Source: Calcarisporiella thermophila CBS 279.70
Lineage: Eukaryota > Fungi > Calcarisporiellomycota
Reading direction: 5' to 3'
Length of the DNA stretch: 64,000 bases
Assembly (NCBI RefSeq): GCF_041956535.1
Contig: NW_027192196.1
Location: 675,823-739,822, forward strand
The stretch's first letter is position 1, and each line of letters begins with the position of its first letter. Positions 1-64,000 of this stretch are shown here, in pieces. The position numbers and the translations under genes are program-made. A model generated the notes under the pieces. The model was not told where the DNA came from. It searched no databases and saw only the letters and a program-made list of their open reading frames with translations.

Positions 1-36
1 AGTACACATTTTACAAATGCGTGTCCGTACAACAGC

Positions 37-777
37 TTAGATAAATTGAGTAGATATAACCAGCGTTAGCAGCAAAATGACCAGTTCCATGTAATATAGC
101 GTCGGAGGATTCGCCGCTCCACTAAAGATAGATGGAGGGGAGCTTCTTGTCGGAGTGGTCAGAGGATTAAACGAGGAGATTGTCCCTATGCTAGTTAGAC
201 TTGAGGTGCGATTGGGAGGGTTCCTGGCCCCACAACGCTGAGAAGGGCAGCGGTTATAGCATTCGGCGTTCCCAGGTGGACAGTTTTGGATACATTGTTG
301 CTGTTCATACGTGCAAATAAAATAGGGAATTGTCTATTAAAAAAAAAACAAAATTAGAATGATAACTCTGTATCAACATGAAACTGGAATGCTCATTCGA
401 GTTTTATCCCAACCTGTGTATATTCTAATGCATACAATACATCGTTAGCTTTGCGTAAATGAAAAAAAAGTTCAACAATGTTTACCTGACGAGTTAGGAG
501 ACAAATTGTTAGAACAGATGCACCGATAATCGAGTGACTCTGGATTGCAGGTATTTACTTGAACATCAAACCCTCCATCCAGGCATATATTTTGGCAAGT
601 TGATGTCTGAAGGATACACCATTGAGTTTTTATTCTTATATCTACAGTGCTGACTGTAAATCATAAAAAATACGGCCATGTTAGCTCTGCTTGTTTGCAT
701 ATGTTAAGGGAAAAGAGATCTTTACCATCAAATGCTAGAACGTAACAAAAGAAAATAAATATCGCAGGTAGCTTCAT
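37..777 (-). CDS. Secreted Cys-rich, probably GPI-anchored cell-surface protein of a conserved fungal family (possibly DUF7707); 4 exons including an 11-nt microexon
   Basis: Manual splice gives MKLPAIFIFFCYVLAFD|VSTVDIRIKTQWCILQTSTCQNICLD..NTCNPESLDYRCICSNNLSPNSS|EYTQ|TIPYFICTYEQQQCIQNC..., then an S/T-rich linker and hydrophobic tail (ELVILLLTLVISTQFI*). All introns are GT-AG. Confidence 0.75.
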
Positions 778-1264
778 TTTTTATAAACTGACTAAAAAAA
801 AGGAGAGTAAGGAGATGCATTGGAGGATGCTGCTTTAAATATTTTTAGATTTAGAATTGTTTGCCACCTTGTTAGAGTTCAATTATTTTTATCCATTCCC
901 TAAGAAAAATGGATTTGCAATAGCAAATATAAATAGATGAGATTATGTGACAAGTTCTATCCGTAACAAAGTGTGAAATTATGCTCCTCATATATCGTAG
1001 TATAATAGAGCGGACATTGGTCATGATTAACGTGCTATCAAGAAACTACATATAAATATCATGATCAGTTGTTACCCAGCAAAATTTCTGGGAGGGCATT
1101 TTCTGAACTCTTTAAGCGTGTGCTGCTGGAAATGAGATATTATTGTTCCGTAAGGGCATATACTACAGTTTGATATCAGCCCAGGTAAAATATGCGAAGA
1201 AAATAGATAATAAAACAAGAAAGAAAAATCAAAATTCAAAAAAGCATTGCCTAGAAAAGAAAAA

Positions 1265-1555
1265 TCAAATCTTCATACGCTTTCTACTTTCTCCATCTTC
1301 TGCATTGCATGTGTTCTCCTCTGATTCTTCCTCTTCTTCGAAATCGGCCTCCTCTTCGTCACTAATTTCAATATCGTCTTGATTACCCTTTAAGATCGCT
1401 GTCAAGTGCGCGTTGATATCTCCTTGGAGCTGTGAGAGTGACTGAGCCAATGCCGAAAGGAAGGGCTTATGCTGTCCTGCTTCTTCAGATATTGGCAGGT
1501 TAAATTCTTTTGCGGGAGTGCCGCTGACCGTGTATACTGCTTCGAGGCGGGACAT
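1265..1555 (-). CDS. GON7: KEOPS/EKC complex subunit Gon7 (t6A tRNA modification)
   Basis: About 96 aa from MSRLEAVY. Contains LSALAQSLSQLQGDINAHLT, matching the Gon7 LQdxINxxLT helix, followed by an acidic tail. Confidence 0.7.
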   Translation of the reverse strand: MSRLEAVYTVSGTPAKEFNLPISEEAGQHKPFLSALAQSLSQLQGDINAHLTAILKGNQDDIEISDEEEADFEEEEESEENTCNAEDGESRKRMKI

Positions 1556-1755
1556 TGCTTTAGCTAAAGTCAAATATTATTGACAATTTTTGCTTCAGCC
1601 ATTCACTCATTGCCACGATTGTGTGGCTTATTCTAATAGTTTTATTTCCTATTTTGTTCATCATTTTAGCAATGGAGGGGGTCAAGAGCCTATATATTTC
1701 CACCCGATACACTGTTCTTTGCCTAAATTATTTTATTTTGCACTGAGCTGTGAGA

Positions 1756-3454
1756 ATGAGAGGCGTATTTATCAAATACCTATTGCTGTCACTGATTGCT
1801 GTTCAATCGTCTTATGCTCTCTATGGTAGCCGCGACCATGTGATAGAGGTGGACCACAAGAACTTCGACGCAGAGGTTATGAAGAACGACGTAAATTTGG
1901 TTCATTGTTTCGGTCAAATAAGGAGATGGATTAACAGGATATACTATATACATCCAGCGATTGGCCATCGTTGAGTTCTATGCCCCCTGGTGTGGATATT
2001 GTAAACAGTAAGTTCTTACGGGTTCATTCAAAATTCTTCCGGGCTGAGATATTAATATATTTTTTTTTTTTTCGGGTAGACTTGCGCCAGAATACAAGAA
2101 AGTGGCCGAGAATCTTAAGGGCCTCGTTAAGGTTGTTGCCGTTAACTGTGATGATGAATCCAACCGCCCAATTTGTGGAAGGCATGGTGTTCAGGGTATT
2201 TTGTGTTATATATTTACATGTCGCGTTCCCATTTCTGACTGTTTTGTTGTCGCTTCTATTGTTCACTTTCAGGCTTCCCAACCATCAAAGTATTTAAGCC
2301 CGATGTGAAAAATCCGGACAAGCCAAAGATTCCCTATGGTATGATGTTATGATTCAGCAAGTTATCTGTTTAGCGATTCTAATTCCAAATCTATTTTAAT
2401 ACTTCAGATTACCAAGGCCAACGCACTGCTAAACCTATAGTGGATTATCTCCTTACCAAAATGCCTTCTTACGTCCAAAGAGTGCGAGAACAGAACTCAG
2501 ATAGGGCTATCTCGCTAGAAGAATTTTATAAAAAAGAGGTTGGTCATATCCACGATGCTGTTATCCGGCATTGCCTCATCTCCTCACCGCGTATATTGCT
2601 TGCATTTCAGAACACAACTCTCTCAAAAGCTTTGCTATTTACTACCAAAGACCGGACCACGCCGCTTTATAAAGGACTTTCAGCTGAATTCAAAGATCGC
2701 ATACTACTAGGTGAGGTGGTGAGTACCGAGCGAGAAGTAGTGGCCAAACTCGGTGTGGAGAAGTTCCCAACATTACTTGTGTTCCCCAAGGGGAAGGACG
2801 GAGAAGTGGTCACCTATGATGGTAAGTGAGACTCTTTATCTGAGTTTCGTTGGATTTTCCTTCTTAATCCTAAGTTATATTTTGCTGACAGGAAAACTTA
2901 ATTACGAGTCGCTTCACGAATTCCTCAGCAAATATGCTCTCCCCGCAAAAATAACAAAGAAATCGGAAGACTCGTCCTCTAAACGTCCTGAATCGACACC
3001 GAAAGCTGAACCATTTAACCCGGAGATTGGGCAGATACGCACTCAAAAGGAACTCGAGTCGGAATGTCTTTCTAAGACGGGAATTTGTATATTTACTTTT
3101 CTGAATATGGTGGAGGAGGATCCTATCGCTAAAAAAACTGGTGAGGAAGCTCTTTCTTTACTTCGCGAGCTCAAGGAGCATCATCACAAAAAAGGGTCTC
3201 CGTTCCGGTTCGCCTGGATGGATGCACAACAGGAAGCTGTTCGCGATTTCATGAAGGACTTCGACGTTGTTGCAGATTATCCCTCTATGCTGGCATTAAA
3301 TCCAAATCGTCGTGGATACAGAAACTTTTTGGGGGCTTTTGAGAAGGTACCTGTTGAAAGATTTTTGGATGAGATTATCAGCGGGCGAGGCAGAGTAGTT
3401 GGATATCAGTTTGAACCGAAATTAAGCGGCAAAAAGGTGAGAGATGAGCTCTAG
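1756..3454 (+). CDS. ER protein disulfide isomerase (Mpd1/PDIA6-like), multi-exon
   Basis: Signal peptide; thioredoxin domain VEFYAPWCGYCK..GVQGFPTIKVF; further thioredoxin-like folds; C-terminal RDEL. Confidence 0.9.
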
Positions 3455-3859
3455 GGACAGCAATAGAGCGACAAATAGGAGTATGAAGAGGCGTTTTAGG
3501 TTTGGAGAATGCATATGTTGATGAAAAAGAATGTTATATGCTGTAATATATTTGGTGCTGGATAACCTATAGATATAACTCTGTTATTATTTGGATTCTA
3601 AACTACTGGAATTTAATTGGAATGGGGGTGGATAGCAAATCTCTATATGTAGAGCACTAGTTGAATCTGTCAAACTCTTTAAAACTCTTACTGCCCTATA
3701 TCATCGTTGGATTTATCCGCCTTGATTTCTTTAAGCATTTTTACCCGAGAGCAAATGCAACACTTGAAGTTTCGTGTCACTGGGTTAATATAAGCCACAA
3801 TTCAAGCTACTCACAATTCTTTTTTATAGAATATTTGGAGTTTATTGGCATATATCCAA

Positions 3860-4740
3860 ATGGTAGAACCCCCTCTCACTTCCCTCTCCCTCACTCACAT
3901 CCAGTTTGTTGCGCATGACAGCATTGCTCATGTGTTTGCCTATGTGACATTGCTTCCTCTTGCGATTATAGTCGCTTATGCATCTGTTATTGCAGCACGC
4001 CGTGAAATTGCCCCCTTTTTTGCGCTTGTGGGACAGCTAGCAAATGAAGGGCTTAATGCATTGCTAAAGCAATGGATAAAGCAAGAGCGGCCAACTCGTA
4101 AGTGTCTTATATATTATTAAAATTTCGTTTGAATTTATTTTAAACATTATCAAAATAGAATTGGCTAAAGGATATGGAATGCCATCGAGCCATGCGCAAT
4201 TCATGGCATTTTTTGCTATGTACATTGCGATTTATACCTATTCATTGTAACTAATGTAAAGGTTTCCGACAATCTGGAAAGCTCATCTAATTCGTCTGTT
4301 TTATTTTAACTTGTTAGCATCACTTTTAAACATTCTATCTGGAAGCACTTCATCTTCACATCATTAACAGCAATAGCTGCAATGGTTTCTTACTCCAGGT
4401 TGGCCTTTTTTTTTCTTTATTTATAGATTTATTGAAACTGGACTGATTTTATTTTTATGTTATTTTTTATAGAATATATCTCAATTATCATACCACTGAG
4501 CAAGTCCTTATCGGAGCACTCGTAGGCAGCCTCTTTGCTATTATGTGGAACTTCCTGATTGAGAAGATAGTGCGCCCTTGCGGTCTTGTACGCTGGGCAT
4601 TAGAGCTTCCGATCGCGCATTGGTTGAGCGTGAGAGATTCAAGAGACATCCCTGATGTATGCGCCTGGGAGTGGGAGAATTGGAGGCATTGGGATAAAAT
4701 TTCAAAAGAAAAAGCCCAAAAATTTGGGAAAGAAGAATGA
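3860..4740 (+). CDS. CAX4: Dolichyl pyrophosphate phosphatase (PAP2 family, Cax4/DOLPP1), 4 exons
   Basis: LTSLSLTHIQF N-terminus. PAP2 motifs KQWIKQERP, GYGMPSSHAQF and SRIYLNYHTTEQV assemble across GT-AG introns. Confidence 0.92.
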
Positions 4741-5201
4741 AAGGGGGATGATAGAAGAATTAGAACCTCTTTAATTAGGAATGTGTGTACTTGCTTTAGA
4801 GATAATAAACATTAAGTTATTTATTCCTGCCTTTCCCCGGATATATACAATTTTTAACGTATCAACTCCAATTAAAAAATATTGAAATTTAGATTCAGCG
4901 CGCATTTGGTAAAGAGCGACGCGTAACTAATGAATTTTTATTCTGAAACTCGGTTTATTGAATATTTCGCTGGCCAGTTTGTCTTCCAGCGCTACTATTC
5001 TTTGTCTCATTCATGTTATTTTAACACGCTTTACGTGGAGGTACTTGCTGCTGTTCTAAGAAATTAAATATAAATGTAGGTTTGAATTCTGGCTTGCTAA
5101 TTACGAGTCCTGGTGGCAATGGCTCGAGAGATATTTAGATAATTTATTTAGTTTCATAGCATTATTTATCATCCCTCCCCGTTGCAACTTATGGAGTGAT
5201 C

Positions 5202-7455
5202 ATGATTGTTTTTTTATTTGTGCGAAATCTCTGGTAAGGCTTTAGACTCATTATCATACGGCTAACATTACTCATGGAAATTGTTCCAGTTGGCTTCTGG
5301 GGCTTTACAATTCGATAAAAGCGCTTCGAACAGGCCGTTCACGTGTAGTGAAAAACTGGGTCATTTATTGGGTGTCTATGTTCTTTTTCGATGTAGCACG
5401 TCAGATTGCAGATGTTGCCATCGGATGGTAGGCAGTTTTTTGCTTGTTTCGCGTCGTGATGTTTTCTCTTTATGTTGGTTTGTAATGTGTAGGTTCCCAT
5501 TTTACGGAAACGCGCGATTACTTGTAATGATATGGATATTATTGGCGCAGACAAAAGTGAATAGCCTTTATTATCATGTTTGCTTCCTAGAATTTTTCTA
5601 CTAATTTCGTATTCGTATAGGCGACCAAACTTTTATTTGCTCAATTTGTTAAGCCGCTCTTCTCTCGTCGCGAAAAATACATTGATGAAATATTGGATAT
5701 ATTGGCCGCTATATTTGATATAGTGAGTGCATAGATGTATGGTTTTTACTGGAGCTACTAAACCCTTGCCATCTTTTATAGTATCATTTAGTGCGCGTTG
5801 TAAATATACTCAAGGGATTTATCCTTTGTATGGCGAATAGGCTCCGCGAACTAGCGCGTCGGCGCAAAGAAGATCCATCGTTTACTTCTCCCTTTGGCAA
5901 TCGAGCTCACCGAAATATTTCAGTTCCAGAAAACCCAGACAGGTTTACAAACGGAAGGAAATCCACTCAACCCACAAGAGATTATCTTAATACTCGCCAA
6001 AGCTTTGCTGGCAAAACTCAAGCGAAACCTACAATGATCAATGGTTACTCACCGCATTTTTCGCTAGTAAAAAATTCAAGGCAAGAGGGATCGTTTGAAC
6101 ATGTAGATGCTCCGACTCCTACCACAATGCGTGTTCCAGGGGCCTTCTATCCTCGACTTGAATTGGTTAATTCTCACAGTTATACTCCCGCAAGTACAAA
6201 AAACAAGGAATTGGGGTTAATGGAGGGTATCGGTGTAACTACGCAAAGCAAGGAAGAAATCAGGCTAAAGGAAGATGGGACACGAAGTCGAGTGAAGAAT
6301 TTAGCCCGAAGATTCGATGATGCTGCCAGTGAAAAATGGCAGATTCCAAAGGAGCTTTTCTCGACTAGCGCGCCCAACAATTTTACAAAGGATATTGGGA
6401 GTGCTCAACGGCATAGGTGGGAGTCTCAAACTTCCACTCTTAATACCGAATATCCTGCTGGTCTCTCCACTCAAACCGCAAAAAAGAAAGATGCAAACGA
6501 AACGATCTTGGAGTCGATGGATATCGATATGGCTCATTCTATCAGAACACGTAGGAATAACGAGAAGACCGTAGTGAAGCCTTCACTCAACCAGAGTTTG
6601 CAGATGTCAAAGAGAGAAACGAGTGTGAAAGGGGTAATCGATTTGAAAGAGACGATCAATCCAGCAATCGTAGTGGGTAGCTCTCGGTCACGTGCTAGGA
6701 AGGCCGTGTCTTCTAGCGGAAAGTCTGTGTCAGTGAACCACTTTGACGCGGAAAGAAAGAATATGTCTACAACCGGAGCTTTAGTTGAAGAGAGAAATGA
6801 TATCAATTCAAAAGATTCATCCGAAACAAACATGAGTGACTTGGAGAAAACAGCCGACCCTGGACCAAGTTTGCGGACACGAAATAGAGTGATATCACAC
6901 AAGACGCAGTCGTCTAGTGTGCTCAGTTCTTCGGATTCCTCCTTGAACGGTGAAGCCGAATCTAAATCTACGAGGTCGTCTAGATCTAGCAAATGGACAT
7001 CGATCAAGGCAGATACAAGGAAACACTTAGTCATAAACTCGACTAAGAGCAATGCGAGACTATCCGCAAAGAACGAGGTTACGTCCAAAGTCATAGCAAA
7101 AAGGGCAACCCTACAAAAAGAGGTGGGTGGCTCTGGTATAACAGGAGTATCGAGTAGAAATAGAGAGCAAGAGAGTGCGGATAAAAATGAATCCGCTGAT
7201 GTTGCTATCAAAAAACGAAAACAAAAAGATATTCCTTTGCCCACACGAAGATCAGTATTAATCACGCAACGACGTCGTTCTACTCGTCTTAGGGCTGCTG
7301 CAGCTTCGAATATGAGTGGAGATAAAAAGGATAATGGTGATAGGATTACTTCTCCTAAGCGTTCGAGGCCGACGGATGGATTCAGAGAACGCTCGCGTGA
7401 ACCAAAGAAATCCCGTATACGAGAAAGAAGCATGGGGATAAAAGATAATTCTTAA
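5202..7455 (+). CDS. TB2/DP1/HVA22 (REEP-like) ER-shaping protein with a long basic disordered C-terminal tail
   Basis: Spliced N-terminus MIVFLFVRNLCWLLGLYNSIKAL..KNWVIYWVSMFFF..IGWFPFYGNARLLVMIWILLAQTKATKLLFAQFVKPLFSRREKYIDE joins in frame to the 5791-7455 ORF. Confidence 0.8.
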
Positions 7456-7680
7456 AATACTTTTTTTTCTTTTTGTAATATTCACTTTCTGCTTGTAGTT
7501 TGTACAGACATTACTCGTTTATTTTCTTTCATAATTTTCTGAGGCGAGATTTTTGGTTTCGATTTTGCAGTTTATGGCATCAACCCAATTTAGGGTAATG
7601 AGAACAGTAAACAAAGTCACAATTTACAATATACCTGGTACTCTATTACTCTTAGTTAGCCGTTTCTTTTTCCTTCAAAC

Positions 7681-8965
7681 ATGGCAGTCAAAAAGAAATC
7701 AGTTCAGTCTAAAAACAGCAATACAGAAAGCAAGAAGTCCAACTCAGAGAAGCCGGCTGGTAAGGTAGCAAAGAAGGAGAGCAAGAAACCTGCAACGAAA
7801 GCAATAGAAGAAGCAGATCCGGAAGTAGAGAGTGAAGAAGAGAGAATTGTGGAAGAAGATAATGAAGATGTATCCAGCGATAACAACGAAGAGGAGAATG
7901 AGGAGGATGGGGAGGATGGGGAGGATGGGGAGGATGAGGAGGATCTCGAGGATGTCCCGCTTGAGGATCTGTCGGAGGACGATCTTGAGGAAGGAGATAT
8001 AGTCACAACCCAGAGAATAACCATCAACAATAAAGTATTATCCTGCATGATCTGCTTTGCACCTTTTCTTTTGCTAAAGTTTTACTCTTTTTCTTCGAAT
8101 TTAGCAAGCGATGCTGCGTATTCTTGAAGGCTTTAAACTGGATTTGCCTTGGATCGAAACTTTATCTTTGACAACAGAGGAGCCGGTGGCCATCGCTGAT
8201 GTACATAATGATTTAGAACGGGAGCTAGCATTGTGGGTTATGGCATTCTTTCTCAAAAACATTCTTTCTGCTTATTCATGCTTTCATAATCCAATAGTTA
8301 TCAGCAGGGATTAAATTCAGCACTTGAAGGTCGTAAAAGGATAATTGCTGCAGGCGTGCCCTTTAGCCGGCCTGACGACTATTTTGCAGAGATGGTGAAA
8401 TCCGACGAGCATATGGAGAAGGTAATATCTATTAGCTAGGATTGGGAGGAGGTGGCCACCTTTCGCACAGTTCCTGATTTTTTTGGTCTTGGATTTCCAG
8501 GTTCGGCAACGCCTGCTTAACGAATCGGCTTCGATTAAGGCATCTGAAGATGCACGCAAGCAGCGCGAACTCAAGAAGTTTGGCAAGAAGGTGCAAATGG
8601 ACAAGCTTCAAGAACGCCAGAAGAAGAAGGCCGAAGAGCTCGAGAAGATCAAAGCCCTTAAACGGAAGCGAAAAGATGGCGAAAGTGGTTTCGGAGACGA
8701 TGATCTGTTTGATATCGAACTTGATGATGATGAGGATGCCGGGGCAAGAAAGAAGCAGAAGCAATCGGACAGGCGCGGCGGTGATAAAAAGAATATGAAG
8801 CGTGCACGCCGGGACGCTAAGTATGGATTTGGAGGGAAGAAGCGGCACGCTAAGTCGAATACAGCCGAATCAAGTGGAGACGTATCGGGCTTTAGCAACA
8901 AGGGCGGCAAACGAAAGGCAACGAGGCCGGGCAAGGCACGCAGAGCGCGTCGGGGTCGGAGTTGA
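7681..8965 (+). CDS. EBP2: rRNA-processing protein Ebp2
   Basis: LPWIETL, DLERELAFYQQ, PFSRPDDYFAEMVKSDEHMEKVRQRL, RELKKFGKKVQ and KYGFGGKKR motifs across 4 exons. Confidence 0.95.
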
Positions 8966-9348
8966 AGTTATATTTAGGACTTGAGAACTCTTTCTACGCT
9001 ATTCTATCATCTTTCTGTTTAAAACAATAAAACCCGATTATTTTGTAGAGTATAGCAGTGGCTGGTGTCTGAGTGGGATAAAAAAGGGAGGATGCTGCAA
9101 TATTAGGCGACAATGCTTCGAAAATATGCTCTTGGAATTGAAAACGTATTCCTTTCCAAAACTATTTAATATTATTTACAAAGTCCGAACCAGAGGGATA
9201 CGTAGTGTTCTATCTTCTTCTTTTCCCGAGCTGACAGTGACATTGCAGCATTCTTTTTACGTCTCTTCCATTTTCTCCTCCACCTCTTTCCCTTTTGATC
9301 TCAAATCGTCGTTGCACTCTAATTTTCCAACGGATTCGAACAGTAATA

Positions 9349-9659
9349 ATGGATACGGAATGGTGCCTAAATTGTGAAAAGCACATCCCAGTCTCTCTAA
9401 CTTCCAATGTAATTATACGCAACTTTTATTACAGACTTTTCACAATTACTCAAATCTTCTTCTTTAGAATACGATTTACTGTTCGCCCGAGTGCTGTCGT
9501 GTCGACAAAATAAATGCACAAAATTCCCATAGTGCTCAAGTGGCAAGCGATGTCATCCTTCGGCGTAGGAGGGCGTACGTATCCAATTTGGCATTTCGTA
9601 GACCAGCACCGGTAAAGAGACGCGCAACCAAGTTAAGAGGAATATCGAAGGGAATCTAG
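9349..9659 (+). CDS. Ecl1/2/3-family small zinc-binding protein (chronological lifespan regulator-like), 2 exons
   Basis: MDTEWCLNCEKHIP|NTIYCSPECCRVD: CxxC...YCSxxC..D pattern; intron about 9391-9467; basic tail. Confidence 0.7.
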
Positions 9660-9985
9660 CAAAAAAGTAAAAAACATTAGCTCAATTGCGAGCCCTCAAT
9701 CTCTCCTTCTGTACCGGCATCTTCATTCCCTTATACATATACTCATTTACATATCCCTTCCTTAAAAATGCATTCCTAGTACTCTACTGGAATAAAAATG
9801 TAAATAAAATTTTGCAAAAAAAAAATAAAGACTGATCCATCTTTTTAAGAATCTACCACAAGAACTTTATTCGACATTCAACAATAAAGAAAAATCAATT
9901 AGGAGAGAGGAAGGACACGAATTAATTACAGAAAAGTAGGATGAGACTTACAACAGAGCGAAAATAAAAGAAATGAATTTTTTGA

Positions 9986-11072
9986 TTAAGGGCGATACCA
10001 TTTCTCTCGATCTTTCTCCCCAAGACACTCGGCTACCGTCATCGGCTTAAGCCCCTTAGAAACGGCAAGCTTAAATGCCCAGGGGCCAAGATCATGCGCA
10101 GTGGAGTCATAGGGGTCATGCTGTAGACTAATGTGATGAGAAGTTGAGGAGTTCTGGAGTGCCTTCTCATAAATATCCTTTTGTTGCTCTATATTGGTGG
10201 ATGTCCTATGGTAAACGAGAGGGGTTTAGTGATGATCATGTTAGAAGAAGCGTTTGAAAAAAATAGAATACCAATCCATGGAATCAATATCCCAGTTGAT
10301 AACTTTATAATCCATCATACTGAGCACCCTTAGTGCGCGATCGTCTACTTCGCCATATGGGGGTCTAATGCAAGCTACGGGTAAATATATCCGCAGAGAG
10401 TATTCTTGGATGGTGTAAATTTACCTCATATAGCGTGGTCTTACTCCGATGATCTCTTTCAAAGTTACTTCTAATTGAGACATTTCGCTTCGAATTTGCG
10501 TCTCATTAAGTTTGGTAAGATCGGCATGGGACCAAGTATGGGAGCCTAAGGTTGCGAGATGATGTCAGTAAAATTGGAAACAATCTTCAGTAAGATTCGA
10601 TGCCATTCTTACCGATCAAGTGACCAGTCCGATGAGCTTCACGAAGTACATCGGCATATTTCTCGATCGAATCCCTTTAAAAAAATATAGAATTAATAAT
10701 AAAATAAATGGGTCGAGCACTGTGCCCGAGAGTAAATTCCGAATAAGGACATATGAATCGATGAAGATCGGAAAAGCTTAAAAAATCTATATGGAATATA
10801 TACCAGTTCTGACCGCACACGAAGAAAGTAGCCTTGAGATTATTCTCATTCAACCATTTCACCAAATCGGAAGTGTATTGAAAAGGGCCATCTACACAGG
10901 TGTTTGTGAATACGTATTTGTCTCGAATTAAATTGCTGAAGGATTGGAATTAATTACCATCGAACGTGATGGCTATAGAGCCGGGAACAATGCACTCCGT
11001 GATAACTTTAGCAGGTCCTGCAAGTGCGAATGTAACAAAAGCAAGATGGACTAGAAATAAAATGAGAATCAT
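9986..11072 (-). CDS. Secreted chitin deacetylase (CE4/NodB)
   Basis: Signal peptide; motifs TFDDGP, KATFFV, HTWSH, MRPPYG, DSMDW and HISLQHD across GT-AG introns; ends TVAECLGEKDREKWYRP*. Confidence 0.92.
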
Positions 11073-11727
11073 GTCGAAAAAATGACGAATTTAGATACTG
11101 TGATATTTATAAAAAATATACAGCCAATGGACAGGATTGCTATTATTTAATAATGTGGGGTATATTGCCAGTGCGAAATGGATGGAATTCAGTAAGAACA
11201 AGAGAGAATGAGTGTGAATTGTTAAATGGGTATGTAATATACAACAATGACAGCAAGAGGGGAAGAGGGAAATGGTCAGACAAAATCGCCTGAAATAATT
11301 TTCAAAGTTGGGATTTTCGGGTCCGCGTGAGCAATTTACCATTGAACTCCGAGGTTTCTTTTCTCACTTTTGTCATCCGGTGACGTCTTTGTTCCAGTCT
11401 GATAAGTAGGGGATTAATATTGAGATTTTTCTTTGCCTCTTTTTAATCGCAATCAATAAACTCATAGATAGACCGTGTGGTCCGCTTTTTTTTATTTTTC
11501 TTCTAACTCGCACCCCATTCCCCATTCTCTTTTGTATTCTCCGACTTTTTTCTCTTGGCAGCTATTTGTCTTTGAACCCGCTTTCAAGAATAATTCCTAA
11601 TCCCAAAAAAGTTAAATGTTGTATTAAGTTTTTCTCTTCCGGAATATCATATACTTATCTTTATTATTCTCCTTCTTTTGCTTTATTTCCTTCCTTCTCT
11701 CACAAAGAGCATAATTGCCAGCACATA

Positions 11728-14700
11728 ATGTCTGGTAGCGCATTACCTAACTTATTTGACTCATCGATGAGTTCACACCCAGCATCTCCACCTGCTGATA
11801 ATGCTTCGCCCCTACGCTCACAAAATGAGAAGCTATGGAAAATCATTTCTAAACAACGCGGAATTATCCAATCTATGAAGGAGGATTTTCAAGCGATTTC
11901 GCTCGAGAGAGATCACCTACTTCGACAGAACAAGGAACTCAAACGCGAGATTCAGCATCTTCGATCTGCAGAAATTAATTCACAATTTTCATCGGCACCT
12001 TCTGGACAACTGCAATCCTCTCAACAGCCTTCGTCGTCGACTTCCTCGCAACCACATGGGGATGATACGCATAAATCTAATCAAACACAAGCTTCTCGTC
12101 TGCAACATCGACTCAATTTAACGGGAGATGCAGTCAGCAAATCTTTACCAAAGTCGCCGTACATGGGGCGCACTGGATCAAATAGCGGGTCTATTGATAC
12201 CAGAATGCCGCCAACGAGAGCAACAAATACATCAGGCATGCCTGACGCCAGTCCTGCTACAGAATTATTAAATAAGGAAATATCCTATCTTGGCGAAAGT
12301 GGAGGTCTAGAAAGTAATTTGGCCGGTCAGTCGCATGATAATGAGAAGGATATGAGCGACCGTCCATTGATTGAGCCAAGCGTAGCAGAGAATAGTCCAT
12401 TTTTTGCCGAAAGCCTCTCAAACAACGGTCCTAACGTTCATTCGCATAGCTCCTCTGATAAGCTTGAACATCAGTCTCCACAACAACAGCACCGCGAACC
12501 ATCCAAGCTCTGTCCTGGCCCAGTAAATCCTCTGTTGAGTTCATTGGTTGGAAATTCTGGTGTATCTGTGCAGATTGAAAAAACCGAATCTACGGAGGGA
12601 GAAAATCCATATTTCATCATAAATGTACTCAAACAGCAGCCCTCGGGAAAGATGGATGAACTGTGGAGCATTGGGAAATCCTACGATGATTTTTTGGCAC
12701 TAGAAACTAAGGTTTGCATATCATTATTGCGAATGATCTTAGTTTATTTTATTAATACGATCTTCCCAGCTCATGTTGCACAGCGGTCACAGCGCACTGA
12801 TACATCTCCCAGACAAATCTACTTTTAAGGCGAAGTCACCGAGCATACTGGCAGAGAGACAAGTGAGAATAACCCCTTTTTTAGGAACCAAGCTAGATTT
12901 CATACCAACTCCCTCGCATTTTTAGATATCATTGGAGCGCTACATAAACCATTTTCTATCGCTGCCCAACGGCGATAACACGGATGTGTGCGAATTTTTA
13001 AGCACAAATGTGCTTGAGAATAAGAACCAGCCACAAGTATTATTTCATTGTTTATGTCGGTCTGCTCTCTTATTCAATTTGAATACTGTTGTAGGAGAAG
13101 GATTATAAGGAGGGATTTTTAACCAAAATAAGCGCCAGTGGATTTTATAAGCTCTATTTTTCATTGGAGCACGCGCCATATTTGGATTACTCTGAAAAGG
13201 TATTTTGTATCCGACAAGTCTGTTTTCTGGTAATGTTGCATTTTTTTTTCTCATCCACTTTCGATCAATTTCTTGTTGTAGAGGAATGGTCCAAGTCTTG
13301 GCCGCATCGACCTTTCCCAGGCTACTCTATCGCAACTTCAACAGACCTCAAGTCTCCCTGAGGGCTCGCCCTTTGAACCCTACCGCAATGCATTTGTTAT
13401 CTACGAGAGTCGAGTTCCAAATAATGTGGCCACCATTCGTCATGTGTTGTGTGCAGAGACGGATAGGGATCGGGATGAGTGGATCCATAATTTATCCAGG
13501 TGGGCTCAGATAGCGCCAGGTTCTAGTGAAGAGAATAAGAAAGATGATGAGAAGGAACACTCCAACCTTAGAGTGTTAGAGACACACCCACTACATCCAA
13601 TGAAAAGCGGGGATTTTGGCGAGTGTTTTGACAAGCAAGAGAAGAGTGCGAAAACACTTGAGCTGGCAATAGATGAATCCAAGGTAGAAGGTCTTGATGT
13701 TCCTATGCCAAATTCGGCGCCTCCTTACAAGACTCACTTCGCTCTCGGCGAACCTGCTGAGACGAGAAAGGGTAGAGCAAGTGTCGATCATACTTCAAGG
13801 CATTTCGACCCAAAGCATTCTATTGCCGGTGGCTTGTCCAAGACCGCTCCGGCGCTTTTCAAGAATGAGCCTTCTCCGCAGACTCTTAAAGAGCTGCAAC
13901 CACAGCAGCAACAGCAGCAACCTCAGCAACAACTTCAGCATCAACCGCAGCAGCAACTACGCCCCCATGAGCAAGAAAAGGAGGCTGGAACTGGCGCACC
14001 ACCAAGTTCACCTCCTGATGACAATCGTCAACCAGGAATTAAGCAGAAGCTTCGGTTCACCATGGCAATAGGCCGCTTGTTTCGCTCCGACAATAACAAT
14101 AATAGCAGTAGTGGCAATGCATACAACAATAGTGCCAATAATAATAGCAGTCCCATTCCCAACGGCAGCACTACTGGTTATAAAAATGGCAGCGGCAGCG
14201 GTGGACAGTTCAGCAGCAGCTACAATAATAGTTCTGGCGGTAGTAATCAAGGTTATCCGTCGGCTTTAATCCCACCTCATCAAATCCAGCGAGATCAGCA
14301 CAATATCTCGAATAGGCCCCCAGTCAATGCTGGGATGTATGCGAGTAGGCCAGGGTATGCACGTGGTGTTTTTGGGGTTCCTCTTAGCGAAACGCCTCTG
14401 GTAAAGTGCGCAGACGGATGTGAATTGCCGACGGTGGTATATCGATGCGTGACCTATTTGGAGGCCAAGGGGGCTGAAAAAGAGGAGGGAATTTACCGAC
14501 TTTCGGGAAGTTCGGCTACGATTAAGATGCTAAAAGATCGCTTCAGTACCGGTAAATTTTAAAACCTCCCTCCCCCTCTTTTTTTTTGGATTATAGAACG
14601 GTTATTGAGCTATATTTCCATTATCTTTTTTTCTTTGATAGAAGGAGATTTCGACTTGCTTGGTTCCGGTGAATACTACGATGTGCATGCAGTGGCATGC

Positions 14701-15333
14701 TTGCTTAAGCTGTATCTACGCGAACTCCCACAAAATGTTCTTACTCGAGAACTGCATCCGAGATTCATGAGTATAATAGGTAATTCATGTGATTGGCAAA
14801 ATGCTGGTGACTTGTATGCTCAATCGCCTCCTCTGGCTTTAGATGTTGCAGATCGCAACGCACGGGTGCTCGAGCTTGGCCGCCTGGTGCTCGAACTTCC
14901 TCTCGTCAATTATTCTCTACTCCGTACGCTCTTGGGACATCTCTTGCGGGTGGTTCAAAATTCCGACTCCAACCGAATGACGATTCGTAATGTTGGGATT
15001 GTGTTCTCGCCCACCCTGGGGATCCCAGCCGGGATTTTCAGTTTGTTGATGCTGGAATACAAAAGCGTCTTCCGGATGGAGAATGGCGAGCGGAGGCCAG
15101 GCGAGGGATCCAACTCCGGGGAGGAAGATAAGAGCCGCTTGCTGAGAAATAGCTTACCGGATACAGAGGCACAGGAACTGGCTGATGTTCCGGTGCCGCT
15201 CCCTTCCTTGGGCCCTAGCCCACATATCCACTCGTCCAACGAAGCTGGACATCCACCCTTCCACCCCAACACGATAACAGCAACCGCAGGCGGTGATCCT
15301 CTGGCAAAGGCCTCAAAGGATACAGAGCAATGA
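11728..15333 (+). CDS. PX-PH-RhoGAP protein (Bem3-like Cdc42 GAP)
   Basis: Coiled coil; PX-like WSIGKSYDDFLALETK..LPDK; PH domain KEGFLTK..HVLCAETDRDRDEW; RhoGAP VFGVPL..EEGIYRLSG..ACLLKLYLRELP..NRMTIRNVGIVFSPTL. Confidence 0.88.
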
Positions 15334-15781
15334 CATGCCGGCTATCCGCCGAATCCCTGAATACATAGCGTTAAATTAATGTTGGCTAAGCTTTGTTAAA
15401 GTGAAAAAATAACTATGTTAGCATATATTATTTGATTGTAGTTGTAAATTGTTTGTTTTTGGCCCCTTACTATCAATCTTGGCTGGTTTTCAAGAATGGC
15501 TTCGAGCCAGTGTCACTCAATAGGCATATTCATTTTTATCCAAGTAATATTGGCCCCTCGAGTTTAGGGACTCAAAAGGAAGTGATAAAAAGACAACATT
15601 TATTTTTCAACCATAGAAGTATATATATAAAGAGATCAAAGCACTGGGGTTAATTTAGAAGAGGGAAAAAAAAAACAATATAAAAGTAGTAACACGGCTT
15701 ACCATAGAGCCTTCCGAGCAGATGGGAAATAAAAAATAATAATAAAAAAAAAAAGCAATGTCGAAGAGACGGCCAGCATAT

Positions 15782-18451
15782 CTAATGCCCTCCCCGCGAC
15801 TTGAATTTTAACAAAGAGGCCAGAATCGCTGGCGATCCCCCGGCTCTTTTCAAGAATTCATGCTCCAATAGCTCGGCGCTAGTAGCCCTTGACTTCACGT
15901 CCACGCACAAGCACACCGCCAAAAAGCTCTTGAGCTCACGGCTCAGCGCCTGCGGGTTCTTGAGCGTGGGGGTTCCGTTGGTGGCAATCAAATACAAGGC
16001 TTTTAGTGGCTCCTCATCAAGATAGGGCGGCTCCTTCTCAATCATCTCAATGGCCATGATTCCCAGGGACCAGACGTCGACTTTGGCACCATACTGCTTT
16101 TGCTTCACGACCTCGGGCGCCATCCAGTACGGCGTGCCGACCATGGTGGCACGCTTCGACTTCTGTTCCGTCAGCTTGGCACAGAAGCCAAAATCAGTCA
16201 GCTTCACTTGGCCTTGGGCGTTAAGCAGGACATTGTCGCTTTTGATGTCACGGTGGATGATGTTTTGGGAGTGGAGGTGGGTGAGCCCTTTACATGCCTA
16301 GTATTAAACAGCGAAAGGAAAAACAAAAGGTTAAACGAGAGCGAGCAAATAGAAGCATAGGTTGGCGGAGCACGTTGTTTTGTGCCGGCGTTGATGCCAG
16401 CGCTTTGCACATAGCACGTCCGCCCTATTTACCTCGAGACAAACCCGGGCAATCTGTTCCTCGGACATGGTGTTGTTCTCGATCACATCGGTCAGAGCCC
16501 CGCCCTCCATGAACTCCATCACGACCCACAGGTCATTTCCGCCCAACAAGAATGCATCCAGAAAATTCACAATGTTGGGGTGTTGGCTCTCCTTCATCAC
16601 CAGGATTTCGTTGACAATGAGCTCTTTCCGCGGCTGGCTTGCCAGATTCATCTGCTTGATCGCAACCTTCTGCTTAGTATGAAAGTGCCGTGCGACATAG
16701 ACTGAGCCCGATGCGCCCTGGCCGACCTTTTTTAGTTTAGCATAGAGGGTATTTGGATCTGCACGGGAGACAACCGACCCTAAAAGTAACAAAGTTAATT
16801 GTTGGTGAGCAAGGAGGTTTATTATCCTATTATTTAGCATTTGCATCCCCGTATACTTACGCAATTTCTCCATCAGCTGTGCCTCCGACATCGTACTTAT
16901 CCGCTGTTCTACTTTCTTTGCTTTCACAAGCGGCCCCTTCTCCAATTGCTCCAACGTCTTTTGCGTCGGAGTCTGCTGCGCATGAACTGCATGAGGAGCA
17001 TGAGGGCGCGGTGGAGGCGGATGACCGTTAGGGTACCTCCCAGGTGGCGGCGGTGGCCTGGTATCCTGTCTCTTGGGCATCCGGTCTCTCTCCCTCTCTC
17101 GTTCTCTTTCGCGCAGTTCACGAGGTTCTCGAGGCGGCTCCCGTGAGCGTTCACGGCGCGGAGAACGATCACGCTGGACATCTCGCGATGATTTGGGAGG
17201 AGGCTGTGAGCCTGGGGGATACGGTGCAAGACGGGATGATTGAAGGGTGGGATGATGAGACATGGGAGTGGGATTACGTGCGTGGTCTACAGGGGAATGA
17301 GTATGCTGCTAAGAGATAGGCGGTAAAAAAAAGATGGATTAAAAAAGTGTTTTGAGAATGTCCGAGAGCAATAGTTGCATACCGGAATACGAAGGTGAGC
17401 TGGCGAGGATGAATATTGTGAATCCGGGGTATTCGCCAGAGTGGATGACGAAGACAGCGACGAAATTGAAGCAGGTGAGGGAGGAGCGCGCCTCTCTCGT
17501 TCCTCGCCCGGGTGGGGGGGATACGGCCTGCGGGATGCGGCCCCATTCCCATTCGTATAATGTTGCGGACTTGATGAAGAAGGCGATGCAAGGGTTAGCT
17601 CGCTGAAGTCGGAATCCAAGGACTCCGTTGGGTATTCCATTCGAGGGGATGGGGTGCGGGCGTTGGCACTGTTTGGTGTAGGGGGAAGGAGATCATTCCA
17701 CTTGTTATTCCGTTCGTTGTGTTCGAAGAGACTCTCCTCTTGCTCACGCCGCTGTTGATCCGTATAGAACTCGAGCACATCCATGACTGCCTGCGGGTTC
17801 TTTGCATAGTCCTCCTGGGTGATGTGTGATCCCTTGAGTAGCTGCGTCCACTCGTCAGGAAGTCCCTGAAATGACAGAAAAAGGGCTCGGTCAAATAGAT
17901 AGTTAAAATGAAGAGGGCGACGGTCCATTTGACTTACGGTAAACATTCCCTTTACGTGATCATAACCGACGTGAGTCAAATGCTGAAAATTAGTTGGACC
18001 CGATGCTCCAAGAGGCGATAGCTAAAGGGAAATGGATGAAAAAGGGATCATTAGCTCGCAAAGAAGCGAAATAAGCCCAACGAAAGCCACTCACATTATA
18101 AATCTCATCCATCCACGAGTAGAGCTCCTCATCCGTCTTGCAGGAAATATAGTAAGACTTCTCACGGCTCGTCATCTCGAAACAATAGGGCTTGAGATCG
18201 GTTCGATTTACAGCCGTTAGATCTTGCAATAAGACGGTAGCGAGGCATTGATTGGGACTTTGCTATAGGCACGGAAAGGGGTAAGAAAAAAAAAATGCGG
18301 TGCCGTCTAGAAAATAGCAGCACAATACCTCATTGCGATAGAATTTCAAGGACTCATCGTTGAGAACGAGATACCGCTTCGACCAAATAAAACTGCGTAG
18401 CCCATCCTCTTTTACCGAGAGGAATCCAGCCTTGTGTGTGCGAGAAACCAT
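15782..18451 (-). CDS. CLA4: PAK kinase, Cla4/Skm1 type (PH-CRIB-kinase)
   Basis: PH domain [22 protein letters not shown]; [25 protein letters not shown]; kinase [34 protein letters not shown]. Confidence 0.95.
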
Positions 18452-19175
18452 GTCCCTGAGACTATAGTGGGGAGAATTCGAAGGCGAATGTGGATAGTGG
18501 AGGCGGGGTAATGTAAAGAAGATCTACCACTAATGTACAGGGTGGAGGGGAAAATACACACAAATGTAGAGAGAATAACAACAATAAAAAAAGGGGGTGT
18601 GAGGAGAGGGTGATAAAACCTTGTTTTAGAAAATGGAACGGAAAATGGTGCTCAATCCAAATAGTTGATGATGGGAATTGCTTCGCCAGCTGGGGAAGGG
18701 GGTCATAAGAAAGGGCCGGCCCTTTCGATAGCAGAATAATTTAGAAGAGAGAGACTCTTTTCTCACAAGAAAGCTTCCTTGCGCACCTTAAGCTTACGGT
18801 GATTCAAAGCACTGGGAGTGGAAGAGAATGAATCGAACTCGCAGCAAGTGCGCAGCCAAAAATTTTAAAAAAAATTTCAAAAGGAGATTAGCTAGTTCCT
18901 AGTCGTATATTTACACGTTATTTCGGGACCCGTCACACAAGAACGGCCATCCACCAAAAAGTATAAAAGAGAAGGTTACGAAAGTCAAAAAACGGAGTTT
19001 CCGGTGAGGTGTCAAGAGGAATAGAAAACAATGAAAGAGGAACAGAAGAGCAGAGGAAACGAAAGCAAAGGCGAAAGAAAAAGTGGGGCTACAACTAACT
19101 GCAACGTCCTACACAAATAGCAGATGAGGGGGAGAGGGGGGAAATATGGATAATAAATTCTAGATTATTCCAAGC

Positions 19176-20594
19176 TTAATTTTGATTATTTTCTTTATCG
19201 TCGCGGGGTGCCTTTTGTGCCGTGACCACGTAGATATTATTATAAGTCTTGTACTCCTCAAACTCCTGCAGACTTTGCTCCGTCATCATGTCGTACTCTT
19301 CGTTCGAGGCGCCCAGTGCCATTAACAAGGAGGGCTTCAACGCCGTCATTACCGATAAGAAATCTGATCTTGCCAATTCTCCGCAGCGACCGCCCCAGCG
19401 TCCAATGGGTATGCTCACGTATTTTTTGGTTATATTAGTCATGTTCTTTGACTGGTAGAGATATTTGTGGAGATTGCGGGCAATACTAGGGCTAAGGTCG
19501 CGAGCTCGAAGGCTGAAGAGAACTGGAGGAGTTTCATTTCAGTATTTGGTTTCTTTTTCTCTCACTAGTCCTCACTAGTGAGTTGAAGTGGGAGGGGGAG
19601 GGAAGCTTCGCCTTACCTTGATCGTTGAGTTTTGTCAGTGTCGGGCCGCGCCGCTTAAACTCATGATCCGATTCGGTCCACTCCAGATATCCGTCGCGCT
19701 TCAGCACCCTAGTCAACTCAGCAAGCACGAATGGCCACTGTTCCCTGGTGAATGCAAGTGCCATTCCACGCAGGCATACATAATCAAATTCTTCATCTTC
19801 AAACGGGAGGGGCTCAACAAGATTCACTATTCGAAAAGTGCAGTTTGACGGGACGATAGTCGAAGGAAAAGAGTTGGCAATATCCACGCCTACAAAAGAA
19901 GACCGTGAAAACTCCGTGGCCATTTCCTAGTATTCAAGGTCAAGTTTAGCATTTCCCAGTAATATCCGGTTCAGCTTGTATAGCAGTACCATTGTCCATG
20001 ACCCAGGTCCACATCTACAAGCGAGGAGAGAAAGAGAAGGGATATATTTAGACGTTAGTGGCCGCCCTCAGTAACTTATGGAGAAATGGCATCTATCCGC
20101 CATAGAGAAAAGACCTTACCCAGCGTCTAGAACCTTAATGCCCCTCTCCAAGTCCTCCCTTATTGGGGCCGAAAAATTTCTACAAGTCAAGGATAATGAG
20201 GGGGATAGGATTGGACCCATTAGTTGAATGAGCGAAACACAAAATAGGAGGGGCTGACTATTAGCTACCCTTGGAATAAGTATCGATAGATGTAGTGCAG
20301 CATTTGCAATCGATCTATCTCCTCTTCATCGCTCGGCATAATGTATTTAATTCCGCGCACATTCAGGAAGCGTCGCCCATCCACGTAGTGAAATTGATGG
20401 GCATTGGATGTACTAAGAGCTTGCTGATTATCTTTGACAAAGGATTGCGAGGAATCCGCGATGGCTGCGGGGCTTGATGTATGCGCTCGTATATTGCTAA
20501 TGTCGAAGCGCTTTTCTCCGCCACGAACATCGGTGAAAGATCTCTGGGAAGAGGCGGGATCACGGCCTCGAAGCGATGAAGAATTGTGACCCAT
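19176..20594 (-). CDS. Class I SAM-dependent methyltransferase (fungal LaeA-like/Methyltransf_25 type)
   Basis: YIMPSDEEEIDRLQMLH; motif I VLDAGCGPGSW (split by introns); GVDI; LPFEDEEFDYV; RVLKRDGYLE. Confidence 0.88.
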
Positions 20595-21746
20595 GTTTAC
20601 GAAGCTAGATTGGTAATTGCCCTTTGATTATGAGCATATATCCCGGATATGTAAGGGATTTCCGCTACTAGTGATCCTTAATCACGATTCCTCGCTGGGG
20701 GAGATGTAAGAGTGTGGATGTCTCTCCAGATTTTTCTTGATGGACGAGGGGGAGCACGGAAAATCAAGGGAGAAGAATAAGGAGATGGTAGAGATGGGAA
20801 AGCAGCTCTTTTTGCTCTCTCACTTTCAGTAAATGCACCCCGTGGAGTAAGCTTTGTTCGGCCGCTCAAGGAAAATACGAAAAGTCAAAGTGGGTGTTGA
20901 CTTTCTCTGTTGCACAGTACACAACACAGACGATTTTTTTATTCTTGTGTCTCAAAGTTTTCCAATTTTAATTAATTCACACTTCGCTACTTTGACTGAA
21001 TATTGTGCAATGCGGCCATCTTTACTCTTCTCAGGCAGAGATTGTGAGTCCATTGTGTGGCAGGGGGCAATGAGGGCGGCCCGCAGCTTTCCCCGGTCTT
21101 GCGCTCGCAGAGCCCCCTCCCCCTGCCCATAGGCCCTGACTATCTTTGAAGCTGAGGTTGTGGTCAGCTTTTCACCTAATATTATGCTACAAGGTCAATG
21201 CGCATTCCACAAAATTCGGTGGTAGCTATTGGGAGGGGTTTTGGAAACTTGACGGTTTCAATCTTCTCCGATTTGCAGCGGTGGCCACCTTACTCAGCCG
21301 AATCCCCCTCAATGCAAATGGGATTGATGGCAAGACGACCAGGGCTATAGCATACGGCCCCTCTCTCTCACAAACAAATTGGCTCCAGCCGGCTGAGTCA
21401 CCTGAGCAAAAGAGAAACATTCGAGTGGTGAGCCGGGGGCCTTTCTGACACTCGCGTCGTCAGAGTCTGGCCAGCTAGAAACATTTCCACCGCCAGGAAC
21501 GAGGGCGGCAGGGGAGCTCGGGAGGCCAAATCATCCTCCACGATGCCAATCCACGGCACCAAGTCCTCTGGATATTTCTCCGGGCCGGATCCAAGCCTTG
21601 CCCCCTTATTGGGATGGAGATTTGTCCATGACTGGAATGGGGGGCTTATTCAAATTTAATAAAACACGCGTGAGTCGCGTCACTTCCAGCTCCAAACCTG
21701 CACCGCATCAAAACCCTCAAGCTCTAACTACTAGCCGCGGAACAAA

Positions 21747-23934
21747 ATGGACGACAATCCCTTCCAATCAACCCCTTCCAGCACCCCCTCCCGTCAAATT
21801 CGGGTGAACAACATCCTGAGCCCCACGAGCACCCCTTTTATCAACCGTCTGAATGATGCCGAGGTGCGAAGATGCCTACGCGATGCGTACCGGATGATAA
21901 AGGAGAAGGATAGAGGTGCATCGCAATGCCCCCATAGTTAGAAATGCAGCTGGATTGATATGTATTCTGAAATTTCTAGATTTAATTCTTGCCGCCGAAA
22001 TTGGCCAAAGCTTACTCGAGAAGAACGATGCGCTGGCAATGGAATGCGAGCGCTTACATCGCCAATTTGCCGCCCATGCCCAGCAGCAGTCCCAACATCC
22101 TCCGGAGCCAGCTGCAGAGGAAAGCTCGGACACTTCTACAAAACGCTGTGAAGACGAACGACACGATGTTCTTGCAGCACTCGCAGACGACCTTGAACGC
22201 GCCAATGCCGATCTCCGTAAGGAACTCGAGCAGGCAAATAGGCGCGCAGATGAGGCCAGCAAGCAGGGCGAACGCCGAATTAAAAAACTTGCTGGTGAAT
22301 TTGATCAAATTAAAGCTCAACTCGACAAGCAATTCCGAATCAACGAAGAACTAGAGGAACAAAAGCAGCGACTAGCGCGCGAAAAGGCGGCGCTCGTGCG
22401 GGAACGTGCGGAAATGGCAAAAGGGGAAGTTGAGGGCGAAAAACTGCAAAGTCGTGTGTACGAGTTGGAAGAGCTGATTGAGACTCTGACGGTAGGGCGC
22501 ACTGAAGCGGAGGAGCGAATGGAATCCCTGTCGGAGGAAGTGGCTATCTTGCAAGAGAAATGTGTCGAGTACCAAGAACAGCTCGAGGATCTCGAGCATT
22601 TGAAGGATACGTGTGAGCAACAGAGTGTGCAGATCGCTGAATTGAATGCTTCGCTGGAAGAGTCTCGCGAAACCATCCACGCACTGAATGCACGGTTGTC
22701 GATGCTCGAGCCAGAGAGTGAAAACGGATCGAATAATGATGGCGTGACCCTTTTTAGTGAGGTGGAGGATAGAAGGGTGGAGCTGGAAAATAAGAACAAG
22801 CATTTAAGCCAGGCCCACGCTGGGCTGCTAAAAGCCCACTCGCTCTCTGTGCATCAGCAAGAACGAATGCGTAACCATATATCTCGGCTTACACAGCTTG
22901 CAAGTTCGAAATCCAATGAGGCTCGATTACGACGGCTGGAGCAAGCACTGGGTCAAACACAGAGCGAGAACCAACTACTCCAGGCAAAACTCACGCAAAT
23001 GCAGAGAAGCGCTGCCTCCTCTGTCGAGTATATAAAGTTGGACGACCCCGAGTCCAAGGACGATCTCATTGAGTCTTTGCAGATGCGCGTGGAACAACTG
23101 GCGGCTGACGGGACACGTTTGAGGAAGGAGCTTCAAACAGCACACATGCTTAAACTGGGAGAGGCAGAGAAGGTGAGGGAAGCTCAGGCGGCATTGCATT
23201 CACGCGAAATAGAAATAGAACAGCTGAAGGCCGCAAACGCGCAGATACGGTTCGAATTGGACGAGATGCACTTGAAAGTACAAATGATAATGGAGAAAGC
23301 AAACGCGGAGGAAGCGGATAGTGATGAAGACGCTGACAAACGGGAAGAGGGAGCAAAGGAGAAGGATATAAGGAGAGCTCCAATGGGTACTCAATCGAAA
23401 TCAAACCAGCTATCCTCGACAGACGGGACGAAGGAGAGACCAAAGAGTTATGGAGAGCAAAGGGGCAGTGTATCAAAAGGGGGTAGAGAACGAACTCCAC
23501 AAACTCAAATCAGAGACGGCCTAAACAGAGCCAAATGGGATACCGATAGACCCGCTGAAGAACGTCTTGCAGATGACAATGACACAGAAAGGAGTATATC
23601 GGTTGAAGAGGAGGGGCTGGATGCTGATGTGGACGATATATCTTCCCAGTGTGAGAGCACTCGGAGCGAGGGCTATGATTCTTACGATTTGCCAGTGCAA
23701 GAAGGCTCAACCTCAGACTTTTCATCCAACTCTCCGGAGAGTGCGCGCGCACTCGGCAGTCCACAACCAAAAAAACTGGGTGGAAGTCCTCATCCTCGTA
23801 AGCTAGGCATCCGAAGCAATGGGCCTCCCTTGCGCAACCCTCCTCCAACCAAGGTAGCGTTTGATTCCCATAAGCCAAAGCAACTATATGTTACACGGCA
23901 GAATGTGCAGGCCAACGAATGCAACCAGCAATGA
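21747..23934 (+). CDS. SPDL1: Spindly (kinetochore dynein-dynactin adaptor) orthologue, 2 exons
   Basis: Intron 21916-21979. CC1 box LILAAEIGQSLLEKN; Spindly box GVTLFSEVEDRR; long coiled coil; C-terminus LYVTRQNVQANECNQQ* resembles the recalled human end LYVSSKSTPETQCPQQ. Confidence 0.82.
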
Positions 23935-24054
23935 TTTTTTTTTTCTTGTATTCTCGTATTACTTGTCATCAGCATTCTTTCATTTATATTAAGTTTAAGT
24001 AGAAATCGACCTCTATTTCATTATTACTTTCTCTAATACTTTCTCTAATACCCT

Positions 24055-24850
24055 TCACCGCAATACATCGTCTTTTTTTGTCTCTTCATACACAATCTTT
24101 GGCATCCAAACCTCCTCGGGTATTGCCTTGGCCCACTCTATTAGTTTAAATAGACCCAATTCGAGCATATTAAAACAGGATAGAGGTTAGTAGAGAGGTT
24201 AGACCTATGAGACAAAATGAATACATGACATACCCGGAATAGCAGATTCAGGCATCTGGATGTTTTTCATCACTGCATTTATTAACTCTAAATCATCTAC
24301 AAACCAAAATCGGATTACTATGAAGTGAAGTTTCGTGACAATGAGACATTGGAAGCATACCCTTATTCATCTCGGAATCTCGGCCGATTTTGATAACAGG
24401 TGGAGAGTTTAAGGAAGAATTTAAAGATTCGTCATTGTCTATAGGATTATCGTTGCATTCATTTAACTAATTGTAAATGTCGTATAAGTGCACTATCCTT
24501 CTAGCTCTATACCCAAATAAAACCTACATCTTCATCGTCTTCATCTGAATGCTCATCGTCACTACGTGGTAATTGTACATATCCCAAGGCGGAGGGATCC
24601 TCCGAGTATGCAGCATCTTCTTCGGCAGGATCATCAACATTATCGGGGTTTGGTCGAGAATGGGAATTGAGGCATACTAAAATAAAAGAAAATTAAAATA
24701 AATGGATTATGCAGCAACATCACAATGAAATGAAAATCATATCTTACATTCATCCAGCTGCTTTGCAAAATCCTCCACGACATCCCCCCCTTCTCCTATA
24801 GATAACCGCTCATTCTCGTCGTCTGAGGTGGATAAGGTGAGACTGGTCAT
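24055..24850 (-). CDS. MEA1: Male-enhanced antigen 1 (MEA1)-family small acidic protein, 5 exons; absent from the ORF track
   Basis: Manual splice: MTSLTLSTSDDENE..acidic..DDLELINAVMKNIQMPESAIP|EWAKAIPEEVWMPKIVYEETKKDDVLR*. Matches the MEA1 C-terminal MxxxxLPxxxxPxWAxxIxxxxW motif. Confidence 0.72.
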
Positions 24851-25054
24851 AGTTTCGATATATTTATTTCTGGACAGACGGAATGGAACACGTGGAATAT
24901 TCTTTCACCAGCCGAGAATCTGGGTGTGAAATACACCTATTTTATGCAATTCCCCAGAATATCCTTTCAGAGTTGGGGCGATGCCAAGTTAAAAGGATTC
25001 GAATTTAACTTTGTTTAATCCTTCCGTCGACCACCTCTATCTCGTATACCAAGT

Positions 25055-27702
25055 ATGTTTAACAGCCGTCGTCGAGAACAGTAAGTGCATATTCTTACCA
25101 ATCTTCTATGGACCGTTAGGAAAAATGAATCGCTTCGAATAGTAGCACGCAGAGACAGCTAGATTACGCACGCCATATGGCTGAGCTACAATGCTCCCAA
25201 TCCCTTCCTCAACCTCATCACACTGCCATTACTTTAACCTCTGCCCATTCTTCTCGTTCTGCTGAGAAAGAATCCACGGCAAATGAAAGGGAGTATCCAA
25301 CCGGATGGGAGGGGGTCGCCAACAAAGCCCTCCGCAAAATTTACAAGTCAGACGTATACCTCCAGTTCAAATCGCAAGTGCTCGACAAAATAACCATCAA
25401 AGCTGACATCATCGACACAGCTATCCCCCGCTCTGTGCGCGGATACTTGTCTGTATTCTGGGAATTAGAAAGGATCGAAGAGAGAACTCTGGCTCGTATG
25501 CGGGACGTAAAAAGCTACCCCGAGCTACTTCACACGGCCTTTGTCCGGAGAGGAACGGACATGTCGGCAGAGGAGCGTGCATTTTTAATGCATAGAATCC
25601 CAAAGGTGAGAGAAGCGTTCGCACGCTATATTGGCGTCCCGGTGGAAGAAGTACATGAAGAGGACGTCCCAATTGTTGCGCTTGCTGGCAGGTGAGCAGT
25701 CGCGAATAGCATAGTGGCATCTATTTGCTTTACTTATGTTTGTTTAGTGGTGGCGGCTATCGAGCAATGATAGCAACAGGAGCTACAGTCAGGGCAATGA
25801 AGCAAACAGGAGCTTTTGATTGCTTATCGTATTTTGCCGGTAAGCATTGCATCGGAAATGCTGATGAGGGGTCACTAAGAACAGTTTTATTGAATTTCAG
25901 GTGTGAGCGGCTCGACTTGGACTGTGATGCAATTTTACTCTGTCGCCCATTGTGATCCAGAAATGCTTTGTCACCTGCACAGAGAACATCTCAATCTGCA
26001 CCCTGCTTCTCCGAGCACCCTTTTTGATGTACTAGCGTCAGACACCTCGGCTACTCAAATGATTTTTGGTGGGCTCAGGATTAAGCAAGAAGCCCAGCTT
26101 CCCGTTCGTATTGTCGACCTCTTCGGATCCATTATAGCTAGCCGACTTTTGTTGGATAATTGCAAACGCATCCGGCCCGAGCACTGGCGCTTGTCGAATC
26201 AGAGGCGATGGGTTGACAATGGGTCCCAGCCTATGCCAATCTACTCAGCGGTACGGCATGAGCGGCCATGGAAAAATTACGCAGCTGAAAGCGACCCGTT
26301 CGATGACCGGTTGTCAGTGGAAAATGAAGCCACGGATGCATGGTACCAATGGGTACGGACTCATGGCTATCAATTTTCAACTGGTTTGCCTCTGATCTAT
26401 TTCACTTTACTGTAGTTTGAATTCTCTCCTTACTGGGTAGGCAATGACGAACTCCAAGGTGATTAGTGTTTCTACGTCTTCCTACTCTCCTCACTTTCTG
26501 GGCAATTAACCTTTTCCCCTTGTGAAGTCTGGGTTCCAACATGGGGGTTCGGCCGCCATTTCGTCAACGGCAGAAGCGTGAATTTTCTCCCCGAGCAAGA
26601 CCTAGGCCTGATGAACGCGTAAATCAGAAAGAATTGGTAGCGAAGATGAGGGTTGGTTGTCACTCATACGTTTTTTTTTTATCTATAGCATGTGGGGTGG
26701 AGCGTTAGCCGCACCCATTTCGATGTATCTCTACCAGTTACAGCGGGGCTTACCTAAGGGTTTTCTCAGAAATCTTATGGAGAAGATCGTGAAGGAGGTA
26801 GCTTAACTTTTTAGCGATAGAGTAATTGGCTCTAAACAACGCCAACCCCGACACCTATCTAGATTCCTTCCAATGTGTCCGCCATCCATCCTATACAAGC
26901 GCCTACAAATCCTAACTTTTTCTACAAAGCGGTGGAATCGCCAACGAATAAAAGCGCTTACTCTACTCCAAAGCTAAAGCTGATGGATGCCGGTAAGCAT
27001 TTTGATTTGAGCCTGATCATTCCGTCTATGTCATTCCCAAAATCCACTCTAGGATTTGATAACAATCTTCCACTCTATTCCTTCGTGAACCCCAATCGTC
27101 CTGTGGATTTGGTCATCGCCGTTGACTCATCGAGCGACGTGGATCAAGACTTCATGGTGCGATATTCAGAGTTTGCTAGACGGTATTTATCCCTTCAGTG
27201 TTCTTGAGACTTATAGGATTAAGTTCATTGTTCCATTAACTGGACGGTCATGTTTATTTTCCATAGCAAAGGGATCCGGTGGACGAAAATTCACCCAGTT
27301 TCTTCCCCTTCTCCTCCGCTGCCTCGCCGCAACAAAAACGTTCCTCTAACTGCTGAAGAAATTGTGATGCTCTACGGCGAAAGATATTGTGAAGTTTACG
27401 AATCGCAGCCAACATTCCAGCCGGGGTCACATATGCCTAGGGTGGGAGAAGTTCCGCAAGCAACTAACAAAACCCGTATCTGTTATTTTGCTCTTTATCC
27501 AAATGCTGTCGATCCAGCTTTTGATCCTTGTACTGCGGATTTTGCCGGCTTCTCGAACCTTGTTTATACTCGTGAGCAGGTCGATCAAATGTATAGGTGC
27601 GCGGAGGCGAATTATAGGGCGGGAGAAGCCATAGTCAAGGAGCAGCTTCGGCAAATATGGTTGCAAAAAAGGGAGGAGAGATTGCGGAGAACACAGTCTT
27701 AG
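25055..27702 (+). CDS. Cytosolic phospholipase A2 / lysophospholipase (PLA2_B family)
   Basis: ALAG(S)GGGYRAM, FAGVSGSTW nucleophile elbow, PMPIYSAVRHERPW, WYQWFEFSPY, LMDAGFDNNLP. No signal peptide. Confidence 0.88.
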
Positions 27703-28242
27703 CCGCCAGCTTGGTAGAGTTATAAACGAAGCAGTATTAGTTGAACGGATCTCCTCCTAATCGGCCTCGAGAGATAGATCCAGACCCAACTGAAGTTTAA
27801 TGTCCGTGGCCAGAGTCTATTGGCCCTCACCTGTCTGAGGTGTATTGCTATAGTGTTCGTGGTTCCAATTATTCGCACACACGGTTTCCGAGATATTGGT
27901 CTACTGCATCAATATGCCATCCTATACCAAAGGTCAGTAACAATAAACCCATGCAATTATCTGGTATAGCCAAGGTAGCAATGGATATCCACTTGTCGTG
28001 TATACATTTTATCAACATGCACCTAAGTGTCCTTTATTGATAAGACCTCTTCATTGAAAGCAGTGCCATCATATAGCCCTTTCATATTACAAGACACTTA
28101 ATAATATTGATAGATTCTATTACTAGTTTTAATCAAAGTGAGAATGGCAAATAGTAGTTGGAAAAAAAAAGAGACGGGAATCAAGTAAAATAAGAGGAAA
28201 ATAATTACAAAAGAGTACACATTAATATAGGCCTTTTCTCTT

Positions 28243-28942
28243 TCACTCTAACTTGTCCAAATGATCTAGCCTTGTTAGCACCACATTTTTGCTCGTCTCT
28301 TCGATTTCTCCGGCCAAAAAGACCTCGTCCAAGATAGCGTATACCTGAGAACACGGAAAAATTAATAGAATTTCGCTTATTGTCCATGGATAATGGCAGG
28401 AATAATCTGCCTCCTACCTTGTAAAAATTGAACACCAAGTCCAATTCGCACACGTTTCCGAAAAATGCGTCCAAAACCTCAACAAAAAAGTGAATCGCCT
28501 CCAGGTAAGCAAGTTCATTATCGTTTGCATCGACGCACACGCAGAAGAATAAACCTGCATAGCGCCGGTACACAATCTTATAATTACGAAACTATTGTAA
28601 AAAAAAAAGAGGGGGGGGTTATTAACGATTAGCTTGCGATCTTTGTAAAATGTGCGATGGGAAAGAATTATTCAGTAATTTAAATAAAAAACGCGATATA
28701 CCTCCACAAAATTGGACTGGTGTTTCTGGTCTCTCGGTGCGACCAGCCGATGAACTTCTCCTTTGAGTTTAATCTTCTCATCGTCTTCAAATGGCACGTA
28801 CCACTTGGCGAGACGAGTCTTGCCCTGCCGATTCTGGACAAGGATGAAGCGTATCTAGATGAGAAAGTTAAGGCAGAAGCAATAAGATTAGCATCATTTT
28901 CGCGTAAACAACAAGATGAGCCAGATGAAGCTCCATTACCAT
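28243..28942 (-). CDS. APS2: AP-2 clathrin adaptor sigma subunit
   Basis: M|[85 protein letters not shown]. Confidence 0.95.
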
Positions 28943-30219
28943 TATGTTAGGGAGCTATGAGAATTAACGGATTCGAAACGACTGAATTGAGATTCGTAAG
29001 GAGATGCCGCAGTCAATTTAAGGTGTTGCCAGATATTAAAGGGCAGAATTGAAATCGGCGCGAGTCTGAACTTTTCGGTTACTAAATGCCAAATGCCTTC
29101 CGATATTATGTAGCGTTGAAGGAGGATGCAAACAGCTAACACAACCACGAATATGCGAAATCCTCAAAACAACCAATTATATGCATTACCATAGTATTGC
29201 TCTAGGAAGGCTCTATTGATTGCCAATCCAAACACCTCCCGAAGAACCAGTCTGATTTTGCGACCATAAATACACCCTCTTTTCCAATCAAGATCCTACT
29301 TGTTTAGTATTCCTACCCCTTCCAATTTTCTAGATTCGCTACGGAATCAACAGTAGCTCAAGTTTGGCTCTAGCTCGTTAGGCAAAGAGGCTATCGCCTC
29401 CCCAGCAAAACTCAATTTTCTTTGAGTTTTTGGAGATTGTGCATCCATGCATCGGTGTGGGAAGAACTTACAGAGCAACAATCGAGGTCAAGGGACCTTG
29501 GTAACGCGAATAATGCTATGTGCCGACCCAAACAAAGCCCAGTGTGAGGGTAAATTGTGCGCCTACGTGGCGGTCGGCTTTGCCTCGCATCAGATTGTGC
29601 TGATTGGTGTGACTTGATTTTCATTTCTCGCTCGGGAGGGCAACTCTCAGTCACCACTCAGACGCTTGGTCACAAGCATTCGCACTGGTTTCAAGAAATG
29701 CCATAGGAAACCAAGCTATCAACTATATTTCCTAGTGCATATCAAAAGGGTGCGAATTGAAAATCTTTGCCGTCATCCGGCCATATGCGCCTTCAAAGTT
29801 TATCCTGTATTGCTCGCTTTGCCTTTCCGGAATCCAGAGAATTTCCAGAGAGGAAGGGCGAGAGATAAGTTCAAGATAGTACTTGGCCATTTACGGAATG
29901 CCTCTAGCCTGTTGAGTTGAATCATCGCTACGCGAATATTTTAATTATTAACACAGGAGTATATGCAACCAATTTCTTTTTTTTTTTCCCTGGATAGGGG
30001 CGGTCGGGATGTCAAGCAATGAAGCTAGTGTGCTGAAAGAAACGAGAGTCGTCCCCCCCTCTTTGCCAAGCAAAGCAAGAAAAATAGAAAGATAGCCTAA
30101 TTAAAGCGAACAGCAGCTCTCCTCAGAGTCCGATAGTCTAAAAATAGTAAAAACTTAATTGTGATATATTACGCGCGTGTAGTAAGCTTTTGCGCTTTTC
30201 TTTGCACATTGGTCTAATC

Positions 30220-33200
30220 ATGTTTGCTGAGAGTTTCTGGGTAATTGCCTCAAAGCTTGACTGCTGGTGTGATTATGGCTTGCGCTAACATTTCTGATCC
30301 TTAGAGCGAGGATGATTCAGGGAAGGTAGCGCTTTTCGAGAGGATCAAGAGGGGAAAACAAACCTGTGATCTTATCCAGTCTCTAATCCAGACAAGGTAA
30401 GAAAGGTCCTCAAAATATGTAATCCAGTATTTGACCCGTATGTGTTTCGCGAATGTTCAGGGCAGAAATTGAAGAGACATATGCAGAACAGTTGTTAAAG
30501 GTACCCTCTCAAACCATATTAGGGTGAAATGGCAAACTTATGTTCTAGCGTGGTTATTCTATAGCTGGTGCGGCTTCCAGTTTCCAGCCATGAGTGGGGG
30601 TAAATCTCTATCAACCAATGAGACCCCCTTCTTCATTTTGATGACATTGTTATCCATAGCACACTTCGAGATACCCTTAACCTGTCACAGGCATCAATAG
30701 AAAGGGAAGCCAAAGCTCACTTGGAGCTTGCAGAACAGCTTAAAAACAATCTATGTCCCAGGCTAAACGATGTCAAAAAACGCCAGCAGGAAGAATACCG
30801 AAGAGTAAGATATATGCTTGCTAGTTTTTACAAAGTTCAAATATAAACTTTCATAACTCGCTTGTAGCAACAATCTATGGTTGATAACTCGCATCAACTT
30901 AAACAGCTCTATACTTCTGCTGCTCTGAAAGTAATTTGAGTAGCTTGCCATTATTTTTGTATTTCATGTTGATACTGATTCCCAAAAAAAATGCTGATAT
31001 AGGCCTCAGAGGTATATGAGTCGGAATGCGAAAAGCTGAAGCAAATACAACGGGACTCCAGTAGAATAGAGGAACTAAAGGTTTCCGTACTTTCCGTCGA
31101 AACCGCTGAGCGAGAGTATCGCCATGCTTGTACCATGGCCCAGAATATGAGCCACCAATGGACAGCAGATTGGGCCAAAGCTTGCAATGTAAATTGAAAT
31201 TTACTAAAATAGTCAAATCTTCTAGAAAATCTAACTTCGTCTTTTGTTTGATATTTCAAAGTCTTTTCAATTACTGGAGGAGCAGCGATATATGCTTTTA
31301 CGTGAATTTTTGACAGATTATTATAAGTCTGTACTCTCATGCTCCAAAGAGTCACAGGAGGTAAGATTCAGTTATTCCATTTTAATCGGTCCTAGCACCA
31401 TTAATATCTACCGCGTAGGCTATAATAGCATCTGAGAATGCATTGGAGAAATGCAATTTCAATGAGGATCTAGAAATATTCGTGGAAGAAAAGGGGACAG
31501 GGAAGAAACCCCCGGGTATGGTTTCGCTTATCCAAATGTTAAGCTCAACGCTGACCTTGAATTTTCAACTTAGACCCGGTGACATTTGTCAAGTTGCTTG
31601 ATCTACAGGATTATATTGACAAAACGAGCTCTTTGAGAACAACTACTTCTAATTCTACAGATATGTCTTCCGATGAAATCGCAATGAATAATAGCAGCGC
31701 AATTCCTGCTGTCTCTGACACCAAGTATCCTAGTGTCTCGATTCCACAGGTTGAGCAACCTCCTTCTGCTCCAGTCACCAAAGGACTCACATCAAGCTTG
31801 CCCTCTATCTCGGAAGAGGGCCGCGCAAAAAGACCTGATTCGCCAATGGTTACAGGCGAGATGGAAATAGCGAATCAACAAACCGATATTCATCAGGAGT
31901 CCTCTCCTTCTCCTCTTCCTCCGCCCCCTCCCCCAACACACCAATTTGACTATATGGCCAAAAGCCGACTGAAGCCTTCGAATCCGGTGCGGACTTTTCC
32001 ATCCTCAGTAGTAGTTTCAAACTATACTATCTCTCTCGAGACGGCGTACGGCTCCTCTCATCCAGACGCGGAATCACCGATTTCACTTTACGACTCCAAG
32101 ATGCCCACCGAGCCCCATACGCTGGTCTCATTCACCCCATCGAGAAACAACGATAAGCCAATGTTACTATGCGAAAAGCTATCTTTGGCTGCTGCCGACT
32201 ATCCCTCGCCTCCTTCAATGGAAAGCAAATTGTCACCCGATACATTTACAAGCCCCATGCCTTTGCCGGTGCCCAGCAATATTTCTGCTCTGGAGTCAGC
32301 AGCCAGCTGTATGGTTAGTGTACCAAACACTGCTGGATCACCCAATAATCCCTCTGGTGTGGCCACTACTACTGCTCCCGAAAATGAGACCATCTTTCGC
32401 CGTCCCTTTCCTCCGCCTTATAATCCTCATAGCAATGCGCCTTTTCAAACCTACCTTACTAGTACCCCTGCCCCAGTGTCCGTAAATTCACGCACTTCTT
32501 CTCTACAGCCGCTATCACCGAATATGCGTATGAATGCTACGCCGCAGCATCAGCTCACTCCACAACCGGCACCCAATGTTTCGACATTGTCTTACTCGCA
32601 GTTTAAACAAGAGGGAGGATTGCCAGAGCAGTCGTATGCCCCACACCATCCATATCCTGCAATAGAGACCCATCGCCAAATGGATGAAAAGAAGGAACGC
32701 CAGCACAGCCTCTTTTCTCGCCCGGCGCCTAATCATCCACAGCAGCCTATTAAGGGATTGAAAACATCTATTAATCATCAGCCTCAAAACGAACCAAAAA
32801 CTGCTTCCAGTTCAATGAAATTCTTAAAGAATATGTTTCGAATCAAGCAGCCTGTTTCTGACAACAATAGCAAAAGTCAGCTGGAATCGAACGCAAAGAG
32901 GCGATCGTCGCTTCCTGCTCGTCCTGGACAGCATTCTGAACCTCCAAGATATAATGGAGCAATGGGCGACTTGGAGGACGAAGCAGTGAAGACGCCCTCG
33001 CGAATCAGTTCGCTCCCGCACTGGCGCCAGCAACTACCTCAAACTCGGGAGGAAACTCGGTCACAGCTCTATAAGGATTCTGTTTTGCCACATTCTAAGG
33101 CTGCCGCCGGCCACCCCACATCACCTACCACTACAGCTAAAGGTAGGCCAGAGAGGATATTTTTATAGTAGAATTTACGCACGTAATAGGTGATCTTTCA

Positions 33201-33556
33201 CAATTGTAGATAGAAAACCGAGAAATGACAGGACCGAATTCCCTGTAGACCGTCCCCTACCGAGCATGCACCGATTTCCAATGATCGCTCCACCTCCCAA
33301 AACTTCACACTCGCTATCTCAACAAATGCTCCACCCCACTACCCCTATATCTCCCACTGAGAACAACTATAACCTCTCAGTGTTCCCTACCATGGCGCAT
33401 CCCTCATATCAGCCTCTACGCGACTGGGATTCGAATGCGAGCTACGCGGCTGGGGAAAGGGTGGTTTATCACGGAAAACAGTATGTGTGCCTGAGATCTC
33501 ATGTAGCGAGGGGATATCCACCGGCGTCTCAGCATACCTTATGGCAGCCTGAGTAA
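30220..33556 (+). CDS. F-BAR (Cdc15/Hof1/PSTPIP-like) protein with Pro/Ser-rich linker and C-terminal CBM5/12-like module
   Basis: Manual splice of about 11 exons: MFAESFW|SEDDSGKVALFERIKRGKQTC..RAEIEETYAEQL..FQLLEEQR..DLEIFVEEKGTG. Joins the 31579 ORF and, via intron about 33143-33209, the 33266 ORF ending WDSNASYAAGERVVYHGKQYVCL..LWQPE*. Confidence 0.82.
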
Positions 33557-33993
33557 ACTCTGGTCTAAGATGTTTCTTTACCTTCACACCTCTCCCTTCT
33601 ATCCTTTGTACGATTTCCTCACTCTATATATACAGATACAATTTTCTAGGCTATGTTGCTGTATTCACCCCATTATCTATTTCCTATCAATGACTATCGT
33701 TTTTGCGTTATCTGCATTTCACTGTTCCTATGTAGTTTTACTTGACGTGATTTTTATGCTATTATATAGTCAATATCATTATATTGTGTTTTTTATACTT
33801 ATTTATATATATAAACACATTAAAGACATAAACTGATCTGCCATATCACAACACGAGCAATAGAGCATAGACACACACAAAAAAAGCAAGGCAACGATTA
33901 ATTAGTGTATAAGGGTAAAAAACAAAAAAAAAAGATGACAAAATGCCGAATAAATATTGCAAATGAAAACTCGAAGGTGGTCAATCCCCAGCC

Positions 33994-35419
<1,426 letters not shown>

Positions 35420-35730
35420 CTGATGTGAAAGGTTGGAGGATCGAAAGTCAGAGGACTGCTTTTAATAAAGATTTGTGAAACGATTTCAGACCCTCAAGAA
35501 TCTGGTTTCGAAAAAAGTTCGGAGGACAAAATAGCTTTTATTCCAAATAAACTGTACACAGAGAAAAAACAGATATAAAAAGGAGAAAAGGTAAAAAGAA
35601 AAAGGAAAAGGAAAAAAAAATAGAGCGTAAACATGGCTTCGTGGAAAAACAATCCAGTTTAAATTTTAAGGAAAAATTAAGAGGAAAAAATATATATAAA
35701 GGAAATATAAAGATAATATACACACAGAAA

Positions 35731-38700
35731 TTAGTTCAGCGTCCCACGGCATGTCTTAGCTCCACATAAGCACGGGATCTTGTTGTTCGTATCTTCAATT
35801 GGGAACTTGTAGTCGTAGGTGATCTCTTCGTTCTCCTCTATGTCCCGCTTTGCATAGATAACAATCTTCTTCTGACCCTCCAGTGTGATAATTTTTGCGA
35901 TACAATTGGGCTAAGTAGAGTGTTATAATAAGTAATCAGCGCGAAAATTCCCGTTATCCTGTCGATGAAGAGAGGAAATTCAAGGCCGAAAACTTACCGC
36001 ACAGCTGTGGTTGATGAATCGTGCAATATTGCCCCGTTTCGTGGCATCGATAACAACTTCATCATCGACGCGAAACAAGTAGCTACTCCCAATGCCCATT
36101 GCTTCATAAAGCTTCTCGCGGTGCTCCGCAACCTTTAAACGCACTATCTCCCCAACGTACTCTATCACCATGTCGTTTGCATCGATCGGCTCCATCGCAA
36201 ACAAGCCCCAGTCGTGAATGCGTGACTTGCCGAATCGCAGCTGCTTTTTCCGGGTCTTGAGCTGATTGAATTTAATAAGCTCGGACTCGTTTGCCATTGC
36301 AACCTGGCGACGATTATTCACACGATTCATTCGCGAGGACACTCGCGCCGTTTGGCCATTGGTCGCACTGTCGGCTTGAATAGGCTTGTTTTTGGCAAGA
36401 TAGGCGGCTTTTTCCTCGTTGGATACGCGGTAAAAGCCCTCTGTACGCGCAGAGCCGGTCTTGTGGGGAGTCGACGAGTCATCGTGCCCATGATGCAGAA
36501 ACGAGCTATCTTCTATTCGACACAAGAACAATCCTTATTAGTATCAATGCAAAAACGATCAGTCAAGGCGACGATTGATCATACCACTAAGGCGGATGGT
36601 ATGGTGTTTCAGGTCTGATGATATACCATTAGGAGTCTGTTGGCTTCTCTCGTCAATTGCAAGCTTCATGAACTGGTAGTCTTCGTCGTCTCCGATCAAG
36701 GCTGCGATGTCTGGTGTTGTCACAGCATGCGAAATGCTAGCATCCATGGTCCATACCATCGTATCCTCTGTAGACGTATCAGCTACTTCTGCATCTGCCT
36801 TCGCCTCGGCTTCAGACTCTGGGACATTTTCTACTTGTATATTTCGAAGTGCTTCTAATTCTTGTAGTGTAACCTCAAACAGTTCTTCTGGAGATAGTTG
36901 AGGCCCACTATTCTTCCGACTCTTGTCAGCCGCAGCGTCGGCCAACATTTTCTTGCGCGGCGTCTTTCGCTTCACTGTCTTCTTTTTCTTCTGTTTCAAG
37001 GACTGATCTTCCCGACCCACCCACTCCTCATACGTGTCACCATCCTCACCATGGAAGTATTCCCATTGATCCACTAATCCCTCATCGCCCTCCTTAAACT
37101 CTGTAGATGCATGAAGTGCCGACCCGACCTTCCGCTTTTTGCTCCGCGACTGCTTCTCGAGTTTGTCGGCCTTCTTTCGTTTCGCTCCGCGCTTTTTCTT
37201 TGGACGAATTATAAACTCACCGTCGTCATCATTATAGTCTTCATCTTCATCATCCTCCCCTAAAACTGAGTTTACATTGCGCCGTAATTCCGCTCCACTT
37301 CCATCATCATATCGGTATGCATGCCTCTCGTCCGCAGAAAGCTCCTCATCGTCATCATCATAAGCATCCTCCACCACAAAATCATCTGCCTCATCTGCAT
37401 ACATCCACTCTCCAAATTCCCCTCTTTCAGCAGCCCCGGCAAGTCGCGCCTGCTTAAGACGGAACTCACGCAAGAAATCAATATCACCATCATCCTCGTC
37501 TTCGCTGCTCAAATAATCACGCAATCGCCGCTCTCTCTTTTTAATTTCCATGAGGCGTTCTCGCTCACGCTTGCTAGCTGACAAGCTCGAGCCATCTACC
37601 CTGGCGATGGAGTGCAGAGTTGAATGGTCATCCCCCAGGCCATTCTTTTGCACGCTGAATGCATGCTCCTCAAAGCGGGATGGATTAGAAGCCTCCATCT
37701 CGTCCGAAGAGAGTATCTGTCCCTCCTCCTCCTCCGAATCTTCGTGGTGTTTATAATTGTGCCGAAGTTCAGCTGGTGAAAGAAGCTCCGCCTTGACGGG
37801 AACCTCTCTCTGCGGAGATTCATGTTGTGTATCACTCGTCGTACGCCGCTTTTTGAAACGTGGAAGGCTCGCGAAAATATTAGAGGGCAGTTTTCCATCC
37901 TCGGGAGTTGGCTTTTTCTTCACATCATCACTCACTTCGTTTTTCACCAGAGCATCGTTCTCAGGCTCACGCTCTACTTTGATCCGTGGACTAGTGGACT
38001 GGGTTGACTGCTCTGCAGAGACGGTAGCAGCATCCACTTTTCCCTCCTCATCCTGCTTTATCTCTAAGCTCTGCGACGGTTTTTGGTCAATAGCGTTGGG
38101 CTGGCTCTCTTTAGAGTCAACCTCTTTTGCATCCAAAGCTTGTTGTGAATTGGCCTTTGAGCTTGATCCCAGATCTTTGGGCTTCCGCAGTGCTGGATTC
38201 AAGAAGTCATATATACATGGGCCAACCACTCGTGTTTTAAAATCGTTCAGGAAGATGTCCGCAAGCTCGCGGATCAGCTGTTGTTTCGTCAACTGAATAA
38301 GTGTCTTCTCATCCCACACAATTGGAGCAGAACATGAGGATGTGGGTAATGAGGTAGATTTCGAATGTCTCTCGGGGGCTTGAGGCGCTACTACATCACC
38401 ATCAATCTGAAGATGCATTGTCAACTGTTTGGAGTGGAAAAGCTTGTACTGCATCGCTGTAAAACAGCGCCGCGCTTGTTCGGTAGAGGAAAAGATAATA
38501 TACCAGTGCTCCCTATCATGGAAAATCTGTGGAACACAAGCGGGAGGATTAACAATCACATAAATCATATTCACTAGTTTTACATGAAAATTACATCGAC
38601 AGGATGAAAGCTTTGGAAATGAACCCGCAATTGATCAGTGGTATCTCGTCGAAAGGGGATGCATGATCGTACTATTCTAATGCACGCGTGTAGCTTCTTT

Positions 38701-40036
38701 AAGGAGGAATCAGAGTGCTGAAAATTAATCAAAGCAATTTAGAGGTTACTAATCAATAAACAAAGAATATGCTTCGCTAATAAACTATGATTTTTACCTT
38801 ATTACTCTCTGCAATATTTTTCGCAGGCCGATCCCATTGCCCATGCCACCGTGACTTGGAGGAACTCGTCGCGTTATTAGCTTGTGTTGTCGATTCCTGT
38901 TTTCCTGGATGCTCCGAAGTGGATCGATCATTCAAGCCATTCCTTTTTTGCCAGGAAGAATGATCCGAAGAGGTAGATGGCAACTCAGTTTTTCTTTCTT
39001 CTCCACCGTTGACTCTTTTATGCCAAGAGGAAGACTTATCATGCGAATATCGTCTATCACCACTACTCTCGTTCACGTGTGCAGAGCCGGCCCGACTCTC
39101 TGAGGGAGCTGTCCATCCTCTTGAGTCTGCTTCACCTCCGCTGTCGTTGATTTCACCATCTTCATGACTCTCGTTATCGGTGCTTTGTCCATCAATCTCC
39201 ATATCCATATACCCTTCATCCTGTGTATGAGAAGTCGATTCTTCTCGAGACTTTTCCCTCTTCTCTTCACGAATCGGAGCTTCCATCTCAGCAGCCCGAT
39301 TGAGTGCCTCTATCGCCTCCGAAAGCTTGCTTCCGTCTTCATCGAGCTCTACCTTTATTGCCGTCTCTCCAATCATGAGTTTATTACCCCTTTCAACCGC
39401 TCGCCGTGCTGCGCGAGCGGCCTCTTCCTCTGATTTAGTCTTGGCATCAAATATTACGCGTGCTAATCCCAAACTTGCCCCTGTCGTTGGGCATTGCGCA
39501 ATCTCAACTTTCTCCACTTTACCAAAGGAAGAAAAAACAGTCATCACTTGTGCTTTGGTCGCAAACGTGGAGAGATGGGAAACAAAAACTGAAACCTGCG
39601 GACGAGGAACCACTGTGTTCTCATCGACCTTAAAAGGTTTGTAGGATGATTAGAAAAGAAATATGCAGGATGCTCAATGCAATCGTAAATTCACCTTAAA
39701 TCGAACCAACTTTAATTCAGATTTATACATTTGCTTCCCACGGGACATACTCGGACCATATCCATACACCTCTCTTCTGGGATCTCTTAATAGTATCGGT
39801 TTCTCTCCGGGTCCAACCTCCCCATTAAATCTGTACACGACCTTCGATCCCTTTGCCGGATTGTTGTCAATCTCCGGATCATACAATACCTTGTAATTAC
39901 GCTTCACAGGTGGGTGACGTGAGACATTTCCCCCACCGTTTCCGCCAGCTCCCCCATGATGTAAATTATAGTTTTCATGTTGGTAATGCGTGCCCATATT
40001 GGAGCTGGACACAGATCTGGGGTCGCCATTGACCAT
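35731..40036 (-). CDS. SET1: Histone H3K4 methyltransferase Set1 (COMPASS)
   Basis: N-terminal NYKVLYDP; RRMs; n-[11 protein letters not shown]; SET domain [29 protein letters not shown]; post-[16 protein letters not shown]. Confidence 0.96.
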
Positions 40037-40662
40037 TACGGGTCAAAGTGATCCACTGCTATTGTATTATACGGATCGATGAAGAGACTAGAATTCGTTC
40101 GCTGAAACGCGCGAAACGATACGGCGTCAGTAAGGATTAAATGCGGAATGCTTGAGAGTGGCAAAAAATAACAAAACGAATTGCTGGAGTATGCAACCGT
40201 TGTCAAGAAAATTTGAAATGATTAGCCTTTAGCTATGCTCAAGAAAGCCAATACATATAAAGTAGAATTTAACGATGAAGTGATGTGAAGTACCTAATTC
40301 AACAGAGAAATCTACGCAGAGGATCTGTGAGAGATAGACTGATGAGCATAATAAAATATGGAGCAATACTAATAGAACGATCGAATGGGATAATGATCAC
40401 ACCTTGCAGTAATGAGAGGGATGAACACGATCGTCGTGTTGCCACAATACTAAGGCAACGATGCCGAGATGCAGTTAGCCGAAAAATGAGAATAAATTAG
40501 AGTAAGCGGCAATTATCCTCTGAAATGTTCTAGGGAATCCCTTTGAGCCTAGAAAAGAGTTACATTACCAGTAGGAGAAAATGAAATGGTATAAGCCACG
40601 TACCTATTTTGACGTCACCAGCAAGATGGATAAATTAGATTTGAACAACTCCACATTTCGGC

Positions 40663-41460
40663 ATGGAGAGACGAAGATCCCGAACACGAAAGGAAAGAAA
40701 ATTAAAAGAGAGGCCAAGAAGAAAAGAGCGCGGCAGAAGTAGAGAGCGAAGCAAAGATAGTTCCCGCTCGAAATACAAGCGCAGGCGATATTCACGTTCT
40801 CTTTCCACATCTTCATTTTCCTCCTCCTCCTCCTCCTCCTCCTCCTGCTCTACTTGCTCTTCTAGTTCTTCTTCTACCTCTCGGTCTAGGACACAATCCC
40901 GGACGAGATGGAGTTCCCGTAAATCCAGAAAAAAAGAGCGAAAAAAGAGACACAAAAAAAAGACGGAAAGATAAGGATAAGCGTAAGCGTAGAGAAAACA
41001 ATAAACCCGAAATACCAATCACCCTCGTATCCTCGCCTGGGCAGAAAGATACAGCAGCGGTTGATAATGCTTTACTTGCAACTAAACTGTCATCAAATTC
41101 CGCCACCGTCAATGAGACATCGACTAGTCAGAGCGTGATACACGCGACTACCGCCGTAGCACAAAGATCCAGGCAAATGGCCCCACAAACTAAAGAGCAA
41201 TATGAGAAAGAAATGTCAGTGGTACGCGAAGTATTCGACCCTCTCTCTGGGCGTATGAGGTCTATCGATTATATTTAAGAGAATTTCTGTCGTGATTCAT
41301 TGACACTTTCTTTCAACAAGTTAGGTTGATCAAAGGTTCTGGAGAGGTTATAGAGCGTCCAGTGTCTCGAGCAGAACAGACACGAATACGAAAAATGGCA
41401 ACGGAATGGGATGGCATGCTATTTCAGAGTTCACTCTTACAGCAGAACAAACCCAAATGA
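40663..41460 (+). CDS. SR-25 / ARL6IP4-like splicing-associated protein, interrupted by an apparent 1-nt frameshift in an A8 run
   Basis: RS/poly-Ser N-terminus. A second frame carries MAPQTKEQYEKEMSVVREVFDPLSGRMR|LIKGSGEVIERPVSRAEQTRIRKMATEWDG (SR-25 C-terminal domain). Confidence 0.8.
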
Positions 41461-41634
41461 GCATTTTCCTAGTATGCTTATTATAAAGAATTTTGTACAA
41501 ATAAAATATAATAATTTGTATAAATGAAAGGTATGAAGCACAAAAAAGAGACACGCATAGTTATATAAGAGACAATATGGAATAGGGAATATATACATTG
41601 AATATAGAATTATTAGGAGTGATTGTAGCCCAAA

Positions 41635-42160
41635 CTATTGGCAATAAGGCATATATCCCTTGGCGATTAGAGATTCCCCCATTACAAGATCAGACATCAT
41701 AAAGGAAAGTTCCCGCATATAACTGTCGACTTCCTCCTTCTCATCTGCGTCGGTTTGCATATTAACTATTGAATCGTCTGGTATGCCCTGTGCTGATTTT
41801 GGCGGTGGACAGCTGAGCCGGTATGACAAATGTTTAATGAAAATAGAAGCTCTCCAAATAATTTTTCTGCAATTACCTTGTGTCTCGATTAAATGCCACA
41901 GAGTATTTAGAAAGAGGTTTACATCGCTGCATCAGGTAGAGTTTCTCCTCCGTTGTTAGTCGGATAGTGCTAGTAGATTGTTTCGCCTGAACATGCGTAG
42001 GATCATTTAAGGGTAGCCGATCACTCTTGATCAATGGTTGAATGGTGGAATCTTTAGTGTGAATTTGGGGTAATTCAGGAGCAGCCCGATTCTTTGGGGG
42101 GAGGGGAAGAGTTATGATCTTTACTGAATTCGACGCAATTGATGTATCTGTATCCGACAT
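41635..42160 (-). CDS. Hypothetical protein, 2 exons
   Basis: ORFs 41873-42160 and 41635-41829 join in frame through a GT(AATT)..CAG intron. No family recognised. Confidence 0.5.
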
Positions 42161-42254
42161 TTCTGATAATTTAATGTTAGGAATAAGAATTTCTTTTTAA
42201 AATTGTACTTGTGGCGCGTTTTCCTTCATTTATCTCCTTTTTTCCATAAAAATT

Positions 42255-43427
42255 ATGACCCTTTTTGCTTGCGGTTCAAACGGAAATGGTCAATTAGGAG
42301 TCGGTCACGAAGACGATATATCATTTTTTGCACCCTGTCTTTTCACACACCCACTTCCTTCTCATACACCTCCACAGTTCGTCACCGGAGGAGGAAACCA
42401 CGCTGCACTTGTTACTTCTTCTGGCGAATTATGGCTGTCTGGACTTAACTCCGATGGACAGTCCAGCGCTTCTAGTTCGGAAGATGAAGGCTGGACATCC
42501 TTTCGGCCCTCTACAATTCCCGGTTCAACTCGAGTAAAGACGGTATGTTGTGGATGGACAACAACTTTTGTAATAACTGAGCAAGATGGACTGGTTTATG
42601 CGATGGGGAAAGGTTCATCCGGGGAACTAGGACTAGGCCAAGTAGTGAAATCATCAAAACCAGCGTTAATAGAGGCTCTGAGAGACGTAGTGGATATACG
42701 TTGTGGTCTAAGACATGTAGTTGCGCTGACTCGAGACGGGTCATTGTGGGGGTGGGGTAGTGAGCGGCATGGAGCCCTAAGCAACTCAAAGGAGACATAT
42801 ACGAACAAATCCAATGCCAAAAAGAGCACGCGATGGCGACCTGAACCCGTGCAAATAGATGCCCGTGCTGTGGCGATTGCTTGTGGCCTTTATTTTACTG
42901 CCATTCTCGATGACCAAGGCCGCGTCTGGACTATGGGTTTAAACAAGCATGGTCAGCTGGGGCGCGCGGATCCGAAAGATTTGATAAGCACCTCAAAGCC
43001 AATGATTGTTTCTCTGCCTACAAAAGTCGTGCAACTCTCTTGTGGCTGGAATCATACCGTGGTGCTATGCGAGGATGGTGGTGTCTATGCGTGGGGCCGT
43101 AATGACCACGGCCAGCTGGGCATTCGTGGCCCTAATGAAATTGGCACATCGGCTGATGGCTGGTATTCAGAGCCCATGTCTATTGCGTATCTACCGCAGC
43201 AGATTTCTCTTACCAACATCTCACGCATTGCCTGTGGATCCGAGCACACTCTGGCAGTGACCAGTGACAAAAAACTATTGACATGGGGATGGAACGAGCA
43301 TGGTAATTGCGCGACTCGAGACCGCTGCAACGTCCTTGAGCCACGACTCATAGATGGGGTCGAGAATGTGGCGGGAGTAGGCGCTGGGTGTGGAACAAGT
43401 TGGGTGTGGACACAAGGCGCTAGATAA
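42255..43427 (+). CDS. ATS1: RCC1-repeat protein Ats1/Kti13 (DelGEF/SERGEF-like)
   Basis: Intronless. LFACGSNGNGQLGVGHEDD start, multiple RCC1 repeats, WGWNEHGNC and GAGCGTSW end typical of Ats1. Confidence 0.8.
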   Translation: MTLFACGSNGNGQLGVGHEDDISFFAPCLFTHPLPSHTPPQFVTGGGNHAALVTSSGELWLSGLNSDGQSSASSSEDEGWTSFRPSTIPGSTRVKTVCCGWTTTFVITEQDGLVYAMGKGSSGELGLGQVVKSSKPALIEALRDVVDIRCGLRHVVALTRDGSLWGWGSERHGALSNSKETYTNKSNAKKSTRWRPEPVQIDARAVAIACGLYFTAILDDQGRVWTMGLNKHGQLGRADPKDLISTSKPMIVSLPTKVVQLSCGWNHTVVLCEDGGVYAWGRNDHGQLGIRGPNEIGTSADGWYSEPMSIAYLPQQISLTNISRIACGSEHTLAVTSDKKLLTWGWNEHGNCATRDRCNVLEPRLIDGVENVAGVGAGCGTSWVWTQGAR

Positions 43428-43604
43428 TTCCATGAATTCTTTATTTAGTATATATCTATGGATAGACGTGTATACAAATTTCCTCTTTACTAATAGTCTT
43501 GTTTTCGACTCAAAAATATCTCTTGAATTCGAAGATTAAGAAATCAATCCGACGCCTTACCCTTTCTTGACTACTATGTTTTTTGTTTTACCGGGATTTC
43601 CACC

Positions 43605-43890
43605 ACGGGTTTTGAATAGGCTCCAATGGGCCGGGAGAGTTTCCACGATTTGCCCCATGGCACGGACGGGTTTGTGGCCAAAATTTGGCGACATGGATAT
43701 TGATTTCAGACCCGACTCCCAACCAGCTCTCCGAGAAATTCCATTTAGGCTGGACTAAACATTGAAAATAAAAAATGGAATGGGTCAGCCTATGAATGCC
43801 AAGTGATGGGCGAAAAAGCAAAATAAAACAAAAATAAAACCCGACCGAGACCAAGGGGGGGTGAGGGCCACACAATCTTGGGGGACCCGT
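43605..43890. promoter_or_regulatory. Cluster of five RACCCGW motifs upstream of the secreted repeat-protein gene
   Basis: ACGGGTT at about 43605 and 43666 (minus strand); GACCCGA about 43709; AACCCGA about 43838; GACCCGT about 43884. Confidence 0.4.
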
Positions 43891-44230
43891 TCAATAAAAG
43901 GAGAGCGAAAAAGGAGTACATACCAAAACCTAAAGGATTATTGGAAAATCAAGATGGATATAGAGTAACCATGCATTGGAAAATAAAAAAACTTTCTCGG
44001 CTTTTATTTCTCTTCCTCCCGCTTCCTCTTTTTTTCTTCCCCTCTTGTTTACACTCGTTTTTCTCTTGTCCTTAGATTGCTTTCGACTTTATCCTCCCTT
44101 CATTTCCTACAAGTCTGAACGCGGGATCGTTCGCACACATATCGCACTACCCTTTGTCAATACACAACCACCGCATATCCATTCTTTATCCCCCCTCATC
44201 TTCTTAGGGAGCATTCAGCACAGAATAGCC

Positions 44231-45166
44231 ATGAAATTTGTATCCGTTGCACTAACACTCCTCATCGCCTCCTCGGCAGTACAAGGGCTGCCAATGCTTT
44301 CGCCCGACCTCGATGTTGCCAGAGCCGAAGTTCCGCACACTGTCGACCTTTCTGAGCGTACACTTGGCTTGGGTCTTCTCAAACATCGTCGAGTGTGCTG
44401 CCCGCGGAACCAGCGCCGCACCTTGGGGCTCATCAAAACCCTTCTTGGTAAAGGTCGCTGTGTTCAATGCGGCAACGGTAACCGCAACGAGAACGTGAAT
44501 GTTAATCGCAACGAGAACGTTAACATCAACAATAACAACAATAACAACAATAACAACAATAACAATAACAACAACAATGGCCGTGGTCGAAACGACAAAG
44601 GGCGAGAGGAAGTCCGCAAAGAGGAGAGCCGAGAGGAGGAATCCAATCAGGAGGAGTCTCGTAAGGAGGAGAGCAAGCAGGAAGAGTCGCGCAAGGAAGA
44701 GGAGAAGAAGCAGGAAGAGTCTCGTAAGGAGGAAGGAAATAAGAAAGAAGAGATGAACAAGGAAATGAACGAAGAAAAGAAGGAGGAGGAAAAAGGAATG
44801 AACGAGGGAATGAAGGAGGAAAAGAAGGAGGAAGGCGAAAAGGGAATGAAAGAAGAAATGAATAAGGAGGAAATGGGCAAAGAAGAGAACAAGAGCGGAT
44901 CAAGCGAAGAATCTGAAGAGGACTGCGAGGAAGAGGAATCCTCAAACGAAGGATCCACCGAGTCCGAGGAAGACTGTGAGGAAGAGGAGTCCTCCGAGGG
45001 AAGCAAGACAGAAACACCCTCGGGCGGTAGCGAAGAAGAAGACTGTGAGGAGGAAGAGGAGCCAAGCAAGAGTGGGTCAGAATCCGAGGGAGGTGAGGAG
45101 GACTGTGAGGAAGAGACAGGCGAATCTGGCAAGAGCGAGGGCTCCAGCTATAACAGTGGATATTAG
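44231..45166 (+). CDS. Secreted low-complexity repeat protein / putative peptide precursor (311 aa)
   Basis: Signal peptide MKFVSVALTLLIASSAVQG; pro-region ending LSER; two RTLGL repeats with Cys; poly-Asn; EESRK repeats; 4x EEDCEEE. Intronless. Confidence 0.8.
   Translation: MKFVSVALTLLIASSAVQGLPMLSPDLDVARAEVPHTVDLSERTLGLGLLKHRRVCCPRNQRRTLGLIKTLLGKGRCVQCGNGNRNENVNVNRNENVNINNNNNNNNNNNNNNNNNGRGRNDKGREEVRKEESREEESNQEESRKEESKQEESRKEEEKKQEESRKEEGNKKEEMNKEMNEEKKEEEKGMNEGMKEEKKEEGEKGMKEEMNKEEMGKEENKSGSSEESEEDCEEEESSNEGSTESEEDCEEEESSEGSKTETPSGGSEEEDCEEEEEPSKSGSESEGGEEDCEEETGESGKSEGSSYNSGY
44528..44578 (+). repeat. (AAC/AAT)n coding microsatellite, poly-Asn
   Basis: About 17 consecutive Asn codons. 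Confidence 0.9.
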
Positions 45167-46637
45167 ACTTTTTTATCATATCATACTTTGAATAAAATTA
45201 TTATTTAAAGATAACCCTGTATTATCTTATCTTCTGTTTTTATTTTATAAATTCAGCTATCCATTCCAAGCTTGTCATTTTTCTTGAATTAGCATTTGCA
45301 ATCTACTTTACTTACTACTGCAAAAATAAATAATAGCATCACAACACCTGACCACAGCCATATCACGAAAATGACTTTAAGCTTCCATAGCGCACCCTGT
45401 TCATTACTCTGATTGGCATATATAGGGCTTTAATTTTAATTCGAATAAGCGCCGATAGAGGATGCGTCGAGATATAGCCACAAGGTTTCAATCAGAGAGC
45501 TTCAGCTTGAATTCACAAGTCCATGTAGAGAAGACATAGATTAGATGTCGGCTTTGACGGGTACCGCAATACCTTTAGATCAAGCTAACCTATCGCCCGT
45601 GTCGAATAACAAGATAAGCCAAAACAGGGGAGCGACCGAGAAGATAGTGAGACGGCACCCTGCAGTGACCAAGGAATTGGGGAAATGAACCGCTTTGTTG
45701 CACTGCGGGAAAGGCTTGAAAATTCCGGAATTCTCTGCTAGTCGTCTGACCTTTCTTTCTGGTATATTATCCCGCCCGGCGGGCTGGGCCGGGCCACCAT
45801 TGGTCACATCCTAACGTTAGATGAATCACGAATTAGGCTAACACTAATTTATCCTCGCGCCAACAATATAACGCAATGCAGTCAGTGGCGGTGGCTAACC
45901 TATTTTTTTGGGATGACGTGATGCGGGCCCAAGGTGAGCTTCCTATTTTCCTCAAGGCGCAACTTGCGAGATGCGAGATGTTTTTCTACCGGCTGTAGCT
46001 TTATTATATTACATGCCTGCCACTACTGCCGGTCAACGATCCTGTTAAGCCGTAATGAGTCATTTTCTATACCGGTGGGTTTTTTTTTGGGAAGGCTTTT
46101 CGGTAGATGCTAGCGATGCTTTTAGGAAAGTGGAAGAGCTGGGGACAAAAACTGATGCATAAGCATACGGTGGCCTCGCCACGGATCGCTTCCAGGCTAT
46201 GGCTGTTGGGAGATGGTAGGCTTGGCTTATGGGCTATCTTGTCAAAACCTTGTTTTCCCCGCATTTGTTGTTGGTAGAGATTTTCCCGCGTGCTCTAGTA
46301 CAGCACTTGAACGCGCGTGCCCTACTGATTCGAGAAGATTATCCCGCCGCCATCTCATTTGCTCCTCCACAATGCACTGGAAAGCGGGCAGGGTTTGGCA
46401 CACAGCATAAACCTTGTGGAAACTCCCTTCAATGTTGTGTAAAAGTCGATCTGGCGCTAGTGTATAAACACACATAAAATGCAGCCGGTATCCGCCTCCC
46501 TCCGCTCTGCCTTTCTCCTTACTCTCTTCCGCTGTTTTGTTTCTTTTGAAGGAGCCGATATCCTTCCGCTGGATTTATTCCCCTGGCACTTGCAATACCC
46601 TCGGAAAGCTCTATTCCTACCGATTTCTTCAATACTC

Positions 46638-47609
46638 ATGCTGTTTCGAGGAGAGCAAGAATACGGCTCCCTTTCTGGGGTCAAGCCTTATGACTATGGG
46701 GGCTTCCCTTCTTCCCCTACCCCCCTTGCCTACACTCACCAGCAATGGCAACGTTCCGACTTGAGTACCTCACAATATAAACCTATGAATATCCCAAGAA
46801 ATGAATGCAAAGAAGCAATGCATGCTCTCTACATTCCGACCACTAGCATTGGCTCTACCTCCTCGGAAGAGAATTACCTCTTCACGCCTCCTTCTACTCC
46901 ATCTCATCTTCTCTCGGGATCATCCTTGCAAATTGACCTCCATTCCTCCGCACCAACACCTTCTAGCACCACGCCATATCATCCCGGACTAACGAAGCCA
47001 CGGGCTAACTTCGCCTCCATTTCAGCGCCAACACTGAAACCAGCCATGCCGCTACATGTGGGTCGGCCTTCACAGTCTTACGCTGCGCTTATCCAGCAAG
47101 CTATTGAATCGAGCCCGCACCAGCATCTCTCCGTATCCGAGATCTACACATGGTTCCTCACTCACTATCCCTACTTTAGAACCGCACAATGCACATGGAA
47201 AAATTCGATTAGGCACAACTTGACTATGAAGCGGATGTTTGTGCGAGAATCCCGGCCGGCTTGCGAGAATGGGAAGGGAGGCGTATGGAGGATTAATTAC
47301 GCAGCAAAAAACGGTAGTGGCGAAAAACAACCCAAGGCAGACAGGACGAGACGCCAATACAATTACCATCCGTACCTAGCCTCTGCGCCGTCGCCTTCGT
47401 CGCCATCTTCGTCGCCATCTCCAGCCTCGGGTTCTTCATCAATTTCGCCTTCGGTTTCGTCTCCTTCCACTTCATCGTCCCAACCATACTTTATCCCTTC
47501 AACGCTGGGGGCAAACTCATCGACCACTCATCAAGAGCTTTATCCTCCTTGCAGTGTCCCGTACAATGCGTACCAACTAGGATATGAGAGATCTACACTA
47601 CATGGGTAG
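46638..47609 (+). CDS. Forkhead (winged helix) transcription factor
   Basis: RPSQSYAALIQQAIESSP..LSVSEIYTWF..YPYF..WKNSIRHNLTMKRMFVRESRP..GKGGVWRI. Start codon uncertain. Confidence 0.9.
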   Translation: MLFRGEQEYGSLSGVKPYDYGGFPSSPTPLAYTHQQWQRSDLSTSQYKPMNIPRNECKEAMHALYIPTTSIGSTSSEENYLFTPPSTPSHLLSGSSLQIDLHSSAPTPSSTTPYHPGLTKPRANFASISAPTLKPAMPLHVGRPSQSYAALIQQAIESSPHQHLSVSEIYTWFLTHYPYFRTAQCTWKNSIRHNLTMKRMFVRESRPACENGKGGVWRINYAAKNGSGEKQPKADRTRRQYNYHPYLASAPSPSSPSSSPSPASGSSSISPSVSSPSTSSSQPYFIPSTLGANSSTTHQELYPPCSVPYNAYQLGYERSTLHG

Positions 47610-47978
47610 CAAACCGAGAATTGATCTCCCCGATTTTTAGTACAATCAATAAGCATTTGCGGCGTAGAGTCGCCATTGCTTCCTCCCCTTCCCCCATATT
47701 TTGTCACATATTTCGATCTTTGTGTAAGCTCGCCTTTGCGCTCTCAGGTTATTAAATTTGATTTGCATTATTTATTAACTTTATTTACTTTGTAAGTGTA
47801 CGACTTGTTGATGAATGTTAAGAATTCGAATGTTCATTTATAAGATATATTAATCATTTAAATACAAAAACAAAGGATAGAAGAGGTCGAGAAAAACGTG
47901 TAAGCAATACAATATACCTTAAATCTATAGTAAAAAAAGACGAGGTGTGATATAAACAAGAGGATTCTCATTAGACGG

Positions 47979-48639
47979 TTATGCTGCCTCATGGTTATTG
48001 TTTAGTTTTATGTCCTCCTTTTTCTCTTGCACACTCCCTGTCTCATCCCCTTTCGGCATCTCATCTTCTCCGCTTCCATCCTCGTCCTCGTCCCCATCCT
48101 CATCCTCAATTCTAAGTTCACCATCCGCTGTAGCATCGTTTTCCTTTTTTTGCTTCTTGTTTTGCTGCTTTGCCTTTCTTTTTTGTCGCTTTGCTCTCTT
48201 TTTAGCAGTTCTTTCTTCCGCTTCTTTTTGCATGCGTTCAAGTTTCTCCTGAAATTCCTTTTGATCCTTTTCCTATAACATACATACGCAGATAGTAAAC
48301 TTAACATACCTTAATCAGGTTGACATATGTAAACCATACCTTTTTCGCCTCCTCTTCCATTAATTTTACTCGAGTGAACTCTCGCCGTCTATTTGCGCGG
48401 TATACATGGAACTCTCCACTACCTGCTCCTGCACTTGAACCGGGCACATTGCGCACAAAATCTTTCGGTGGCTTGATAGTTTTCTCCTTGGGCCGCTCGG
48501 GAATAACAATGGGTTTTTCAGGACGTTTGAGAAGGAGTTCGAGCTGTTTTCTTTGCTTCTCAGCTGCGGTAAGAGGATGCCGGCGAGTGCTTCCGTGATG
48601 CTCGGGTTCTTCAGGAGACTGCGAGCGTGACGGATCCAT
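47979..48639 (-). CDS. PRKRIP1: PRKRIP1 (DUF1168) spliceosome C* factor, 2 exons
   Basis: VRNVPGSSAGAGSGEFHVYRANRRRE..AEERTAKKRAKRQKRK. Confidence 0.93.
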
Positions 48640-48943
48640 CCCTAACAATTAATTGTCTGTTTATTTGATTAATATTAAAAATGATATAAGAGCAAAAGGA
48701 CAATAAATGAAGAGAGGAGATTAATGTACGGGAGGGTCGAAGGGATCAATCCAACAAATATAAAAGATCAAATGGTTTGGACCAGCTTTTCATGAAAATA
48801 TTTCCAAATTTTTCCTTCCTGCGAATTCGCAGTCCTAGCCCTCCGCAGTAGCTGCATTCACTTGTTTACACTTGTCCTTCATCTTCTTTGTTACTCAGAT
48901 CGCTTCTCTGCCCTCGTATATTGAATAAGATTCGGTCCCCACT

Positions 48944-50365
48944 ATGGCAAGCACCGAGTACGCCCTAGATGGTTTAGAGGTAGGCATTTTATTCTTTGAA
49001 GTAACAGACCTTCAATAATGTCCATCCTCTCTCATGAATACTGATTTAATAATTGCACTCTAGAATCGTCTAAAATCACACCATGAAGCATTTGAATCGC
49101 TCCTCAAGCTCATCCCTGCCCGCTTTTATCTACCTCCTGAGAATCCCGAAGAACGCCTCAATCCCAAATATCTCAAAAATAAGCGTAAAAATGCCCCTAA
49201 ACAAGAAATAAAGGAGGCATCAAAAAAGGCAAAAAAAGCGAAACTTGATCCAGAGAATAATAAGAGTATCGAGCAGTTACAACAGGAGAAAGCAGATAGC
49301 GAATTGACGAAGGCAAATGAAGAAATAGAAAATGACAATGAGGATAATAACGAAAAAGACGAGAGCGACAGCGACGAAGAAGAAAAATGGGAAGATGCAG
49401 AGGAGGACCAACCGGAAGGAGATATTGAAATGGCAGAATCATTTACCCCAATGCAGAATGCCTCAATAAACGATCTTAAGGCTCGGCTGCATGCACGTAT
49501 CTCGCAATTGCGTGCGACACGTAATGCAGATACTTCGAAGAGCCGGGAAGCTATTTTGCAGAGTAGGTTGAAGCGGAAACAAGCGAAACGGAAGAAGAAC
49601 CAAACAACATCGAGTGGAAAGGCCTCAGAAGAGATTGTACCCTCCACCGCATCATCCACTGCTTCAGCCAAAGAGGATAACCTCCCTCGTGCTGATTCTA
49701 TCAAGGAGGATGGCGAAGTGCGATTCAGCAGAATTGAGTTGAATGAGACAGCTAAGAAGAAGAAAGGACCAAAGGACGCAAAGACGGCGCTTAAACAAGT
49801 AATTTATTCTATTAGCACAGTTTAATTTTACTCCAGCTAATTTTTATTTTCCTATTTACTAGGTGGAGGCACATAGAGAGAAACTAGAGAAACTGAAAAA
49901 TGTAGATAAAAATAAGGTGAGTATATACTCTTCTCTTCGGCAGAAGTGCGAAAATTATTGAATTCTGGATCTTGATTGTTCATTTAGGCTGAAGAGGTGA
50001 TTGAGAAGGAAGCGTGGAAGAAGGCAATGGCCATGGCGTCCGGAGAGAAAATAAAAGATGATCCTAAGTTGTTAAAGAAGACGATCAAGCGTGAAGAACA
50101 AAAGAAGAAAAAGAGCGAGAAACAGTGGAAAGAGCGCGCTGAAACTGTAATCAAGAGCCAAGCGGCCCGCCAGGAAAGACGGCAAAAGAATATCCAGGAG
50201 CGGATTGAAGCTAAGAAAAACAAGGGAAAAAAGGTAAACAAGACCAGTGAAACACTTAATTTTACAATATTTAACCATGGAATTATTTTTTTCATTGCAA
50301 TGTGCATCCAGAAATTACGGCCCGGTTTCGAGGGATCTAAACAGAAAAAGATTAAAAAGAAATGA
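48944..50365 (+). CDS. RRP14: Ribosome biogenesis protein Rrp14/SURF6
   Basis: RLKSHHEAFESLLKLIPARFY N-terminal domain; AWKKAMAMASGEKIKDDPKLLKKTIKR..KSEKQWKER..RPGFEG. Confidence 0.93.
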
Positions 50366-51506
50366 GAATTACCGTAGCATTTTATACGATAAATATTTCA
50401 TGTTCTAATTTTTCTCTTATTTTATTTTATTCTTTTTTGTTTGGAAATAAAATGCTTGACAGCTCATAGATATATCTGTCGAAAATGTTTTCCAGCCTGC
50501 AGCCTCAATTTGATAGAGTTTTAAATGGTCCAGATAGATGCTTATCTTGAGATACGAGCTCTACTTCTAAGGCACCCCCTCCCCCACAAACGGGAGAACT
50601 GCCTTCATATCTCGCCAAGCTCTATTAAAAGTTGACAAATATAGTGGTTCGAATCTATCCGTAAACATATTCGAATCAGGCACAATATCCCCAGCGTGAT
50701 TCAAATTCTCCCGTCGAGAGTTAATTTGAACCTATCTGGCTTTCTTTGGCATCTAGGACTTGAGTGAATGATCGGCCAATAGTCGGAAAAGAGAGTTGGA
50801 GTATGCTGCTGGCTTTATTTCTCTGTCGTTATTCACGAATTATACTCTGATGTAATCATATTGGCCACTAAGCAATTGTTAATTTAGCATTTTTTTATAC
50901 CCTAGAAAGTAAATAGGCTCAACCGCGCCCTGAAGCACGCATTTTAAATACGACTCTACTGACTTACAACTTCTGTGTATCTATTGGGTGAAAGTTTTCT
51001 ATAGGATTTGCCGACGGATCGATCAATGATAAACTCCATGTTGATGTTTAATATAAGGTTCTATACGTGGAACCTCTCCGCAAATTGCATTCATTTCAAT
51101 ACAACCCGCCCTCAACAATGTACGAACACATGTGACACTTGGTGACGTTGCCACTGGTTTTTGCTGTATACCACATAATATGTTAGATCTTAACCATCCA
51201 TAAAGATTAACATTTATGTTTGAGAGAATCGCGATCATCCAGGTATTCATGTTTGACGATTATACGCTGAATATCAGATCCATCGATTAGATCACATAAA
51301 AAGCTTTATTATAGTCCTTGTCGATCTACCAATTAATTGATCGGATCGTATTACGCTTTTCGTACTCTACCCTCTTTCCTGCTCTATATTTTACTCTCTT
51401 TTTCTCCGCACTTACTTTCCTGTTTTCTTGCGATCTATTGGCGTCCACCAGCGCCATCTTGTACTTGGATACCCATTATTGACTGCCTGCCAGAGATTGA
51501 GTTCCC

Positions 51507-54500
51507 ATGGCCACTGAAACCGGTCCAAGAAGGGTTAAAGTCTATCAATTGAGTGAAGATAATCAGTGGATAGATAAGGGGACAGGCCAATGTGTTTACA
51601 TCGAGGTAATTGGATCATTTGACTTATTACATATGTGGCCAAATTTTAATGTGAATAAGTTATAATGCTTTTCTTGGCATTTTAGTTAGGTGAAGATGGC
51701 GTGATACTAGTGCGGTCAGAAGAAGACGATTCTGTTTTATTGCACACTAAAGTAATAAAGAGAGAAGACACATACCAGAAACAGCAAGGTGCCCACACAC
51801 TCTCTTGTTTATTTTTATATTTTTTAATGATTTCTTTCGCAATTCCATTTTCTTACTAATCTCTTTATATTACAGAGAGCCTTATCGTATGGACAGAAGA
51901 CGATGGGACTGACTTGGCACTTAGCTTTCAAGAAGCAGAGGGATGCGCAGAAATATGGAATCGTATTTACGAGGCAGTGCGTGCTGCTGTTTCTCTAAGC
52001 TCACAAGGTACATACAAATTGTCTATCCTCACAGATCATCCTCCTTATAATGACTACTCCGTTATCTTTAACTAGGCTACATATCAGGAGATACACTTCC
52101 TGAGAGTCCACGTAATTCACCTGCTATTTCCCCATTACGACTACCCGATCCCGAGCTATCAAATCTCTCTGAGATTGAAGCGGCGGTAAGAGAAGCAGGC
52201 CGGAGTCTATACCAGCGCGATAAGCTGGTAACCACAATTATTAATGAGGTAAATACTGCAACCTTTTTTTTACGATTGTTTAGTTGACAATTTTTTTTTG
52301 GAATTAGAACTACATAAGTAAATTGCTCCCATTTCTTGAAATATGCGAGGACCTGGAGAGTCTTTCGGACTTGCATACACTTTGCAATATCATGAAGAAT
52401 ATAAGTAAGTTGATTAGAGGGCTTCGAGTCGTGAATTTTTTCACGTATTAATATTTTTTTTTAGTTTGTCTAAATGATGTTACTATTATCGAGAATATTG
52501 CCCAAGATGATGTTATTATGGGTGTTGTAGGGATATTGGAATGTGAGTAGACCAATGCAATGCTGTCTAAACAGGCCACTTGTTTTTTACCTGTTGAGTA
52601 ACCTCCATAATTGCCATTAGATGATCCTGACTTCCCCCATTTAAAGGCAAACCATAGAGAATTTTTAAGTAAGAATTCTAAGTTTAAGCAGGTACTAGTT
52701 GTTATTCTTAGGAAGAACAAATCAACGCTCGGAATTAATGCTCGTCTGCTTGTTATATAACCTAGGTTGTAACCATAAAGGACAAGTTAGTTGAGGCTAA
52801 GATCCACCAAACATTTCGTCTGCAATATCTAAAAGACGTGGTGCTTGCACGGACGCTGGATGATCCTACCTTCTCCATCATTAGTTCAATCATATTCTGT
52901 AATCACGTAGATATCGTCCAACACCTGAAGCAAAACCATGAATTCCTGAAAGAATTATTTGCGATCATCAACAATTCCACAGAGGAGAGAGATAGAAAGC
53001 GGGATGTAGTGCTCTTTTTGCAGCAGTTTTGTGGGATTGCTAAAACTTTGAACATTCCGAATCGAACATGCCTCTATCGGTATGTAGATAGGATGCGTAA
53101 CTTGAAGGAGATCGCCTCCGATGGGCTTACTAAATCTCCATCTAAAATCTTTATAGGTCACTAAGTCAACATGGGCTTTTCAGCATATTCGACTATGCGC
53201 TCCCTGACCCGGAGCCAGCAGTAAAAATGGCTGGCCTTGAGATACTTGCTTCGGTCCTCGAGCAAGATCCAAACCTTGTTCGTTCCTATATCCTTGCGCA
53301 GACCCGGCAGGAAAAGAAGCCCCTTGTTGAGACCATAATCCAGCGCTTCCTTGGTGATCCTGATCTCGGCATTAAAGTACAATATGCTGAAGTAATTCGC
53401 GTACTGTTGGATACTGCGGCTGGGTTTGGGGAGAATGGCTTGAATCCCCCGAACGAGGTCCGTATAGGGTGAAGAAGAAACAAGCGTTTAATTTTCATGT
53501 ATGCTAATCTTTTTGGATACTAATAGGCGATGCTAAATCCGAAGCACGACCCGGAAACAGACGATTTTCTAACACTATTCTACGATCGTTACGCTCCCCA
53601 CTTATTCTTTCCTTTAATGAACTTGACGAATGTACAACCATCCCAGGATGGCCACCCCGGAGTACTCAAACTTGATCGAGAGCAATCCACGCTTGTATTC
53701 CATAATTGCGAGCTGCTCTCTTTCATGATACGCCATCACACATTTCGCAGCAAATACTTTGTTCTCTCGTCTAACATTCTCATCAAAGTTGCCCACCTGT
53801 TTCGGTGTCGGGAAAAGCATCTGAAACTTTGTAAGTACTTGCTATTTGCATGCCCCAGTTGCAACATGAATTCATACGTCTTTTGGTCTCTAGCCGCATT
53901 AAGAGTCTTCCGTACATGTGTTGGCATGACAGACGACTTTTACAACAGGCATCTAAAGAAAAACAACCTACTAGAACCCATCGTTGAATCCTTTGTAGCG
54001 ACGGGGAATCGTAACAATCTAATGAACTCTGCTTGCTTAGAGCTTTTTGAGTTTATTCGTAGGGTAAACTATCTTATATGTGCTTGCCACTCAGTCCTGT
54101 TTTACATGGACTCTAATGTTCCCAATCTTATCCAATAGGAGAATATTAAAAGTTTGATCGATTATCTTTCACATTCATTCGGAGAGGCCTTCAAACGCAT
54201 TGACTACATCGACACGTTTAGCCAATTGATGCAGCAACACGAGCAGAATCAAACAATACCCTACGAGGGAAGTATGCAGCAACATGCGATCGAGCAAACT
54301 CCATCTCGCCCGCAAGAATGGAATTCTACCAAGATGGATCAGGAAGAAACCGAGAATTCCGGCCCTGTAGCCAACGGGAATGAGCATGAAACGGCGCCCG
54401 CAACACGTGTAGAAGAAGCAACAGGAGATGTGTCAGAAGAAAACGTTAGCAAAGCTGAGACCTCGTTGATACCCGCAGCTCTAGGAGAGTTGACTTCCAC

Positions 54501-54822
54501 TGAGTGTAACTCTGTCCCTTCGACGACTCAGAACGGCGAAGCAGAACAAGAGTCAAAAGATGAGGCTGTTGCACACCAGAAAATTGACTCGGATGAAGAA
54601 GCAGAAGATCCAAAAGCTGACACTGCAACAAGTGCATCAAGGGAGGAAATAGAGGAGACGGGAGAGATAACTCCAAGTCAGACCAAGGAGTCCGAAATGC
54701 CAATACGCCTAGACAAGCGGCCCCGACCGGAAGAAGATGAAGATCATGATTTCTCACTGATGGAGCCGTTAATGCGGCAGCAGATAAAATCCCCCAGCTC
54801 ACCGAAAAAGCTCAAGAGTTAA
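51507..54822 (+). CDS. PSY2: PP4 regulatory subunit 3 (Psy2/SMEK)
   Basis: EVH1-like RRVKVYQL..WIDKGTG..YQKQQESLIVWTE..DLALSFQEAEGCAEIW; SMK-1 domain KIHQTFRLQYLKDVVLARTLDD; RNNLMNSACLELFEFIR. Confidence 0.95.
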
Positions 54823-55271
54823 ATCTTGATCCAATTCTCTTTATAGCCCTATTTATTTATAAAACTGATTGGTCTAAGTGAAGACTTTGTTATCTTCTGA
54901 ATTCTCTTTCTCTCTAATCTGTTGTTATATTTGGATGCCATATACTTTATTCGATTGGGATTTTTTTTACGGTTTTTTTTTTATAATTATTTTCCGTGAT
55001 GAGTTGCTAAGGAAAATTTTCTTTTCTTTATTTGTATCTTTTACTGCTTTTTTTTTTCAAGCTTTCTCATATTTTTTACTTTTTTTTTGTATAGTATAAA
55101 AATAAAGAGACGAACCATTATTTTCTTTACTCCTTGCTTCTGACTTTAACAAATAATATCTATTCAATGCGAAAACTTTTGCAATTATAAACAGCAGAAA
55201 ATATATATAAAAAAGTATAAATTCACAAAATACACCAAATTTTATACCAGCGTGAAAGTAGCCCGATGGTA

Positions 55272-56831
55272 TCAACGATTTCGCTGAGCTGTGTACTGGT
55301 CCAAAACATCCCAAAAGTACGATATCAGGGCTTTGTCCAGATGGCGCTTGTACCTGTGGATCTAGAGACAGAAATTTCATTATACATGGATGAGACGGGG
55401 CAAAGTAGGTCTCAATGGACTAACCTTGAGCGTGGTAACATTCCAGTTCTTGGCGACATCTTTAAGGTCCTCATTCGCCCACTGGCAAAAAAATCCCTTG
55501 ACTATTTCACAAAGAAAGTAGAGGTGTTCATTTACCATCTGAAAAACCAAAAAACATCAACCTATACTACACCATTATGGAAGATGTCCACCGGCGACTG
55601 CCATTTCCAGTTGCGGAACTGCCATGCTGCCCCCGTTACAAACACCGCAACCACACGATCCCAATCGTCAACGGCAAACCCCTCCACAGAGTCTACGATT
55701 TTGTAGTTGGCTATGGTGCCGTCACTGCATTTTCGTTGTACAAGAACCTGTTGTTGTTTTTTAACGCCCGAGTCGCGGATGGATTGGGAATCGACAAATC
55801 TAGATTTCAAAAATGCGATTATTTAAGGGTGGGTCAGGAAATCCAAAATGGATAATTCTCTATACATACTTTCCGTTTTCAAGAAGTTCTTTGACATTGT
55901 AGAGCGTGACGAGTGAGGTGGCAGCTGCCGGAACGATGATGATTGGAGTTCGTTGTTCTGCATATAAACAAATAAAATAAAAACGAATCCTGTGCGGAAG
56001 AAGACCACTAGCTTTGTCTACTTACGCCTTCTTCGGGGAGACTTTGGATCTTCTGAGGCAGGAGTGGAGCGACTTGAGGGTCGCTGCTTTCCTCGATCTC
56101 CGTGGGCTTTTTCCTCCTTTTGCTGCCGCAGTTTGCCCTTTATTAGTTTCTCGATAGCAATTTTTTGGACGTGAAGAAACGACTAATATTATATACATAC
56201 TATGAGGTTGGAAAGGGGAGCAAAATAGGTGATTGAATATACCTTATTCCCTCGTAAGATGGTAGATCGGTTCACAAGTACGCGCTCTCTACTGTTAATT
56301 TTTTTCACAGCTTCAATCGTATCTTTAGATACGGTTATAATTGCCGGTTTAGGTTTTTTGATGCCCGCATCATGATCTTCCAGAACTTCATCAACTGGTC
56401 TCTTCTCTATTGGAATACACGAGCTTAATTATTTGCAAATTCCGTAAAGGGACAAGAGATTTACCTCGTTGACTCGTTAAAAGTATATTCGCATTTGTGC
56501 TCGTTACACCTGTCAAGTAATCTAAGATATTTTTTCTGTCGATAATGGAAACAGGAGGGATGCGCGTCTCAATACACGCTTTCATATACCCGGAGAAATC
56601 TTGCGCAGATCCATGGCGCACGAGGAAGACAAGCGAATCCAGTGTATAAAATTCATCCTTTGCACCAGATTTTTTGTAAGCTGTTGTGGTATTGCGTGGA
56701 AAGAGTGTTTCCCCGAGGAGAATTTGTGTAGAAGATTGGAGATCTGAAGGGGCACCCGTGGAATCAGCAAAATCAATAATCTTCTTGTTTAAATTAGCAT
56801 CTCGAAGAGTGAGCAACGGATCCTGTGACAT
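55272..56831 (-). CDS. CDC73: Paf1 complex subunit Cdc73 (parafibromin)
   Basis: DPLLTLR..YTLDSLVFL..DRKNILDYLTG N-terminus; DWDRVVAVFVTGAAWQFRNWKW; NWNVTTLK|IHRYKRHLDK..FWDVLD. Confidence 0.93.
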
Positions 56832-57101
56832 CTTTGCGACAAATCGGATGTGTCAAAGTGGCTGTTTTGTTCGAATCACAACAAGAGCGAGATGGCAATT
56901 CTATAGCCCCTAGCTAACTATATTCCACCAAAATTTCGCTACTGTTGGTGGCGCAGCATTTATTCCGACTTGGCATGCTTGTTGTCTACTTGGCAATAGG
57001 GTTAAATAGCTCGCATTTAGACCTGACTCGCCCCTCCCACCATCTTTCAATCCCCCTACTCAAACATACCAACAGTTCATACTATAACAAGCCCTATAAC
57101 A

Positions 57102-57383
57102 ATGCTCGGTCGATTACTACACTTTGCAGTTGACGCCACGTTAGTGTCTACAGCACTTGCGGGAGTGAAGCGTTCCACAGGTCTAAGGTAAATGCTTTTC
57201 CTCCATTGTACTCCAGAGAGACTATGTCTAATTGCTGACTTTATTTTTAGTATTGCGACCGAAAAAATTGAGAACGAAGATGTGCGGTATGCCCTGGAAA
57301 AGTTCCTAAAATTTGGAGAGCGCACGCTCGATGTTGGAATTTCGTTTATCGGAAATTCAGAGTATTTTGAGCGTAAACAATAA
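57102..57383 (+). CDS. DUF1748-family small protein (YPR010C-A-like), 2 exons
   Basis: MLGRLLHFAVDATLVSTALAGVKRSTGL|SIATEKIENEDVRYALEKFLKFGERTLD..SEYFERKQ*. Confidence 0.85.
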
Positions 57384-58175
57384 TGCCCAAGCTCGGCATT
57401 ATAGAAGCATTTGGTCACACATGGATATTTCAACCTTTGAACATTGTATTCTCTGTATATAAATGTATGTTGTTTATGGCAGGCTTAATCTCCTAAGAGG
57501 ATGGCTGTAAGCCCTCCCAGCTGGGCTATGGTCAAAACAAGTAGCCCAGTAGCCTCCAATTCCATTTCTGCTGAGTTTTAACAATCTTGATAAAAAGGCA
57601 AGCGTAATTACCGATCTGCATTCCATTTTCTGATAAAAATATATATTAATTTTTCTATGTGTGGAACGAATAAGGCATTATTACTTACAAACTTTTTCGA
57701 GCGAGTGTTACTTCCTCTACTTCTCCTCCAATACCTGTGGTGATTATTCTCGCTGTCCATCCCAGTGTTATGATCCTCTCTATATCATCAGCGCATCTCG
57801 TCTAGCTTTTATTCTGTTTTTGATACGACCTCATATACCTTCTCTAAGTGCAAGGACATTGATAGCTACTCTCCTTAATCATCCACCTTATTACCATAGC
57901 ATCCTCATCATCGCGTTCTCTTTGTTCGCCTGAACAAAGTTTCCCCTTTCCCCTCATTATCTCTCGCACTTTTTTACTCTCTTTCGCTACGTGTTTATAT
58001 AATTGTGGTGTTCCTTACGATAAGTTTACCTGAAGAGGGGATGCAGTGTCCATTATTCTCTTAACATAATCCCACGCTTTCACTCTAAATCGTACTAGCG
58101 TGGATAATTTTAATATTTCATCAAGTTACTCTTTAGAAACCCTGCCTATCTCTTTTATTTCTTGCTATATACGCT

Positions 58176-61100
58176 ATGAATTCGAGCAAGGAGAATCAGA
58201 TTACCCCTCTCTCTATACTCCCTTTTCATCCTTATGAAACCGACCATCTCCTGCCGCTCTACGGGTCAAGTTCGGAAAAGAGTCCCACCCATTCGGAGTC
58301 AATACAAGAGACGCGGTGGAAATCATCAGTGACACGTTGGTGGATTCTCCTGGGACTTGTCCTATTGGTATTTGTGGGTATACAGGCGGTGATATTTATT
58401 TCAGGGACGATATTTTTCTGGACGCGACCGCCCTCACCAAGTCCAACAGGTAATCCATTCCCTTAGAGAGCTTCTTTTTTTACCTCCTCTAACTCGCTAT
58501 TGTTTGCTCCTAAATATTTAGTATCCGAAAATTATCGACCGATCATTTATCATCACCTGAATTCAAGTCAACCTATTAATATCCCCTCCGGCACTACTGT
58601 ATACCACGTCACACGCGAGTATGGTCCTGCGTCACTTGGCCGAATCGGCCCAGCAGTCAATTCTTTAGTAATGGCTCAGATGCAGCGCCCTGAGCTTGAT
58701 ATTTCCGTTATCATGCCCCACTATGGGTTCTTGCGGAGCCATTTTGAAGGGGAAATGCGTCGAGTCACCGAGTTGACGATCGAAGTGCGCGATCGTTACG
58801 GTATGCCGCGACCAGTTGAATTTAAGGTGTATGAAGTCGCGTATAATCCATTAACGGGGCATGGGATTCCCATCGCCAATGTAACCGACGTAGATTCCGA
58901 TCCGGATCCGGAGCTGAAACCAAAAACGATTCACCTTTATCTGATATCATCAGCCGATGTCCCACCCTTTCGCCAGGCCTTCAAGGTAAAAGACATCTCA
59001 AAAATATACTCGTCGACGGCTCAACTTCCTGTGGAATGGAAAGATCACTATTTTGCAAAAGCGGTGGCTACTTTCCTCAATTTCAAACACATGATTGATG
59101 ATGGGCCGCTCTTTGACATCACTACGCGCCACACTGTGGATGTGGTGCACATCCATGGCACGGTGAATGCGTATGTTGCAAAATATTTAAAGGACGAAGC
59201 AAAGTCTACAGCACAAGCTTCCGCCGGCAGACCTATCGCCCCTCCGCCAGCCGTCATATACACCATGCACGATATTCGCTATGATATGCAGCATGCAAAT
59301 CACTTGGAGAATATTGAGAAATTTGCAGATGACCTAAGCGAGGAACAAAGAGAGGAACTCACAAGGCACGCACGAGGGCATCATGTGTTCACTGCGCCAA
59401 TCGCAATTGAAAACTCAGAATTGGTGACGGCCGCGTCGCGAACGCTCGCTGACGATTTGATCAATGGGCGTTTGGATCTGCGACATAAAGACGCAGTCTT
59501 GCCGGTGCTGAGGCAGTGCACTCTCGCGGGCCGCTTCTTCGGAATCAGTAACGGGATGGACCTATCTAGGCTGAACCCGTTCACTGCATCACAGCTTATG
59601 GCGCGACAAATGGAATATCCACACGAGGTGCTTGACCATGAGCTTGCCAAATTACTTTATGCCGATTCAATCCCACATGAACCATCGCGCATGAAAACCA
59701 TCACACAGGCAAAAAATAAAGCAAAAGAGTTTCTACTGCGGAGAAAACTCCTGAAGCAAGAAGATCTTCGACGACCCATCGTCCTCTTTGCGGGGTGGAT
59801 TGATGCGGGCGGTGGCGACTTAGTTGCGCAACTTGAAACTGCTGCACCAGCATTGGCTGCTCTTGATACCCGCTTCGTTATTATGGCGCATGTGATGAAT
59901 GGTGATGGACGCGCTCCGCCTGCCCTTGATACGCTTCACCGACTCGAGCGCGAACATCCTGATCATATTTTGGTTGTAGCCGAATCAGACCGGCAGCGTC
60001 GATGGGGGATTTTCCTGCGCGCCGCGGCAGACATTGCCTTCGCCCCCGCAATAAGTCCAGTAAGCACAGGAGTAGGTGCAGCAGAAGGTCTGCTTTTCGG
60101 ATGCCCAGTAATAGGCACCAATGTTGGGGGTCAGCGCGACTTTCTTATAGATCGCGAGGTACCACGCAAGCCGCCATCAGAGATGCCCAGTCCGCTACGA
60201 TGGAAACACAATGCCTATCTCTATGACCCCCGCGAGCCAAATGCACGCGAGGCACTCGAGCTAGCTATTCGCGATGCCATTCTCGATCATCGGCTACTTG
60301 CTTCCTTGCCGGGTCAGGATCGAAATTTAAGAGCGGCAAGAATGGTGAAATCTGCATTGTCGTCACTTGGGTGGCATCGAGCGGGAGGACCTTTGGAAGA
60401 TTATTTACGGGTGTATGAGCTGGGACTCAAGGCAGTGGCACGCGTGAAAGACCCCGAGGACAAAGTGAATGAGGCGCAGAGTGGGTTGGTAACGGATGAG
60501 AAAAAGCCGGCATTGCTTTTTCAACCACCCGTGGTCTGGCCCACACCAATTGTAAATGAACAAGTGATTAGCCGTAGTGATTGGAATGACGAGGTTTTAG
60601 CGATGAATGAGGAAGTTAACGAAGAAGAGGAGAGTAAAGTGACGGAAGACGAAGTTGCAAGAGAAACGGCTACCCTCAATGCAGAAAGAGCAGCATCGTA
60701 TAAGATAGAGGCGAAGGTTAAGAATCCGTGGGAGACTAGACCGACAATGCTATCTAAAGAGAGGGTCAGCGCACCGGTAGTGCCTGGACCAACCCATCGT
60801 CAATATTTCCGACCCATGCCTCTTGAAGTAGAGTGGCAATATGAAGAACCAGTCGTTGGAGGAATCGAGCGACCTTATTATGGTTCATATAAACGCATTC
60901 CTGATGGGAGAGAAGAAGAGCGTGGAGAAAAGGCAATTTTAACGGATGATGAAACTGAGTTAGAGGAGGAAGAGATGGGTGAGGAAGAAGAGGAAGATTT
61001 AAGGGAGGAGAATGGAATGCTAGAGGGTGGCGAGGGGGATGGTGAGGACGAATGGGAGTACGATTTCGGTGAGCCGGGGGAGGACGAAGAGGGCGAAGAA

Positions 61101-61181
61101 GAGGTCGAGGAAGAGGAAGAAGGGGAGGGAATAGAGGGAATAGAGGAAGAATATGTTATTGGAGAGGAGAAAAATGTTTAA
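58176..61181 (+). CDS. Type II membrane GT5 (glycogen/starch synthase-like, GT-B fold) protein with acidic tail; key motifs degenerate
   Basis: TM anchor WWILLGLVLLVFVGIQAVIF; intron about 58450-58521; VYHVTREYGP..SVIMPHY, DVVHIH, IYTMHD, FGISNGMD, AAEGLLFG..GTNVGGQRDF. Confidence 0.8.
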
Positions 61182-61702
61182 TAAGCTATTTGCGACGGTA
61201 TATTACGGCTTTTTATTTGGATTTATAGTATTACACCTATTACTCCTCCATTGTATAGTTCGTTCCTTTTTTCTTTTTTACTTATTATCTTGTATATTCT
61301 ATTCAATCGTGAAAGCGGCCTAGCCTAATAGATCGACTTACCAAAAAAGTGCAAAACGGCGATGGCAATGGGGGCCGAGGTTATCAGGAGAGACTATGAA
61401 TCAATCCCCTTTGACCGGAGAGTGCCTCCGGATGCGTTCACTGAGTATGATGAAACATGCTAAATTCTGCACCTAATTGCCCCTTGTTTATGACGGTGGA
61501 ATGAATTTTCTGTCCAGTAGGATCTGACCCTTGGTGGCAACTCTGTAACACCAATTTAACGTCCCAGCTGGTTAATATTGTTTCTTTTTTTTTTTCGCGC
61601 CATTGTGTCTTTTCTCTGATCGTCAACAATCCAATTTCAACAGAGCTTGTAGCCTCCATCCGCTCATTCAATCCACTATATATGTAACATTATAATTTTT
61701 AA

Positions 61703-62329
61703 ATGTCCAAAAGTCATAAGGATGATGTACTATCAAGAGTCGTACGCATTGAGGTTGCACGGAGGGCACTGAGATCCTCCACCTCCAGTACAGCTACCAG
61801 CCTTCATGTTCAACATACGGAGGCACCATTCATCGTCGAACCCATTGGTTCTGCTCTTTCATCTGTGTCTTTTACTGCTACCCCCACACTGCTCTCTTCT
61901 GTACCATTCCCAGCGATGACAAATGGTGTGAATACTGAGGCTCAGCAGCACGACTCCTCACGCGACCAAAATGCGCACCAACCCTCTCAAAATGCTTTAT
62001 CACAAACGGTAATTGGTGGGCTTATAGGGGGAGCAGTATGCTTGGGTCTTGTTATGGCATCGGGCATTATAATTTGGAGAAGGAGACGGAATAAGATTTG
62101 GAATCGTGAGATGCGGGCACATCTAGATGATACTGCCACAGAAGGTCCGGAGATGTACAGTTTTTCAGCAGATAATATGCAGGGGGCGAATCGTTCATTT
62201 GCATCGAAAGCAGGCGCTTATTCTCACGACTCACTTTCTACAAAAAAACAGCACTCCTTAAGTTTCAAAGAGAGGCCGCGAAAGCCTTTCAGTTTCCGAT
62301 TCAGTTCTTTTAATTATCATGTATGGTAG
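61703..62329 (+). CDS. Single-pass membrane protein with S/T-rich N-terminal part (Mid2/Wsc-like TM segment)
   Basis: TVIGGLIGGAVCLGLVMASGIIIW followed by an RRRRNK stop-transfer. No clear signal peptide. Confidence 0.6.
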   Translation: MSKSHKDDVLSRVVRIEVARRALRSSTSSTATSLHVQHTEAPFIVEPIGSALSSVSFTATPTLLSSVPFPAMTNGVNTEAQQHDSSRDQNAHQPSQNALSQTVIGGLIGGAVCLGLVMASGIIIWRRRRNKIWNREMRAHLDDTATEGPEMYSFSADNMQGANRSFASKAGAYSHDSLSTKKQHSLSFKERPRKPFSFRFSSFNYHVW

Positions 62330-63317
62330 AACCATACAAAAGTTCTTGTTATTTGTTTACCTACGCGTTCCTTTACCATTTCACAACCGCATTATTGGCC
62401 TGTTCCGTACAGTTTCTGCTTCAATTGTTATATTGCACAGAATTTTGTCAATGATTTTCATGCTTTAGTCTTGGCTGTTAGTGTTGAAGACACACACACA
62501 TATATTTATATGCCTTCAATGTTAATTTTAAGTAGAATGATTGATTGACTTTGGTGTGTTCAGCTACATTAAATTCTTTCTATACAATATATTTTCCATG
62601 TTTCTCGCATATTCATTGATACTCTAGGGCACAAATTGAAATCTTTTTATATTTCAAAACCTTCATCATTTTTTCATTTAAAATATTATAATTGAACTGT
62701 AGCTCTATCGATGTGGTATGGAGAAGGTTGGCTGAGTGACTCGGTGAGAGCTAACTTGCAGTTCTATGCCACCAGGCGAGTAAGGTTCACCGGAGAAATC
62801 AAAATCCGCTCAATATCGACAGGAGGAAAGCTCACGAGGTAATATTGCCGATTTTAACATATGAAATGAATGAAGCCCATAAAAGCTTTTTTTCTATAAA
62901 CTCCATTATATATCAAGCATCCCAGTAGTAAATCTTGCGGTTGCTGAAATGAAGAGTGTTGGGTACTCCTATTTATTTAATGTAAAGCTGAATCCCAATC
63001 TGAATAATGACAGCAACATTTCTCTTTGCTGTATGGCTGTTATATTCGGTTAAAAGACATTCTAAGTATAAGTGAATCCCAAAAGAGTTTCCTCAGATAC
63101 ATTTCTAACGCGCAATAACGCTCACAATATCTTTATAGTATCATTTCAAACACATTTCTTTTAAAATATCACAATTACAGTCACAAATACTGCCCAAAAG
63201 TACTTGTCGATTTTTGATTTGCTGTTCGCTCTATTTAAGAATTAACTTGAAAATTTCCCCGCGCTTTCTTCACATTTTCAATTGTAAAAGACTCTTTACC
63301 CATCTTAATATATCGAA

Positions 63318-63658
63318 ATGAATAAGTCACAGGGTCGTCGGAAGCAGCAAAAGGAACCTAAGGTATGTTTGTAATTACACTATTGTTTCTCCTGCAATTG
63401 ACACCACTGTGATCTTGCAATTCTTTTCCATAGGCTGTACGTCAAAAACGCGCCGAACTAAATTTGAAAGCGAAAGAGCAAGCACAAAAGGTCTGATATC
63501 TTTCTATGTATTGCACAACACCTAACTCATGCTTAACCTTATTTCTTGATCATTCATAGTATATTATCCCGATTTTGGGTGGACTCTTCTTGCTATTTGC
63601 ATTTATTCTGTTTTATTTGTACGGTTTCGGGAAAAAGAGTACAGCTAATCCTTTGTAA
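63318..63658 (+). CDS. SMCO4/DUF4519-like single-pass microprotein (66 aa), 3 exons; absent from the ORF track in this frame
   Basis: MNKSQGRRKQQKEPK|AVRQKRAELNLKAKEQAQK|YIIPILGGLFLLFAFILFYLYGFGKKSTANPL* via two GT-AG introns. Basic coiled coil plus TM, as in SMCO4. Confidence 0.7.
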
Positions 63659-64000
63659 CTGCATTGGAAAGAAATACTCGCTGGATTCTAGCTTATTTTT
63701 TTTTTGTTTGTATTATAACTATTTCTTTTAATTTCTTTTCTTGCCTGTCGATATCTTCTTTTTTCCCCCCTTTTGGGCTTTGAGCTCAGATAATATGTGA
63801 CAATAGGAATAATAGTGATGCCCTTGTAGCCGGATAATTTTATTTTAGAAAAAGAAATATATTATATGCTTCGTACAATACCATTGTATAATGTTTTATT
63901 CGCCGAACAACCGCCTAACTCTTTTTAGGACACTGTCTTTTTCAGGATCATAAGGGTGGTCCTTAGAAGGTATCTCTAATACTGTAGGAAATGCTTGGTC

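What the first reader, a model, noticed from the sequence alone, without database searches (positions are those of the whole stretch)
21747..23934. Fungal Spindly orthologue with all three hallmarks, implying an RZZ-Spindly-dynein kinetochore corona in a fungus
Seen in sequence: CC1 box LILAAEIGQSLLEKN (about 21981-22025), Spindly box TLFSEVEDRR (about 22747-22776), a downstream coil ..IRFELDEMHLK, and the end LYVTRQNVQANECNQQ*. Established knowledge (recalled): human SPDL1 has AAQYG, GNSLFAEVEDRR, ..LRAKLDELKLK and ends in the farnesylated CPQQ needed for RZZ binding. Budding and fission yeast lack Spindly, Rod and Zwilch. Inference: this fungus keeps an animal-like farnesyl-dependent corona and dynein-stripping route for silencing the spindle checkpoint. 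Comparative surveys may already list Spindly in some early-diverging fungi, but I know of no functional study. An automated pipeline would probably call this only a coiled-coil protein.
Basis: partly seen in the sequence, partly recalled or inferred. Interest (0 to 1): 0.85.

Follow-up and report, generated by a model that had tools for sequence, protein, structure and literature searches.

The report
Fungal Spindly, a kinetochore dynein adaptor
This gene is the fungal version of Spindly, the protein that links the dynein motor to chromosomes during cell division in animals; Spindly was already known from other early-branching fungi, and this mould carries it together with all its known partner genes.

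Summary
Observation confirmed; orthology supported; novelty low. The gene (two exons, 707 aa, VTP21DRAFT_10008 of Calcarisporiella thermophila, Mucoromycota) has the CC1 box, Spindly motif and CNQQ end as reported. A profile of holozoan Spindly sequences finds only this gene in the genome (E 1e-48). The half after the Spindly motif matches animal Spindly (60-77 bits) but not BICDR, TRAK or HAP1 (below 0). The genome also encodes Rod, Zwilch, two ZW10s, a CENP-E-like kinesin ending CNNQ, dynein LIC and dynactin p25. Fungal Spindly with its CAAX motif was published in 2015 (PMC4436830), curated in five fungi in 2017 (PMC5579357; one is a direct hit here), and a possible corona in such species was raised in 2023 (PMC10630089). 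Modest additions: the module in Mucoromycota, a broken or displaced HBS1 motif, paired MCB-like promoter motifs on Spindly, Rod, Zwilch and one ZW10 paralogue only, and a fungal sister family without CAAX. Corona expansion and checkpoint silencing by dynein stripping are inferred, not shown; Zwilch keeps E422 but not D426. The scan noted Zwilch earlier elsewhere in this genome.

The parts
21666..21680 (.). Pair of MCB-like CGCG-core motifs (ACGCGT and TCGCGT), 81 and 72 bases before the ATG
   Evidence: Sequence. Pairs also lie within 150 bases of the inferred ATG of Rod, Zwilch and one ZW10; 13 of 1216 background tiles have a pair. ACGCGT alone is not enriched in the window (7 vs 6.2 expected).
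21747..21915 (+). Exon 1: N-terminal extension with S/T-P sites, then the start of the first helix
   Evidence: PxxTP and LRxAxRxLREKD in the fungal consensus
21916..21979 (+). Intron, 64 bases, GT-AG, phase 1
   Evidence: Removing it reproduces NCBI record P0001 exactly; no RNA run was listed to confirm it
21980..23934 (+). Exon 2, residues 57-707 and stop
21982..22026 (+). CC1 box (AAEIG, residues 61-65), the dynein LIC-binding motif of adaptors
   Evidence: A61, A62, G65 invariant in 21 homologues; AAxxG definition in PMC9481740
22087..22146 (+). Pro/Ser/Glu-rich linker (about residues 93-112) that breaks the coil where animal Spindly has HBS1 (CC2 box)
   Evidence: No Qxx[HY] conserved at the animal spacing in 19 fungal sequences; non-helical, pLDDT under 50 in the model. 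BLASTP aligns EDERHDV just after it with animal EQDKYSL, so HBS1 may be displaced rather than lost.
22747..22776 (+). Spindly motif TLFSEVEDRR (residues 313-322), the dynactin pointed-end site
   Evidence: L314, E317, V318, R322 invariant; aligned to animal GNSLFxEVEDRR
22783..23280 (+). Spindly-specific CC2/CC3 coiled coils (residues 325-490)
   Evidence: Fungal profile of this part scores animal Spindly 60-77 bits, BICDR/TRAK/HAP1 below 0; helical in the model
23281..23883 (+). Unconserved, low-complexity tail
   Evidence: No consensus across homologues; human residues 440-605 are likewise unstructured
23884..23934 (+). C-terminal LYV...ECNQQ: predicted Rod-binding strand and atypical CAAX box (Cys704)
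   Evidence: C704, Q706, Q707 nearly invariant; same register as human LYV...QCPQQ; farnesylation itself not tested

Best explanation
The gene encodes the Spindly orthologue of C. thermophila, a dimeric coiled-coil dynein-dynactin adaptor for kinetochores. Shown here: the anatomy, the reciprocal orthology, and the presence of the partner genes. Inferred from animal work: Cys704 is farnesylated and inserts into the pocket of the Rod beta-propeller, so the protein loads on RZZ at unattached kinetochores; CC2 folds back on the CC1 box until it is opened there; the CC1 box then binds dynein LIC and the Spindly motif binds the dynactin pointed end, giving lateral microtubule capture and poleward removal of RZZ-Spindly. 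Whether RZZ-Spindly polymerises into an expanded corona, and whether stripping is needed to silence the checkpoint, is less certain (about even odds). Identity as Spindly about 0.95; the kinetochore adaptor role about 0.8.
For: Reciprocal best match: fungal-only profile retrieves annotated Spindly of Patiria, Nematostella and Glandiceps over the whole 468 positions at 117-130 bits, against 58 bits or less for BICDR1 and TRAK; a holozoan Spindly profile finds only this gene in the genome, E 1.1e-48; hhalign 99.9%, E 7e-37. Direct hit P0010 is the sequence curated as Spindly in PMC5579357. Partners: Rod with KNTC1_N, ARM1-3 and Rod_C exons in order; its pocket positions stay hydrophobic (L100V, L108I, L110F, L119V, L120F, F124V); Zwilch, three exons colinear with the Pfam model, best PDB match human Zwilch; two ZW10; kinesin-7 ending CNNQ; DLIC and p25. 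Shared paired promoter motifs on Spindly, Rod, Zwilch and one ZW10.
Against: No expression, localisation or binding data (no RNA run listed). HBS1 is absent at the animal spacing. Zwilch has Ser at D426, one of two acidic residues whose double mutation blocks human fibre formation. Rod has Phe at 110, a change that was part of a pocket-blocking triple mutant; that alignment is weak (E 0.046). The human Rod-contact residues I589, S594 and T600 are not kept. MPS1 sites in Rod could not be aligned. The N-terminal half does not form one clade with holozoan Spindly (p-AU 0.012).
Confidence: 0.8

Rival explanations
1. True Spindly on RZZ, but without an expanded corona or dynein stripping: a compact RZZ-Spindly unit serves as a Mad1 or CENP-E platform, or recruits dynein weakly, while Dam1 and PP1 handle attachment and silencing as in yeasts.
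For: Broken HBS1 region; Zwilch D426 not kept; Dam1 present; coronas have hardly been examined outside vertebrates (PMC10630089). If mitosis is closed, cytoplasmic dynein may not reach kinetochores (own knowledge; the mode of mitosis in this species was not looked up).
Against: CC1 box and Spindly motif are the most conserved parts across fungi, which implies selection on dynein-dynactin binding; E422 of Zwilch and both CAAX boxes are kept.
Confidence: 0.12
2. A membrane-cargo dynein adaptor of the BICDR/TRAK kind, with the prenyl group used as a membrane anchor in interphase hyphal transport.
For: Best PDB matches of the fungal profile are BICDR1 (1e-14) and TRAK2 (1e-8); PF28219 also tags BICDR1; the N-terminal half is closer to a fungal family with a C-terminal membrane helix than to animal Spindly.
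Against: No full-length Spindly was among the PDB matches listed; the C-terminal half matches Spindly only; CxQQ is the Spindly-type motif; Rod and Zwilch co-occur; promoter motifs are shared with RZZ genes.
Confidence: 0.05
3. Generic coiled-coil protein with chance motif matches, or animal contamination.
For: Coiled coils give spurious matches (myosins); the local Pfam copy gave nothing significant.
Against: Reversed-sequence controls score below 7 bits; the gene sits on a 1.27-Mb fungal contig and its closest relatives are Endogonales and Basidiobolus.
Confidence: 0.01

Closest known systems
Fungal Spindly orthologues curated in van Hooff et al. 2017 (PMC5579357, Dataset EV1: Spizellomyces, Batrachochytrium, Allomyces, Catenaria, Coemansia); B. 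dendrobatidis CAAX in Holland et al. 2015 (PMC4436830)
   Same: Same family: S. punctatus SPPG_00843 is a direct hit (37% identity, E 1e-56) and shares all motifs, the linker after the CC1 box and the CNQQ end.
   Different: That set held no Mucoromycota Spindly; Mortierella and Phycomyces are absent from its Spindly, Rod and Zwilch files. This gene and its Endogonales relatives extend the range. I could not read the 2023 presence/absence figure, which may already cover this.
Human Spindly (SPDL1) and the RZZ-Spindly corona (PMC9481740, PMC9058546, PMC10630089, PMC10711656)
   Same: CC1 box, Spindly motif, CC2/CC3, disordered tail, LYV...CxQQ end; all RZZ subunits and a CAAX-bearing CENP-E in the genome.
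   Different: About 40 extra N-terminal residues with S/T-P sites; coil broken at HBS1; Zwilch D426 is Ser; two ZW10 paralogues; Dam1 present, Ska1 not convincingly found; no functional data.
BICDR1/2, TRAK1/2, HAP1 (CC1-box adaptors)
   Same: Homologous N-terminal half with CC1 box (29-48 bits); BICDR also has a Spindly-like motif at the same spacing.
   Different: No similarity after the Spindly motif, no CAAX box.

Membership tests
Spindly (SPDL1 orthologues) | Reciprocal best match with animal Spindly over the conserved core | tested here: met
Spindly (SPDL1 orthologues) | CC1 box AAxxG | tested here: met
   AAEIG 61-65, invariant
Spindly (SPDL1 orthologues) | HBS1 / CC2 box Qxx[HY] about 35 residues after the CC1 box | tested here: inconclusive
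   Absent at that spacing in fungi, including curated ones; a degenerate copy may follow a 20-residue insertion
Spindly (SPDL1 orthologues) | Spindly motif, about 235 residues after the CC1 box | tested here: met
   LFSEV at +252; animals +233 to +236
Spindly (SPDL1 orthologues) | Spindly-specific CC2/CC3 after the motif | tested here: met
   60-77 bits to animal Spindly, below 0 to BICDR/TRAK/HAP1
Spindly (SPDL1 orthologues) | C-terminal Cys at -4 (atypical CAAX) | tested here: met
   CNQQ; 100 of 114 family members
Spindly (SPDL1 orthologues) | One exclusive clade with holozoan Spindly in the dynein-binding half | tested here: inconclusive
   Tree splits fungi from holozoa (98/99); AU p 0.012 against the joint clade, but on coiled-coil sequence with a fungus-wide linker, no root and few BICDR rows
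Spindly (SPDL1 orthologues) | Farnesylation, RZZ binding, kinetochore localisation, dynein activation | not testable with these tools
   Needs experiments
RZZ-Spindly corona module | Rod, Zwilch and ZW10 genes in the same genome | tested here: met
   (exon by exon)
RZZ-Spindly corona module | Hydrophobic farnesyl pocket in the Rod propeller | tested here: inconclusive
   Six aligned pocket positions hydrophobic, but Phe at 110 and a weak alignment; the rest of the pocket not aligned
RZZ-Spindly corona module | Zwilch E422 and D426 (fibre formation) | tested here: inconclusive
   E422 kept, D426 is Ser
RZZ-Spindly corona module | CENP-E with CAAX | tested here: met
   Kinesin-7-like gene, last exon ends CNNQ by my splice reading; a 43-residue motor piece matches CENP-E and KIFC3 equally
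RZZ-Spindly corona module | MPS1 sites T13/S15 of Rod | tested here: inconclusive
   First exon gave no alignment to human Rod
RZZ-Spindly corona module | Expanded fibrous corona and dynein stripping in cells | not testable with these tools
   Needs imaging
BICDR / TRAK / HAP1 adaptors | Family-specific C-terminal cargo regions | tested here: not met
   C-terminal half scores below 0 against them; HAP1_N only E 0.019 over the CC1 box

The most novel reading that the evidence does not exclude
A culturable Mucoromycota mould runs a corona-like RZZ-Spindly-CENP-E system beside a Dam1 complex, with a ZW10 paralogue set aside for mitosis (the other keeps the Dsl1-type trafficking job) and a Spindly that engages dynein without a canonical HBS1; and the ancestral Spindly-like adaptor duplicated separately in fungi (giving a tail-anchored membrane adaptor family) and in holozoa (giving BICDR/TRAK).
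Probability: 0.25. Interest if true: 0.6.

Novelty: new member of a known kind. Interest (0 to 1): 0.27.

Why it matters
The gene itself is an expected member of a published family. Its value is as a test system: whether a fibrous corona exists outside animals is named as open in PMC10630089, and this genome holds every known ingredient. Retention in Calcarisporiellales and Endogonales, if Mucoromycota is sister to Dikarya (own knowledge), would mean several separate losses of the module in fungi rather than one early loss.

Tried and rejected
Local Pfam copy: no significant family. PDB phmmer with exon 2: nothing; the profile search gave BICDR1/TRAK2 first, rejected as an orthology test because no full-length Spindly was listed. 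PF28219 alone is not diagnostic: it also tags BICDR1. Atlas structure matches were all TM under 0.5 by the query; I ran no fold search because long helices carry little signal (pTM 0.27). Atlas look-up of the Zwilch exon was uninformative. Zw10_N found nothing and rang in no control. The Ska1 hit is below cut-off and looks like generic coil. The look-up of encoding contigs had no record. No RNA run was listed. A single ACGCGT is not above chance. Neighbours (a methyltransferase, a PLA2_B gene) are unrelated. Farnesyltransferase, dynein heavy chain, Mad1 and Mps1 were not searched.

Full report
Observation. The gene has exon 1 at 21747-21915, a 64-base GT-AG intron and exon 2 at 21980-23934; the 707-aa product equals NCBI record VTP21DRAFT_10008 of Calcarisporiella thermophila (P0001). 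Homologues come from Endogone, Jimgerdemannia, Basidiobolus, Dimargaritales, Coemansia, chytrids and blastoclads. CC1 box, Spindly motif and the terminal CxQQ are the conserved points.

Is it Spindly? CC1 box and Spindly motif are shared by several adaptors (PMC9481740), so they do not decide it; the fungal profile hits BICDR1 and TRAK2 in the PDB and Pfam PF28219 'Spindly' tags BICDR1 too. Four tests decide it. (a) A profile made only of fungal and closely similar unnamed sequences, run over 1.84 billion proteins, retrieves annotated Spindly of Patiria, Nematostella and Glandiceps over the full core at E 1e-32 to 9e-29, plus Monosiga and Chromosphaera proteins. (b) A profile of three annotated and two unnamed Spindly-type sequences finds one locus in the genome, this one, E 1.1e-48. 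(c) The part after the Spindly motif (325-490) scores animal Spindly 60-77 bits and BICDR, TRAK and HAP1 below zero; reversed controls stay under 7 bits. (d) Cys at -4 goes with that part: 100 of 114 against 2 of 78. Profile-profile comparison gives 99.9%, E 7e-37 over 433 columns.

Partners in the genome (G000), searched exon by exon. Rod: C26 about 195-204.5 kb, minus, with KNTC1_N, ARM 1-3 and Rod_C in order. Zwilch: C4 about 1.038-1.040 Mb, minus; three exons match model positions 85-117, 197-332 and 391-423, and human Zwilch is the best PDB match. ZW10: two diverged genes, C13 from 460235 and C15 from 368952. A kinesin-7-like gene, C3 61024-67638, ends CNNQ in a short last exon by my splice reading; the motor piece tested ties CENP-E with KIFC3, so the class rests also on the N-terminal motor and long coil. 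Dynein LIC and dynactin p25 are present, as is Dam1.

Residues that matter in the human system (PMC9058546). Rod pocket positions 100, 108, 110, 119, 120 and 124 align to V, I, F, V, F, V: all hydrophobic, but Phe110 was part of a blocking mutant and the alignment is weak. Zwilch keeps E422 and has Ser at D426. The Spindly tail keeps LYV in register with human 590-592 but not I589, S594 or T600. HBS1 (Qxx[HY], bioRxiv 279398) is clear in animals at +34 to +37 and missing there in the fungal sequences, which carry a variable low-complexity linker; the model shows helix 37-92, a low-confidence break, helix 113-298, a second break before the Spindly motif, then three helices to 499. BLASTP puts EDERHDV after the linker against animal EQDKYSL, so displacement is possible; this is unresolved.

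Promoters. Spindly, Rod, Zwilch and the C13 ZW10 each have two [AT]CGCG[AT] motifs within 150 bases of the inferred ATG; the kinesin-7 gene has two at about -190 and -133; the C15 ZW10 has none and carries a Dsl1_C match. Only 13 of 1216 background tiles hold a pair. Caveats: I chose the motif after seeing the Spindly promoter and an earlier scan note, the background is not promoter-matched, and the start codons are inferred. It is independent, modest support for a shared cell-cycle programme, and a lead that the ZW10 copies divide mitotic and trafficking work.

Tree. On the N-terminal half, fungal Spindly groups with a fungal sister family that lacks the C-terminal half and CAAX, against holozoan Spindly with BICDR and TRAK (98/99); a joint Spindly clade is rejected at p-AU 0.012 (P0025 and P0173 left out of the first tree for want of a motif match; no root). 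Either the adaptors duplicated separately in fungi and holozoa, or the shared linker and coil composition pull the fungal rows together. It does not touch the C-terminal evidence.

Mechanism. Shown: anatomy, orthology, partner genes. Inferred from animal studies: farnesyl-Cys into the Rod pocket, auto-inhibition through CC2, LIC binding by the CC1 box, pointed-end binding by the Spindly motif, dynein loading at kinetochores. Less secure: corona expansion and silencing by stripping.

What is known. Holland et al. [quoted passage not shown] 2017 define the Rod-Zwilch-Spindly module and list Spindly for five fungi; their S. punctatus entry reads the same as my hit P0010, no yeast is in the file, and Coemansia has both Spindly and Dam1. 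Wu et al. 2023 report RZZ-S in fungi and animals, its co-occurrence with the CENP-E CAAX, and raise the possibility of coronas in such species. Three searches found no functional study in a fungus. New relative to the 2017 set is the Mucoromycota occurrence; the 2023 figure could not be read.

Handling. Window and genome genes were searched exon by exon by reference. I joined the two Spindly exons once, inside a script, only to check the frame against the database record; that joined sequence was sent to no search. Full-length analyses used the database's own record P0001 by id.

Verdict. Real, correctly identified, already known in kind. Interest 0.27.

Noticed in passing
G000:C13 from 460235 (+) (L035) and G000:C15 from 368952 (-) (L036): Two strongly diverged ZW10 genes (18% identity in the middle domain). 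The C13 copy has paired MCB-like motifs upstream and again in intron 1; the C15 copy has none upstream and matches Dsl1_C. Possible split into mitotic (RZZ) and trafficking (NRZ) copies.
   Followed up: partly
L012:856-2601 (-), G000:C12 about 295.7-297.5 kb; relatives P0029, P0030, P0128, P0143: A fungal sister family of Spindly: N-terminal half with CC1 box and a Spindly-like motif, no CC2/CC3, no CAAX, and in Mucorales, Umbelopsis and Entrophospora a hydrophobic helix about 10 residues from the C-terminus. Looks like an undescribed tail-anchored dynein adaptor; the copy in this genome shows no clear AAxxG in the ORF read.
   Followed up: partly
L033:6459-6639 (G000:C3, gene 61024-67638, +): CENP-E-like kinesin whose CAAX (CNNQ) sits in a short last exon behind a 76-base intron; reading through the intron would hide it.
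   Followed up: partly
L033:250 and 549; L005:1194; L035:1509-1534: ACGCGT-type motifs inside short introns of the CENP-E-like, Rod and C13 ZW10 genes.
   Followed up: no
window:21747-21776 and L005:1436-1465 (-): Spindly and Rod begin alike (MDDNPFQS, MEEEDPFQS); probably chance, unexplained.
   Followed up: no
G000:C6:953591-953755 (L019) and C6:365170-365493 (L018): Clear Dam1; only a sub-threshold, coil-like Ska1 match.
   Followed up: partly
window:19534-20594 (-) and 25177-27207 (+): Neighbours: a methyltransferase gene divergent from Spindly and a PLA2_B-family gene downstream; no link to the finding.
   Followed up: partly
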